A stretch of 61,378 nucleotides of DNA, counting the filler, from Choristocarpus tenellus KU-1152 (Eukaryota; Protista; Phaeophyceae), in assembly GCA_964200185.2 (NCBI GenBank). It is 7 parts of 7 records of this genome, joined end to end, with 100 filler letters (N's around TTAATTAATTAA, not from the genome) between each part and the next. Parts side by side here need not be neighbours in the genome. Positions count along the whole stretch, not along the records: positions 37,189 to 54,046 come from CAXNAD020000754.1; 6 more parts are not named here. One strand, written 5' to 3'. How positions within the stretch are numbered: position 1 is the stretch's first letter; each line of letters begins with the position of its first letter. Below the pieces are notes generated by a model. It did not search any database. It saw nothing but the letters and a program-made list of their open reading frames with translations, and was not told the DNA's origin. Position numbers and translations under genes: made by a program. Positions 1 to 61,378 of this stretch are shown here, in pieces.

Positions 1-631
1 GGGTGGGGGGGGGGGGGTTTACCCTCACATTAGGAGCAGAGTTAGTCGCTGATTACCCCCTATCTACCGAATGTGGGCAGCACATTTCCGCTGTTGTTTT
101 AAATTGAGGCAGTCTTACTCACGGGTCTGGAACCCCTCACACTAATGTGAAGGTTTTATGATCGCAACAACAGTAATATCAGCAATAAAATTTGCTGAGC
201 ACTAGTTTTTGCAGGCCTCCTTTCCAGACTGGGGCCATGGGCTGCGGACCGGCTCTGCTACCAAATATTATTATGCACATTTTTCTTGGTCTGGCCAGTG
301 TCAGAAACGTTTTGCACACAAGGACCCCCTCTTCCGATTCGTTTTCGAGATAAGGTCGTTGCATAGAACAATAACTTTGTGAGTACATAAAATGTGAAGT
401 GTTAAGTGTAAGTACCGTAATAATCAAATATGGCGTTCAATAATCGCTATTAGCACGGTATAGTTCCGGGACTAGTGTCGCTTTAGAGGCCTGTGCAGTA
501 CTGCTTGCGACTTCTTCTTTGTGGAAGGATGTGCAGGAGGCGTGTCTGAAATATTACTTCGAATGTGACTTTCTTGCTCTCAACAACTAACTGTGCACGC
601 TGTGTGCTCTATGTTATTTTGCCTTCCCATC

Positions 632-633
632 TA

Positions 634-670
<37 letters not shown>

Positions 671-672
671 GT
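632..672. repeat. (TATGTG)n microsatellite
   Basis: About 7 perfect hexamer copies read directly. Confidence 0.95.
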
Positions 673-1273
673 GAGCAATGTGCATGGTGAAATCAGGGTG
701 TCCTCGTATGTATGTATACACTTGTGTACCACTTGTGTGATGGTTCCAACACCATCAGGGTGCGATCGTCTAGTGCGCACACACTAATACACGCACTGTC
801 TCAAGAACTAGGGGTTTCATATGCCCTGATACGCCTTTTTATGTCTCCGACGTGAGAGATCTTAGCCCGGCTATGTGGGGCCTTCACATGTCCTGCGTGA
901 TGTAGGGCGTATTTTAGCATCTAGGTATCATTTTTTAACGACCCAGTCAATTTACAACACTGCATGGATTGCCGTGTTCCGACCGAGCAATAGATCCAAA
1001 CTAACCCTGCAACTACAATAGTGTTCTATTCAGCAGAGTTAGCCCACCATGACCAGGCCTTTCTATCACACTGTATTTCAGTATGGCCGGCCTTGAACCC
1101 GAGGTCTGGTCCCATTAATTTTCCTGACAGTCTTGGAAAGGCCCTTTTTCAGAAGGTATTTTTAAAGGACTGGCCTGTGGTTCTGGCCCCTTAACTGACT
1201 TTTGCCTGGTGTGGTGAAAAGCACTGATACTGTGATCATGTGTACATATATATATATATATATGTATATATGC

Positions 1274-1532
1274 GACCCAAATCATTTTAGAGGGGTAGGA
1301 TCGTGTCCGTTTGGGGTCATAAATCCAATGTTGTGATTTTGATGAATGTTGTCTATCATGTTGGTTAGGAAGTGTCAATATCCTTGTTCCAGACACACCT
1401 TTCATAGTTGTATTAATTTTGAGGTAACTGTGTTCATACGGAAAACTGAAAAGGGCTTTGAAAACCCGTGGGAAGCCAAACCCTGAACGGACAATCAGGG
1501 CAAAGTTCCTACCCTCTTATATTCTTTCCTTG
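1274..1532 (+). mobile_element. Degenerate MITE family A copy (Sola2-type non-autonomous)
   Basis: Internal blocks (aaatccaatgttgtgattttgatg; ttaggaagtgtcaatatccttgttccagacacac; gggaagccaaaccc) match the 6906-7164 copy; TIRs are eroded. Confidence 0.8.
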
Positions 1533-1941
1533 AATAAGGAAACTGGTAACAACCTCAACCATAGTCTCAGTAAAGGATCAGCATTCCCCACCCCTCCCCT
1601 CTAGCCCTCTTTGTGTTGTAGTGAAGATGATGACCTGATGTTAGCAGAGGTATTTGTGTATGAAGGTCTCAATTTCATTTGTGTCAGATTGTTTTTCGAT
1701 TTATTTTATATCATTAATATATATATTTGTTTCTGTTATTTGAAGGTGTGTTTTCATGTAGAGTCAAACCTGTAGGTTACCACAGCATCTGCACCCTATC
1801 CCTTCCCGTCCCTCCCCAATGCCCGTTTCAATCCTTCCCGTTCAAAACTCATCTTTGCTGGGGGGGGGGTGGAAGGGAGTGAGATGGAGATCAGATTAGA
1901 GATAGGTTTTTTTAATACTCAGTACAATATTACTGGTTCAC

Positions 1942-2505
1942 TTATCCTATATCTTTCCCTATCCCTCCCCCCCCCCCCCCCCCCTCCTCTGATTTTTTTT
2001 TTGAGATTTCTTTTTGTTTTAGTATTTTTTTTTNNNNNNNNNNCCCCCTACCCCCTATGTAATTTTTTATGGTAAGGCTTTTTTGGTGTATACCATTATA
2101 TGTCCACTGACTTTTGCGCATTCTGATCTTGTTTATTAATAATTTGAAGGCAAATGAGCCTGTATTTGCTCCAAAGTGCCTATGTCTTCTCTCCTGCTGG
2201 CCGTACTTTGGACCATTCCGGGAATGGTTCCTGAACCTGTACCGGGTGTCACTCTCGCCTTCCAAGGTGAGTTGGGAATGCCGTGTTTGTACCAGTCCAT
2301 GCACTTGATAGCCAAAAATACAGCCTTGTAAAAGTGCAGGTCTTTTTTCTACTGCCCTATTCTCTGACGGAAAATAGCTACACGATTTCAGTACTCTGTC
2401 ATTGATGTGGATGAGCCACGACCAAATTGGGTACTTCTCCTTGATGGGAGAAAGAGAAGTAGCTCTCTGAAAAAAGTTTAGTAGTGTCTTGATTTTGTCT
2501 TGCAA
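1942..2505 (-). pseudogene. Possible LINE remnant (start of an APE-type endonuclease)
   Basis: ORF ends in MRKSQWTYNGIHQKSLTIKNYI, loosely like the xQWNxNG start of LINE ORF2 endonucleases; it runs into an N gap. Weak. Confidence 0.2.
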
Positions 2506-3410
2506 GCGCTTTTATCTTCTCTTTTTTGTTTTCTTTTACTTTTGAGGCGATAGGGAAATGTACAAGAGGCTTTCGATTATGTAGTAGTGCTGTGCAACGA
2601 GCTTGCAGTGTTATCGTTATTGTTATTATTAATTAATGGTTGTATTTTGCAAGGAGTTTCTGGGGACAATGAGTGAGTGGTTTGAGGGTGTGCCATGCTT
2701 CCTTTTTGTGCATTTTGGGCCTCTCTGTTTTTTCCAGAAAATAACCCTTTTAAGACTGTGTATGCCTGACAGGTGGAACAGAGGGCTGGCAGTTGGTAGA
2801 AGGGGAGAAGGGGGCTTGGTGGGCTGTAAGAGGCAGGGCATCAAATATTGATGCGATATAGTGGGGGGGGTATGGTATAACCACAAGAGAAACAAACAGC
2901 ACTACTTTTGCTTATAAAATACATTCAAACCATCGTATCGACTGACAGTACTCCTCATTTTTACATGGTCCACTCACCAGTTCTTCAAAATTAGGAGTGT
3001 ACACCAGTATTGAGGTTTCCATACATCTGTGGTAGGCGTTGGCATTGATTTTGTTGCATTCGCCTTGTCTGATCCGAAACCGCTAAGGCTCACTCTCGAT
3101 AAACAAATCAACCTATGTAAGCATCTACTGCGGCCTACTAAGGGAAGTGCCCTTGCAGCGGTAGACCGACTGTGACTGCAGTGTCTACAATTCAGTTGAA
3201 TTCTCAAGACATGAGCATAGGATCTAGCGCGAGGCGCTAACATTGATTTAAGGGGTCAAGTGTCGCACTGGATCGTGTAGATCCAGGAAGATATCAGAAG
3301 GGCATTGCGATTGAAGGGCCAGCATATCATCAGGGAAAGAGGCTGATGCGAGCTTGTCTGGGCGAGGCGCACACGAAGGGGAAAGGTCTGCGGGTTGATA
3401 GCAATGGCCC

Positions 3411-5050
3411 ATGGTCGAAATGTCAACTTGTATCGATAACCCCGTTTTGCGCTCCTTGATGGGGGAGAAGGCGCGAACCTATTTGAGCGAAAAACTGCTG
3501 TATAAGGAGAAAGTCCGCCAACAGGAGCAATTGCAGGGCCTGTGGGTGTTGCGTGTCCACCTAAAGGATACCGTGAAGATGAATACCTTGCGTACTTTAT
3601 TTCTAGATGTGTTGAAGTGCCAGGACCAGGTTTTGGAAGGTCTACAAGAGTTGGCGAGGGTCTCGGTGACCAATCGAACCCTAGATATGGGAGAGATCGA
3701 GGCCCAGTTCCATAAACTTGCCAAGATGGGAAACGCAGCCTCTGCCTGTGATCGGGTGCATCTCATGAGAGAGGCACTAGAGAACTGCATGGTCAATTGT
3801 CATCTGGATGGAGTCTTTCACCTCAATTTTGGGGATGAGACCGAAAGCTGGCAACCTGGTGCGACCAATTGTTGTCTGGGGCGATCCTCGCAGGGATAAG
3901 ACTTGTGGATATCAGGGACCAGGTGCTTGGGGAGGTGAGGTGATGAAGTGGCATCTTGACATCATCCCTGATGAATTGTTTGACCTCCTGCTCGGAGAAG
4001 CCTGTATGTCTTGCACCTTCAAGCACTCTATAATATCCCGGGTCAAGCATTGCCCTTGCCATGCCTGCATGTCCGTCACCATGGATGATGGCTTGCAGGG
4101 TACAATTGGAGAGGTCGCCATACCTCTTCACCTGGTGCTACATACGCCACACAGAGCTAGCCAGCTTGGAACAAGACCATTGCAATCCTCCATGGCGCTG
4201 AGGATGTACGTGTTCATTGTGGCAAGCAAGGCCCTCCGATATATACTGCGGCTGGATTTACAACAGGTGCTTCTCGACTCTGCCCAGGGAATGACTAGCT
4301 TCGCCTACAACCAGTCAGATTGGAGATGCCCCAGGAGCACGGTGCATGAATGCGACCTGTCAACCGCATGGCTGGAAACACGGGGTAAGCCGTGAGGGAT
4401 GTCAATGTTTCCCCACCCCATACGCTGGAGCCACCACAGGACCTCAAGATGGAGCTCAAGGAATGGAATCAAGAGACTGGTGTGCCTCATTGCGCATGGT
4501 TTCTCATGTGCCATGTGACCCGTAAGCCTGCAGGTGATTTTCCTGTAGTGTAGGGACTCAAACTTGAGGCTACTGTGGAACCTGCGAGGGTGGTGAAAAA
4601 GGTGGCGGCAATGCCTGTTGAGGTCAAGTCCCATGGCTACAACCCTGACAACCAGAACATGCTGGTTGATTCAATGGAGTTGCTAGTAATGATGTGGATG
4701 TTGATCTGTTGGAGGAACTTTCTCTCTAGATGGGGGGCTGTGCCTCCAGTGGCTGAATAGAGTGTGGTATGGATGCCTTTGCGGGGATGCCTTTGCAGGT
4801 TGCAAGGGATGTCACCCTGCCATCATTTGTGATAATTCCAGTGGAATGACAAGTGGCAAGAGCGGCTCTCAGGGGTGCAGTCAAGGATAACTGCATCTGG
4901 TCTTCCCTGAAGGAGTTACATAAAATGGTGCTGGAGTGAGTGAAGTATCCACATCGTCCAATGCAGTTTTGGGCTGTGTATATCTTTCAAGCCCTGGAAT
5001 ATGAAGTTTCAGTATGACAAGATAAGGTGTACCCCAATGGTTTCTTGCGC
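3411..5050 (+). mobile_element. Decayed LTR-retrotransposon (Ty3/Gypsy-like) gag region
   Basis: ORF 3411-3899 resembles stramenopile Gypsy gag from memory (P-x-L-x-S...KD-x-V...F-x-K-x-x-KM...DRV). Degenerate zinc knuckle at about 4207-4250 (xVHCGKQGPPIY). Multiple frameshifts downstream. Confidence 0.4.
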
Positions 5051-5460
5051 AAACGCCAGTATCACAGTCACACCGACTGCTGGCCCCAGTCGATCCCTGC
5101 TTACTTCCCTGGCTTGGTTGGGATGTTTTGTGCTTGTTTGATGGTAATCTCTTGTACTGGCAAAATCCCTTGCGCTGGGCCGAAGGGGTAAGAGTTAGGT
5201 GCGATATCCCCTGCAGTGTTTTTCATGCCTTTTATTGTTCATCTTGCCATCACCTGGAACTAGTCCTCTCCCTTAGAGTGTCAAGTATCGTTTGTACTGA
5301 TTTTTGATGCAGTCGTACAGTCAGAAAGTATGATTCTTTAATGCAATAATGAGGCCAACTAGAGCGAGTGCTCTGGTTGCTCTGTGCCCTTACCTTTTCT
5401 GGGTTATTCCACTGCTCACAACGATCGGCTGATGATCCTCTCCCATCTTTGCTCTTCCCC

Positions 5461-5493
<33 letters not shown>

Positions 5494-5505
5494 CCCCTCC
5501 AGCCC

Positions 5506-5605
5506 NNNNNNNNNNNNNNNNNNNNNNNNNNNNNNNNNNNNNNNNNNNNTTAATTAATTAANNNNNNNNNNNNNNNNNNNNNNNNNNNNNNNNNNNNNNN
5601 NNNNN
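5506..5605. other. Artificial contig linker
   Basis: 100 bp: Ns flanking TTAATTAATTAA (stops in all six frames). Identical linkers at 11879-11978, 27553-27652, 34256-34355, 37089-37188 and 54047-54146. Confidence 0.98.
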
Positions 5606-5659
5606 CAATCTCGCCAGGTTTATCACCTTTATGTTCTTTGATGATTTTGGGGATACTTT

Positions 5660-6240
5660 ATCAACTGTATCCTGTGACGTTTAGGAGGGATATTCCCAAT
5701 GGCGGCAAAGGTATGCATGAATCACACTTGTGATTTGGAAGATCGGAACAAGGGACCCATTATTTGTAGGCCATGTGGGAGATGTATGCTTTTTCAACCA
5801 CAACTTCAAAAGGAATAGGTACATACTCGGATTAGGCCAGATGCCACCTGAATGCGATTGTATCCTGTGACTTTTAGGATGGACACTTCCAAAGGAAACA
5901 AGGATACACATTAATCACATTTATGATTAGGGAGATTGGAACTGGGGGCCCGTTTATTCTAGACCATGTCAGAGAATTGTGCTATGTAACGTTTTCAGGC
6001 AGACCTCCAAAAGAACAAGTGAACACTCAGATTAGGTCAGATGCAAACTGAATTTGATGGTATTCTGTGACCTTTGGGACAGATTCTCCCAAGGAAAACA
6101 AGAATATCCATTGATCTATGTGGGTCTAGTCGGAGTTGATTACGTTTTAAATGAAAATGTAAATCTAATCTGATTTGGTCAAACGTACATGGACTCTGAC
6201 TGTGTCTTACGACTACTGGAGATCATCATCCCTAAAGAAC
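5660..6240. repeat. Degenerate ~200-bp tandem repeat (3-4 copies)
   Basis: The motif tgtatcctgtgac..tt.gga recurs at about 5666, 5859 and 6059; attagg.cagatgc.a.ctgaat recurs at 5831 and 6031. Confidence 0.6.
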
Positions 6241-6905
6241 AAGAGATATGTCGATCAGTGTTGGAAAAAACTGACTAAGTTTGAACTGGAGTCCCTGTGA
6301 AACCCATTTAGAGTCCCTGTATTGGAAACAACCGGCTAAATCGGAACTGTATCCCCCTCTGTCATCTAATGGCAACCAATACATGCTACTGCAGCACGAT
6401 TAAGGTGATAGCCTGATATCTATTATCTTAACCCATGACAATGACATGTGGTAAGCATGAACATGTATACCTAGTTCACGCTGGGGGGCATATGTTTCAT
6501 GCGAATAGCATGTCTGCTTTTGTGCTCTAGTCCTTGCTATGTCATTCCGTATTCTATGTGATAGACAGTTTTTCTTTGTTTGTGTGTGTTGATAATTGTG
6601 GAGGGGGAGAGTCTTTCTATGACACTCCCTATTTTGATTATGTTGTAAGATATTTTCTTTTATTTGTTTTATGTTCATAGTTCCAAGGGAGGGCAAGCCT
6701 TTCCATGGCAGCACCTTTCCTCTCTGTGACTGTGAGACATTATGTTGGTGTGCTGTAGTTGTTTGTGTTTATAGTTCTGAAGAGGAGAGTCTATGGCAGT
6801 ACCCTAGTTCAGTGCTACTGTGATTTTGTATCTGCATTTGTGTTGATAGTTGTGAATGGGGAGAGTCTTGTTATGACACTCCCTATTTTTATCTTATTTT
6901 GAGAC

Positions 6906-7164
6906 GAGTCAAAGTATCTTAGAGGGCAGGGCTGCGTCCATTTCGGGGCCAAAATCCAATGTTTCGATTTTGATGTAATTTTGACTGTCGTGTTGGTTAG
7001 GAAGTGTCAATATCCATGTTCCAGACACATCTTTTCATAACGCATACATTTTACCCACTCCTAAACGTTTTGGAGTAGGAAAAGGTCATAATAAAACTCC
7101 ATGGGAAGCCAAACCCAAAATGGACAAACAGGGCAAACTCGTACCCCCTAAGATACTTTCACTC
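6906..7164 (+). mobile_element. MITE family A (259 bp), Sola2-type
   Basis: TIRs GAGTCAAAGTATCTTAGAGGG / CCCCTAAGATACTTTCACTC; perfect 4-bp TSD AGAC. Confidence 0.92.
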
Positions 7165-7461
7165 AGACATTTGTCTGTATTTGTTTGTATGTTCTTAATT
7201 CCCGGGAAGGTCAAGCCTTTCCACGGCAGCAACCTATTTCTGTTTGTGGCGGTGAGAAATTGCCTTGGTGTTCTGTAGTTGTTTATGCTTATAGTCTGAA
7301 GGGGGAGAGTCTATGGCAGTACCCTACATCAGTGTTATTGTGATTTTGTGCCTATATTTAATTTATGTTTATAGTTCTGAAGGGAAGAGTGTATGGCAGT
7401 ACCCTAGTTCAGTGCTACTATGATTTTGTGTATGTATTTGTGTTGAGAGTTTTGAAGGAGT

Positions 7462-7640
7462 GGGTCAAAGTATCTGGGGGGGGTGTCGGCGTCCGTTTTT
7501 CACCCATTTTTCGATTTTCACTTTTTTGGTGTGATTTGGTCGCACGTGTGTCAGATTTAAAATGTCAGCAAGAAAAAGAGCTGTTTGACCTAAACGGACG
7601 CCCCTCACAAACCAGCCCCCCCCCCCAGATACTTTGACCC
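7462..7640 (+). mobile_element. MITE family B (179 bp)
   Basis: TIRs GGGTCAAAGTATCTGGGGGGG / CCCCCCAGATACTTTGACCC; flanks GAGT/GGGT (one mismatch). Confidence 0.88.
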
Positions 7641-10600
7641 GGGTGTGGAGTCTTACTATGGTAGTACCCTACTATTTTGTTATTTGTTTACATGTTAATA
7701 GTCCTTGAGGAGGGAGAGCCTTTCTCTGGGAACACTCTCTGTCTCTGTGATCGTCGGATATTATTATTATTTTTCGTCTGTATTTCTTTGTGTTCCATGG
7801 CTTTGAAATGGGGAGAGTCCTTTAGACAGTACCCTATTTTTGACACGAGTGTGAGACTCTGGTGTAGAATGTTTTCTCTTGGACGCTAAGTCATATGAAG
7901 AGTGAGTGCCGTGAGGTGTGAGTGTCATGCTAGCATAACTGTTGTCAGGGCAAACGTTGGAAGGGTTTTTTCCCTCCAGGTTTCCTCCTCTGCTGGATCC
8001 CTAACGCCGCCAACAGATGTTAGGAACTGGAAGTGACGTTCATTTAATTTCTGTTATGTTCATGATAGATGAGGAGCGACATGTTATTTCCTTGTCCAAT
8101 CTCCTGTTCTTCGCATTGAGGCAGTTATGCTTCATGCTAGGGGGGCATGTTACAGGCGGTAAGTCTTGATGGCAGTTTCATAAGCGCCATTATGACCTTG
8201 AAGTCCTAGATCTTATATATTTGTACTTCTTGACCATTTGTCATATTATTTGGTCATCATGGTGCTCGATAGAGATAAGACATCGTTGACCAGTTCCTTT
8301 TATGCGATATTGATACTTATGAAGAGAATAATCCAAGTGAGAGATCCAGCATACTTGACGACTTGTGCATCAGGAGTCCTGTATGTGCATCAGCATTATC
8401 TGTAAGGTTGTGCACTGGAGCTACACATCCTGCGGAGGTAAGCTATGGACCATGCAGTAACAACGCTTCAGTAATGAGGCCAATTTCTGGCAGTGGTCTG
8501 CACTCACAAACCAATACCGACCAATTCCCACCAATAGGCTGGATCCTCTCACATTCCAATAACGCGAATTTTTCCCAAGTGTATCCACTCAGAGACCGAT
8601 GCAGCCAATTTCCGCCAATGGTATTCATTCATACGCTAATGCAGCTAATTTCTTTATGTTCAACTCCTACACCCATCCTCCCAAAATATGTATCTCCATC
8701 CACGACACACCAAGAGTAGCCCACGATCATCCTTGAAGCTCCAATTTTATCCACTTCCATACTGCGTGTGCCTTTGAACTAGAAAAAGTCTTCCCTGCGT
8801 GAACTTGACCTCCATACCCCCTCCCCCCCCCAATATCCCTTTCAATCAAGACGGAGGGAGGGTAGTGGAAAAGATTGCTCAGGAGTTGCTTTGAGCCCGC
8901 CCCTCCTAGTATTTCTTTCATAAAACCTTTTAACTCTGTCCTGTTCTTCGGTTTAATCCTCCTTAGCCTTTGTTTGCCTGTTATCCCCATCCATTCTATT
9001 GACTCGTTCAACTAACAAGTCTCTCTTTGAGTGAAGTTTTAGCTTCTTGTCCACCTCCTGTTCTTCTTTTTCTTTGTCGGATTGTTACCTGATTTTTAAA
9101 TTCCTTTCAACCCCTACGAATTCTCATGCACACAACGGTCAGGTTATTTAAACAAATGTCACTTTGTGTATTGAGTTATTGAAGGAAAGTAAATACTGTG
9201 AGACTAGAAGTGGGCAGTACAAATGCCAGTTTCTTCAGTACTTCCACTAGGGCAAAACAAAAAAATGAATACAAAACAACACCCCTCTACTTCCAAAATG
9301 TCCTTCGATTCTCTGGTAATATTATGTTCTCTTTTTCTTCCATTACTTTGTTTTTATTTTTGGTCTTTGTCTACTTTTCTCACTGTTACTATTTTGCCTG
9401 CTTTGGACCACTTTTTCAACCAGACGTCTGGGATGCCTCAAACTAATAATGCGATGAAAAATAAATGTAAAATTATACCTTACCCAGATCCCCAGATATA
9501 TCCACAGTGAACATTATATGTGTAATATATATATATATATGTATAACCCTAACCCTAACTCCCTCAAAGCAATAAAAAATAAAATATGTATATTTCTATG
9601 GGAAGACATATGTACGTGCGTATGGCCTGGTTATTACTACGTCGCTTGGGTCCTATTTTACTTTTTCACCAGACAGGTGATCGAAATGTGGTCAGAAGGA
9701 AGGCAGCACAATGATGGTGGTATGCAAGCAACCAACCTCGAACATTTTCCTAGGAATCTCTGAGAGGGGCGAAGGGCCATGAAAACAACTAAATACTAAC
9801 AGACCCCAAAGCGCCATTTTCAGGAAGGCGTTAAAGACGAATAGCAAGCAGCTCAGACGGGTGAGGGCATCTGACTCACAGGAATTTCCTGACATACCTA
9901 CAAAAAAGATGAAAAAGCTTATCCACTGTGGGGTTGAAGTTGATTTCTATCATCTGCAACGAATCTGGAAATATTTTGAGAGAGCAAACACTCATTATAG
10001 GACAGTGGTGGAGATACTTTAAAGTGGTCCATAATAACAGGGCGGTCAACCTCAACCCTCATAGTGGTGAAGCCCTTGTCCATCGGTCAAAAAACATGCC
10101 ACTCGCTGATGTGACAAACGCCCACAGCTTACCATGATGGGATATGTAGCTTCCATTCACAAGCCTATGGGGTGATATAATGAGACTCGCAGGTGGTGCC
10201 ATAATGGAAATGTCATCAAATGTGCCGTATCTCTCACTTTAATTGTTCACTTTATAATTTGACTGACATATATAGGAAGAATCGAGACAAATAGGGAATG
10301 GATGGCCTCACAATGACAAAATAATAGGTAAATAGTCAAGAAGCACAACATACAAAATCTAGGGCTTCAAAAGCTCGTTATGGCATTTTTTAAAAACGCC
10401 ATTAAGATCCAATCACCTGGACACATTTGCCAACAAAGACGAAAGTGACTGAAGCAATATGTGCAATCAGAAATGGGAAGACCAAGGGTACAGACAATCA
10501 TCTAAGTGAGATCTTGAAGCATGGGCTCTGGGAAAAGTCCTCAAAATTTTTGAAGAATATTTCTCTATCTCTGCTTTTTGTCAGAGAAATATCTATATAC

Positions 10601-11725
10601 TGAACATACATTTGTTTGATGCTCTGACTTTGTTACAACAAGTATTGTCTTTGACCACAAGTCTTGGGTATGTTCTATGACGTACTTTCTCCATGATGAC
10701 AAATCTACCAAAAGTTTCATTGCATCTTGTATCGTATTAATACACAGATATCGTAATATGCAATGCTCGCTTAACACAACTTAGCGTTTAAGCACTATTC
10801 ACAACAAATCATTGTTATTCTGGCAACAGATGTAGTAGTATCATGTTGATTACCCTGGACAACGAGTATTATGGAGCAAATTGACTCAAGCTTTTTTACC
10901 GAACAATGGATGCTATGGAGCAAACAGCCCCAATTTTTGTCTAGGAAAACAGATCTGATGGTTGTATGCGTTTCTTCTTCTATTTGTCCCTTGCTTTGGA
11001 TTAAAATAAGCCGAAGTATTTGATACGTAGGCAGGTTGCATTTTAAGGATACCAAGAAAAGGAAAAAAATACCCAATATTGTAAAATTGGAAAAAGAGTC
11101 TTCGCTGAAATGTGCTATCACTTTGTACATGGAAAGGGGATATATATCAATTTTGCGTATACTAGTGTCCTCATAAAACAATGAAATAGGATATTCCACA
11201 GGGCAAGAAAGACGAATTAGAATGCAAAGATCCCAAAACTGTCTACCTCTCAATTTCTTGGGCTCTAACATAAAGCTACTGGCGGGTATTAGGAAAATGG
11301 TCCCCCTGTACGTGACCTTATACTCATCAGTCTGACGATCTGCTGATGGTGCGACTAGTGTAGGTATGGAGTGGTGACATAATTTTGTGCTTTTTTGGTC
11401 AGCAGGAATATTTAGTGTTGGAAGTGGTAGGATCAAGGAAGGAACCAAATAGTGAGATGTTCACTATCTTGGAAGTACTTTAAGATCTTGAAAAAATAAA
11501 TAAAAGCACAACATGGGACTTAACTTGTCCATCGAAAGCTTGACATCCGGAGATGTGTGCGCAGGCCAGGAAAATGTGCTGTTTAGAGGCCGAGTGAGGT
11601 GCTCGCATCCTGTGAAGTCTCTCACTACCAAGGTGATGGTAGCAGCGCAGTATGTCGAAAAACCCAATATTATCCTTACGTTATCTGTGCTAATACAAGT
11701 ATAACATAGGTTTCATATACGTTTA

Positions 11726-11878
11726 GGCTCAAATTATCTGGGAGGGGGTAGTGGCTGTCCATTTGGGGCCAATTTTTTCATCTTGCGGTTTTTGTGTGAT
11801 TTGGTTGCATACGTCGGATGGATAATGTAAGTGCACTTTTCCTGGCTATCGCCCAAATGGACAGCCTAGTGCAGACCC
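11726..11878 (+). mobile_element. MITE family C, truncated at contig end
   Basis: Matches 22910-23089 (ggctgtccatttggggcc...gtcggatggataa..taagtgcacttttcctgg). Another fragment lies at about 12045-12115. Confidence 0.85.
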
Positions 11879-12013
11879 NNNNNNNNNNNNNNNNNNNNNN
11901 NNNNNNNNNNNNNNNNNNNNNNTTAATTAATTAANNNNNNNNNNNNNNNNNNNNNNNNNNNNNNNNNNNNNNNNNNNNAAAAAAAGAAGGGGGGGCGGTG
12001 GGGGGCGACGCAG

Positions 12014-12047
<34 letters not shown>

Positions 12048-13857
12048 TCCACACCAGGGTGTCCATTTGGACCAATATCAGGAAAAGTGCATTTACATTA
12101 TCCATCCGACATATGAATAATTAGTGGGCCTATTTGAGTGACAACCTGTTGAAAGACTGTGAACTACTGAGGATCGTTAGAAAAGCATTCTTGAGATGTT
12201 GGTGCTCATATACATAATCTCTTGACCTGTTTGAGTGACAACTTATTGAGTTATCAACTGCTGGATCGGATCCCATAGAAACATTGCAAGGATCCGGATA
12301 GGATATTTGTTTCCTACCTTTTACTTTAAAATTGTGGCTTAGCTTATTATTTGAGTGACAATCTACCAAACTCAGGTTTGCTCACAAACGGGTCGGACAC
12401 CAATAAACTAGAAAAGGCCAAGAATAATTGTTCTTTTTCAGAGACAGCTAGACCCTATCTGCCTTCTTTATTTGCCTCAAAGAATTTGATATCTCCGATG
12501 TCTTTGGCAGAAAGAATTTACACCTTGAATGGCGGTTAGAACGACATGCTGTACTCATCTTTCCATGAGTGACTTGACCCAGGTTGGACGTGACTGTCAA
12601 GATTAAGACAGCTAGCGTGAAATCATGAAGGCTGCCGCGTATCAAGTCTCTGAGTATGTGCTGACTGGCAGTATGCTCTACGACCTCCAGCAAGACTTCG
12701 TATCCCTCTCCAGTTTGGCCCTGGTTTGCAAAACCGATACACCAATTGGTTCATCGAAATGGAAAGGGACCCTGGTGTGTCCGTCGCCTCCCTTCTTTCT
12801 TGCTTCTGTGAGTCTCCCAGGGTATGCCTTCGACTAAATCAGTCGTCAGGATTGCAGATGTACCAGATGGGTTTGGTGGAGGTGATGGCACCTTCTCTAG
12901 AGAAGGTTGTTGAGCATTGCCTTCGCATCCTCAAACTCGTACTTCTCTTTGCACACATCTTGTTTGATGCTGCCATGATAAGGACTTCTATATTGGCAAA
13001 TTCTCCTTTTGACTGTCGGCGTGATCCAATCAATCATGGGGGGTGTTCAGAATCACCACTTTGTCACAGATGGGTGCTTTCAGCAAACCCAAACCTCTCT
13101 CAACCATCAAAACTTTGGAGAAGTTCGAATGAAACCTTGGATCTGATTAATGACATCATATCCTTGCGACCGTCAACAGTAAGGGGTCTGAAAATTCTTA
13201 GTCTTCTACTTGATAGGCATGTCAATAACAACGAAGAAATGTGCAAGCAATACATGTGCGCGAGGATGTGGATTGGACTGAGATCACCTCCCAACCAATA
13301 TGACCTGTCATACCAATTTCTTTCCTTTATTTCTCTCTTCACAACAGAAATAACAGTTGTAACTTGTATAATATTTTCTTTGGTTGTTATAGCCCCACCC
13401 ACAAGTTAAACCTCTTTATGTGTACAATATGTGCAACTGGATGACATATATTCAGAGTTAAAACATTCATGAACTTGCTCTTCTCAAGGAGACAAGCCTC
13501 TACACAGAGCATGCATCTCTTCCTTTGAATTCACCAAGGAGACACCTCATCACTCTATAATTGTTAAACCTACAACTGTGCAGAGCATTTCCAAAGATTC
13601 ATCACTATGATTCCCTCAATGCTTCACTGCACTATGTCACGTTCACTCACATGACATGGAAATCACTGCAGGATTACACAGGTCCCTAATGAAGGCCTGA
13701 TCCCCTCTAGAATACTGTGAGTGTAAATCAATACTGCTTCTCGCCCAAAAGTACTCTTCTTACGCGATTTAAGTGGTATGCTCTGCTCTGCAATGAAATA
13801 GTTCCTTAACTGATATGAATACCGTCAAATATCTTCAAGTCAATATCACAGTTTCCT

Positions 13858-14221
13858 GTATCTCACACTGGACCGGCGGCTTTGGTGCTTTAATGAAGGA
13901 CAATGAAGAGCTTAGTGTAGATGTACAATATTGGTATTACAAGAGGGCTTATGGTCTCAATTCCTCTGACTGAGTACGTCGGTGAGACTAGCCTAAATAT
14001 CACTATTATTTCTATAGTGTAGGGTTTGTAATCGTCCACACTATTTTACTATGAATCATATATTTAATTTCTTAAGTGTAGAAAGTGCATCTTGAACTCG
14101 ACACAACGATATCTGGACACTATGAGTCAGTAGATACAATATATCTGTCACTGGCTCTCCATCCTATTACATAATCCACTGGTGGTGTGTCTATGTGTAT
14201 CAACAGCACTATCTACGAACA
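13858..14221 (+). mobile_element. LTR copy (first ~7 bp missing)
   Basis: Colinear with LTRs at 15350-15679 and 59031-59669; ends ...cagcactatctacgaaCA. Confidence 0.85.
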
Positions 14222-14470
14222 CTCTCCCTTGCTGCACAGACACTATACACCCTGAGAATCTACTTTTCTGAAAGTTGGAGAAAGAAAAAAACTTCTGCTA
14301 AATCTCTACAAACGAGGTCCCTGACTTTAATAGCTCTTCTATCTAAAGACAGTCTGCATGTAACATCACAGCTGTCACTTGACTACTGTGGGTATACACT
14401 AAAATACACGACAGATGGGGGACAAACTCAAAACCAAATAATTTGGAAGAACAAACACAAGAGAAAACAG

Positions 14471-14950
14471 TCACAAAGACAAACTTTCTGTTTCACCAAA
14501 ATGAGAACCAATGAATCCTTCCAACCTTTCCATCCTTTCAGCAAGGTCCTCTTGGTTCGAGGACAGAGGAGCCATTGTAGATATCACATGCACGTTCTTG
14601 TCCCCTCTTCTTGAAGGTTTTCTGGTTTTCTCCCTGGCCCGAACAGTCAGGGGACATTTGTCATAATCATGACCTAAACCTGTACACCTTGGGCATCTTC
14701 CATCTTGGTTGTCATCTTCCCCCAACCTTGCAGAGGCGCCAGCGTGTCGTCCCCTGTCTAGGTTGGGGCAGTCATTTTCGTGTGGCCATCTTTGCCACAC
14801 ATGATTCAAACTATGCGCCCCTTCCCGCGCCCCTTTCTGCCCGAGGAACTCCTTCCCGCACTCGCAACGAAAGCATGGCCACTCCCAATGGACTTACCCA
14901 TGTTGATCGGTTGCATGTTTTTGTACCTCGCCACCACCATATCTTCAACC
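14471..14950 (-). pseudogene. Gag/nucleocapsid remnant with CCHC zinc knuckles
   Basis: Intact CPRCTGLGHDYDKC (CX2CX4HX4C), preceded by a frameshifted knuckle (xIMCGKDGH..NDCP). Probably continues upstream at about 15750-16130. Confidence 0.7.
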
Positions 14951-15349
14951 CCGTTCACGCGTCTTCGTTTCCCCGAAATCTACGAAGCTCTTGACTTGGG
15001 AGTAGTTCTCCCCAAGCTTATTGAGAATCGTGGCCACCCTAGTCTCACCGACGTACTCAGTCAGAGGAATTGAGACCATAAGCCCTCTTGTAATACCAAT
15101 ATTGCACATCTACATTAAGCTGTTCATTGTCCTTCATTAAAACACCAAAGCCGCGGGTCCAGTGTGGGATACTTCAACACGCTGCGTAGCGGACCGAATA
15201 TTCCTGGGACGTTGTGCGAAGAGACCAAGGTGGCCATGATTTACGAAGCTCTTGACTTGGGAGTAGTTCTCTCCAAGCTGATTGGGGATCATGGCCACCT
15301 TGGTCTCTTCGCAAAAACGTCCCAGGAATAATCGGTCTGCTACGCAGCA

Positions 15350-15679
15350 TGTTGAAGTATCTCACACTGGACCCGACGCTTTGGTGCTTTAATGAAGGAC
15401 AATGGACAGCTTAATGTAGATGTACAATAAGAGGGCTTATGGTCTCAACTCCTCACATCGGTGAGACTAGCCTAACTATCATTATTATTTCTATGAGTGG
15501 GGTTTGTAGTTGTCCACACTTATTTACTTGTCTTAAGTATAGAAAGTGTATCTTGAACTTGACACAGAGATATCTGGACACTATGAGTCGGTAGATACAA
15601 TATATCTGTCACTGGCTCTCCATCCTGTTACATAATCCACCGGTGGTGTCTATGTGTATCAGAGCACTATCTACGAACA
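15350..15679 (+). mobile_element. LTR copy (TGTT...AACA)
   Basis: Starts TGTTGAAGTATCTCACACTGG, ends CTACGAACA. Flanks CAGCA/TTTCC do not form a TSD. Confidence 0.85.
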
Positions 15680-17556
15680 TTTCCCTCATTTTCCTACCCT
15701 CGTTGAATACCCACACTATTGAGTATGTAGCCATACCCTCTTATCAGTGCCACCAGATGTGAACTTTGCTTTCTCTTATGCTTTGTGACATGCTGTAAAA
15801 GACATCAATGAAACCTGTCTTGGTAACTTCAGCTCGCAATTGAGACCTCCTACGGCGGAGCTGTAACTTCTCAAGCCTGTTGTGAGTTGGAGGGGAAGAA
15901 GCAACCATCTCAGTGACTGGCTCGTCATCACGGATGCCCTTTGGCACTCTTTTCCTTTTTTCTTGATGGTTGTAGTCAATACACAACACTTATTCTCACC
16001 TGCCTCATCCTGAGCCATGGAAATGCATATTCTACGTAGGTAGCCACCACTCCGGTGGTCCTGGTTTGGTGGTAGAAGCGAGACAATGATCTTTCGCTGA
16101 GCACAGCATACCCGAAATGGAGATACTGGCACATAGGGTCTTGTAATGCTTGCTGTGCCTCTCTGTTTTATACAAAGTAATCCTGGATCAATCTCACCAG
16201 GAGTGTTACAACCCTCTGTATGGTGTGTCAGTCCACTCTAATACGTGTCTGGCCATTATGTCCCCAACATGCCTTACGGGGCGAAAATGACCATGGTATT
16301 CGTCCCAGACTAAAAAGACTTAAATTTTGGTCGACTTGACATATATATGTCTGGTTGCCTTAAGGTGGGTGCACGACTCTAGTAGGTAGTAAGTAATACA
16401 ACAAAATGTACTATTCAAACAAGTATTGTTATTCTTCTTGTACTAGAGGATCGTTTCGTTGCAAGCAATCCATATTCTACTACTACTGTTGCTGCACTTG
16501 TTTTGTTCTCTCCTCCTTTCACGAAATCCACCACCACACACCATTCAATTAGAAAGAAATATATGAATGTATCCAGGAAGACATGATACATTTTGGCACG
16601 CCATGCAAATGATGCAGTAACCCCACCCTTGCCCCCATATTCGTGCATGGAAAACACGCAGAAAACGCCCACAAAAGGGGCAGCGATCCATACAAGCATC
16701 CCTATGTGAGACTATTTGGATAGGAGAAAACCCTCCAAAATATATTTTAATCTGGTGGGTGATCATGTACTGCATGAACAATTTTGTCCTTGATACGATA
16801 AATGACGTTACGTGTATATTATGGACAAAATCAATATAATGTCGAATTCATTCAATTCAAAACATAATGATACACAATACTACTTCTGCTGCTACTGCTA
16901 CTACTATTACTACTCTTACTACTACTAATATGATCTCAGATCTATTTCCTTGAACTGAAACAGGAACCGCACCACAATAAATAGAAAGGCCAACCACCAG
17001 TCAGCTCTTGAGACTCTGACGAGATCTCTAACTCTCTTATGGGATCCAAGACTTCAAATATACAAGAAACAGCGACATACTTCGAAGTGCCAATATTAGG
17101 TAGCGATTCTAAGATCAATATAAGACAGGGTAACTTTGAGGCTGGAAGAGTATACATAGAAGTGCTATGTCTGAAAGTTGCACATCTCCAAAAATAAGCA
17201 AATAACCAAGAAAACTAGAGACTGCTGACCAAATATCGTTTCCCGTTGATCTTGACAAATTCTCCCCCACCAGGGATCGACAGTCAAAATGAGGTGAGAG
17301 TCTATTACAGTTCAACCCACACCTTCCCCCACTAAAAAAAGGCAAAAAAATGATACGCACTGCAAATATAAAGAAAAACGAACATAAATTAGTACTTTTT
17401 TTTATCGTTCAAGACAGCGCTTGTGACCTTTCTTCAAAGGAAGGCAGACATCAAGGTGCATCAGGATCCTGTCAGGAACGTTTCTCTCGAGCAGGGTCCG
17501 CTTACCTAGTTTAAGGTGGAAATGAATTCCCAACATGTCCGAAGCAACAAGGTACA

Positions 17557-17823
17557 GAGTGAAAACATTTAAGAGGGTAGGAGTTATGTTCTGTTTTGCC
17601 CGTTTGGGGCCTGAAATGTTTTGTCGATCCACAACGTTTTATGCCCTTTTTCGGTTTACTGTGTTTCGGAGTAGGTAAAATGTACACATGTATGAAAGGT
17701 GTGCCCGGAACAAGGATATTGACATTTCCTATCAAAGACGATACCCCAAAATACATCAAAATCGCAACAATGGATTTTGGACCCCAAACGGACATGACCC
17801 TACCATCTTAAATGCTTTGGCTC
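17557..17823 (-). mobile_element. MITE family A, diverged copy
   Basis: Reverse-complement match to family A; termini GAGTGAAAACATTTAAGAGGG / TTAAATGCTTTGGCTC. Confidence 0.85.
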
Positions 17824-19889
17824 AAGGAAAAAGGGTAGGGGGGAATGTTTGTGTGTCTACGAGCACACACGAGTGACCATCATTGGTGTGCCTTAAAGTT
17901 GTGTGCATTTTAGAAATTCGCCAAAAAACACAGGATAGCTAGATGGTTTCAAGCCTTACACCATTCTCATCTTGTCCCTACTCCCCAGGTGGCTTCTAAA
18001 ATCAAGACCTGAACGACCAAAGCATCATCGCTTCCATGCCATACAGCATGGATGCGGTACAAGTAGTCATCCTATACTCAGGATATTTTAGCAATCATTG
18101 TAGACAAGGAGGCATAGAACGTCATCATGGGAGAGGGGCCTCAAGTATGTCTGGTTGCCTCAATATTTTTACATTGCATGCCAATGCTATATTCATAAGC
18201 AAAATATTTGGCGAAACATATTTTGTTTAAGGCGTTTGCAGGTGTAGTAATTGGGAAAAGTCCACAACTGTGACCTGTGTTCAAAATTGTTTTTCACAAA
18301 AATAACAGTGGTCTGTGTAATGTGTTACTCTTGTCTTTGTCCACTGTAAGTAGGGCTGCAGGATAGATCCAAGATTGATTGGGTGCTCAATAACAGCAAC
18401 CAACGTGTAACACCACTTATAGCTACAAACTCCCTAGTTGATAAGCATTGCTGAAGCCAAGTAGCAGCAGCATGGCACTTGAGCTTCATATATTTATTTT
18501 CATAGTTCATCATTGATTGACAGCACTATCCCGAAAGCCAAACAAATATGACAGGTCATAACATTTTACCATGCACTTGACATGATTACCCCCCCCTCCG
18601 CCCCCTCATGCAAGCATTTATATCGAGGAATTTGATGCGCATGGGTTAGAGGTTGACACTTTATCAATGTGAATATGTAGTTTTCAACACAAGCACATAC
18701 TAAGGCTCAGGTTGTCGTTGAGTATCGAATTGAACGAATACAATGGGTGATGCCCAGGTAAAATATAAAAACAAGTTTCAATGGCGATGGTTGGTTCACG
18801 GTGATTAAACTTCGGTAATATTTATCTCTGGACATTTACATATTGCTGCACTATGAAGGTGGCAACGTGCAAATGATTGCTGCAGCAACTCAATATATTT
18901 CGGAAGAATGTACATAGGGTAGAATGTTGACCGGACGATTTTTCTTACTTGAGATTGTATGAACAATAGGAGTGATAGCGTGGCGTAAATCAACTTACGC
19001 ATTCATTGCTCTGTCCGAATAATCTTTAGGAATAGACCTATTCTCAGCGTGTTATAAATTATATCCTAAACAAGTACTATATTTTTCTTTTGTGTCAAGA
19101 ATTGGGAAAGAAAAGGGTTGACATCAATATCTTGAACTACACAATAAATCCACCCTGGTTACACCTGGTTCTCTGTTCTTCCAAAATTCAATCAAATATA
19201 CTTCGTTTACACATTGGAAGGGTGAACTTTAGCCAACTGTAAATGCCATTGTAAAATTCGTTTGTGGAGACCGATTTTGGCCCTTATGGACGAAGGGAGT
19301 AGATTTTTCAGGGCGAGACATTGACAACAGTGATTCAGAAATATCAGCCCAAATATTTCAATCAAATATACCCAGAAAACCCGAAGGTTACAGCATCTCA
19401 ATATTCCCATCTCCGCAGTTCCACAGACAAGCACGGATGATGGTAGCCCACAGACTATAAGACCCGATCTAAACCAGGTCCACAAACACCGTACCTCAGA
19501 AACAGGAACTCCGTTTTTTGAGAAGATATTAGTGAACCCTGTGCTAGTGTCGCTGAGCCTCTCAGTAGGATCTTCATATTGCAGGGTGCCATTGAGCCTG
19601 CCCAAGCTCATCGAACTGATCATGATGGATATCAGGAGAGACACTCAAAGCCTTTGAAGAAGATCCCTCAGACATGCATGATAATAATCAGATTGTGTGT
19701 TTTATGTTTATCACGTCACACTAAAAGAGTGAACCAGCTTTTTCAAGGAGGGCAATCAAGGATTGTAGCAAGGTGAACACCTTGCTAAGTGTGGGAACCC
19801 TGCTTGTAGCGTAATAAACTCAAATTATACAATAACTGTAGGTGTGTGCATGTGCAAGTTCCTTTCTCACTACATGTGGAAATTCGTAC

Positions 19890-21570
19890 TCGTGACTAAA
19901 CGTTCTCTACATCATTGCTCCTCCACATTACAATTACTCAACTCAATGGTAGGCAAACATTTTCGATTGAATAAAATCAATCTACATACACCAGTTTCTC
20001 TATGCTTCAATAACCCCATCAAAGTTCGTCCACAATTAGCGATTAAATCAAAGCAACCTTTATACAGCCCTTCCTCTACGCTACAATACCATCATTCAAT
20101 GCTAAGAAACATTCTGCGACTGAATCAAAGAGGCCTATATACAGCTGCTTTTCATTTCTACCATAACCCCATCAAAGCTCAGCAACCAGTTACAATTGAA
20201 TTGGAGCAACCTATATTCAGGTATTCCTCTATGCTACAATACCACCAGTCAATGCCTGGCAACCACCATTAGCGACTGAATCAAAGCAACCTATTCAAAG
20301 GCGTTCCCTATGCTACAATACCACCAGTCAATGCTTGGCAACCACCACTAGGTACTGAATCAAAGCAACCTTTTTATAGGCGTTCCCCTATGCTACAATA
20401 ACACCACCAGTCAATGCTTGGTAACCACCACTAGGTACTGAATCAAAGCAACCCATGTACAGCTGTTCCTTTATGCTACAATGCCACCATTCAATGCTCA
20501 GAAACATTCTGCGACTCGATCAAAGCCGCCTATATACAGGTGCTTTTCTATACTACACAACCCCATCAAAACTCATCAACAAATTACGATTGAATCAAAG
20601 CAGCCTATATACACCTTTCCTATACTATATAATACCAGCATTCAATGCTGGACACCCATGTGCGAGTGAATCAAAGCAGCCTATATACAGCTGTTCCTCT
20701 ATGCTACAATGCCGCCATTTAATGCTCAACATCTTGCGAGTGAATCAAAGCCACCTATATACAGGCGTTCCTCTATGCTACAATACCACCATTCAATAAT
20801 GGTAGGCACCCATGTGCGACTGAGTCAAAGCAACCTATGCACGGCTGTTCCTCTATGCCACAATATCACCATTTAATGCTCGTCGCCTATTTTCGACTGA
20901 ATCAAAGCAACCTATAAACAACCGTTCCTCCATACTACAATACCACCATTCAATGCTTGGCAACCATTTTTCGATATTGAATCAACACAAACAATATACA
21001 GTTGTTCCTGTATGGTACTATACCACCATTCAACGCTGGGCACCCATGTGCAACTGAATCAGAGCAGCCTATATACAGCCGTCCCTCTATGCTATAATTA
21101 TACCATTTAATGCTCAACAACATTTTTCGACTGAATCAAAACAACCTATATGCAGGCGTTCCTCTATACTACAAAACTACTATTCAATGCTTGGCAACCA
21201 TTTTGTGATTGAATCAATGCACAACCTATATACAGCTGTTCCTCTAAGGTACAATGCCCCCATTCAACGCTGGGCACCCATGTAGGACTGAATAGACTGA
21301 AACCATTCAACTCTGGGCACCCATGTAGAACTGAATCAGAGGAGCCTATATGCAGCCGTTCCTCTATGCTACAATACTACCATTTGATACTCATCAACCA
21401 TTGGCGATTGAATCGACGCAACCTATATACACACGTTCCTCTAAAAATACAGTACCACCATTTAATGCTTGGCAACCAAGTGTGACTGAATCAAAGCAAA
21501 CTATGTACAGCTGTTTCTCTATGCTACACCAACACCAATCAATGCCCACCAACCATTTGCAACTGAATAT
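19890..21570. repeat. Satellite array, ~23 units of ~77 bp
   Basis: Consensus gactgaatcaaagcaacctatatacagctgttcctctatgctacaataccaccattcaatgct.ggcaaccat...; the unit anchor recurs mostly every 74-83 bp. Confidence 0.95.
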
Positions 21571-22293
21571 AGATAATATAAGACAGAAGATGAAAATAAT
21601 ACATGCCAAAGGGGAGTGGGTTGACTCGCTCCTTCCCCAGTCCCTCTGTTTGCCAGCAGAACTGCAGGAACAATCCAGGCGCCTCTCCCTACCTGGCCTA
21701 CTGAGCATTGCTTGTATCACAATAATACCATCTGAATGCCTGCAAACACGAAAAATGGGAATTGGCAGTTGGTGCATTTATTGAGGCCGCTACCACCTGA
21801 GAACAGACCCTTACCCCCTCCCAGAATTGTAAAATGTCATGTAGTTACGACTCAATAATTGCGGAAGTAGACACACGGCTGTGTTTCCTTGATGCTGTTG
21901 ACCCTCGCTTTCCCTGCCTGACTTGCCCTGTCCTATCCACAAAGGACACCCTCTGCACTTTTTTTGTGTTGCAAGGTAGTATTGCTGTGCTATTGCTGCT
22001 AGTTGCAACAGATCTTCTAGGTGGCCTGACCCCCCCCGTCCCCTGGGAAATTGAGACCCTGTGCCCAACTGCTGCATGGGAAGTCGACATTTGCTGCCGT
22101 GAAGCTGTTCCTGTGATATAGTGCTGTGAAAGAAGATTCCCCAATTTGTCGCAGGTGGAATTGATAAGATTCATCAATAGTATAGTGTGCACGAGAAATG
22201 AAGAACCTAACAATGGATGCATGCAGATTTGAATTTGATCCGCCATAACAAACCATCGCAAAGGCACGAGAAGAATTGTAAGATACGAGACAT

Positions 22294-22444
22294 GTCAGAG
22301 GGTAGAGAGGAGTCAGAGGGTAGAGAGGAGTCAGAGGGCAGAGAGGAGTCAGAGGGTAGAGAGGAGTCAGGGGGTAGAGAGGAGTCAGAGGGTGGAGAGG
22401 AGTCAGAAGGTAGAGAGGAGTCAGAGGGTAGAGAGGAGTCAGAG
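22294..22444. repeat. 18-bp minisatellite (GTCAGAGGGTAGAGAGGA) x~8.4
   Basis: Near-perfect tandem copies read directly. Confidence 0.95.
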
Positions 22445-22909
22445 CTCACAGGAAAACCCCTGGTAGTTTTGTTTCGTTCATTCTATCCACCTGAGAATTT
22501 GAGTTCCTGACCCATTAGCATTGACCCAATCATTGAAGAAAAACAGGAAAGCTGCTAGTGTGGGTGCTCAATGTTGTAAGGAGCACTTCGAAGCATTCCA
22601 AACATTTTGTAGTCATGCAGTTATCTATAGCCTTGGTTTACTGAATGATCATAAAATAGGTAAATGCATTACACTCTCAGGAGATACAGCCGAACAGAGC
22701 AACATGCCTAACCATAGGATACTACGATTTACTGTGTATGCCCTATTTTTTTCGGCTATTTTTTCTCAACGGCTAACAGGATGAAACTCAAGGTGCTCGT
22801 TTTTCACATTTTTCGTTTCAAGCCTTCCTCGCCACTTGAACGAACCTCTTTCACATTAAAAAAAACCGTCCCTACACCCCACCCCATTGTACGGGGCAGA
22901 TGATTGCAA

Positions 22910-23089
22910 GGCTCAAAGTATCTGAGGGGGTGTAGCGGCTGTCCATTTGGGGCCATTTTTTTTTATGTCATGATTTTTGGGTGATTTTGGTTGCATATGT
23001 CGGATGGATAAGGTAAGTGCACTTTTCCTGGTTATTGTCCAAATGGACACCCTGCTGTAGACCCCTCCCCCCAACAGATACTTTGGGTC
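22910..23089 (+). mobile_element. MITE family C (180 bp)
   Basis: TIRs GGCTCAAAGTATCTG / CAGATACTTTGGGTC; reverse complement of 29046-29225. Confidence 0.88.
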
Positions 23090-26000
23090 AAAAACACATC
23101 TTCCTTGCTCTCTTCACAGGGCTCATCCTCGCTACCATATCATCGTCACTCCTTGAGGATAGTGCATCTTCACGGATTCCGGATGAATACCAATATAGTT
23201 CAAAAGTAGTAAATACGAACGATTCCTTGGTCACTACTCCAGTACATTCTACCTGAATATATCCCACACCTCGAGAAAATGGGAGTATTGCCATTATTAG
23301 AAACATTCCCTTCCCATTCCCCTTTGAGCCCTAGTTGGCCGCACCCTTCTTGGCAACATTGATGACGACCCACAGGAAAATATCTAGCATCACCAGTTCC
23401 CTGCCTTGAGCCCTGCACATAATTTTTTTCATTTGAGATGAATTTGAGGGTAAAATGCATGGCCTTGGTGTTACTGCCCCAATTCCAAGTCCACAATGCT
23501 CTTGGCCTCACATTTTTAATAATGCTCTTGCACTCTAGCTATGCATGCATATACATGTATGCATTGCACCTCAACGTAATGATGCGGTTAGTTAGGACAT
23601 GGTTGCAACTATGAGGAAGCCCGTGGCTCATCTTTTCAAAGCCACAGAACCACGTAGTATATTTAATCCTTCAAAACAACCTGATCACTTCACTACTGCC
23701 CTCAATGCAGCACATCCTTGGACAAGGAGGACAAGATGAAACTAAGTGCAACCCTTATTCCGCCTCACTGAGTACGAACAAATCATACTTTTAACCTTTT
23801 CACTCTGAAGCAAGTGATTCTCAAAGTCGCCATCACAATTAAGGAACTGAAGAACCTGGTATTGGCAAATCTTTTAGAGGATCATCCTACGCTCACAGTG
23901 TGCTGCGCGGAATGGTATCTTGGAGCTCTGCAAAAGTTGGTTTATCGCAACATTGAAAAACAAGGACATGTGATGTTGTTACTTGGAGCTGCGTTGCGTC
24001 CCCACAACGATGTAAGGAGTGTTCAGGATTCCTCTTATTTATAGACATAGTCCAAAACTAAAGAGCAATACAGAGTAAAACAAACATGGCAAAACTCAAC
24101 GATTTTTTCACAATAAATAAATCCGTGGATGACACTAAAACAACGACACCTGCTCCATACGACTCTAGGAACGGGTTGAAAGAAAAATGCAACGTCTACA
24201 CTGCACAATAAAAATGGCAAGGTCCTTACCCAGCAATCACTCAAAACACTGAAAGAATAGACCACAATGAAATTCCAGGCACACCACAACAAAGAAGAAT
24301 ACAATCTCGAAGTTTTGATATTATTAGGAACTCGAACAAGAGGGAAAAATCGGAGCTATTATCAACACCCCACTGAGCCCCTTCCCCTGCAAATCATCGG
24401 ACCCACACCTCCCTTCTCAACACTGCCCGCCTTGTACCACCAAGCCAGGCTACATTGCATATAATTGTGGTGCCCAGTATTGAACAAAAGCGGTATTCCA
24501 CAAGTGTCAGAATCTCCTTACATCAGAGCGCTTGACCCTCTGTCGGTTACAGTTTGTCAGTTATACTTGTACGTACTACAGTGATACCCAGCAAAATCCT
24601 CCCTCGACTTTCTGTGGTAGGGACTAGAAAGACAGGCCATCACTGGAAAATGCACTAATTGTCTCAAGTACCTATAAAACTGCGCCAAAAGCTACAAGTG
24701 ATAGAGTTGAGTTGCACGCAAGGATGTCATCAACGTAGACAGGCATCCTCTTCACAATCACGCACAGTTCCCCTCGTTGCAAGAAGAACACGGACAGACA
24801 CCGCTACGGAAGAGCAGATGCAGCCTGAGACGTCCAACCAGGATGGGTAGAAACGGTGAAGGAATGGAGAGAGCAATGGGGAAGGTTACGTCAGGGGTAA
24901 ACAAGAGGTAGCATGTACCTCGAACACACTTCTAGAAATGAATTTTTGCGTGTATTCTAGAACCAGTTTGTTGTTCTGCACCACTCCCAACATTCTAAGC
25001 ACGAACATAAGAAACACACTGCAAAGCTGCACCGGGCGAGACAAAAACCATTTGCAAATACATCTTTTCCTCCTTGTGTAGTATGAGTACCTCTTGAGAC
25101 ACTACTTCTTTCAAAACATAAAAACTAGATTCCAAAGTACTCAGGAGGCAGAAAAGAGTATGGAAATCTGTTGCGGCATCTTCTCGATTGGAATATATAA
25201 TGAGAGTCTCCTGCACTACCACCACAACTCTTGCCGACATATTTCAAAGCTTGTTTTACCTTACCATTACCAGCTGGGGCACGTTCCCCTAGACAAAGAT
25301 TTCATAAATGCAAGGGTTCTTCCTGAGAGGCTCAGATCGGATCACACTACCTGACACCACGGGGTACTTCGAACAATAATGAGTAGAGATGCGACTGCGA
25401 GCTCAGACAACTCTGTAGTGCCACAATACACTTCAATGTTCAAGTACCTCATTCTCTACAACATACTTCAGAGCAAGTACTTGGTCAAGTGCATAGGTTT
25501 CATTCCACAACTCTCTCTCTGTTGCTTCATGGTGCGCAAAACACTGGTCGGTATTATACTATTAATATCGTACACCAACAAAGTCGATGTCTTGAACAGT
25601 TTCAGCTTACATTTACAGCGGTTTCACAAACACTTTCAAAGAAGTGCTCCTTGAGCAATAAGGAGTGTTGATAGTGTTAAATAAGCTGTTGTTTTCCAGG
25701 ACTTGCGTATATAAGCGTATCGATTAATTCCTTCCTGGGTTGGATAGGATGTAGATGAAGTAAGGAAGGAGAAAGAAGTGGGTCTTCAGCCGATATGCGG
25801 GCGGCACCCTTGTCACCAATCGATCATACTCTGCAGATCACTACTCGTTAATCTCTCATCAAGATGACTTGATACAATGTTTCCTATCTATCCCTTAACT
25901 CTCCATTGTTCTAGTTCATTAAATAAACCATACTCATCTTCTGTTCTTCAGAATACCATCTTCTCTCCCGCTAACTGATTGTTTCTTACACGATCTACTT

Positions 26001-27008
26001 TCACTCAAGATATCCTCGACAAAGAGCAGGGGTACGATGTCCCCCTTAAGATGACCTTCTCCCGTGGGACTACACATTCCCAATAGTAGTCTCAAGGGTA
26101 TCATCATCAAGAAGAGAAACTACACATGACTAACAAGCACTCACACTTCAGAGAAGAGTCAAATGGGCACAGAATCGTCAAATCTCAAAGTAACGAGCGT
26201 CAGAAAACGTTACACTATTGGAATCTCTAACATACAGTAGAAATATGCACCACTGTTATCTCAGGAAGCGCACTTTTTTCAAAAATGCCCCGCCCCAATG
26301 AATACAGTCCAACATCCATAATTTCTGAACATGGTAACTGCGAGCTTGAGGCGAGTGTAAGATCTTCGTCAACATATTGTTTTTTTTAGATAGACGGGAT
26401 GATTCCATAGTTTTATTTTATCTCATACACACCGTCTTCTTTGTATCGCAGAAGTGTTGATACTGCTATGGTTATCTATTCCCTACTACTGCGAATCTTA
26501 GATTCGATTGAATCGCTACGACTCGATAATGTCGCACTTTATCGAAAAAGAAAAACGCGGGGCGATTTTCGATCGGTCATTTTTCGCGCGGATATGCACT
26601 GTGCCCATTGCCTGTTGATTGGTGTACCTTCATTCACACAGTGCGTGTACATTTCATATATAATCGAGTACACAAAAAAAAATTCCCACACGATATAACT
26701 TCTCTTCATAACCGATTTAACTTTTCGATTCACAACACTACTAACTTGAGAGTCAGTGAAAATTACATAACAGACAGGGGATAGGCCTTGTCCCTCACAC
26801 ACTGTACATCCCAAACAGACTCGTGTACGAAACAGTCGATGATCCATAATCCATTCCGTGACACTTCCCTCCCATCGACATGACCACTCCACGCAAGTAC
26901 ACCTTACACAGACACAAGCATACAGACACAAACGCACACGCACACGCGCATGCACCATTTCTATACAACTCCGATCGCACTGCAGCCCAACAGTAGTTCA
27001 ACATCGAT

Positions 27009-27218
27009 TCAATGCACTTTACCCCTACACAAGAGGCCGTCCACCTTGGCAAGCGTATCTTGGATGTCTTCCACATCTTTCAGTCTCGTGGTCACTTTCC
27101 TCTGCGTGATCTTGATCGCTGCTTCCGCTTCTGCCACCAAAGATTCGGCCTCTTCTGCCTTGTCCAGCAGTCTCTGCCTCTCTGTCATCTTGAGCCTAAC
27201 CGATCTGACCCTTATCAA
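27009..27218 (-). CDS. Probable exon of a coiled-coil protein gene (incomplete)
   Basis: Heptad-like ERQRLLDKAEEAESLVAEAEAAIKITQRKVTTRLKDVEDIQDTLAKVD ending near a GTAAAG donor. Further possible exons at about 25080-25540 not resolved. Confidence 0.4.
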   Translation of the reverse strand: MIRVRSVRLKMTERQRLLDKAEEAESLVAEAEAAIKITQRKVTTRLKDVEDIQDTLAKVDGLLCRGKVH

Positions 27219-27652
27219 ATCTGAAGGGCTCGCTCCAGCCGGCAGTGGGCTGTGGTATCAAGAATTCAAGGAGGGTCGCAACAGGGTGTTGTGGGGTGAG
27301 GGTGGGGAGTGGGGGTGGAATGATAACCAGAACCATTGAAAAAAAGAAAAAGAAATGGAAGAGCGAGAGGGTCCTTACGGAGGGGGACAAGCATTAGAGG
27401 GGTGGTCTGAAGTGATTGTGGAGGAAAACTGTCGTTCTTCATATCTTACTCTTGTGATGTCTTCAGGTTACATATATATATATGGATATATCGTGGATTT
27501 TACGTAGTATTTAAAAAAAAGTGTCACATTTTTTTTTTTTACGAAAAATATTNNNNNNNNNNNNNNNNNNNNNNNNNNNNNNNNNNNNNNNNNNNNTTAA
27601 TTAATTAANNNNNNNNNNNNNNNNNNNNNNNNNNNNNNNNNNNNNNNNNNNN

Positions 27653-27695
27653 GTGAAAAACGGACGTTGACACCCCCCCCAAGATACTTTGACCC
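27653..27695 (-). mobile_element. MITE family B terminus at contig start
   Basis: gtgaaaaacggacgttgacacccccccc aagatactttgaccc matches the reverse complement of the 7462 end. Confidence 0.8.
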
Positions 27696-28717
27696 TTCCA
27701 CTCAGTGCTTAGCTCAAAGCTTGACTCAAAGTTTCATTCAAGATAAAGAAAAGACTGCTAGGTAAGGGGGGTCAAGGTGTTTCACTAAAAGTCCTCTCTC
27801 TTATTATTTTCATCATCCACCCAATATCTTTGGTCTTCTCTGCAACTGCTCTACACGTACTCCAATCATAAACCTTTACTCTGCAACTTCTTAAGGACTT
27901 TGACATTTTCTGTAATGTTACGTATGCATTCCGAATCTTACTCTGTATCTTCTATGAAATCACCATTTATTCTGTAAGGCTACCTATGTGTTACTAATAT
28001 CGTATATTGTTCGCACTTGTTAGAACGCGAGAAACAATCCTCACACTATACGTCTGTCACAAATGTTTGTGTTTGCTAAATAAAACATAAGAAATACTCG
28101 CACTTCGTTGGAACACGAGAAGAAATGCTCGCGCTTTTCGTCTGTAACACATGTTTATTGTATTATTATGCCCCTCCGACATTTTGCAGATGTGTCAGGG
28201 GAAAAACCAATGAAAAGTCAATTAAATATGGTTATCATACAATTTTTGCCGTATGTCATATACCGTTACAACGATTTTTTTTTTGTGAGTAATCCCGGAT
28301 TCCAGTGGAGGATCTTTTGTGGGACTGAGATGTGGAATCTATTCAAGAAGAGACCAATCCCACAGGTACTGGATACATCAAGCATCAAAGATTCTCTTTC
28401 TCACGTCTTGACATTTCTGGTGATCCTCCTCTCATGAGATCCTTCCTCCCCACTCTACAGCACCCAGCAGTTCTCTGTAGTTTTTGCACTTATCCAACCT
28501 TAACCTCGTCCTCCTTGGTACGTTTTGTCTTGATCCATCTGTTCCGTCTTGCCCAGTGATTCTTGTCTGAATGAACCATCCCGCCATGGAATTGTACGAT
28601 TCAATCATGGACGAGATCCGAGCTTATTAAAACCGGTGTAGGGATCAACCAACTCTGTGGACCAATCGACAAATGGTGATCACACAATATAAGTATTAAA
28701 ATGTATATTGATACTCG

Positions 28718-28790
28718 CACCGAAGGTGGGGCTCGAACCCACGACCATACGATTAAAAGTCGTACGCTCTACCGACTGAGCTACTCCGGC
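28718..28790 (-). tRNA. tRNA-Lys (anticodon TTT)
   Basis: GCCGGAGTAGCTCAGTCGGTAGAGCGTACGACTTTTAATCGTATGGTCGTGGGTTCGAGCCCCACCTTCGGTG: 73 nt, full cloverleaf, A and B boxes, no intron, CCA not encoded. Confidence 0.97.
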
Positions 28791-29045
28791 TTCGGTATGA
28801 ATGCTACGATATAATCTAGTATACACTAGTACAGTAGTCACTCATCAGTACATGAATGCCTAACAACAGTTTTATTTCTAATCCAAACACCAAATTCCAT
28901 CTCACAAAAGAAGTGCTCCTTAGGGGCGTAAATATACACTAATCCCAAGTCACATATTTCTTTTTTATGGGTATAGGGTGCTGTGACTCCAGCCCTGTCA
29001 ATGATATGCGTTGTGACCAGTGCACCAATGTTCTCTCCCACTACA

Positions 29046-29225
29046 GACCCAAAGTATCTGGGGGGGGGTGGGGGTCTACACCAGGGTGTCCGTTTGGGCC
29101 AAAATCAGGAAAAGTGCATTTACATTATCCATCCGACTTATGCAACCAAATCACCAAAAAATTGCGACATGAAAAAATTGAAGTCAAATGGACAGCCGCC
29201 CCCGCCCCCCCAGATACTTTGACCC
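29046..29225 (-). mobile_element. MITE family C (180 bp)
   Basis: TIRs GACCCAAAGTATCTGGGGG / CCCCCAGATACTTTGACCC. Confidence 0.88.
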
Positions 29226-30140
29226 ACAACTTATCTCATATGGACCGATCAAGTCTCTAAATATATATGACGCCTACCTGGGGACCTTCCAGACCAGGAT
29301 CTCAACCTCGTGCACACCATCCCTCTTTGTGGAGAAGACCCACCCGTATCACAAAAAGGTGCAAGTTCAGAGAAGGAAACAAGAAAATGCGTTACAGGCG
29401 AATAGCTCAAGTATTTCTTCCTGTGCTTTAACCGGTGCGAGCAGTGTACACACGTGTGGAACCCCCCCAAAGGGGGAACTCCGATTTGCTAAAAGTTGCA
29501 GAATAGAATCTGTAACTTGGGAAGGTTGCAACGGTTCCCAGATGTATTCCAACGTAAACCAAAGAAACAAAACAGTACATGATGAAAAGAGATCCTAAAA
29601 CAGCTCAGATCCCAAATGGCTCAAGCACCCCCAGGACTCACTCTTACTGATACCAATTCTCGTATTCATGCTTATCGATTAATTAAGAGTATCCCTGTTC
29701 TGCTGAGCTGACGTTCATTAACCTGTGGATTGGACCCCCTTGACTGTCGGAGTATCCTGGGAGCCTTGTACGATCATGAGTGTCATCTATAGGGCTTGTG
29801 GATTGGATCTATACATCCTGTGGAGGTAAGCTTCTGGAGCATGTTGTAACAAAAGGGCACAGTCTGAAGGGGTAGTGTTGGCGTCTGGGAAAACAAAATG
29901 AGGCAATTGTAAGCCAGCCTGGGTAACAACAGGATGGACATACACGTAATATAAAAGGATGCATGAACTAGGAAGGTATGGCAATTTTGTGCATAGTTAG
30001 GTGCATCATGAGGAATGGTGCACCTCTCCAAAGGTTTGGACTCAATGCTCGGCACTACGAGGAGGGATGAAGGGATATAAATAAATTAATTAACATCTGG
30101 TAGGAATAAGGGTAAAGTATTCTTGAGGAAAGAGGTCTCC

Positions 30141-30308
30141 TCCCAAGAACAGTCGATTCAAAAATTGAGGATGGAGCTTTTCATTGAGGATGGGACACAA
30201 CAATACAAAAAAAAATCATATCGACACTTTATCCCAGTCAATTTTGGGTAAAGCCCATCCTCAATGAAAAGCTCCATCCTCAATTTTTGAAATCGACTGT
30301 TCTTGGGA
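30141..30308. repeat. Fold-back element with ~54-bp inverted arms
   Basis: 30141-30194 (tcccaagaacagtcgatt...gaggatggg) is the reverse complement of 30254-30308 with a single indel. Confidence 0.9.
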
Positions 30309-31519
30309 TAATGGGGGACAGAGAACTCGCACAAGCTTGAATACAGAAATTATGTATAGCATATTGTTACTTGTATGGTTAAGGGCGTGAGCATGTAAAA
30401 AAAAATGGCATGGACAATAAGCAGGGGCATGGCAAAAAATGGGCTTCAACATGAATGTGCATTAGGAGCGTAGAAGGTTGCAAGGACGCAGTAGATAGAA
30501 AAGTAAAGTAAATAAAAACAAGCATAGGAATGGTGCACTTGGAGGAGGGAGAGGAAGCGGATGTGTTCTGATAGAAATTGGGTGCTTCAAAAGGGGACGG
30601 GGATAAATGAACAACTTTCTAAGTTTCTCTCACTCCACATCGAGAAGGACAGGAGGGGATGGATGATATAATTAGCCCAGAAAAAATACCAGAGCATTAC
30701 GGACGATGATTTTGGGCACATGGCAAATAGAATAAAATTACATTTTGTTGTCCTCCCCTTTATATATATTTTGTTTTTCCAACATGACAATTCCTTGTAA
30801 CATGTTACGACCTCGTTATTTAATATACGTATACTTATCACTGTAGTATATAATACGAATACGAGCAACATTTTATTATTATTCCCTCTAACATTTTACG
30901 GATGTGTGACGGAAAAAACCAATGAAAACTATTCACATGTAAGAAAAATCCCTAAAAAATGTAACATTTGTTAAAAACATTAATTTACTATTTCACTACC
31001 ATGTTGTACCCACTGCCTTCCTGCAGCTCCAACCTAGCTTAGTCCTGCATCCCAGGGCGATGAGCTAGGGATGCATTCCAAGAATCTAACAAGCCCCTCC
31101 TTGCCCATCTCCCTGGTGTCTCCAGCTCAAAAACGCATGGCATGTCTAGACAGGGCCACCTAGGTTGTAACAGAGACTATTTGTCGTAGACAGGATTTGA
31201 CCGCCCTTTTCCTCCTGTAGCCTCCAGTCCCTCTCCCCCCTACCGTGTGCGTAGCTAGTTCATCCAGGAAACTTTTCGCTTGGCTTACCGAGGCGCCCAA
31301 AGCTTTCCATTCTGAAGGTGTTGAGGTTGTGTGTTTATTTGCACTTTAGTAGACCAAGTACTACTACTACTACTTCCATAATATCAAGTACGACCAGGAC
31401 AGGATATACCCCTTCTCGACATTGGACTTGTGGGAGAAAAGGGAGAGGTTGAATTGAGAAGGAAGTGAAGTAGAGATCCTGAATCAACACCGAGCAGGGC
31501 TGAAGGACCCTTTGGATCG

Positions 31520-32468
31520 ATGAGACTAGCCGAAATCTCGACCCTCGCTCTACTTCTTCACCAACCCCATCAATGCGTGGCCTATCTTCTCACTTCCCTC
31601 AAGTCCAAATCTGACAGCGTTTTTCGAACAAGTCGCCCTTCCTCCCTACTGGAAATAAGGACACGAACAGTAACCGAATGTACTTCCCATGAAGATGAGT
31701 TCGACCAACGGAATGCACTCGTGGAGAAATATGGCACAGTCTTAGCAGGGGAGGGACTGGAAGACATGTCTGCCCAGCAAGTCCCGAATGCTGTTGTCGA
31801 GAAAGGAGACAAAGTGGAAGATGATGATGACTACGAACGCGACGTCCCTCAATGGTTGCTACCGGATGGAGCACCTCTGGGAATGTACCGAGCTGATAAA
31901 GATGGAAATGTCTACTCTGTCAGATATATAAAGAGATCAAATACCACCACTCGAAGGAAGCTCCGACCTCATATTTCGAGGAAAGGAGAGACTGGGCGAT
32001 GCATCTTGGGGCACAAGGGCAGGAAAGAGCGTGTGAGCGTGCAGAAGATCATGATGGCCACGTTCAATATCCCATATCCAGATGGACGGTACCCCGAAGA
32101 TGATGGCAAGGTGAAGGCAGGCTACAGGTTAGCCTGTGTTTGGGAAAGAACGTACATGCTGAGGAACAAGTAACAACTCCTCTCTCCAGTTCTCCACAGC
32201 CTCCGCCACTCCCTTTTTCGACTTCTGCGCTCATTCGCAGGGCAAGTGGACGTGGCAAGTTTTGAACAAGAACAGGAACTGCGCGGATAACCGCCTATCA
32301 AACCTCTACTACAGCTTGGTAGGACGACACTATTGGCGAGACACACCACCACGGGACCCGCGCTATGCACCTGATCTTTCTTTCTTTCTTGACACCTTCG
32401 AATGGAGGGTACATCCCATTCACACAGAGATCGAGGTTAGCGATTCGTTCAGGTATCGAAATATTTGA
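31520..32468 (+). CDS. NUMOD4/HNH endonuclease-like protein with signal + transit-like presequence
   Basis: Model join(31520..32110,32241..32468), phase-0 GT-AG intron. NUMOD4-like YRADKDGNVYS; HNH-like QVLNKNRNCADNRLSNL; second NUMOD4-like WRVHP...EVSDSFRYRN. The 3' end could splice further. Confidence 0.7.
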
Positions 32469-34082
32469 TGTTTTGTCTCAGTTCGTGTGAACGAGCACTC
32501 ATTGATTGACTAATCGCACCGTTTTTGTCACGGTGCATGATTTATTCTCGCCAATGTCCTAGGGTGGACAATTTGGAGTGTAACATGGTGCGCCAGAACC
32601 ATTCCAATTTTTTCTCCTGATGTGAACAACTGCGAAATTCAAGAGTAGAATGAAATACTTCAATTGTTGCACTACTCAAATCGGATAATCCCCCATTTTT
32701 GAACCATCGTATCCCTCAATAGTGGATCACGTGATCAGTCAAATATGTAAACGTTTTGCCTAATACCGTAGGTCCTCTATATGCATGGACTATTCGATGC
32801 ATTCTCTGAGATGAAATCCATACACTCTAAACTAAGAGTAAATATAACATCTACTACATCACCTCTCATTGTACTCATCATTCTGTACAACAAGAGGTTA
32901 GCAGAAAGAGGTTTAGTCTGGTGGCAGGAAAAAATCCCAGGCATACCAGGAAATAGGTGTTATTTCATCCAGTGGGATATATTTCATCTTTCTCAATTGA
33001 TACAGCTACAACTGCAATTATACTCAACATCTGTATGGCCTGATTTATGCGACTTGTATTTGTGTACAACTGAATGTACTCTTGGACAAATGGTTCTACG
33101 TAGGAATTGCATTCACATTTGACTTTTAAATGTTTTTTTTTTTTTCTGCCACGGATGATTAGTACACATTCACAGATCACGAGGTTAGATTCAAGCAGGA
33201 TTCAAATGATGGAATACATTCCTTTCCCGCTTAGCTGAGGCGTGTATGTTGTTCTGCTTGGGAGTGAGGAGTTTGTACTCCGAGCAGCGGTTTTTCTAAA
33301 CAACTATTTTTTTTGTCACAACTAATAGTACACTATATACTACATACCCTTTCTCTTTTAACTACACGATATCTATACTCCAGCAGTGATACGCCATCAA
33401 AAAGAGTACGTGCATTTTATTTTAATTTTAATTTTTAATTTTTACCCATGCCACCTGCCCTACTACCCTCCCCCAAACTGCTTCCTGCTCAGTTTTCTAC
33501 TCGTTACACACACAGGGAGTATGCTCTGACAGGAAATATGTCATTAAGTGTCATGTACAAAATATTTCTAAACAAAATATTCCTGCCACACCCCCGCGCC
33601 AGTACATCCCATGAGTCGTCTTGATGTCTAGTTATTGGATGAGTTTCTTGTGTGCTTGCTGCTATATCTGCTACTATTGTGTTCTTCCTCTGTTCCACAT
33701 CAGTTTGGGCAGTCCTGTGTGGCCGTTGGATGTACCCACACTCAAGAAGGCAGGGATTTTTTGTAGCTTCGCAGCCGGTGCGTAAAGTGGGTAGACTTAG
33801 TGGGGATTTTGCAAAGATTTTAGGCCATATGTTGTTTTGCCTGGATTGTTTTTTTGTGGTTCAATGAATTGGACTCCGCCCAATTTTATCGATAGGTGTA
33901 ACTTTTGGTCTATCCAATATCAGGGGAGTCACTGATCAGGGTGCTCCCCCCAATGATACCTCAAGATGGGTTTTGGCGTAAGGCCCACAAAATACTATGA
34001 AATATATAGTACCATGTTCGCTTATAGCCTGCCTTGCAAACCGTTCGAACTGGTGCTGGACAGAGGAAGTATCCAACCTTAG

Positions 34083-34110
34083 ACCTAACCCTAACCCTAA
34101 CCCTAACCCT
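34083..34110. repeat. Interstitial telomere-like (CCCTAA)n
   Basis: About 4.5 copies; a shorter tract lies at about 9545-9560. Confidence 0.85.
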
Positions 34111-34422
34111 AGTCCTGATTTGACCCTCAAGGCCTTGACCTCCCTCCCGGAACGAACGGTCAACAAAACAAGCAACGTGTAAAACAAGACACTCTTTACA
34201 GGTATAGCTAGACCTCAAACAAACGGGTCGACAAGGGTCAACCATCTTCGGACACNNNNNNNNNNNNNNNNNNNNNNNNNNNNNNNNNNNNNNNNNNNNT
34301 TAATTAATTAANNNNNNNNNNNNNNNNNNNNNNNNNNNNNNNNNNNNNNNNNNNNGAAGGATTCATTTTCTGCTCTTCCCCTGCCCATTTAATTTTTGTC
34401 TACTTTTAAGTTCCCCCCCCCC

Positions 34423-34471
34423 CCCTGCCCTGCCCTGCCCTGCCCTGCCCTGCCCTGCCCTGCCCTGCCCT
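34423..34471. repeat. (CCCTG)n microsatellite
   Basis: About 9 perfect copies. Confidence 0.95.
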
Positions 34472-34755
34472 CTCTCCCTGCGTTTTGAATGTGACCACTT
34501 GCCCCATGTGGAGCGAGGCGTACATAGCATCCTTCTTTTTTGGAAGAATAACACCATTTCTGTTGAACGGTAACCGTGTTTGCACCGAACTTTTTTTTCC
34601 TTTTTTTTTTCATCTCGGTTGCAGGGAGCTGATATCATCTACAGGGAGGACACCTTCCGAGGGCTGGCAGAAACCCTGTCAAAGGTGTGCTCCCCTGCAG
34701 GCGCTACCGTTCTGTACCTGGCGACAAAGCTGGCAAGTGTTTAGTTTGCACTCAT

Positions 34756-35016
34756 GAGTCAAAGTATCTTAGAGGGTAGAGTCACGTCCATTCGGGGGCC
34801 AAAATCCAATGTTGTGATTTTGATGTAATTTTCGTGATCGTGTCTGTTAGGAAGTGTCAATATCCTTGTTCCGGACACACTTTTTTCATGAAGTGTACAT
34901 TTTACCTACTCCTAAACATTTTGGAGTAGGAAAATGTAATAAAAAAAACCCATGGGAAACCAAGCCCCAAATGGACAAACAGGGCAAAACTTGTACCCTC
35001 TAAGATACTTTCACTC
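34756..35016 (+). mobile_element. MITE family A (261 bp)
   Basis: TIRs GAGTCAAAGTATCTTAGAGGGTA / TACCCTCTAAGATACTTTCACTC; perfect TSD TCAT. Confidence 0.93.
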
Positions 35017-37026
35017 TCATTCGGACACACGGGCCAAGCAATGTAGAGCTCTATGCTGACGGCATCGTGTTGCTTTGGTTAGTTTAGATATTCGCATTCT
35101 CTTTTTTATTTTATTTTTTGTTTTCCCTCATGTTATTTGTTGCCTCTGGCCGCAAGTGTGAAAATATCAATCCAGAATGGTCATGTGTGTGTGTGTGTTA
35201 TTTAACTCCTCAATCAATCGGCTGATCACTGTTTTTCCTGGGGGATAAGTTCTTGCAAGATATCTGATTTTCAAAAATTGTGAGATAGAGATGACGTCTT
35301 GGGGGCGGGGGAGGGAGAAATGAAGTGTCCATAGTTGGTGAATACTCTCTCAGAGTCCATCTATGTTTGAGGATGTGAGGTGACTACCTCGTTAAAGATA
35401 AGATCATACTCATTCTTCGGAACAGAACAAAAAATATATATATTTTTTGTTACTGTCACATTACCTCACACTTTGCATGACATTGGTTTTGGGGCATATT
35501 TCCCACACTTCAGTTAACCAACGAAGTAAATGATTGACTTTGCGGTTTTGGAGGCGTTTGTAAAACTTACTTTGATGAGTGCCTTTCTGGAAAAGTGAGG
35601 TGGTTTATTGGCCCAAGTACAGTGGACGCATAGCATAGCTTGGTGCAAGATGCTGCTCATTTTTTGCTTGAGAATAGGTACTAAGCTTAGAATGCATTAG
35701 ACACCTTTTTTGTTCACACATACACACACACACACCAGTAAAGAAAGCAATAGATATGGATTGACCATCCTTGGAAAGACTGGATAGAGTAGTTCTTTTG
35801 TGTTTATATTTTTCTTTCAACAATATATGTATGCATTCGTGTGTGGAATAGTGTGGTTGTTAAGAAGATGTTTGGACCGGGGTGCGCAAACCTACACCAT
35901 GTAATGGACTGCGCTGGACTGAACATTTTCCAAGGCATAGGGATCCGCCTTCCACCCCCATGTTGTTCCTGATCAAACCTTGCTACTGTTGTGGCCCCGG
36001 CAGCGTGGAGGCAGGCATGGGGGTCTTATCTCCATGCTAAGAAAGGACTTCGGTTTTGATGTGGCAGAGATCTCTCCCCCGGGAAGTCATAGCAATGAGA
36101 AACATCAAACTGTTGCCCCTGAGGTGGCAGCACAACAGGAGATTCCCCCCGGTGTAGAGGGTGTGGTGGCAAAGATGGTAGAGGAACAAGACCGTCAAAG
36201 AGAGCCCTGTAAAGATTCATGTCCTCCCATGGTGGAAGAGGAACACACTCTTAAGACCAGGGCAGGGACAGTAGATCTAGCCGGACTGGAAGATGACTGC
36301 GATAGTGCTATTAAAAGCTTTGTGGATGATTTGAAAGGTGGTGAGAGCCCCCGGACAGGTGGAGAGGGGGACTTCAACCTGGATGGGTTTGCGAGTCATT
36401 CACAAGTGGAGGTCTTGTTTCAAGGGAGAGAAGAAGGGTTGTTGTTCGAGCAAGTGCAGAAAGAAGTTTTTTCGAACTCTGTTGCTAAAAAGAATGTAGA
36501 GGCAGTAGATGGGGATGCTGATAGGGATGTGAGGGGTGCGAAAGGAGAGATTGGAAGGGAAAGTGCTAGGGGTGAGGGGTGCTTCAGAGGTGGTATTGCA
36601 GGGGAGTGGTCATTTGCTCAAGGAGTTAGGGACCTGGGTGTTGTGCTGGCTTATCGTGGTGTGATGAATAGGTCAGTGACTGTTTGTGACGAATTTGGTG
36701 ATAAGGTGTAGAGGCTGTGAGTGAGTGATAGGACTTTAACTTTTGTGAGATTTAACCCTTTCTTTACTGTTAATGCTGTTTTTTGTTGAAGTATTGTACT
36801 CCTTATGTACAGAGTATTTTAAGTAGAGCAGTGGGAGAAAGTTAAGTACAAGGTGGATGGGCTGTGTGAAAGTATTGTTCGAGGTTGGTGAGGGAGGTCA
36901 GACAAAAACAAATAGAAGATCGTGCCATAGCTATCTTTCCAGACAACTACAACTGGAGCAGTCACTGCAGAGGCTTTCTAGAAATGCGTGAAGGATTAAG
37001 CAAAGGGGTCTGCCAGTAATGGCAAT

Positions 37027-37088
37027 GAGCCAAAGTATCTTAGAAGGTAGAGCCGCGTCCATTTGGGGGTCAAAATACAATGTTGTGA
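37027..37088 (+). mobile_element. MITE family A 5' end, truncated at contig end
   Basis: GAGCCAAAGTATCTTAGAAGGTAGAGCCGCGTCCATTTGGGG. Confidence 0.85.
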
Positions 37089-37755
37089 NNNNNNNNNNNN
37101 NNNNNNNNNNNNNNNNNNNNNNNNNNNNNNNNTTAATTAATTAANNNNNNNNNNNNNNNNNNNNNNNNNNNNNNNNNNNNNNNNNNNNGGTACAACAATA
37201 CTTGAGGGTACGCAGGGGGGGGGGGATAATACTTGCATATACGTTGAATAACACTTCCGAGTACCTTGCAGGTAAAAAAAAGTTTTGCATACCTCGAGGA
37301 TTGCGAGGCGTTGGCGAGGGACTCATTGATAACAGGGCTCCATCTATCACGATTCTCATTGGGCGACAAGAACCGTGAAGAGGTATCTATCACTCAGGGA
37401 CAGGTGGGGTGTCTACAGGTCTATTCTGAGTGTATTCATTCTTCCTCCCATTCTTGATGCTTCACCATGATGAGAAGAGATTAGGTGCACTCTTAACGCA
37501 CATCACACATAAACTCAACACTTTCTAGCAGACATACCATCCCACCTGTCAATTGACACTTGTTGCGATGGCATCTTATAGCTGGACCTCCATCTTTCTC
37601 ACCCACACCCAGCAGCCCTTTAGCCGTACACTCTCTACCTTTTGTAAGTCCCTCCCTTTTCCTCCTTGCTATCTGGGACTAACTGGAGTGGTTATTGCAG
37701 TTCAGCCAAAGTGAAGCAAGCTGGGGGGTTGGGGTGTGTGCGTGTTGGAGGATTG

Positions 37756-39519
37756 CTATGTTGATAATGGAGGAGGCCGAGGTGGGATGATTCTCGTTAG
37801 CACAATACCATCTTCCTTATATTGTTCATCCAGCATCCCCGGATCCATATCTTCACAGGTGAAACCCATATTCCTCAACGAGGAAAAGAAGAATGCACCT
37901 CCATCCCCTGCCCATCGCCTCTCATGACAGCTCAGCACCAATGAAGCACCCCTCCCCCTCCTGTCTCCGCCCTGTTCTATATCATGTTCCTTGCTGCTAG
38001 ACTCTCTATTGCTCCCATCCCCACAACTGCCGCAACAAATATTCTGCAGCGTGGATGCGAGGGCGAACGCTGTTGATTGGTCACCATAGAGCAGATCTGA
38101 GCAAAGGACAATCCCCTCTGGGTCCAGCCAGGATGCCATTCTCACAGCCTCTGTCTCATCCCCCCACCCCAGCACAGCCCCAGAGACAGTGCCTGCAACA
38201 GAAGGGTTGAGCACAATCGATCGCTCTATTGCTGGAAGGCCCTCCTCCTGTAGTTTGGGAGTCAACATTGAAGAGGGGTCAAGGGGGGAGGGGTGAACTG
38301 ACGGCATCAACCCCTCGCGTTCCACTACTCCTTGAAGCAAAGTCACATCACGTTTTTAGGAGGGAAAGTCTCAAAGTAAACACAGTAATTGGAGGAATCC
38401 TTGTGCTTGAGCGTATGGCTATTGGTCGTCAATGATGCACAGCCTTATCAGATGTGCCAACCTCTGCGAGACGAATAGGCCCCTGATCTTAACCCTCAAC
38501 ACGGCTGGGGACTGATTTCAATAACTCTCCCCATGGCTTCCAATAATGTCACACCATGTCTGTCAGAACGACTCCTTCCGCTCCCAAGACTGCTGCAGCG
38601 ATCCCAGGCAGACCGACGCCACAACCAAGTTCAAGTACCCTCTTTCCTTCAATCTCCTGTGGAGAGGCAAAACGCATGGGCCAATCAGACTACTGGCTTG
38701 AGTGTGGCAACACGACAGGTGCTAAATAATAGTGCAGGGCGTTCCTTCTGATTCAATGGGTTGCGTGTTGTGCCCAGCTACAAACTCAGCAATCCGTTGA
38801 GATTAATTGTCTCATAACTGCTTCAATTTAAGCTAAGAAACGAACAGGCCGAAGATGTCATGGCATGACCATGAATTGAACATATCGAGCTCGCACCTCG
38901 GGTGACTTCTGGAGGTAGTCAACAAGCACCAGGGAGCAGTCCCAAGCCCTGTATTGCTGCCCCGGGGCGTGTTCAAAAATAATAGGACCTCTACAAGTTT
39001 CGACTCGACCCTTTCCCCCACCCTGCGAATTCATGGCAAAGGGGAAAGGGCGCCACATTCGTAAGAGCCAGAGAACATCAGAGATGTGTTGGAACCAACC
39101 TGATGGACCAGCAACTATCATTGAGTAGACGAGACTTTCATTATGATATCCCCGGTCATAAACGAAACGCCTTACATCGTACAAGTCAGCTTGCGTGAGA
39201 CGCCATCCCCTCTGCTGTCTCTTAGACGCAAAGGTAATCGCAGCCTTGAGCTTCTGTTGTTGACGCTCCCCATCTTCAAAAAAATCTCCCTCTATCGCTT
39301 CCAACCAGCCCTGGTTTTATCATGTTCAACATTCACGGTTCAAGGAGAGGTGGTCAAAATAGAATTGCAATATCAAAACATCAACACTTGGTCTCTTCTG
39401 TGAGAAACAGTACACCAACATAATAGGTTGGCAAGGCCCCCACCTCATCCCATCAATGAGGAGGAAGTGGTCCTCCACCTCTAACCCACCTCACTATCAC
39501 TGCTCGACAAATCCCCCAT
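37756..39519 (-). CDS. SAM-dependent protein-lysine methyltransferase (family 16, METTL21-like), ~345 aa
   Basis: complement(join(37756..38247,38555..38656,38897..39310,39490..39519)); all GT-AG, phase 0. Motifs AWDCSLVLVDYL, VLELGCGVGLPG, VVLTD, LGWG, CSDLLY. Confidence 0.9.
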
Positions 39520-39870
39520 CGAAGGTTTATGTAAATCAACTGTCGCCAACCAAAACACCCAACACTTGGAAAATCGAAGATGATGAGTATGGGTAAATAA
39601 TGACTATAACCCTACATACATAATTTTCAAATCTTAATACGTCATGATACGCATATATACGTAGATATAACCTAACTACAAACTGTCATAGTTAATAAGA
39701 CAAGGTCTTCATAGAGTGATCAGTGAATGTGTGATCAACCCACCCATTACATATCAATCTTCGATATGTGAATGAGGCAAAGTAAATCTATGGCATCTAG
39801 GTGACGAATCTGGCAAGGTAGTACTATTCCCAGGAATCCCATAAGTCTGTTTGATAGCATTCGAGACTGA

Positions 39871-41465
39871 ATGAACTCTCCAGGTGGAGACGAGACCACC
39901 CCTCTACTTGAGAGGGAAAGAAGGCCTGGTCGGAGTAATGATGGTCCCTTAGTCTACCTCGAGAGGTTTCCCAGGAGAATGGTCGAGGTCTGCTATGGAT
40001 ATTCCCTCTCAGTGGTCATTACAGCAGTACTTGGAGCGGTGAGTATCCAGACTTTCGGTCACAATCCCCGAGTGTATTGGAGTAGATATATTTCGTGGCA
40101 TTACATTTTTTCCGATTCTCGTCTTGTTCCTTTGCTACAATTCTAATGTATCAGCATCGAAGAGTGTATCTACTGTTTGTTGAACCGTGGATGTGTTCCC
40201 TTCCTGATTTGTAGAGGGGGGCACTAGGGAGAGAATTTTATCAAGTACAACCCTCCGCTGTTGACATGATATATAATACTCCTATACAACAGGTGACCAC
40301 TGGTGGTGTGGTGAGTTTTCCCTCGGTAGTTTACATCTTCCCTATACTGGTGGCCCAAATCTGGCTCGTGGTCGAGCTGATTGTTGCTTATAAGTGCATG
40401 GGGCGCGCAATGCAGGGTGGGAACAGCCCACCTAGACGTCGGGGACGGCAGTCACGGCCCACCCCTTCCCGCACTCGGGTGGAGGAAAGAGGGGAATCGA
40501 GAGGCAGACGTAGAGAGAGCCAGTCGCGTTCGCGCAAGCCCGTCAGTCCTAGGATTCGCATCATTGGTCTTGTACGGCTGTGGTACAAGTTATGGGCGGC
40601 ATTGGTGCTGGCTGCCCTTGTCTTGGGGACGTTCGAGGGCCTTCTGATGGCAAGGATACTAGGAACGCCTTCTTCACAATTGAAAACGAGCGTAGTCATT
40701 AGCCCCCTCCTGGCTGGACTTGCCCTATCTGTCTTTTTTGCTGTTGTTATCCGCAATCTAGGTAAGACCAAGGTGAGCCTGTTGGGACTCACCATCCTCT
40801 TCCTATCTTTGCTCAGCGCCAAACTGGATGCCACGGAGAAACATCAGGAAGAACGTAAAAGTTACAAGCCGGTTGCATCCTATTCTTGGTTGGTAGTGTT
40901 TATCCCAGTATGGATTGGTGCCGGAGTGTTTTTGACAACATACACCAGAATCTTGTGGGGCAGGCGCATTTCACGTGTACTAGAACTCACAGCAGCACAA
41001 GAGGCCGCTAGTGTCGCTGTTGTTGTGGGCACTGCCATTCTGGTCCTTTGTAGTGCCCTGCTCTGCCACCTTTTGGTGGGTGGGTGGTTAGTATGGAATG
41101 GTGGGTCATTGGTGAATGTCTCCTCAGCTACTCTCACGGCGACCTTGCTGTTGGCAGCAACGGGAGGGGCGACGATTGCTTGTGGGATTCGTCAGGTGTT
41201 CCTGGAGCGGGTGGCTGCACTGGTGGAGACTGGTGTCCCTGATTCTATACCGCTGCCTGTATCCTACAGTAATGAGTCACACGGGTGGGTTGCAGATGAG
41301 GGGGCGTTGAAATATCTGTCTGTATTCCTGTTGGGGACAGTTAGGCAACGGCAGGCAATACATGGTGAGGATGTAAGATTTAATGAGGAAGGAATGCAAG
41401 GTAATAGGTATGCTGGGGAGGTTCTCCCAAGCTGGAAGAACTCGTCAGATGCCTCGCCTACATGA
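39871..41465 (+). CDS. Multi-pass membrane protein, TMEM185/Fragile-X-F-like
   Basis: join(39871..40038,40293..41465); about 7-8 hydrophobic segments; signature LLSAKLD...SWLVVFIPVWI; N-terminal ETTPLL dileucine motif. Confidence 0.75.
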
Positions 41466-42429
41466 TTGCCTACGCCACTGCTTGTACCTTGAAGAATGAG
41501 GAATGCATTTCCAATTTTGAATTATGGGGGACGTGTTTTTTTGCTCTACTTTGATCTTTCTACTCCTGAGATACCCAAATTCTTTGGAGACACACTGTTT
41601 ATAGAATGTAGACTATCGTTTTAGATACCAATATTAGTGTACCTAAGCTGTTATTGCCTGTAATGTGGAGGACAAGATCATATAGAATTGCATAGTTTAG
41701 AGGATTGCTGAAGTAGGGTCTGATAGTAGCCAATGTTTACACATCATTGATATGGATATATATATATATATAATCACCACATGCAGTCTATGCCCATCTT
41801 TCGGTGTACATAGTTGAATCCCACCCATTGTTTCTATGGCTGAATGTGTGCACAAATTACACTTCTGGTTGCTAATTTCAAGATTAGTGCGTAAGGAAAA
41901 AATGATTGGATGAGCCCATTACTTAGGTACAAGTTCTTGATACCCACAAGACTGCTGGGTGGTCTTGTTTCATTTTGCTCTGCTCCAAAAGACAGGTATA
42001 AATGTAGGGTAATCAATTGAGAAGAACAATCACAAAAAACGATTCTCAACAACTCAAGAATTGAGAGTTTTGTAGTGAAGGAACAATAAAATGTGACACA
42101 CACAGGATTGTCCGATCTGGAATATCCATGTGTAGCAACTTGTCACTGTGACAAGGACCACCTCTCGGATCAGTTGGACATAATTGAGCCTTCTCTATTG
42201 GGAGTGATCACACAGTTCCATTGTTCTCTTCTCAGGAGTACGTAGAGAAGCAGTAGTGGTTGATCATGGAACACAGGATACGGGGATGTGTACACGTTTA
42301 CAACCTTTTCTAAATGCACCTTCAACAAGAAATTCAAAAGAGTGAAAATGAAACATGAAAGGGAGGAGTGGGGAACAGATAAAATATATCACCACAAATG
42401 TACTGAGCTCGTTTGAATTGCCACTGCCA

Positions 42430-45040
42430 TCATTTACCTCTTTGGAGAATCTTCATCCACCTTTTGTATAGCTGGTTCTCTGCCTCAAATCGACCTTGTG
42501 CACCCAGCCACACTTGAGACATCCCACAGGCAACACGCAGCACAGTGGCTGAGGGCTCCCTTCTTGTAATCTCCCTTGACTCGTCGTCAATTTCTTTCTT
42601 TGCTAACATCCTCCTGGACTGATCTTCTCTTCCAGAGGTGTAACTCTCCCCAGTGGCAGGGGTAAGCGGCTCTGTACTGGATGGAACGACCTCACCCTCA
42701 CTCTTCAATGGTGTTCTGCTACTGGTAGAAGTCTGATGGCGCACCGCATTGCCAGAAGCCAGGTCCTGCAACTCGACCTTGGGATGGATGCTAGTCTTGC
42801 TCTCCTCTACCATTGTTTCCATTGCGCAACCCATAGAAGTCGGCAGGTGTAAATTCTTGCTGCTAGGAAGAGACTGCAGCTTGGTCTCGGAATACACAAC
42901 ATCGCTTATCTCACCATGTTTTGCGGTGATATTGGGAGGATGCATGGCCTTGCTTGGTGCCAAAGCACGAAGCTCAGCCTTGGAATAAACAGCCTTGCCC
43001 ATCTCTTCCGCTGGTTTTGTTGTGGTACTGGCAGGAGTAGCGTACTGTACATTTTTTCTGGAAGTCATGGATCGCAGCTCGGTGAGGGAATACACCAATT
43101 TGCTCGTCATACCCTCTGTTATGGTGATATTGAGAGGGTCCTCTACCTTGCTGGGTGCTAAGGCCCGCAACTCTGTCATGGAATACACCAACTTGACACT
43201 CTGCCTTGCCGCCTGTTGGAGTGCCATATCCCTCACTGTTGTCAAGTTGTAAGCAACCTTTCGTCTTGGTTGTCTACAAAAATCCCCTTCCAGGCCTGCG
43301 GCAACCGTCATTTCACCCTTGGAACTGTCACTCCTCGAGGAACCAGACCCATCCTCAGACTCCCCTGCTGAGGATAGAGCATCAGAGGACTTGTCCTCAT
43401 TGCCCTTCACATCCTCCTCTCCTTCAACGCAGCAAAGACATGGCACACCGGTGAGGGATGCTAGTCCATCTTGGAACCTACTTATGTCTGATGCAGAGAA
43501 GGCAAGCACTTGCTTGTTTTCTGAGAGCTGTCTTGAAATCCATCCCACGTCGTCCTGTGAAAAGGGGAGGAGGGGTAAATATTGGTGTCGGTAGGTATGA
43601 GCAGTGCCTGACCGTCATTACATGTGGAGAAGTGAGGAACAGTGGGAACTTTGTAAGGCATGGTTCTATAGGTACAGAGGCACTCTATTTCTCAGCTGTA
43701 AAAATCAACGCTTATTGCAGGGGCACAATGTGTGCATAGTGTGCTAGTTAGAAAAGTATTTGCCACAAAATGTGCTCTACTTGACGAGAATACGAACAAG
43801 TGTGAGCACTATTAAACAGCTTTCAAAAAGTTGTGCCAATCAAGATAAGACAGCAAGGAATGATGTATCAACACTACACCTGTTTACCGCCAAGGTCGAG
43901 GGAGGTGCTTCAGGATAATACCTTCTGCCTTACAGACAGTGCACCGAACTGTTTTGGGTCCATCTACTAGGCAATCTTCGTCCACATACGACAGAAACGC
44001 CGAGGAAACTGACGATCAACGCACTACCTTGGATCGGCAATCTGAAAAACGCTTAACACATTTAGCCATAATACCACTTCACCTGAAAGATCGGTGCCAT
44101 TAACCAATCAGCAGAATCGACCACCAGTAGTTGAGCTGACCTTGCAATCAACGCCCCCTTCCCCATCAAATACCGCACTCGCCCTGGAGTTCCGACAGCC
44201 ACGTGGCAACCGGTAGCTCCTAGGGATTTGATATCTTCATATGCAGGAATGCCTCCAACAAAAGTGGAACAAACAAAACCTTGCCGGCCAGAGCCGAGTC
44301 TTTGGATTGTATCCTGTTAGTGTTGGGATAGATCTTAGGATTGGTGAAACCGCAAAAAACCGAGCTTGCAAACGTACGCTATTGCCTACATTCGCACTTC
44401 AATCGGGGGCCAGCAGGAGTCAGAGGTCGAGAAATGTTGAAGCACTGGTTGACCACTCCCTTGTGCATCTTACCCACCTTTGTAGATATCGCCATTTCCC
44501 TTGTCCGTGTCAAGACCAATGTTTGCAATATCGCTTTCTGGTTCCATTCTGGGCCACTAGACTCCACGACAGCTCCCCTATCACCCTCACCGTGTTTCCC
44601 GCTACTAGCGATAGATAGGAGATGTGGGCGGAATTTCTCCAGGATGACCACAGCAAAGGTCAGAGTGGTTTTCTTCCCCGACTTTGCCTGGAGATTGCGA
44701 TTGGATGGAGGTGGCCCAAACATCAGTCTGTGCGGTCCTCCGCCACCGAGACTACAGCCAAGCAGAAACTATCTATCACACTTTCCTGTGCAGTATGATT
44801 CAGGGTTCATTGTTTGAAGCATCTTTGCGTTGGTTGTACTCCAGCAATGAGCGTATACACGATGTACATGTGATGGCATCATGCCTTTGGTGATAAGCCC
44901 ACCTGCACGAGGATACTCTCCCCTTTACATCCTTTCTTCCATATTTCAATTTGAAGTGCAGACGGTTTGGAGGCTCCATCAGCCTCCAACGCCTCCAATA
45001 TTGACTGCGATAGTCCCAGTTCCATGTTCTCGAATGCCAT
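42430..45040 (-). CDS. DDX20/Gemin3-like single-RecA pseudo-helicase with C-terminal repeats, ~567 aa
   Basis: complement(join(42430..43554,44083..44313,44478..44687,44903..45040)); all GT-AG, phase 0, no stops. Q motif (PSALQ), VQAKSGKKTT, LVLTRTRE, FVGG, VAVGTPGR, VVDSAD, FQDDVGWI...KQVLAFSAS. Confidence 0.88.
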
Positions 45041-45579
45041 TTCTCAACTACTCACAACTCACAATTGCTGTTTTAGATGAATGGAGCCAGCCTCGCATGT
45101 TTCAGTATATTTGTTGCGCGCAGATGAGTACGTTCGCTTAAAAAACCAACCGTGACCATGTGTACATTCCCTAAAATGATACCCTCCAACTGAACGAAAG
45201 AGGTTCTTCTTGATAAACACAACTATACTGTGGGTCAAAACGGGAAGGCCATTCCATACCGCACCTGGTACCTACAATGTAATAGGCGAACATGGCTCGG
45301 CTTCCTACAAAGTATTGACACCTATGTCTATAATATGACCTCATCCCTCCAGTACATTAGCGTTTCATGTGTTGGTAGTGAGCGTACGGTCATACTTGAT
45401 CCAATTTTCTCTCATGATATTTACTGCTAATAATTGTGAGCGCATTATGATTCGAACTAATATGAGATAATCAATTAATCATCATGCATACGAAAGCAAG
45501 ATGAGTGCTCATCATCCCTCACACGTTCTGTTGTTGTTAGAGGAGTTGGCGTCCTTGAAGTTGAAGGGGAGTAATCGAT

Positions 45580-45690
45580 ATCAAACCATAAATTCCATCT
45601 GTGCGTAGACGACGAGAGTGCAAGCAATCCAGTATGTTGTAGGAGCGTATCTTGCCAAGGAGGGCAAGTTTCTGCCATTGATCACTTGCA
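45580..45690 (-). pseudogene. Possible hAT transposase dimerisation-domain remnant
   Basis: Frameshifted LPSLARYA / YNIL / SSST, reminiscent of P-x-LA-x-x-A-x-x-L...SS. Weak. Confidence 0.2.
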
Positions 45691-46206
45691 TAGCGCTCTC
45701 GATCGCTAACAAGAGATAGATTGAGGTGATTGGTTGTTTTTAAAACTTTGCATCATTGCCAAAGCAATTCGCCTGGCAAACTCACTACCACCTTGAACGC
45801 ATCTCCCTGATGGATGGCCACCCCCTGGCTGTGATCAGTCCATGCATACCCAAAGAAGTGCTTCAGAACACAGTCAAATCTTCCAAAAGCCTGTACATAG
45901 CAACAAAAACGGGGATGGGGCTCGCATTTCTAAAAAACGACCAATCACAATCAAAACATTGGCATAATTCAAAAACAATGTTAATCGTGTAACAACAACA
46001 GGAAACATATAGTGTTGTTGATGAATGGCAACATGCCATAAAAGGCCACTGTGTAGTAGGCAAAAAAATGAGCAATCTCGCACTCCATAAAACCCTATTC
46101 GGTAGGATAAGTGTTCAGGTGTTCGCCCACATCTGTACCCATCAATGGTCTTTCTAGTGACTCATCAAAGTTCTATTGAAGAAGTCTGATTCCTCTACAG
46201 CTTCAT

Positions 46207-46253
46207 AGGAGGAGGAGGAGGAGGAGGAGGAGGAGGAGGAGGAGGAGGAGGAG
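46207..46253. repeat. (GAG)n microsatellite
   Basis: About 15 perfect triplets. Confidence 0.95.
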
Positions 46254-48929
46254 AACATTTCTTACTCTAAAGCTTGTTTTTGTGAAGCTTGAAAGTGCCA
46301 AATTGTGTAAGCCAATGAGATTTGTTTTTTCACTTGGTATGCAATGGGACAAACTCCTGTTGTACTGTATTTCTGGTGACTGAAGCCATAGACAAAACCA
46401 AGTAGATATACTTGATGGTTGTACAGATTCTCAGGAGGATGATGGTATATACCATAGGTTGCAAACTGTTAATTCACAACGTCCGAACATGAGTCGCCAT
46501 GAATTTGGGTCAAGATACACCACAAGAATCGTTCTTGGGGTGTTTGAAGAGTGTCATTCGTTGGGGGAAAAAATAGGTCCTTCACTTTCATGCTTGTCTG
46601 TAGAAATCAGAACAATATTTATTCAAAAACAGAAAGCACATTAGAACCCTCAAGTGCCCAGTGAATTGACCAAACACCCCCAAACTGCAGTCTTCCTAAA
46701 TAGGAAATGTCCTTTTTTTTGCTGAATACATCGATAGGCAATAGGAAGTGGAGCACCAAAGTTACTGCTTCACCCCATTTGCCATACACACATCAATAGA
46801 TTTGTACATCTGTTGAAAAAAAAAGTTAATTTTCTTGAAACACCTTTTTCAGAACAATTCCCGACATATATAGATGTGAAGTTCTATGAAGTCAAAAAAG
46901 AGAGTAACGAGTGACATCATAGGTCAGGCAATTACAATATTGAAAAAGACAATCCACAAGACAAAAGGGGTTATGTGAGGTGATCATTATCAGATTCACC
47001 ATCCAAAACAGGCAGGATAGGAACCCTCCAATTGTGAGAATTTGGTAAGCACAACCCTATATTTGTGTCAAACATTACAACTACCTATTGACAATGACTG
47101 GTGACAACATGGTTGTTGTAATGTTTGCCTGACATGTGGAACATTGATATACATTCTTGATGTGATGTAAGGATATGGTCTGGGAATATTGCCCTTTTTT
47201 CCTCATCTTGCTATCGGTCTTTGATTTCCAATGGTTAGTAATAACACCTCTAACCTACAACAAAAACTAGGATGTTCTTCAACCATGTGTGAATTTTTGA
47301 TTGGTAGAATCACTCTGGCTTTAGGCTGCTGCAGATACTAAACCCCATAGAGTTTTGGATTGGTATAGAGATAACCAGTGTTTTGAACGGGTCTAATTGA
47401 TCTATTGCCATGGCCCGATTCTCTGCCAGGAGGTGAGGTAGTAGGGATTTTGGAGTAGTGCGAGCTTGATGCCAACTACCACCTCCATTTTACCTGTCGT
47501 ATTCTGAAGTTTACATATATCTAGACACACCCCTTCCTACTGTTCACACAACAGTTGAAAATAAGGACAAGTAGTTCTTTCTCACCTACGGGTAAACATA
47601 CTTAAAATTCCTGTGATGTGAACCCTCTTGTTATCACAACAATAATAAAATATTAGAAATATCTACGCTAGAAGCTGGCACCCACGAACGTTTTACTGGA
47701 TGCGCGCTTGAGAGGGAGGAAAAAAGTGCCAAGCACTGCATACCAGTTACACATGGAGAATACTTCGGACCCACTAATTGACCTCATAGCATCCAACAAA
47801 AGCCATTGTACAGGCGTCACAACTATCACATGGAAAATAAAGTGGACTATATACTGAGCAGAGAACTACAGGGGGCATGAGAGGAAAATCAATGATTACG
47901 CTAGCTCCTTGGCAAGGTGTGCACTATAGATAAAGGGGGCAGTCAAGTGGCCAAAGGCAGATTGATTTGCACCTTCCATAGTGCGGCTTGGCCCATTCAA
48001 AGACATTTGCGCAGCACAAGCAGCTCCTCACCAAAAACACTACACCGCAGGTATCCAAGGTTGAATCACAGATTCACCAGGCACAATACACTGTACTTCG
48101 TACAATGGAGAAAGTTTCACACAACAGAAGAGGCATTGCTAAGGGGGTGCACATCAAGGGCATTCCACAAATATGCGTTCTAACAGACAAGAGGATTAAG
48201 GAAACAACAAATGAGATCAACCTGTAACCTAGGGCAGCAGACCAGCCTTTTTCCATTGATAAGCAGTGAAGTGGTAGATGATAAAACCGGATGAGTTAGT
48301 TACCAAAGACCCGATAAAAACATTCCTTCCAGTACTTCAGTCATGCTAATGCCATCTTGCAGACCCTGCCCCACCTGCAGTAAGAGATGCCTTGATCTGT
48401 AGCCAATCCCCTACCCCTCCCAAAATCCATGATTCACAAAGAAATTCAAATTTCTTTTGAAGACTAAGAACCCAGTCACACCTCACCCCTTCAATCTCTC
48501 CATTTCCCTTGAATTTCTCTCAACCACCTACAGACAACCAACCATAAGGAGAGCCTCTGCAGTAGGCACCCTACATCTCTTTTTCACTCTACTATTAAAT
48601 GGAGACTCAATAAAAATCTTCGCATCAAAGCCTGAAAGTCTTGCAGTAAGTCACAAGACCAGCTACAACAGCATCACACACAGTGCTAGATGCCTGTACC
48701 AACAATATCACTTCCTGGAACATCCTCGGTAAAGCATAGACCAGCCAGAATTTGGTACATGCCACGGAAGCTGGACAGGCCTGATGTGTGGTAGGATAGA
48801 AACGAGCAATTCAACAGATCCCCCTTCACTGCTGGGACTCCCAAGGATTTTGGACTGTGCATGCATCCACCCCCATACATAACAGCAGTTCCAACTGACA
48901 CAATGGTAATACTAATTAAGCACGGCTTC

Positions 48930-49913
48930 TCAGTGAATGCCGGAGAAGTTTCCTTCATCCCGTTCCTCATCCCATTTCTCGACCTGGCGGCGTGGACGAA
49001 AGGGGACACCATGATGAGAGCAAGAATGTGCATGGAGGGTGTCAGCACAAGCGTTGGGGGCGTGAGGGTAAGAGAGGATTGATGAGCAAATCCCTGACTG
49101 AAGGATAACAAACTTGCTCATCCGAAAACTTGGCGGCATTGGGTTAGGACGTCGAGAGCGTTCGAAACAAATTTACAGGAAAGATGACACACCTAAGCTC
49201 TTGTTTGAACGCTATGTAAAACAAGACTACGAACAGCACAATATCTTCGGGGAAAATATGAGCCGATCCAGGACAATCAACTCACCCATTCGTTAGGACA
49301 GAGAGATACGGCAAGCTGCCGGTGAGGCTTGCAGGCGTCCTCGTCACCGTCAGCGTTCTTCACACAGAGAACCCACTCGTTAAACTTTCCCCTGAGGTCG
49401 AAAGCGAGACAAAATACATCGACAAAGTATGCGAGTTTAACCTCGAATAAAGGATCGCATGGGAGGAAGTATTGAAAAGCAAACAGGATCTCCGTCTCAC
49501 TGCATACACCACTCCAAAATTCTCTTTAGGAGTGGATGTTTAATATACCTTCAATGGTTAACGCAATTTGCTGCAAATGAAAAGAAAGAAGAGACCGCCA
49601 TGATGAAAGCATAGGCACAGAGAATTGCACCGAAATCATGTTGAGCAAGCTTCAAGGACAAAGGAAGACCCTGGCCAACTACCTTTCCCCTTCCAAATAT
49701 ACCAAGGCCTCTTTTTCGACCTTCCTAGTATGATAATCGATATATCGGAAACAATAAGAAGTCCAAACGTCGAACAGACCAGCGCAATATAAATCCCGCA
49801 ACTTTTTGATGTGATCTCTTCTGGAACACGTACCAGCAGTGGCTGGCTTGGTTGAAAAGCGGGTACCGGCTGTCCGCTGAGGTTGTCTTGACCTTCTCAA
49901 CCATAGATGACAT
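48930..49913 (-). CDS. COX6B: Cytochrome c oxidase subunit 6B (Cox12), 79 aa
   Basis: complement(join(48930..48983,49286..49391,49834..49913)) gives ...TTSADSRYPLFNQASHCWGKFNEWVLCVKNADGDEDACKPHRQLAVSLCPNEWVEKWDEERDEGNFSG; CX9C/CX10C pattern. Confidence 0.95.
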
Positions 49914-50280
49914 CCTAGTTCAGAATCAAAGAGCTCAGAGTAGCGCCGAAAATAAATCCTTCTCCTCCTTTAATGTTGATTGCACTGTAGACACTATGCC
50001 TGTTACACCTTCTCCACCAAGTACACTCACTTATCTGTCCTTCCCTCACTACTACTGTTTCTTGTTTCTTTTGGTAACAAAATTGTTTTTTTTCCACGGC
50101 GTGCAGCTGAAAGCGCGATGATTTTCGATTTTGCCGTTTAGTTTTCACAAACCTACTTCATGAACTCAAATCTTAAAAGTAAAGGTTGTTGCAAACGTTG
50201 TGGTCTTTCCAAAATCGGTGCACTCAGAACTTCAAGGTTGAACTGATTCTCCACGACGTAAGTGGCGGCAAGTTCTAAGG

Positions 50281-51932
50281 ATGGAGGAGCATCTCCAGCT
50301 GCTCGAGTTGGATTTCAAGAGTGTCGCTAATGACCTTGACTTCGCAGCATGTCGCCTGGACACTAAAATGGCTGTGCGGGGAAGGTGGGTCCTTAGAAAT
50401 AAGTTGTCACCGATAAAGATTGCTACTGCTAGATAAATCCTGGGTCGACTCAGGGCACAGATACATCTTTCATTTACCTTGAGCTCATCGAGACTAGGCA
50501 TTCGTATGGTAAAAAGATTAATTACATTGACCAGATACTGGATATAGGGAACAAACCCCCTTAAAATTAGTTTTTTCGAACTCCTGCTGATCGCATTTTC
50601 GCAATGTATCCCTTCCCCAGAGATGAAACCACTGTTCCTGATGTGCACAACCTTCTGGTGCGAATTGAAGAGTTGCAGAAGGAGGTGCCTCTGCTAGAAG
50701 AGAGTATGATGGATGTCATCAGGAGGGTCAAAGTGAGATAGTATTAGTTTTGGTCTTGACCTCAACTTGTTGCAGCTAGAGGTTGTCCATTTTGGGAACT
50801 TAAGTTGGTGGTTGCTGGCAATTGCCTCAATTCTTCTGCCAGATTCTCTTTTAACACAAAGGAGTCAAAATAGATGCCCCCCTGCGAATGTGCACTAGAC
50901 AGGGGTAGACTGGGAAGAAGCAAGGGGATGGCCCATAATGACTTGAGCCTGGGCTTTTACACTTAGCTTGCGCTGGGTCAATCTCTGTTTGCAGGGTGTA
51001 TTGAAGCCATGGGTCGCTTCTTCTGTTGCCTTAGACACTGGTGTCCTTCCTGGGGTGCAATGATCCAATGGACTGTTAAAAGCACATCATTTGAGCATGC
51101 ATTGCGACACCAAATAGCTTGGAAGGCGCATAAACTAGCATGGACATGTGGTACGATGCCTCTCGCTAGAAATTTCCCTTCTATTTGTAAATATTTGTTC
51201 TAAATGAACACGAAACACGAACAAAATTCTTATAGGCGGTGGAGTCGACGCTATCCACGTCTGCGGTCAGCACCCACGACAGCATGCTCCGAGTTTACTC
51301 TCGCCTCGGATGTGAACCAGGTGGGAAGGGAGGGAAAGAAGAGTAGCTGCAGGGATTCATATTGGTGGAGGGGTTATCTTTATTGATGTCAATTGCGCAG
51401 TGATTGACTCGTTTTCATGTACTCTGTTATCCTCTCATACGTATTCTGGGGAGGGCAGTAAGATAGGTGGGAGTTGGGAGAGTAAGACCTTGAGGTTGTG
51501 ACCTATGAACGCAATAATGCACATGCCTGTTTTGCACACCCTCTACAGTTGGATAGATTTTTCATGCATCTTGGAGATGATGGAAAGTTGATTGTACCAT
51601 TATTGCTGACATAATGTTGGTACAAATCAACCATCTTGGACAACATACCATGTACCATTATTGCTGACATAATGTTGGTACAAATCAACCATCTAGTCCA
51701 TTGGACAACATCTTCGATCTGATTTCAAACATCAACCATCTTGGCCATTGTCACCCCTTTCCCCCATTTGCCATGTCTCCTTGGCCGTGAACCATGTCAT
51801 GTTCTGTTCTGTACTTCACCTGCTGTAGATGGAGATTGGGTTGCTGAGGCGAAATCAGTCAAGGCCTGGATGCAGCGGACAGGTCAGCACTCAACCCTCA
51901 TTCTCATCATGCTGTTTGATTGCATTGCATAG
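50281..51932 (+). CDS. SKA2: Spindle and kinetochore-associated protein 2-like
   Basis: Exons 50281..50384, 50621..50732, probably 51236..51320 and 51829..; MEEHLQLLELDFKSVANDLDFAACRLD resembles the Ska2 N-terminus (LExxFxKAxxDLDYxxxRLE). 3' end uncertain. Confidence 0.7.
51593..51694. repeat. 58-bp tandem duplication (in putative SKA2 intron)
   Basis: tgtaccattattgctgacataatgttggtacaaatcaaccatct occurs at 51593 and 51651. Confidence 0.9.
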
Positions 51933-53036
51933 ACAATACGAGCTAGTATTGGATCATTGCTGTTTTTTCCCTCTAATACTGAGTGGTAGATGTCATTCTC
52001 CCCCCTCCACCCACACACACTGAAGACACTCACAAGCACAGTGCTAAGGAGAGCACGCCAGTGCTCAGAGATGTGTAACCTTGATCAGCAAGCGCTCGAT
52101 GGACTGATCGAGTTGGGCATCATCTGTGCAGCAGGGTGATCTACATGCACTTTGATGATAGGTTTACAATTTGTGTTGTGTAGGGTGTGTGCAACAAGAG
52201 TTTTTATATATGGTTGTGAGGCGGTGCAGTGTGCGAATGGGGGAAGATTCGTCTTTTTTCTTGTTTAAGAAAAAAGATCCTTGACCGTCGCATTGTTCCG
52301 ATTCAACAAACTTGAGGCAAGCGCCTCACACGAGAATATTCCCCCTTCCTCCCTCCCTTCCTCTTCCCCACGACTGTGTACCCTTGACCTGAGAACGTAT
52401 AACTCAGTAAAACATAGGTCGTTACCATCTGTAACTGTAAGTAAAACGAACTTGCTTTGTACATATATATATATATATACATATCGACACGGTCTCGAAA
52501 ATCTTAGCTGTTGTTATCTCATCAACAGCAGAATCATGTTGCTTTTTGCTCCTAATGCCTTCGTCAGCACCCCTCCCTCACTGTTGTGCCACCCCAACAT
52601 CCCACTCTTGCCGTACATATCCCTGCCCCCCCCCCTCCCCCCCTTTTTTTCTCCACCCTTCTGCTGTGGGCCATCTTATTGCCTCGAACTGTGGGCACTT
52701 CTTGGGTAGGTTCTAGTAAGGATGGGGGCGGCGGCGGCTGTGGCGGTGACAGGGGAGAGGGGAGTGTTGTTGTCCCAGGGGGAGGGGGTGAAGAAGAGGA
52801 AGAGGGGGAACAGGAGCATGGTCGACCGCGACAAACGATGTGCGTGGTTAGAATGACAAATCTTGTTTGTCGTGGACACATTCATTTGATGCGTTGTTGG
52901 GGGATTGCACTGTGTTGGATCAATGCGGTTTGATCGTGAGGAAGTGAGTCATTCATTCCATGTGTGTCTTGCCTATGGCTTTTGGGTACTGTTGGGGTGA
53001 TGGGACTATCGATGTTGCATCTAAAGGAGATATGTT

Positions 53037-53073
<37 letters not shown>

Positions 53074-54146
53074 TTCAGTGTGCTTGCTCGGGGAGTGTTC
53101 CACGTTTTTCTTTTTTTCTTTGAGATCTTGAATGCTGGAGAGTGCGTGTTAGCCCCCATCCCACTTAATCCTAGGCCCAGGAACACATATTTTGCTACTC
53201 TGGTTGTGATTTTGGCCACAAAGCTACTTTGGCCGTTGATGTCTCTGTCTGTCTGTCTGTCTGTCTGTCTGCTGTGGACAGTTACGCTCTTGCATTTGTG
53301 ATGCTAACCGGTGAACACTCCATCGGGTGGGATAGGAAATACTGTGCTTTTATTTGACACCATAATCTCAACTGTGTGCATGTGCTCGTGCATGCCAACT
53401 TCCAATCTTTCCTGTTCTTGTCCGAAACCATCTCGAACCAGTATCATACTTCAACTTCAACTTCAACTTCAACTGACAGTAGTTTCTTATTTTCTGTTTG
53501 CGGGTGGATACATGTTGGGGGGAACGGGGACGTTGACGGGGGCGGGGGCGGGGGTGGGGGGATTTGAAATGATTACGTGGTTATTGCAACTTAAGCTCGG
53601 AGGGTGAATTTCTGGCAGTGAGCGGTATCGTTCGTGGACGATGCAAGCTGGAAGACGTCCAAAAGGTTAACATCCCAGCATTCTAGCTGATGGTGCTTGA
53701 GCACGTATCTACTGCACCCGGTGTGGTTTGGGTGTATTCACAGATCGTCATGTTTTTACAGTGGTAGTAGTTGGTGTTAAATGTGTTCACTGCTGTGGAC
53801 ATGGTAGCTCTCTCTCTCTCTCTCTCTCTCTCTGTGTTTGCATACTTGAGAGGTGAAAACCGTTTCACGTTATATTAAGGATTTTGTTCTGTGCTATGTT
53901 TTTTATTTTTCCATTCCGTAGGTGTCTCGTAACAGTATCGGATTGTTTCCGGCAGCAGTCTTGCCCCCCCCCCCCCCCCCTCGGCTGCCCCCCCGGGGCC
54001 CCCCTCCGCCTCTTCACCTTGGGGGGGTGGGGAGGGGGGTGGGAGGNNNNNNNNNNNNNNNNNNNNNNNNNNNNNNNNNNNNNNNNNNNNTTAATTAATT
54101 AANNNNNNNNNNNNNNNNNNNNNNNNNNNNNNNNNNNNNNNNNNNN

Positions 54147-54185
54147 GTGGTGTCTATAGTGTATCAGCAGCACTATCTACGAACA
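54147..54185 (+). mobile_element. 3' end of the LTR family at contig start
   Basis: gtggtgtctatagtgtatcagcagcactatctacgaaca. Confidence 0.8.
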
Positions 54186-56825
54186 ACTGACATGACAACA
54201 GCAGGTAACAGATTGGGACAGATGAGGATATTTACGCCAACTTCAGGGAGAAATTCGAACAGGAGGGGATGTCAGGACCAATACCCTGTCTGTTGATATT
54301 CTTGAAGTGGAGACTGTTCTTCATCACAAAGGCCACGCCAAGGTGTGCGCGGAAATGGTCTTTCGAGTTTTAGGACAAACGCGACAGTGATGCTAGGGTA
54401 AGTCTATGTTTCTTAACCGCCACACGGTACCCAGTCACATACCGCATCATCCGTGTCCACACACAAGGGGTGCTAACCCACTGTATCCCTCTCTCCACTC
54501 TTCCACGCAATACCGATCGTGCGTTTGCATTCATCACATGACCACCGACCTCCAGGTTCAGTGCGCCTAAGAGAGAACTGGAAGAAAGTACATGCGAGGA
54601 GGATCTTTGGCGACGATGGACAACGCACTTGCGCATGCACATGCGCATTCTGTGACAAAGGCAAGGGATGCGGCTCTAAAAAAGTGGAGGCCGCACTCGA
54701 AAGTGGTGCTCATCTAATGGCCTTGACAAAGGCAAGAGATGCGGCTCTAAAAAGTGGAGGCCGCACTCGAAAGTGGTGCTCATCTAATGGCCTTCCTCCT
54801 GTAAGTTTCTATGCCAAACCACACCCATGACGTGGCGAATGTGTCAGCCCCAAGAGCTGGAGCAACAACCAAAATAATGAACCCACCGTAGATACACACC
54901 AACGTACTCGCCCCCAAACCATTTCACTACGTCCTCTAAATACGTGGCAGCGACAGCCGGACTCCACTCGTGACGTTCAATCCGCTACTCAAACCTCTAC
55001 ACTGTCACCAAAAACCGCTCTTGGACTAATCAAAACAAAACAGATGCGAGAGGATCGTGTTGGAGCCTCTCAGTGAACTGTCCTCTGGCGGTTCCTTGGG
55101 CAGTTTCAAAAATTCTTGTGTTGTCGGTACATGTCGTAGGTGTGACTGGAAACCTCATCCGATGTGGAAATGCCCTAGTATGTTGGACTCTCTCACAGCA
55201 CCCGTGTCACATGGAACGAGTCCGTCCACGCATACAACCCGGTTGTGGAGGCGGACCTGCAACGAAAGACTTGCCAGGAGATAAAGGTGTACCTTATCCA
55301 AAAACACTCACCAACTAATTAGATTTGGAAGACGAACCTGTCCGGTTCCACCCTCACGCCGGGTCCAGGACCGATACAGCAAGCTACCCTGCCAATCAAC
55401 CATATCTGCATGTTCACATCCAGACCACACACCCATGCTCCTATAAATCTCTATGTCCGTCTACACTGCCACAGAGGCGCTGTCCTCTAGACTTGGCATC
55501 ACCACCCCCAGCAGGACCACCAAAGATGACATGATCAAGATGATCAAGGCAAAACATGCAGAGCTGAGGACGGAAAATCTCATGACCGACGATTTGATTA
55601 TCGCTAAGTGCATGGTGGGAGAGTCCGCCCCCGACTTCAGGAGGAACAGGACCGAGGAGAATGACCACGAAGACGCCACAGGGTCTATGGACAAGCACAG
55701 CCGGAGAGACGAAAGGTGAGCAACAGTTTCCTTCGAGTAAAATTTAAAATGTACATTGGATGTGTCACGGCGTATTGGCCAAACAACGAACAGATACTCC
55801 CTCCCACAGCACCGAACGTAATCGATTACACCACAAGAAAGCCTGAATCACCACGACCTGTCACCAGCAACAACGCTCGAAACACGACCACCTGGCCTAT
55901 TCAATACAGGTGCTGTTCCCAAGGATGGAGGGTTTCCCCACACTCCTAAAAGTCATATTTGCAAACTTCGACAAGAGCTTCTTCCTTCATCACAACACCA
56001 CCATTCGGCAGGCGTAACAATACAAACACTGCAAATCCCGCTTCCCCAAAGGACACGCCACCATGTCCATGAACTTCACCGCCCACCTGCAACACAACCA
56101 ACAAGACTTGACACAACAAGAGTTCTTCAATCTATTCCTTACGGCGCTTCTGACCATTGTCTGGTAGTTGGATCTCAGAGAAGAGGGAAAGCTTGGGAAG
56201 GGAAGGGTTTGGGCTCACAGCATGACGGTGTGTAGTGAAGACCGAAGCCAAGACAACGAGTTCGTCCAGAACACCGTGGAGATGTTTGTGAAAGACCACC
56301 TAATACCTCTAGCCAGTGAATACGGACAGACCCTAGAGGTCCTCCACATCTGGTCTGATGGCTGCGGGAGGCAGTTCAAGAACAAATGGCAGATGTGGTG
56401 GGTTTCTCAGTCCTTAGAGCGGATGGGAATTTCCGTGGTACACAACTTCTTTGCCTCCTCCTGTCATGGCAAGTCCTTGTCTGATGGAGTCGGGGCTGTG
56501 GTGAAGTCTGCTGCCAGGAGACTGGAACCACACGGGGTGCGCATGCCAGGAACCTCATCCCTAGTGTGGATACTACAATCAAGGCAACCAACACTCAATA
56601 CACCTTGAGGGATCCGACAGCAGAGGAAGAGTGGCGCTATCGCAAAGGTCAAAAGCTTTCTCCCGGACAGACAATTGTCACAAAGAGGTAGGCACACTCC
56701 ACATAACGAACCCCCCCCACACTCACAAAGTTCGGCCTCTGTTTGCCACTGGCGACACAACCCCAACACGTACGCCCCTTGCCCACCTATAACAAACAAC
56801 ACTCAATATGTACCGTTCAAAAACG

Positions 56826-58000
56826 TATGTCACATCCGTCACTCCCTTCACGCCGACACGACACTCAGCGTCTAGATAACACATACGCACTTATCAAATG
56901 ACTGCACAGACAGTCTGTACACAATTACAACTATCGCCGCCTATTTTGTACAAGTCTGCCAATCGGTATACTCGCGCAAAACTACAAGGTCTTGTTTTCT
57001 TTCCAGTATCAACGTCGACCATAAACCCATCGCTTGTTGCAGGAATATATACCACATATACTACATGTATGATTCTCCCCACCCACAATAATTTGATCCG
57101 TGCTTGCCACTCGCATCAGTCTGCACCCTCCCGCCCTTTAATAACCCATGCACTAAACACGCAATAGATATCGTTGACCCATTTATGTCACATCCGTGCC
57201 TTCCCTTCATGTCGACACCAAGAATCACATGATAATCGCACGTACGTATTTATTAATCGACCACATACCATCCATGCACACTTGCAACCATCGCCCTCGA
57301 TTTAGAATAAGTCCGCCAATCGGTAAACTAACCAAAACTCCGAGTTCTTGTTTCCTTTCACGTAAAAACGTCGGCCATGTACCCATCGCTTGCTGCAGGA
57401 ATAGATACCACATGTGCCATCTGCATGATTTTCCCCACTCACAATAATTGATCCCTGTTTGCAACTCGCGACAGTCTGCACCCTCCCGCCCCTTGCTAAC
57501 CCATATACAATAAAATGGCAATACATTGAATGAAAGTATCTGAGAGGGTACGAGTTTTGCCCTGTTTGCCCATTTGGGGCTTGGCTTCCCATGGGGTTTT
57601 TATGATATTTTGCCTACTCCAAAATGTTTCGGAGTAGGTAATATGTATATGTTATGAAATGGTGTGTCCGGAACAAGGATACTGACACTTCCTAACAAAT
57701 ACAACGGATAAAATTACATGGTAATCGCAACATTGGATTTTGGCCCCCAAATGGATGCGGCCGTACCCTCTAAGATAATCTGACTCATTTCGTTGACCCA
57801 TTATGTCACATCCGTGCCTTCCCTTCATGCCGACACCACGAATCACATGATAATCGCCTACGCACTTCTTAATCGACCGCACAAAGTCCGTGCACACTTG
57901 CAACCATCGCCCTCTATTTTTCAGAAGTCTATCAATAGGTAAACTAACCCAAAACTCCAAGTTTTGGGTTTCATCACACGCTGCCATCTGTCATTACCGA
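56826..58000. repeat. ~355-bp tandem repeat, 3 copies
   Basis: tatgtcacatccgt...cccttca.g.cgacac at 56826, 57184 and 57802; the spacing is regular once the 57528-57786 MITE is subtracted. Confidence 0.85.
57528..57786 (-). mobile_element. MITE family A (259 bp)
   Basis: Reverse-complement copy; the empty site is visible in the neighbouring repeat unit (gcaatagatatcgttgaccc at 57161). Confidence 0.92.
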
Positions 58001-59030
58001 ATACGTGTTACAGGAATAGGTAGCACATAGCCAAAAAAATGCCATCACATCGAATCGGTCACAGGACACTGCCTCAGTGCCGACACTAACTCCAACACGT
58101 ACCACACCTCCCCTTATACGCACAATCACCACAACCTTTAGCATTTGGACGGACAGGGACGGTAGACAGCACAGTAACACGTATACGAAACCTTCTATAC
58201 ATCGACACGTTCCGCACACAGGAGATGATCCGGTCCCCGCGTCGTGCCCCTTCAGGTTATCGTCATCTCAGACTTCAGGGACATCGACCAAGACCACCTG
58301 GACAACAAATTCTCGATCCTGCCTGGTCAATACCAGAGGTTCACCTCAGGATCCTACCGGCAATCCCTCGGTGGGATACTAGCTCGCTTCTCTGGGCAAC
58401 TCAGAATTGGGGGGACACCTCCGACGCCAGGTTTGTTCGAGGAACCAGCTTCGTCCTACGCGCGAGTGGGGGGGCCATCGTACAGGGAAGGTCAGCGATG
58501 TTCACGTAGATGGTTGAGGGGCGTACATTTACTCAGTGTTCTACCTTCCCGACGATGGCGAAAAATCTTTGCCCCCTCAGCTGGGGTCGTACATGACAGA
58601 GGACGAGATCGAGGAGGGTGTCAACCAACTTCGAGGGAAGAACAAGAGGGACAGTGACGAGGCTGCAGCCCTGTGTGTCAGACAACGCCGTCGGTCGATT
58701 GTTGACCGCTAGAGGAAGCGTAGGGACATGGGGAAGGATACATAGAAATATATACTTTTTTTTGAACCGACACTGAGAGTGCTGTGCCAGATTTAGATGA
58801 TGGAGAAATACTCAATGCCAGAGACAAGGGCAGGGGACTATACTTCAGATGGGACGATCAGTGGATGGGATGGACCGTGACCAAGTACCAGCCCCTCTAC
58901 ACGGTGAAAGTTGGAGAGGAGCGAGTCAGCTACCCCTACGAGGTCAAATGGGAGAATGGCGACTTGCGAAATATCCAGCTTCTTGTCCAACACTACAAGT
59001 ACTGACCAAGATGCTCCTACACGGGCCTGG

Positions 59031-59669
59031 TGTTGAAATATCCCCCACACTGGAACGGCTTTTATGGTGCTTAAAGAAGGACAAAGAACAGCTTGATGTA
59101 GATGAACAAAGTCAATATTACAAGGCCCTTTATGGTCTCGATTCCGCTGACTGAGCATGTGAGTGAGACTCTAGCCTAAACTACCATATTATTATTCTAC
59201 AGTGTGGGATTTGTAATCGTCCACACTACTTTACTATGAATTACCTATTTACTTGTCTTAAGGTATAGAAAGTGTATCTTGAACAGGATATAAAAACCAA
59301 TCAACGTTATGAGTCAGTACATAGAATATATCTGTCAATGGCTCTCCATCCTATTATCTAATCCACCGGTGGTGTCTACGTGTATCAGAGTCAAAGTATC
59401 TTAGAGGTTAGGTCCACGTCCATTCGGGGGCCAAAATCCAATGTTGCGATTTCCATGTGATTTTATCGATTGTATTTGTTAGGAAGTGTCAGTATCCTTG
59501 TTCCGGACACACCATTTCATAACATGTACATATTACCTACTCCGAAACATTTCGGAGTAGGAAAAATATCACAAAAACCCCATGGGAAGCCAAGCCCCAA
59601 ATGGACAAACAGGGCAAAACTCGTACCCTCTAAGATACTTTCACTCATCAGCAGCACTATCTACGAACA
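59031..59669 (+). mobile_element. Solo LTR with 5-bp TSD CCTGG (contains nested MITE)
   Basis: TGTT...AACA termini; CCTGG at 59026-59030 and 59670-59674. Confidence 0.93.
59388..59646 (+). mobile_element. MITE family A (259 bp)
   Basis: TIRs intact; TSD ATCA; empty site seen in the LTR copy at 54161. Confidence 0.95.
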
Positions 59670-60299
59670 CCTGGTTCTGGACAAGTCCTACACTGCCACC
59701 ATACTGACGAGAGACACGCCTTTGAGGAGCAACATAGGCCAATTGCTGTTTGTGAGTCACCCTCTACTTCGCCAGTCCGACACATGCCTCGACAGACATG
59801 TTATGATGGAGAGATCGGACGTGTTCCCTAAATCAACGGACTTACGCATTTGGTATATTGAATTTATTATCTTCCTGAAGAGTTTGTGTCTATATGTCCT
59901 TACATGCATGCTTTTATTGGCCCAGTGGCAACCTAGATTTCATCTCCATTAGTGCGTTCTACTACTATCCTCTATTACTTTTACTGCCATGCCTAATCCT
60001 TTTTCCTCCCCTCTTTGCGTTGATCGGATCACAGAGCAATTGACAGAAACCTTACTAAACCTACTTTGACGCACAAGCATCTCGTACTCCATACCACCGT
60101 CTTCAGCACAGGTTGAGATTTCCACTACGGAAGACCTCTCTTCCACATCCAACTAAACGGTGGCAACCACCCCGGCTCCAAACTTTGAACCCAACGGCAA
60201 CTTCCCTGAGCCATAATAACATAGTCTACATCCACTCAAGCGCCAAGTGTAGGTCCTATAGTCATTTATCCCGAACTACATCAGAAGAGGACGGTGGCT

Positions 60300-60485
60300 G
60301 GGTCAAAGTATCTTGGGGGGTGGTGCTTTGTGAGGGGGCATCCGTTTCGGTCTGGACGAATTGCTCAAAAATCATAGCAATTGCTTCACTACTGAAGACA
60401 GCAATTGCTATGATTTTTGAGCGATTCGTCCGGAACGAAACGGACGCCCCCTCACAAACCACCCCCCCCCCAGACACTTTGACCC
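60300..60485. mobile_element. Fully palindromic MITE related to family B
   Basis: GGGTCAAAGTATCT...AGACACTTTGACCC; arms pair over about 85 bp. Confidence 0.9.
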
Positions 60486-61259
60486 TCCTGTTTGCGGAAA
60501 AACTATTTTACAGAGGAATAGTTTGTCATGAGAAGATATCTTAACACATAGAGTCAGCAAGAAATATATGTACGAATGTGTACAACATAATTTTTGGTTC
60601 AGTTCTTTATTTGCATATAGAGATGGGGTTTTCGGCATAGCCAAGTGCTAGTAGGGTTTGAGTTTTCTTTCCTTTCGTAGTATGTGGTCCCAAACCCTTT
60701 AAGTGAAAGACCTCCATGGAGAGTTCGGTGTGGTCAAAGTGCTAAAAGAGGTTGAGTTCCGTTTCTTGCAGTATGTGGTTCCACACCCTTCTAGAGAAAG
60801 ATCTCCATATATATTGTTATCTTGGCATCACCGCGGCAGGTGCGAGTATTAGACCCGTGCTCAAAAGGGGTAGCGTACACACAAGAAGCAGTAAGACCTA
60901 CGCAAAAGAGAGCTATTCCAATAGAGTATTTTCATTATGCTGTATGGATGTATTTATTAGCAGAGTGAGCGCAGCCCTCGGTGGTGGGGGGTGCTCTCTC
61001 TTATTATCTTATTGCACACGTCAGCAGACACATCAAAAACGTGTCCTGCCGTTGGTCATACTATATCATTTATCCTGTGTAACTAGTACTAGGTCAGTAA
61101 TCCTCCCTCATTCCGCTTATATCAAGTTATAAGAAATCAACCATACGAGATTCTAACCTATTACCCTAAGCACACGAAAGCAAATCCTTGACACATATTC
61201 CACTTAGTCAACATTTCTGTTGTCCAGGAATGGTCACTAAACAGCTATAAACCATATAG

Positions 61260-61378
61260 GACTCAAAGTATCTTAGATGGTAGAGCCGCGTCCATTTGGG
61301 GGCCAAAATCCAATGTTGCGATATTGATGTACTTTTGTTTATCTTGTTTGTTAAGAGGTGTAAATATCCTTGTTATGG
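61260..61378 (+). mobile_element. MITE family A 5' part, runs off window
   Basis: GACTCAAAGTATCTTAGATGGTAGAGCCGCGTCCATTTGGGGGCCAAAATCCAATG. Confidence 0.85.

Follow-up and report, generated by a model that had tools for sequence, protein, structure and literature searches.

Pseudohelicases have been newly recognized as organizers of RNP machines. Two examples are Utp25/Def, validated as a pseudohelicase of the DEAD-box type (PMC9539457), and MUT-15 (bioRxiv 10.64898/2026.09.04.749402). Both derive from helicases, have lost their catalytic motifs or can do without them, and serve as scaffolds in RNP complexes. A gene of Choristocarpus tenellus KU-1152 (Phaeophyceae; GenBank assembly GCA_964200185.2) encodes a protein which shares this helicase origin and the loss of catalytic motifs, and for which a comparable scaffolding role in an RNP complex may be proposed. 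The evolutionary origin of this protein nevertheless differs from that of Utp25 and MUT-15, its ancestor being DDX20. In addition, while Utp25 superimposes on eIF4A across domains 1 and 2, the Choristocarpus protein keeps RecA1 only, so that instead of the two RecA-like lobes of a two-lobed pseudohelicase, RecA1 is present alone. It is a conserved DDX20 derivative, predicted to be non-catalytic, and a new pseudohelicase variant.

The window, i.e., the whole stretch of DNA analyzed (61,378 nucleotides, composed of seven joined parts), contains this gene in a 16.9-kb piece in which Rfam and tRNA scans were empty. The gene model is given below, together with the splice junctions read from RNA-type contigs of a public run (X3, records 17-19).

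45040..42430, minus strand: whole gene, four phase-0 exons with GT..AG introns, 567-aa product
44903..45040, minus strand: exon 1, 46 aa, start ATG at 45040, Q-motif region PSALQ at 44951-44965
44688..44902, minus strand: intron 1, 215 nt, GT..AG, phase 0, junction from contig X3 record 19
44478..44687, minus strand: exon 2, 70 aa, motif I AKSGKKTT at 44664-44687, motif Ia TRTRE at 44496-44510
44314..44477, minus strand: intron 2, 164 nt, GT..AG, phase 0, joint 44312|44477 in X3 record 19
44083..44313, minus strand: exon 3, 77 aa, GG at 44251-44256, GTPGR at 44179-44193, DSAD at 44107-44118
43555..44082, minus strand: intron 3, 528 nt, GT..AG, phase 0, joint 43553|44082 in X3 record 19
42430..43554, minus strand: exon 4, 374 aa, stop codon 42430-42432, SAS at 43489-43497

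When the four exons of the model were translated (46 + 70 + 77 + 374 codons, minus strand), no internal stop was encountered, and reading of the sequence showed that all three introns start with GT, end with AG and are positioned between codons, as anticipated in the original prediction of four intact phase-0 exons. An in-frame TGA lies two codons 5' of the ATG at 45040. All exons align, in order, to one brown-algal protein and to the RecA1 of DDX20; exon 1 was aligned to residues 197-220 of the brown-algal protein P0010, and exon 2 to its residues 230-301 as well as to L002 and L001. Queried against the PDB, exon 1 gave weak matches which all (12/12) correspond, in register, to DEAD-box Q-motif regions; exon 2, which holds a lineage-specific insert of ~25 aa between motifs I and Ia, gave zero matches when queried alone. 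The RecA1 domain is completed by the first ~45 aa of exon 4, the remainder being a ~330-aa tail predicted to be disordered.

Inspection of the catalytic motifs confirmed, residue for residue, the states previously noted. The Walker A motif in exon 2 reads AKSGKKTT and not A-x-x-G-x-G-K-T, motif Ia reads TRTRE, motif II reads DSAD and is devoid of the catalytic Glu, and motif III reads SAS instead of S-A-T; the Q-motif Gln (PSALQ), the GG doublet and GTPGR are retained. As also predicted, RecA2 is absent: a six-frame regex scan of positions 37189-54046 (16.9 kb) for RecA2 motifs (HRxGRxGR, [AS]RG[ILVM]D and others) found none, and exon 4 had zero matches in Pfam, Helicase_C (PF00271) included. 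The exon-by-exon Pfam comparison was less clear-cut on the DEAD side (PF00270), as the only match, in exon 3, scored 23.4 bits and is thus below the 26-bit cut-off. The term single-domain applied to this gene proved accurate for the window copy but does not extend to its brown-algal orthologues, which carry the dead RecA1-like domain in tandem, two per reading frame, in the order B-linker-A. Weak matches to CMS1 (Pfam PF14617, a 90S pre-ribosome subunit) overlap the DEAD matches in exon 3 and in the orthologues; since they reach 14 bits for exon 3 and 19-24 bits for the orthologues, far below the 35-bit cut-off, the protein is not a CMS1 member. DEAD-box ATPase activity requires intact Walker A and B motifs, and a RecA2 lobe provided in trans does not rescue their loss. 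Judging from the motifs lost and from this established biochemistry, the product is likely to be without ATPase activity, and, with RecA2 and the ATP-handling residues missing, neither DEAD-box-type ATP binding and hydrolysis nor RNA clamping and unwinding would be expected.

An exhaustive search identified a family with the signature D/E-S-A-D-W-L-x-A-P-x-F in Cladosiphon, Nemacystus, Scytosiphon, Laminaria and further assemblies, with matches to exon 3 reaching an E value of 1.7e-20. In the window copy, the dead motif II DSAD is directly followed by WLMAPIF. D/E-S-A-D is present in 14 of the 14 family copies, all eight genomic copies retain GG and GTPGR without exception, and the Walker A position of the brown-algal copies is occupied by GRPG(D/K)ETAT. 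The orthologues have PF00270 scores of 59 and 92 bits, and Pfam detects DEAD without Helicase_C in P0156 and P0010, whereas the canonical P0020 has both. At the brown-algal loci, exon 4 is a single ORF running from EDVGW to a C-terminal motif and stop, without RecA2. Comparison of orthologues, as had been suggested, showed far less nonsynonymous than synonymous change in exon 3: dN/dS is 0.04-0.26 in the family, values which are approximate because dS is close to saturation, and pairs involving the window copy have a pN of 0.26-0.31 vs a saturated pS of 0.79-0.83. The window copy branches off before the dead domain became tandemly duplicated in brown algae; no second family copy is present in the window and no B-type domain within 9 kb upstream. 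In the Cladosiphon and Nemacystus gene models and the exon fragments of other assemblies, this family has been unnamed or has carried just a generic DEAD match, an annotation that is corrected here.

Several lines of evidence established that this family descends from DDX20/Gemin3, the helicase of the SMN complex, which is the closest relative of its RecA1 domain in both sequence and structure. The best PDB match of exon 3 is the DEAD domain of human DDX20 (2oxc; E 9.9e-9, 38.4 bits, compared with 30 bits for eIF4A3), and the next-best matches beyond the family itself are DDX20-like. In the phylogenetic tree, the family is recovered as a single clade (100/98) nested among DDX20-like sequences, eIF4A3 being placed outside them; the exact sister group of the family has a support of 92/78 only, from 76 alignment columns. 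The orthologous domain was modelled as RecA1 (pLDDT 89.6) with 2oxc as top structural match (E 5.8e-16), the model being guided by an alignment that included canonical DDX20 sequences. The VQAKSG and F-x-x-D-V-x-W-I ... KQVLAFSA contexts are likewise those of DDX20/Gemin3. In contrast to DDX20/Gemin3, the Choristocarpus protein has no RecA2/Helicase_C, its Walker A, DEAD and SAT motifs are degenerate, it contains the insert between motifs I and Ia, and it ends in an unrelated disordered tail with repeated short motifs. At the extremity of this tail, a further link to DDX20 was found:

42433..42492, minus strand: C-terminal helix with the motif R-x3-E-N-Q-L-Y-K-R-W-M, from alignment A1 and the AF2 model

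In the AF2 model of exon 4, a helix is predicted at residues 345-372, with a pLDDT of ~81 over residues 361-370, and R355, E359, N360, Y363 and W366 (exon-4 numbering) are invariant in the family alignment A1. The family motif E-N-x-L-Y-x-x-W also ends canonical protist DDX20s (E-x-x-phi-Y-x-x-W-phi), as seen by comparing the window C-terminus, ENQLYKRWM, with those of P0020 (EERLYESWL), P0277 (ENDLYDTWI) and P0373 from Pythium (EEACYERWL). Collectively, the best PDB match, the tree and this common C-terminal motif substantiate the DDX20-like identity proposed in the original prediction.

We consider it likely that the gene encodes a functional, expressed descendant of DDX20/Gemin3 deprived of RecA2 and of the ATP-handling residues, for which the role of a non-catalytic adaptor appears the most probable. 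The retention of the DDX20 C-terminal motif in a protein whose enzyme function is gone would also suit a decoy, i.e., a dominant-negative competitor for the partners of a canonical DDX20 encoded in the same genome, and at least one stramenopile, Pythium, does possess canonical DDX20. We regard this as rather unlikely: no brown-algal canonical DDX20 was present among the 150 best matches of exon 3 or the 120 best matches of P0020, most of which have no species label, and the long conservation of the family, followed by the duplication of the dead domain, suits a positive role at least equally. Short matches and cluster names gave no brown-algal canonical DDX20 either, and the samples behind P0275, P0146, P0123 and P0023 were, where traceable, marine metagenomes, green algae and a cryptophyte. 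No pertinent publication on Gemin3/DDX20 in brown algae, in Ectocarpus or in stramenopiles was retrieved by literature search.

The tail encoded by exon 4 contains, in addition to its C-terminal helix, a series of short repeats:

42856..43260, minus strand: motif [VA]-Y-[SN]-x-x-x-[LV]-[RQ]-x-[LM], five copies in tandem, exon-4 residues 99-233

These repeats, of the VYSxxELRxL type, are spaced by 22-35 aa. None of 20000 shuffles reached five copies (the maximum was one), the pattern having been derived post hoc, and Tandem Repeats Finder detected no DNA-level tandem repeat beneath them. The whole exon-4 product has no homologue among 5.8 billion proteins and no usable match in the ESM Atlas, and its first 50 aa, queried alone against the PDB, retrieved nothing; the mean pLDDT of exon 4 is 44. 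The Y-x4-L-R motif is found in DDX3, and yeast Eap1 contains YSMNELY. With Y-x4-L in four repeats, Y-x4-V in one and a regular spacing, the tail could be taken for an array of eIF4E-binding motifs (Y-x4-L-phi), making the protein a multivalent translation regulator. This reading is improbable, given that phi is Arg or Gln, and not hydrophobic, in all five repeats, which are modelled with low confidence, and that the motif is not strictly conserved in orthologues: most of them have Arg in place of Tyr (L001, L004, L005, P0010 and P0156), and L002 has a single similar motif, KVYRVDELRTM.

The gene is expressed and spliced as predicted. Contig X3 record 19, devoid of introns, spans all three predicted junctions: it contains the exact joints 43553|44082 and 44312|44477, with a depth of 233 at the latter, and the third junction, 44687|44903, is represented by three shared letters and a 9-letter loose end, CACGAGGAT, corresponding to 44906-44914. 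X3 record 18 enters intron 3 at a depth of 10.8 vs 233-265 over the exons and thus represents a minor retained-intron contig. Contig depth is zero across 44736-45191, leaving the 5' end of the mRNA uncovered, and an extra upstream exon is therefore possible, despite the in-frame TGA located two codons 5' of the ATG. Considering this uncovered end and the 16.9 kb of genome inspected, RecA2 could be encoded by an exon beyond the piece, or the helicase could be split, with a separately encoded RecA2 lobe. We find this very improbable and rejected it on RNA and conservation evidence: X3 record 17 follows the genome from 43557 to 42000 without any joint, covering exon 4, the stop and a further 430 nt on the 3' side; in four other genomes, the last exon of the orthologue terminates with the same C-terminal motif and a stop; the Cladosiphon and Nemacystus gene models have no Helicase_C; and, with both Walker motifs dead, a RecA2 lobe acting in trans could not restore ATPase activity. 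As for a decaying DDX20 pseudogene whose frames would be open by chance, the degenerate motifs I, II and III, the loss of RecA2 and a tail without homologues are in its favor, but it is barely credible and was discarded on the same two kinds of evidence, since the locus yields transcripts of high contig depth that are spliced at three of the three predicted sites, several brown-algal genomes share its architecture and intron positions, pN being far below pS, and its terminal motif is invariant in the family. Conservation of the same crippled form across brown algae therefore argues for a repurposed, non-enzymatic protein rather than a dead gene, a view already favored in the original prediction and strengthened by splicing, by the recurrence in orthologues of the dead motif II, the intron positions and the absence of Helicase_C, and by low dN/dS.

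A mechanism can be proposed for the non-catalytic adaptor. RecA1 has lost its Walker A Gly-Lys-Thr, Walker B Glu and SAT, and the second RecA lobe is gone entirely. Three elements appear to have been kept under selection: the fold of RecA1, together with the motifs that contact the RNA backbone in DEAD-box proteins (the Ia core TRE, GG and Ib TPGR), the new invariant patch D/E-S-A-D-W-L-x-A-P-x-F beside the dead motif II, and the C-terminal amphipathic helix E-N-x-L-Y-x-x-W common to canonical protist DDX20. This helix would dock on the partner of the ancestral DDX20, plausibly a complex of the SMN/Gemin2 type that assembles snRNPs. RNA or protein would find a static binding face on the RecA1 lobe, and the disordered tail, with its five VYSxxELRxL copies in the Choristocarpus protein, might bring in another partner in several copies. 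It may be for fold stability, instead of RNA binding, that Ia, GG and Ib are retained.

The finding would provide an example of a DEAD-box derivative which has been cut down to one RecA lobe, is conserved over a major multicellular lineage and still retains the DDX20 docking motif. It represents a natural separation-of-function allele, indicating which parts of Gemin3 matter once ATPase and unwinding activities are gone. Tentatively, the DDX20 orthologue itself, and not a spare paralogue, could have become an ATP-independent RecA1-only scaffold in brown algae and the lineages close to them. In brown algae proper, the later tandem duplication may have rebuilt a two-lobed non-catalytic clamp out of two copies of lobe 1, the window copy then reflecting the earlier single-lobe state. 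If the orthologue itself was so converted, the snRNP-assembly or other RNP function of DDX20 would run there helicase-free, which raises the question of whether snRNP assembly in brown algae proceeds without the Gemin3 helicase.

The window gene encodes, on the minus strand, a 567-residue RecA1-only derivative of DDX20/Gemin3 and consists of four exons.

Exons of the window gene
45040..44903, minus strand: exon 1, 46 residues, translated without internal stop
44687..44478, minus strand: exon 2, 70 residues, translated without internal stop
44313..44083, minus strand: exon 3, 77 residues, translated without internal stop
43554..42430, minus strand: exon 4, 374 residues, translated without internal stop

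All introns, as read from the sequence, are GT..AG and fall between codons, and the ATG at 45040 has an in-frame TGA two codons before it. These translations and intron ends agree with the original prediction of four exons, canonical phase-0 introns and no stop, as well as with the motifs it had read: PSALQ (Q-motif), AKSGKKTT (I), TRTRE (Ia), the GG doublet, GTPGR, DSAD (II) and SAS (III). An insert of ~25 residues in exon 2 separates motifs I and Ia.

The protein was searched exon by exon only, the spliced 567-aa product having no reference. Exon 3 is the sole exon with a Pfam DEAD match (23.4 bits, just below the 26-bit cut-off), and its best PDB-sequence match is the DEAD domain of human DDX20 (2oxc, 38.4 bits, E 9.9e-9), against 30 bits for eIF4A3. 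Exon 1 gave weak PDB matches (E about 0.7), 12 of 12 to DEAD-box proteins and aligned at the Q-motif position, while exon 2 had no match among PDB sequences because its insert splits motif I from motif Ia. The claimed absence of RecA2 was borne out: exon 4 has no Pfam match, and no RecA2 motif was found in a six-frame scan of 37189-54046. A homologue search with the exon-4 product among 5.8 billion proteins was empty.

The locus is present in three public runs of one study, X1, X2 and X3. At this locus, X1 and X2 are unspliced genomic sequence, and X3, for which no run type is on record, behaves like RNA. X3 record 19 (480 nt, depth 233) has joints at 43553|44082 and 44312|44477 which are exactly introns 3 and 2; past 44687 it shares three letters, and its last nine, CACGAGGAT, are loose and equal 44906-44914 at the end of exon 1. 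All three predicted junctions thus have support in a single contig, the third through these nine letters. X3 record 17 (depth 265) follows the genomic sequence without a joint between 43557 and 42000, so that one unspliced piece contains exon 4, its stop and no less than 430 nt of 3' sequence. Because this contig reaches ~1.7 kb farther, it may be a merged assembly of the two convergent transcripts, or the 3' ends of the two may overlap. X3 record 18 crosses from exon 4 into intron 3 (43555-43854) at a depth of 10.8, versus 233-265 for the spliced contigs, which suggests a minor fraction of intron-retaining transcript or pre-mRNA. Among the contigs listed, none covers exon 1 or the transcript 5' end.

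The convergent neighbour (window 40266-41465, plus strand) is one 399-aa ORF, predicted to have many membrane helices and scoring 18.9 bits against Pfam Tmemb_185A, below the 23.1 cut-off. Upstream of the gene, several unrelated X1/X2 contigs match only at 45152-45187 and 45301-45356, with 2-3 differences, before diverging; these stretches resemble short dispersed repeats. At window 46207-46254, ~1.2 kb upstream, there is a perfect (GGA)16 microsatellite.

Searched exhaustively with HMMER, exon 3 retrieved 19 proteins at E <1e-10, the named members being from the brown algae Scytosiphon promiscuus, Laminaria digitata, Nemacystus decipiens and Cladosiphon okamuranus. The best matches have the same dead motif II and surroundings, LVLDSADWLMAPVFQ or LVLESADWL(I/M)APVFL. 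Helicase_C was found in neither of the full-length orthologue models checked, Cladosiphon P0156 (Pfam DEAD 92 bits, in two stretches) and Nemacystus P0010 (59 bits), and both Pfam domains are present in the canonical DDX20 P0020. Four further assemblies have genomic loci (L001, L002, L004/L006, L005) with identical exon boundaries, and in each the last exon is one ORF running from EDVGW through a conserved C-terminal motif to the stop, in which RecA2 was not found. Motif I is more decayed in brown algae, GRPG(D/K)ETAT, than in the window protein; GG and GTPGR are invariant in eight of eight genomic copies, and D/E-S-A-D-W-L in 14 of 14 family copies. A window ORF at 38858-39304 (minus strand) has a homologue at L006:1270-1407 (E 9.5e-7, 46% over 45 aa), ~6.7 kb from the family-gene B domain on that brown-algal contig; this microsynteny is weak and the orientation differs.

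Pseudogene-type decay, with dN/dS near 1 and no orthologues, is contradicted by these brown-algal orthologues and by Nei-Gojobori dN/dS values of 0.04-0.26 for exon 3 among family members (for example, dN 0.03 vs dS 0.85, and dN 0.09 vs dS 1.49). Pairs with the window have a saturated pS of 0.79-0.83 and a pN of 0.26-0.31. Though rough because dS is high, these substitution values exclude neutral decay.

A maximum-likelihood tree built on the exon-3 region, 76 columns long, groups the window copy with every brown-algal copy in one clade (100/98) with a long stem. This clade falls among DDX20-like sequences with eIF4A3 outside, which, with the 2oxc match, upholds the DDX20-like identity first proposed. 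All brown-algal copies are sister to the window copy (92/90). On this placement the source of the window is either a brown alga from beyond the orders sampled or a near ochrophyte relative. The brown-algal gene has two dead RecA1-like domains, B (VKNREIA, ESADWL, A(S/T)ST) followed by A (TRTREMA, DSADWL, FSGA).

Two-domain family loci and proteins
L001:3500-10910, genomic locus
L004:30-4050 + L006:8122-8349, genomic locus
L005:945-5525, genomic locus
P0156 and P0202, proteins

In L001, L004, L005 and P0202, the last exon of B stays open into the first exon of A, with no stop between them, for which reason B and A probably form one protein of ~1200 aa. The Cladosiphon gene model covers both, and in the Nemacystus model P0010, B is represented by its N-terminal part alone, as far as motif Ia, fused to A. 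The clade of B copies (99/98) is nested inside the brown-algal group, which places the duplication after the split from the window lineage; within 9 kb upstream of the window gene, no second copy was found.

Invariant columns of the exon-4 product alignment lie at its start (DVGW, Q15, AFS), the end of RecA1, and at its extreme end (R355, E359, N360, Y363, W366). The window terminus, ENQLYKRWM, shows the same pattern as canonical protist DDX20 proteins, including P0020, for which the top named relatives are DDX20 proteins from animals, Mortierella and Pythium.

C-termini of canonical protist DDX20 proteins
P0020, EERLYESWL
P0274, EDKLYDSWI
P0275, EEHVYDSWI
P0277, ENDLYDTWI
P0120, ENSMYDRWV
P0373 (Pythium brassicae), EEACYERWL

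The window protein thus retains both DDX20 ends, the middle being lost. AF2, with seven sequences only, predicted disorder for the window exon-4 product (mean pLDDT 44) except for a C-terminal helix at 345-372 (best block pLDDT 81). The Cladosiphon A domain (P0156:704-950) was modelled as a confident RecA1 fold (pLDDT 89.6, pTM 0.87), with low confidence for the loop formed by the motif I-Ia insert. The best PDB match of this model is 2oxc (E 5.8e-16, TM 0.90 by target). Because the underlying alignment included canonical DDX20 sequences, this model shows fold compatibility, not independent proof.

Exon-4 residues 99-233 contain five copies of [VA]-Y-[SN]-x3-[LV]-[RQ]-x-[LM], spaced by 22-35 residues. 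In 20000 shuffles, one copy was the maximum, a count which overstates significance as the pattern was first read from the sequence. Tandem Repeats Finder found no DNA-level tandem repeat beneath them. L002 has a single similar copy (KVYRVDELRTM), and other brown-algal copies have (I/M)RT(L/V)G(M/E)(M/I)R(A/E)(E/D)SARRAQ at a comparable place. The likeness to eIF4E-binding motifs breaks down in two respects, the hydrophobic position and Tyr conservation.

DEAD-box ATPase activity depends on Lys/Thr in Walker A, Glu in Walker B and the arginines of RecA2 that close on ATP and RNA. The window protein lacks all three, so that, from established DEAD-box biochemistry, it is predicted to be unable to act as a DEAD-box ATPase. 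That the gene is repurposed rather than a pseudogene is supported by its expression, splicing and purifying selection; together with the invariant new patch beside motif II, the retained putative RNA-contacting motifs and the inherited terminal helix, these features lead us to infer that the protein may be a non-catalytic RNP adaptor. Pseudohelicases are already known, such as MUT-15, the scaffold of a nuclease-tailing complex (bioRxiv 10.64898/2026.09.04.749402), and Utp25, which retains both lobes (PMC9539457), whereas the window protein has a single lobe; a conserved single-lobe DDX20 derivative is a new form among them. Should a canonical DDX20 persist in this lineage, the window protein would be a paralogous adaptor or decoy; in its absence, Gemin3 itself would have been converted wholesale.

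Follow-up and report, generated by a model that had tools for sequence, protein, structure and literature searches.

A degenerate DEAD-box-like domain with a tandem array of possible eIF4E-family docking motifs in the brown alga Choristocarpus tenellus

Within the window analysed here, a 61,378-nt stretch made of seven joined parts of the genome of Choristocarpus tenellus KU-1152 (GCA_964200185.2), we identified a four-exon gene on the minus strand (45040-42430) with a product of about 567 aa, in which a helicase-like domain is followed by a long tail carrying a tandem array of short motifs. A pseudo-helicase scaffold with tandem eIF4E-family docking motifs is the best explanation that we can offer for this protein, at a probability of about 0.4. 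We judge the array to be genuine, under selection and used for docking. A partner from the eIF4E family, suggested by structure modelling, is plausible, if somewhat short of an even chance, and the protein may act as a translational repressor.

The gene model consists of the following features, given in window coordinates:

44903 to 45040, minus strand: exon 1, 46 aa, starting MAFENM; start of RecA1 with the Q-motif-like GASKPSALQ
44478 to 44687, minus strand: exon 2, 70 aa; degenerate Walker A/motif I AKSGKKTT and motif Ia-like TRTREMA
44083 to 44313, minus strand: exon 3, 77 aa; GG, TPGR (motif Ib) and VVDSAD at the DEAD position (motif II)
42433 to 43554, minus strand: exon 4, 374 aa; end of RecA1, acidic/Ser-rich linker, repeat array and C-terminal helix
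43420 to 43554, minus strand: start of exon 4; end of RecA1, with FSAS at the SAT position (motif III)
42439 to 42504, minus strand: C-terminal amphipathic helix (exon-4 residues 351-372; AF2)

The gene is expressed. Two introns and an unbroken exon 4 were confirmed by spliced contigs from one run (X3), which behaves as RNA. The joints 43553/44082 and 44312/44477 (cut +1) are carried by a 480-nt contig with a depth of 233, and intron contigs have depths of 5-11. Both boundaries of exon 3 are set by X3 joints with CT..AC ends, equivalent to GT..AG on the minus strand, and the joint 44312/44477 (cut +1) also gives the 3′ boundary of exon 2. At 44690 the X3 contig has a loose end whose 9 nt match the end of exon 1; in the translation the ATG of this exon has in-frame stops upstream. 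Exon 4 belongs to a minus-strand ORF (43548-42430) ending in a stop codon at 42432-42430, and an unbranched 3266-nt X3 contig with a depth of 265 spans 41000-43557 without a joint. About 567 codons are open across the four exons and the GT..AG junctions are exact. The contig that crosses the stop codon also spans a convergent neighbour gene. Neither Rfam families nor tRNAs were detected when the piece of DNA that holds the gene was scanned.

The message encodes a degenerate DDX20/eIF4A-like RecA1 and no second helicase domain. In the translation, in which the domain was judged exon by exon, GASKPSALQ, TRTREMA, VGG, TPGR and FSAS follow one another in the correct order. Exon 3 alone matched the Pfam DEAD family with an E-value of 5.5e-5 (23.4 bits, with a cut-off of 26 bits), and its top PDB match was domain 1 of DDX20/Gemin3 (2oxc; E 9.9e-9, 38.4 bits), followed by eIF4A3 (30 bits). 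Exon 1 aligned weakly with the Q-motif region of eIF4A3 (E 0.7, not significant alone) and had no significant Pfam match, exon 2 had no Pfam or PDB match by itself, and exon 4 showed no significant one over its first 49 aa. Residues 2-42 of exon 4 were predicted by AF2, at low confidence, to form a helix-strand-helix-strand. Judged by these matches, the N-terminal half of the protein appears to be one RecA1-type domain, belonging to the DDX20/eIF4A branch of the DEAD-box family. As to the closest member, exon 3 favours DDX20 and exon 1 weakly eIF4A3, while the other parts gave no match; orthology with DDX20 would be a tentative reading, one 77-aa exon giving the significant match and eIF4A3 standing close behind.

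A sequence-only reading of the same DNA had proposed a dead DEAD-box domain that lacks its second helicase domain, and both points were upheld. In an ungapped comparison with eIF4A3, motif I (AKSGKKTT) departs from the consensus AQSGTGKT/AxxGxGKT, with K-T at the G-K position. In the alignment with DDX20, VVDSAD stands opposite ILDEAD, so that DEAD is missing from motif II, and motif III reads FSAS. Exon 4, unbroken in its contig, matched zero Pfam families, and the downstream minus-strand ORFs gave no Helicase_C signal. By these comparisons, motif I has lost its Walker A lysine/glycine, DEAD lacks its catalytic glutamate and RecA2 is absent, so that the protein is capable neither of ATP hydrolysis nor of helicase-type RNA clamping.

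The tail encoded by exon 4 carries six copies of a short motif:

43225 to 43254, minus strand: copy Z, AYNLTTVRDM, degenerate; Tyr kept, Leu-6 replaced by Val; begins a predicted helix (residues 104-118)
43159 to 43188, minus strand: copy A1, VYSMTELRAL followed by APSK; predicted short helix at residues 126-130
43066 to 43095, minus strand: copy B1, VYSLTELRSM
42961 to 42990, minus strand: copy A2, VYSKAELRAL followed by APSK; predicted helix at residues 192-196; the copy docked on eIF4E
42868 to 42897, minus strand: copy B2, VYSETKLQSL
42760 to 42789, minus strand: copy C, IHPKVELQDL, degenerate; Tyr replaced by His and Ser by Pro

The sequence-only reading had described five repeats and the degenerate AYNLTTVRDM, and all six peptides were recovered in the translation inside 42750-43262. 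In exon-4 numbering the copies start at A101, V123, V154, V189, V220 and I256 (window 43254-42760), with a Tyr-to-Tyr (His) spacing of 31/35/31/36 aa, as had been reported. They follow the consensus [LAV]-V-Y-S-x-x-[EK]-L-[RQ]-[AS]-[LM]-x-x-x-K, which is intact in four copies and decayed in two; V, Y, S, L, [LM] and K are common to all four good copies, the lysine at position 13 (+12 from Tyr) being present in 4/4. The pattern VYS...L..[LM] occurs four times, vs. a maximum of one in 20000 composition-preserving shuffles, while for the plain Y....L, which also occurs four times, 51 of the 20000 reached that number. The two 66-aa units give a gap-free alignment of 53 aa with a score of 127, against 27.6 +/- 5.7 for shuffled sequences (z ~17), in agreement with the duplicated dimer of ~66 aa proposed earlier; judging by this alignment, the array arose as a duplicated 66-aa unit. 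Tandem Repeats Finder detected no DNA-level array, since identity between these old copies is only ~65%. The surroundings are rich in S, T and E, as the same reading had it (48, 28 and 33 of the 374 residues of exon 4, respectively).

Comparison of the two internal units revealed that the motifs and the spacers between them have changed differently. For motif A we obtained a dN of 0.10 and a dS of 1.88, with 12/14 residues kept and 7 synonymous differences over ~10 synonymous sites. Constraint on motif B was much weaker (dN 0.34, dS 0.52), and for the spacers dN was 0.61 and dS 0.45. Identical residues number 18/24 in the motifs vs. 11/29 in the spacers (Fisher p 0.012). These estimates come from 14-29 codons and compare two internal units of one gene; across these units, the substitution pattern indicates purifying selection on the cores and drift in the spacers.

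The tail is predicted to be intrinsically disordered, with short helices at the motifs. AF2 modelling from the single sequence, with no alignment, gave a mean pLDDT of 36.7, with values below 50 across the tail and moderate confidence solely in the last three 10-residue blocks (60-78); the short predicted helices of copies A1 and A2 coincide with the motifs. No relatives of the tail were found by phmmer against 1.84 billion representatives, by a word-index protein search, by an ESM Atlas feature search or by a protein-guided scan of metagenome contigs, and VYSxxELRALAPSK, searched as an exact degenerate DNA pattern, was absent from the metagenome contigs. A neighbouring 399-aa ORF had no relatives either; the lack of matches is therefore put down to an unsampled lineage and is not counted as evidence of novelty. 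The function proposed below for this orphan tail rests on computation.

The canonical eIF4E-binding motif has the consensus YX4L-phi with a hydrophobic residue at position 7 (PMC4164784, PMC8558276), and its extended form adds R/K at position 3 and, at position 10, R/K/Q (PMC8558276). Plain Y-x4-L has a very high base rate in proteins, so that a simple motif scan is uninformative (PMC3763552). In the present array, position 1 is Tyr in every copy except C, which has H, and position 6 is Leu in every copy except Z, which has V. Position 7 is R, R, R and Q in the good copies and Q or R in the degenerate ones, where L/M/F would be expected; the earlier remark that R/Q makes the phi position non-canonical is true of all six copies. 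Position 3 of the good copies reads M, L, K and E, the R/K of the extended consensus being found in A2 only, and position 10 reads A, T, A and P, with R/K/Q in none. As read from the translation, the array thus does not match the canonical eIF4E-binding consensus. By inspection, neither LIR, ITIM, YxxPhi, NES, MIM1 and UIM readings nor a PxIxIT-like reading of PLNITIT fitted all copies.

For structure prediction of a complex we docked one copy in its wild-type sequence (A2, exon-4 residues 181-219) against one borrowed 4EHP-like eIF4E, P0119, which comes from the metatranscriptome of an unrelated protist and is not the host's own eIF4E (Pfam IF4E, 1.4e-44). Giant-virus eIF4E homologues (L001-L007, L009) were set aside as docking partners, being too divergent. 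The A2-P0119 pair scored 0.74 vs. 0.01 for the best of three controls; these comprised two unrelated 39-residue partners and one unrelated receptor and gave 0.00-0.01. The pass mark is reached by 51/78 solved complexes and by 2/108 mismatched pairs, in a calibration that excludes peptides and disordered chains. At least 78% of contacts agreed between runs, and the partner pLDDT was at least 63. In the model, the 39-residue piece by itself lies on eIF4E partly as an extended peptide and partly as a helix. The lowest-error contacts joined Y190 and L195 to P0119 residues 22-23, 63, 66 and 125-131; K192 touched E122, and L198 and A199 were also in contact. In P0119, residues 20-23 (TKLQ) are the HPLQ equivalent, 66-68 (FWA) the W73 equivalent, and 125-131 lie in helix alpha2. 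This modelled set equals the canonical contacts given in PMC8558276, and Tyr, Leu and Lys-3 of A2 are predicted to sit in canonical register on the dorsal surface. Residues 214-218 were modelled against P0119 79-85; they lie 24-28 residues past the Tyr and have the sequence GEISD, which is only weakly hydrophobic. In known binders a hydrophobic non-canonical motif 12-30 residues downstream binds the lateral surface (PMC5538437, PMC4164784), and 214-218 fall inside this window. The pass may reflect the predictor's memory of the many solved eIF4E-peptide complexes. Of the docking to eIF4E/4EHP suggested by the sequence-only reading, the model with a borrowed eIF4E and the higher conservation of the cores are in favour, while R/Q at position 7 throughout speaks against it.

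Several established binders (eIF4G, 4E-BP1-3, 4E-T, Cup, Thor, yeast p20/Caf20 and Eap1 and, for 4EHP, GIGYF1/2) resemble the tail in having Tyr-x4-Leu in a disordered region with a short helix. A hydrophobic residue stands two before the Tyr (I in 4E-BP1 and Y in GIGYF, compared with L, L, A and V in the array), canonical binders share with copy A2 the Lys at position 3, a possible second contact of A2 24-28 residues downstream would fall in their 12-30-residue window, and the predicted docking of A2 uses the dorsal and lateral surfaces as theirs does. Unlike canonical binders, the array has R/Q at position 7 and lacks R/K/Q at position 10. Moreover, known binders carry one canonical motif, whereas four to six tandem copies are found here on a helicase-like domain; a literature phrase search for multiple motifs returned only 'two eIF4E-binding motifs'. 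A closer parallel to position 7 is offered by DDX3X, a DEAD-box protein that binds eIF4E through 38-YIPPHLR-44, with Arg at that position (PMC9642913). DDX3X/Ded1 and the array thus share Y-x4-L-R in a DEAD-box-family protein, but the DDX3X site is single and Pro-rich and belongs to an active two-domain helicase, in contrast to several proline-free helical copies on a dead single domain. DDX20/Gemin3 shares the stretch CH[IV]AVG[ST]PGR with exon 3, and both proteins continue beyond the helicase core into a long tail for which no family is found; DDX20 differs in having both RecA domains and intact ATPase motifs. Utp25/Def is a pseudohelicase scaffold with a DEAD-box-like fold and dispensable or degenerate catalytic motifs (PMC9539457), yet it keeps both RecA-like domains, while the present protein has only the first.

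The selected array could instead dock a partner outside the eIF4E family, be it an SMN/Gemin-type or other RNP assembly component or a lineage-specific protein, with R/Q-7 and K-13 as specificity residues. We take this possibility seriously, even if its chances are closer to one third than to one half. It would accommodate the polar residue at position 7 in 6/6 copies and K-13 in all good copies, neither of which is expected in a canonical binder, as well as the high base rate of Y-x4-L; the RecA1 is closest to DDX20, and DDX20/Gemin3 has an unconserved C-terminal region that binds partners. On the other hand, none of the tools suggested an alternative partner, and the eIF4E model passed in the canonical register with all controls near zero. 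It is unlikely that the array is no more than what an ancient internal duplication left behind in a disordered tail that evolves fast, its cores conserved by chance or by a general need for local helix or solubility and binding nothing specifically. Such an origin would fit the lack of tail relatives in all searches, the two copies already decayed, the weak constraint on motif B and the small site counts, but motif A keeps 12/14 residues in spite of its high dS, the spacers have a dN/dS of ~1 or more, the same core recurs in both half-units, and the intact gene is spliced, with good contig coverage in the RNA-like run.

We consider it distinctly improbable that the 31-35-aa units are modules of a small folded repeat domain invisible to single-sequence prediction. 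Their period is regular and alignment-free AF2 is weak evidence either way; yet the spacers are S/T/P/K/E-rich, of unequal length and neutrally evolving, the predicted helix covers only 4-5 residues per unit, and the isolated piece was modelled on eIF4E as a peptide plus helix. Least credible of all is a wrong gene model or a decaying pseudogene, in which a second helicase domain would be joined by an unseen splice, e.g., at the GGTAAAT overlapping the stop. A 5′-splice-site-like AG/GTAAAT is indeed present there (42430-42438), contigs drop rare isoforms, and the stop-spanning contig includes the convergent neighbour gene. Nevertheless, no joint is reported at AG/GTAAAT, exon 4 and the downstream sequence form one unbranched contig, and the open codons, the exact junctions and the lack of a helicase C-terminal signal downstream all speak for the model as given.

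If the protein is a pseudo-helicase scaffold for eIF4E-family proteins, each intact copy would dock one cap-binding molecule (eIF4E or 4EHP). The HPL-equivalent strand would receive the Tyr, and the dorsal-surface helices alpha1 and alpha2 would accommodate Leu-6 and Leu-9, while the stretch 24-28 residues downstream would reach the lateral surface in the manner of 4E-BPs, 4E-T, p20 and GIGYF. In competition with eIF4G, the protein would serve as an inert helicase-like adaptor that brings several cap-bound mRNPs together, either as a repressor or as a scaffold for granules, and the conserved R/Q at position 7 would mark a non-canonical motif class. It is a more doubtful proposal that it represents an undescribed class of cap-binding-protein regulators, in which an inert DEAD-box remnant with four or five Y-x4-L-[R/Q] helices, each holding one eIF4E/4EHP, gathers mRNPs into a repressed particle or condensate through a new motif sub-type related to the YIPPHLR of DDX3.

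Proteins that bind eIF4E are the main switches of cap-dependent translation, and those known use one canonical motif, in some cases aided by auxiliary contacts. If our reading is true, several tandem docking helices would make this protein multivalent for cap-bound mRNPs, an architecture that builds repressive granules, and the 'hydrophobic' position of the motif could be a conserved Arg or Gln. Whatever the partner, the reuse of a dead first RecA domain as a scaffold would add a clear case to the few pseudohelicases.

The repeat array sits within the final exon of a four-exon minus-strand gene. Exons were called from the six-frame translation and the raw sequence, and the predicted product would be about 567 aa long.

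Predicted exons
45040-44903, minus strand: exon 1, 46 aa
44687-44478, minus strand: exon 2, 70 aa
44313-44083, minus strand: exon 3, 77 aa
43554-42433, minus strand: exon 4, 374 aa; stop codon at 42432-42430

The stretch is present in three public sequencing runs (X1-X3) from one study. Contigs of X1 and X2 are unspliced and genome-like, and those of X3 have the character of an RNA library. A 480-nt X3 contig (depth 233) joins 43528-43553 to 44082-44312 and then to 44477-44690; the skipped segments have CT..AC ends on the plus strand (GT..AG on the minus strand), and the joints coincide exactly with the predicted exon 4/3 and 3/2 boundaries, given a +1 ambiguity of the cut. Its loose end of 9 nt at 44690 corresponds to the final bases of exon 1, and intron-located X3 contigs have a depth of 5-11. 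Another X3 contig (3266 nt, depth 265) spans 41000-43557 without a joint, and thus exon 4 is read straight to its stop. A good 5′-splice-site-like sequence, AG/GTAAAT, overlaps the stop codon (42430-42440, minus strand); no joint at this GGTAAAT was found in the run contigs. As the 3266-nt contig also extends into the convergent neighbour gene, a rare isoform reading on from this site could exist at a minor level.

This neighbour (39871-41465, plus strand) comprises two ORFs, one of 91 aa and, after it, one of 399 aa that encodes a multi-pass membrane protein and weakly matches Pfam TMEM185A (Fragile-X-F; E 0.0013, below cut-off). Since one X3 contig covers both the neighbour and exon 4, the genes meet or overlap at their 3′ ends. 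Downstream of the neighbour, two long ORFs of 196 and 148 aa (37756-39304, minus strand), with no Pfam match at E ≤0.1, mark an uncharacterised gene. A (CCT)n/(AGG)n microsatellite at 46198-46263, where X1 contigs break, lies some 1.2 kb upstream of the helicase-like gene. At 45152-45356 several unrelated X1 and X2 contigs match just 32-36 nt at 90-95% identity and then diverge, which suggests a short dispersed repeat directly upstream of the gene's start.

Pfam, PDB and relative searches were run on each exon separately. Exon 3 matched Pfam DEAD slightly below the gathering score (E 5.5e-5); its best PDB match was DDX20/Gemin3 domain 1 (2oxc, E 9.9e-9), followed by eIF4A3, and exon 1 aligned weakly to the eIF4A3 Q-motif region.

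Helicase motifs, read against the DDX20/eIF4A3 alignments
Motif Q: GASKPSALQ
Motif I: AKSGKKTT vs. SGTGKT
Motif Ia: TRTREMA
Motif Ib: TPGR vs. TPGR
Motif II: VVDSAD vs. DEAD
Motif III: FSAS vs. SAT

The P-loop glycine-lysine and the catalytic glutamate are lost, and low-complexity sequence begins about 25 first-domain residues past motif III. Exon 4 matched no Pfam family, and the downstream minus-strand ORFs gave no sign of a helicase C-terminal domain. These results agree with the sequence-only reading of a dead DEAD-box domain lacking its second domain. By its sequence this half could be either a Gemin3 orthologue or a derived eIF4A-like paralogue, and the dead domain may serve to hold a MIF4G-type or Gemin-type partner. 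Utp25, a known pseudohelicase, differs in keeping both domains (PMC9539457).

Copies of the repeat in exon 4 (Z and C are degenerate)
Residue 101: copy Z, AYNLTTVRDM
Residue 123: copy A1, VYSMTELRAL
Residue 154: copy B1, VYSLTELRSM
Residue 189: copy A2, VYSKAELRAL
Residue 220: copy B2, VYSETKLQSL
Residue 256: copy C, IHPKVELQDL

These positions reproduce the spacing of 31/35/31/36 residues reported earlier. Exon 4 has four matches to the pattern VYS...L..[LM] vs. at most one in 20000 shuffles. The array is a duplicated unit of 66 aa: residues 121-173 align without gaps to 187-239 (score 127 vs. 27.6 ± 5.7 for shuffles). Invariant or near-invariant in the four good copies, counted from Tyr, are a hydrophobic residue (-2), V (-1), Y (0), S (+1), L (+5), R/Q (+6), A/S (+7), L/M (+8) and K (+12).

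Because orthologues were not found, the two internal units were compared as paralogues, with dN/dS determined by the Nei-Gojobori method.

Substitution rates between the two units
Motif A (VYSxxELRALAPSK): dN 0.10, dS 1.88
Motif B: dN 0.34, dS 0.52
Spacers: dN 0.61, dS 0.45

Motif A carries 7 synonymous differences over about 10 synonymous sites. Identical residues amount to 18/24 in the cores vs. 11/29 in the spacers (Fisher p 0.012), so that, between internal paralogues, the cores containing Tyr and Leu are more conserved than the spacers, the opposite of what had been named as refuting. Although the numbers are small, they suggest that, since an old duplication, purifying selection has acted on the cores and most strongly on the A-type copy.

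No relatives of the tail were found by word-index search, by phmmer against 1.84 billion representatives, by ESM Atlas feature search or by a protein-guided scan of metagenome contigs, and an exact search of DNA with a degenerate pattern of motif A gave no match. The neighbouring 399-aa ORF was also without relatives by word-index search, which indicates that the organism's lineage is absent from the collections searched; the missing tail relatives therefore say little on novelty. AlphaFold2 without an alignment gave the tail no fold (mean pLDDT 36.7). Short helices were predicted in the two A copies over their xxELR part (126-130 and 192-196); further helices were predicted behind the degenerate first copy (104-118) and at the C-terminus (351-372, pLDDT 60-78). 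The prediction fits short linear motifs in disordered sequence, an alignment-free model being weak evidence.

The canonical eIF4E-binding motif is Y-X4-L-phi with a hydrophobic phi, extended to YX(R/K)X2L-phi-X2(R/K/Q) (PMC4164784, PMC8558276); the plain form is too common to inform alone (PMC3763552). The array retains its Tyr and Leu, copy A2 has Lys at position 3, and the hydrophobic residue two before Tyr is shared with 4E-BP1 (Ile) and GIGYF (Tyr) (PMC5538437). As noted from sequence, phi is R or Q, and it is so in all six copies; thus, the array falls outside the canonical family. A precedent for Arg at position 7, also in a DEAD-box protein, is the mapped eIF4E-binding site of DDX3X, 38-YIPPHLR-44 (PMC9642913).

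The piece that carries the gene does not contain the organism's own eIF4E, so a eukaryotic eIF4E from elsewhere served for docking. The degenerate pattern FxxxVxPxWEDExN gave nine loci in viral contigs, one of which (L008) led to 293 metatranscriptome eIF4E proteins. The receptor P0119, a 202-aa protist 4EHP-like protein (Pfam IF4E E 1.4e-44; best PDB relative human 4EHP, E 6e-30), was predicted in complex with exon-4 residues 181-219, i.e., copy A2 and 21 downstream residues. The complex scored 0.74 vs. 0.01 for the best of three controls, with at least 78% contact agreement between runs and partner pLDDT of at least 63; the score mark is reached by 51/78 solved complexes and 2/108 mismatched pairs, peptides and disordered chains lying outside this calibration. 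In the model A2 is placed on the canonical dorsal site. The lowest-error contacts are those of Y190 and L195 with P0119 residues 22-23, 63, 66 and 125-131; L198 and A199 contact residues 63-67. On the receptor sequence these contacts map to helix alpha2, to TKLQ, which corresponds to HPLQ, and to I-E-x-F-W-A, which corresponds to V69 to W73. K192 contacts E122, resembling the position-3 Lys-to-Glu contact of real eIF4E complexes (PMC8558276), and R196 is absent from the confident contacts. Residues 214-218, 24-28 residues past Tyr, contact P0119 residues 79-85 and fall inside the 12-30-residue downstream window of non-canonical lateral-surface motifs (PMC4164784, PMC5538437). The model, made for one copy on a heterologous receptor, supports possible binding to eIF4E.

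Among the viral-contig loci, L008:2-2779 (plus strand), on a 6218-nt IMG/VR contig classed as viral, encodes an eIF4E domain in frame with a further ~760 aa matching no Pfam family. The domain is 96% identical to ~285-aa eIF4E proteins on metatranscriptome contigs of ~1.1 kb; either the assembly is chimeric, or L008 is a virus that acquired a host-like eIF4E within a long ORF. The other eight loci, on giant-virus contigs, encode short divergent eIF4E homologues of about 160-190 aa; L005, the sole one checked, matched Pfam IF4E at E 1.8e-20.

We put the probability that the array binds an eIF4E-family protein at about 0.4, raised from about 0.1-0.15 before docking because A2 passed strongly, in the canonical register, while the controls stayed near zero. 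As many eIF4E-peptide complexes have been solved, this pass may reflect likeness rather than binding. A selected docking array for another partner is nearly as likely; it would account for the conserved R/Q at position 7 and K at position 13, which are not eIF4E-motif features. Both docking-array readings are preferred over the rest: neutral repeat remnants are improbable, a folded repeat domain more so, and a gene-model error is the least credible.

eIF4E binders are diverse, yet in the papers covered by a phrase search the most described for a single protein was "two eIF4E-binding motifs". If eIF4E binding proves wrong, the orphan tail would still carry a genuine array of selected motifs, though one of limited interest; if it is right, the gene would present a helicase remnant with a new, multivalent array of non-canonical 4E-binding motifs.
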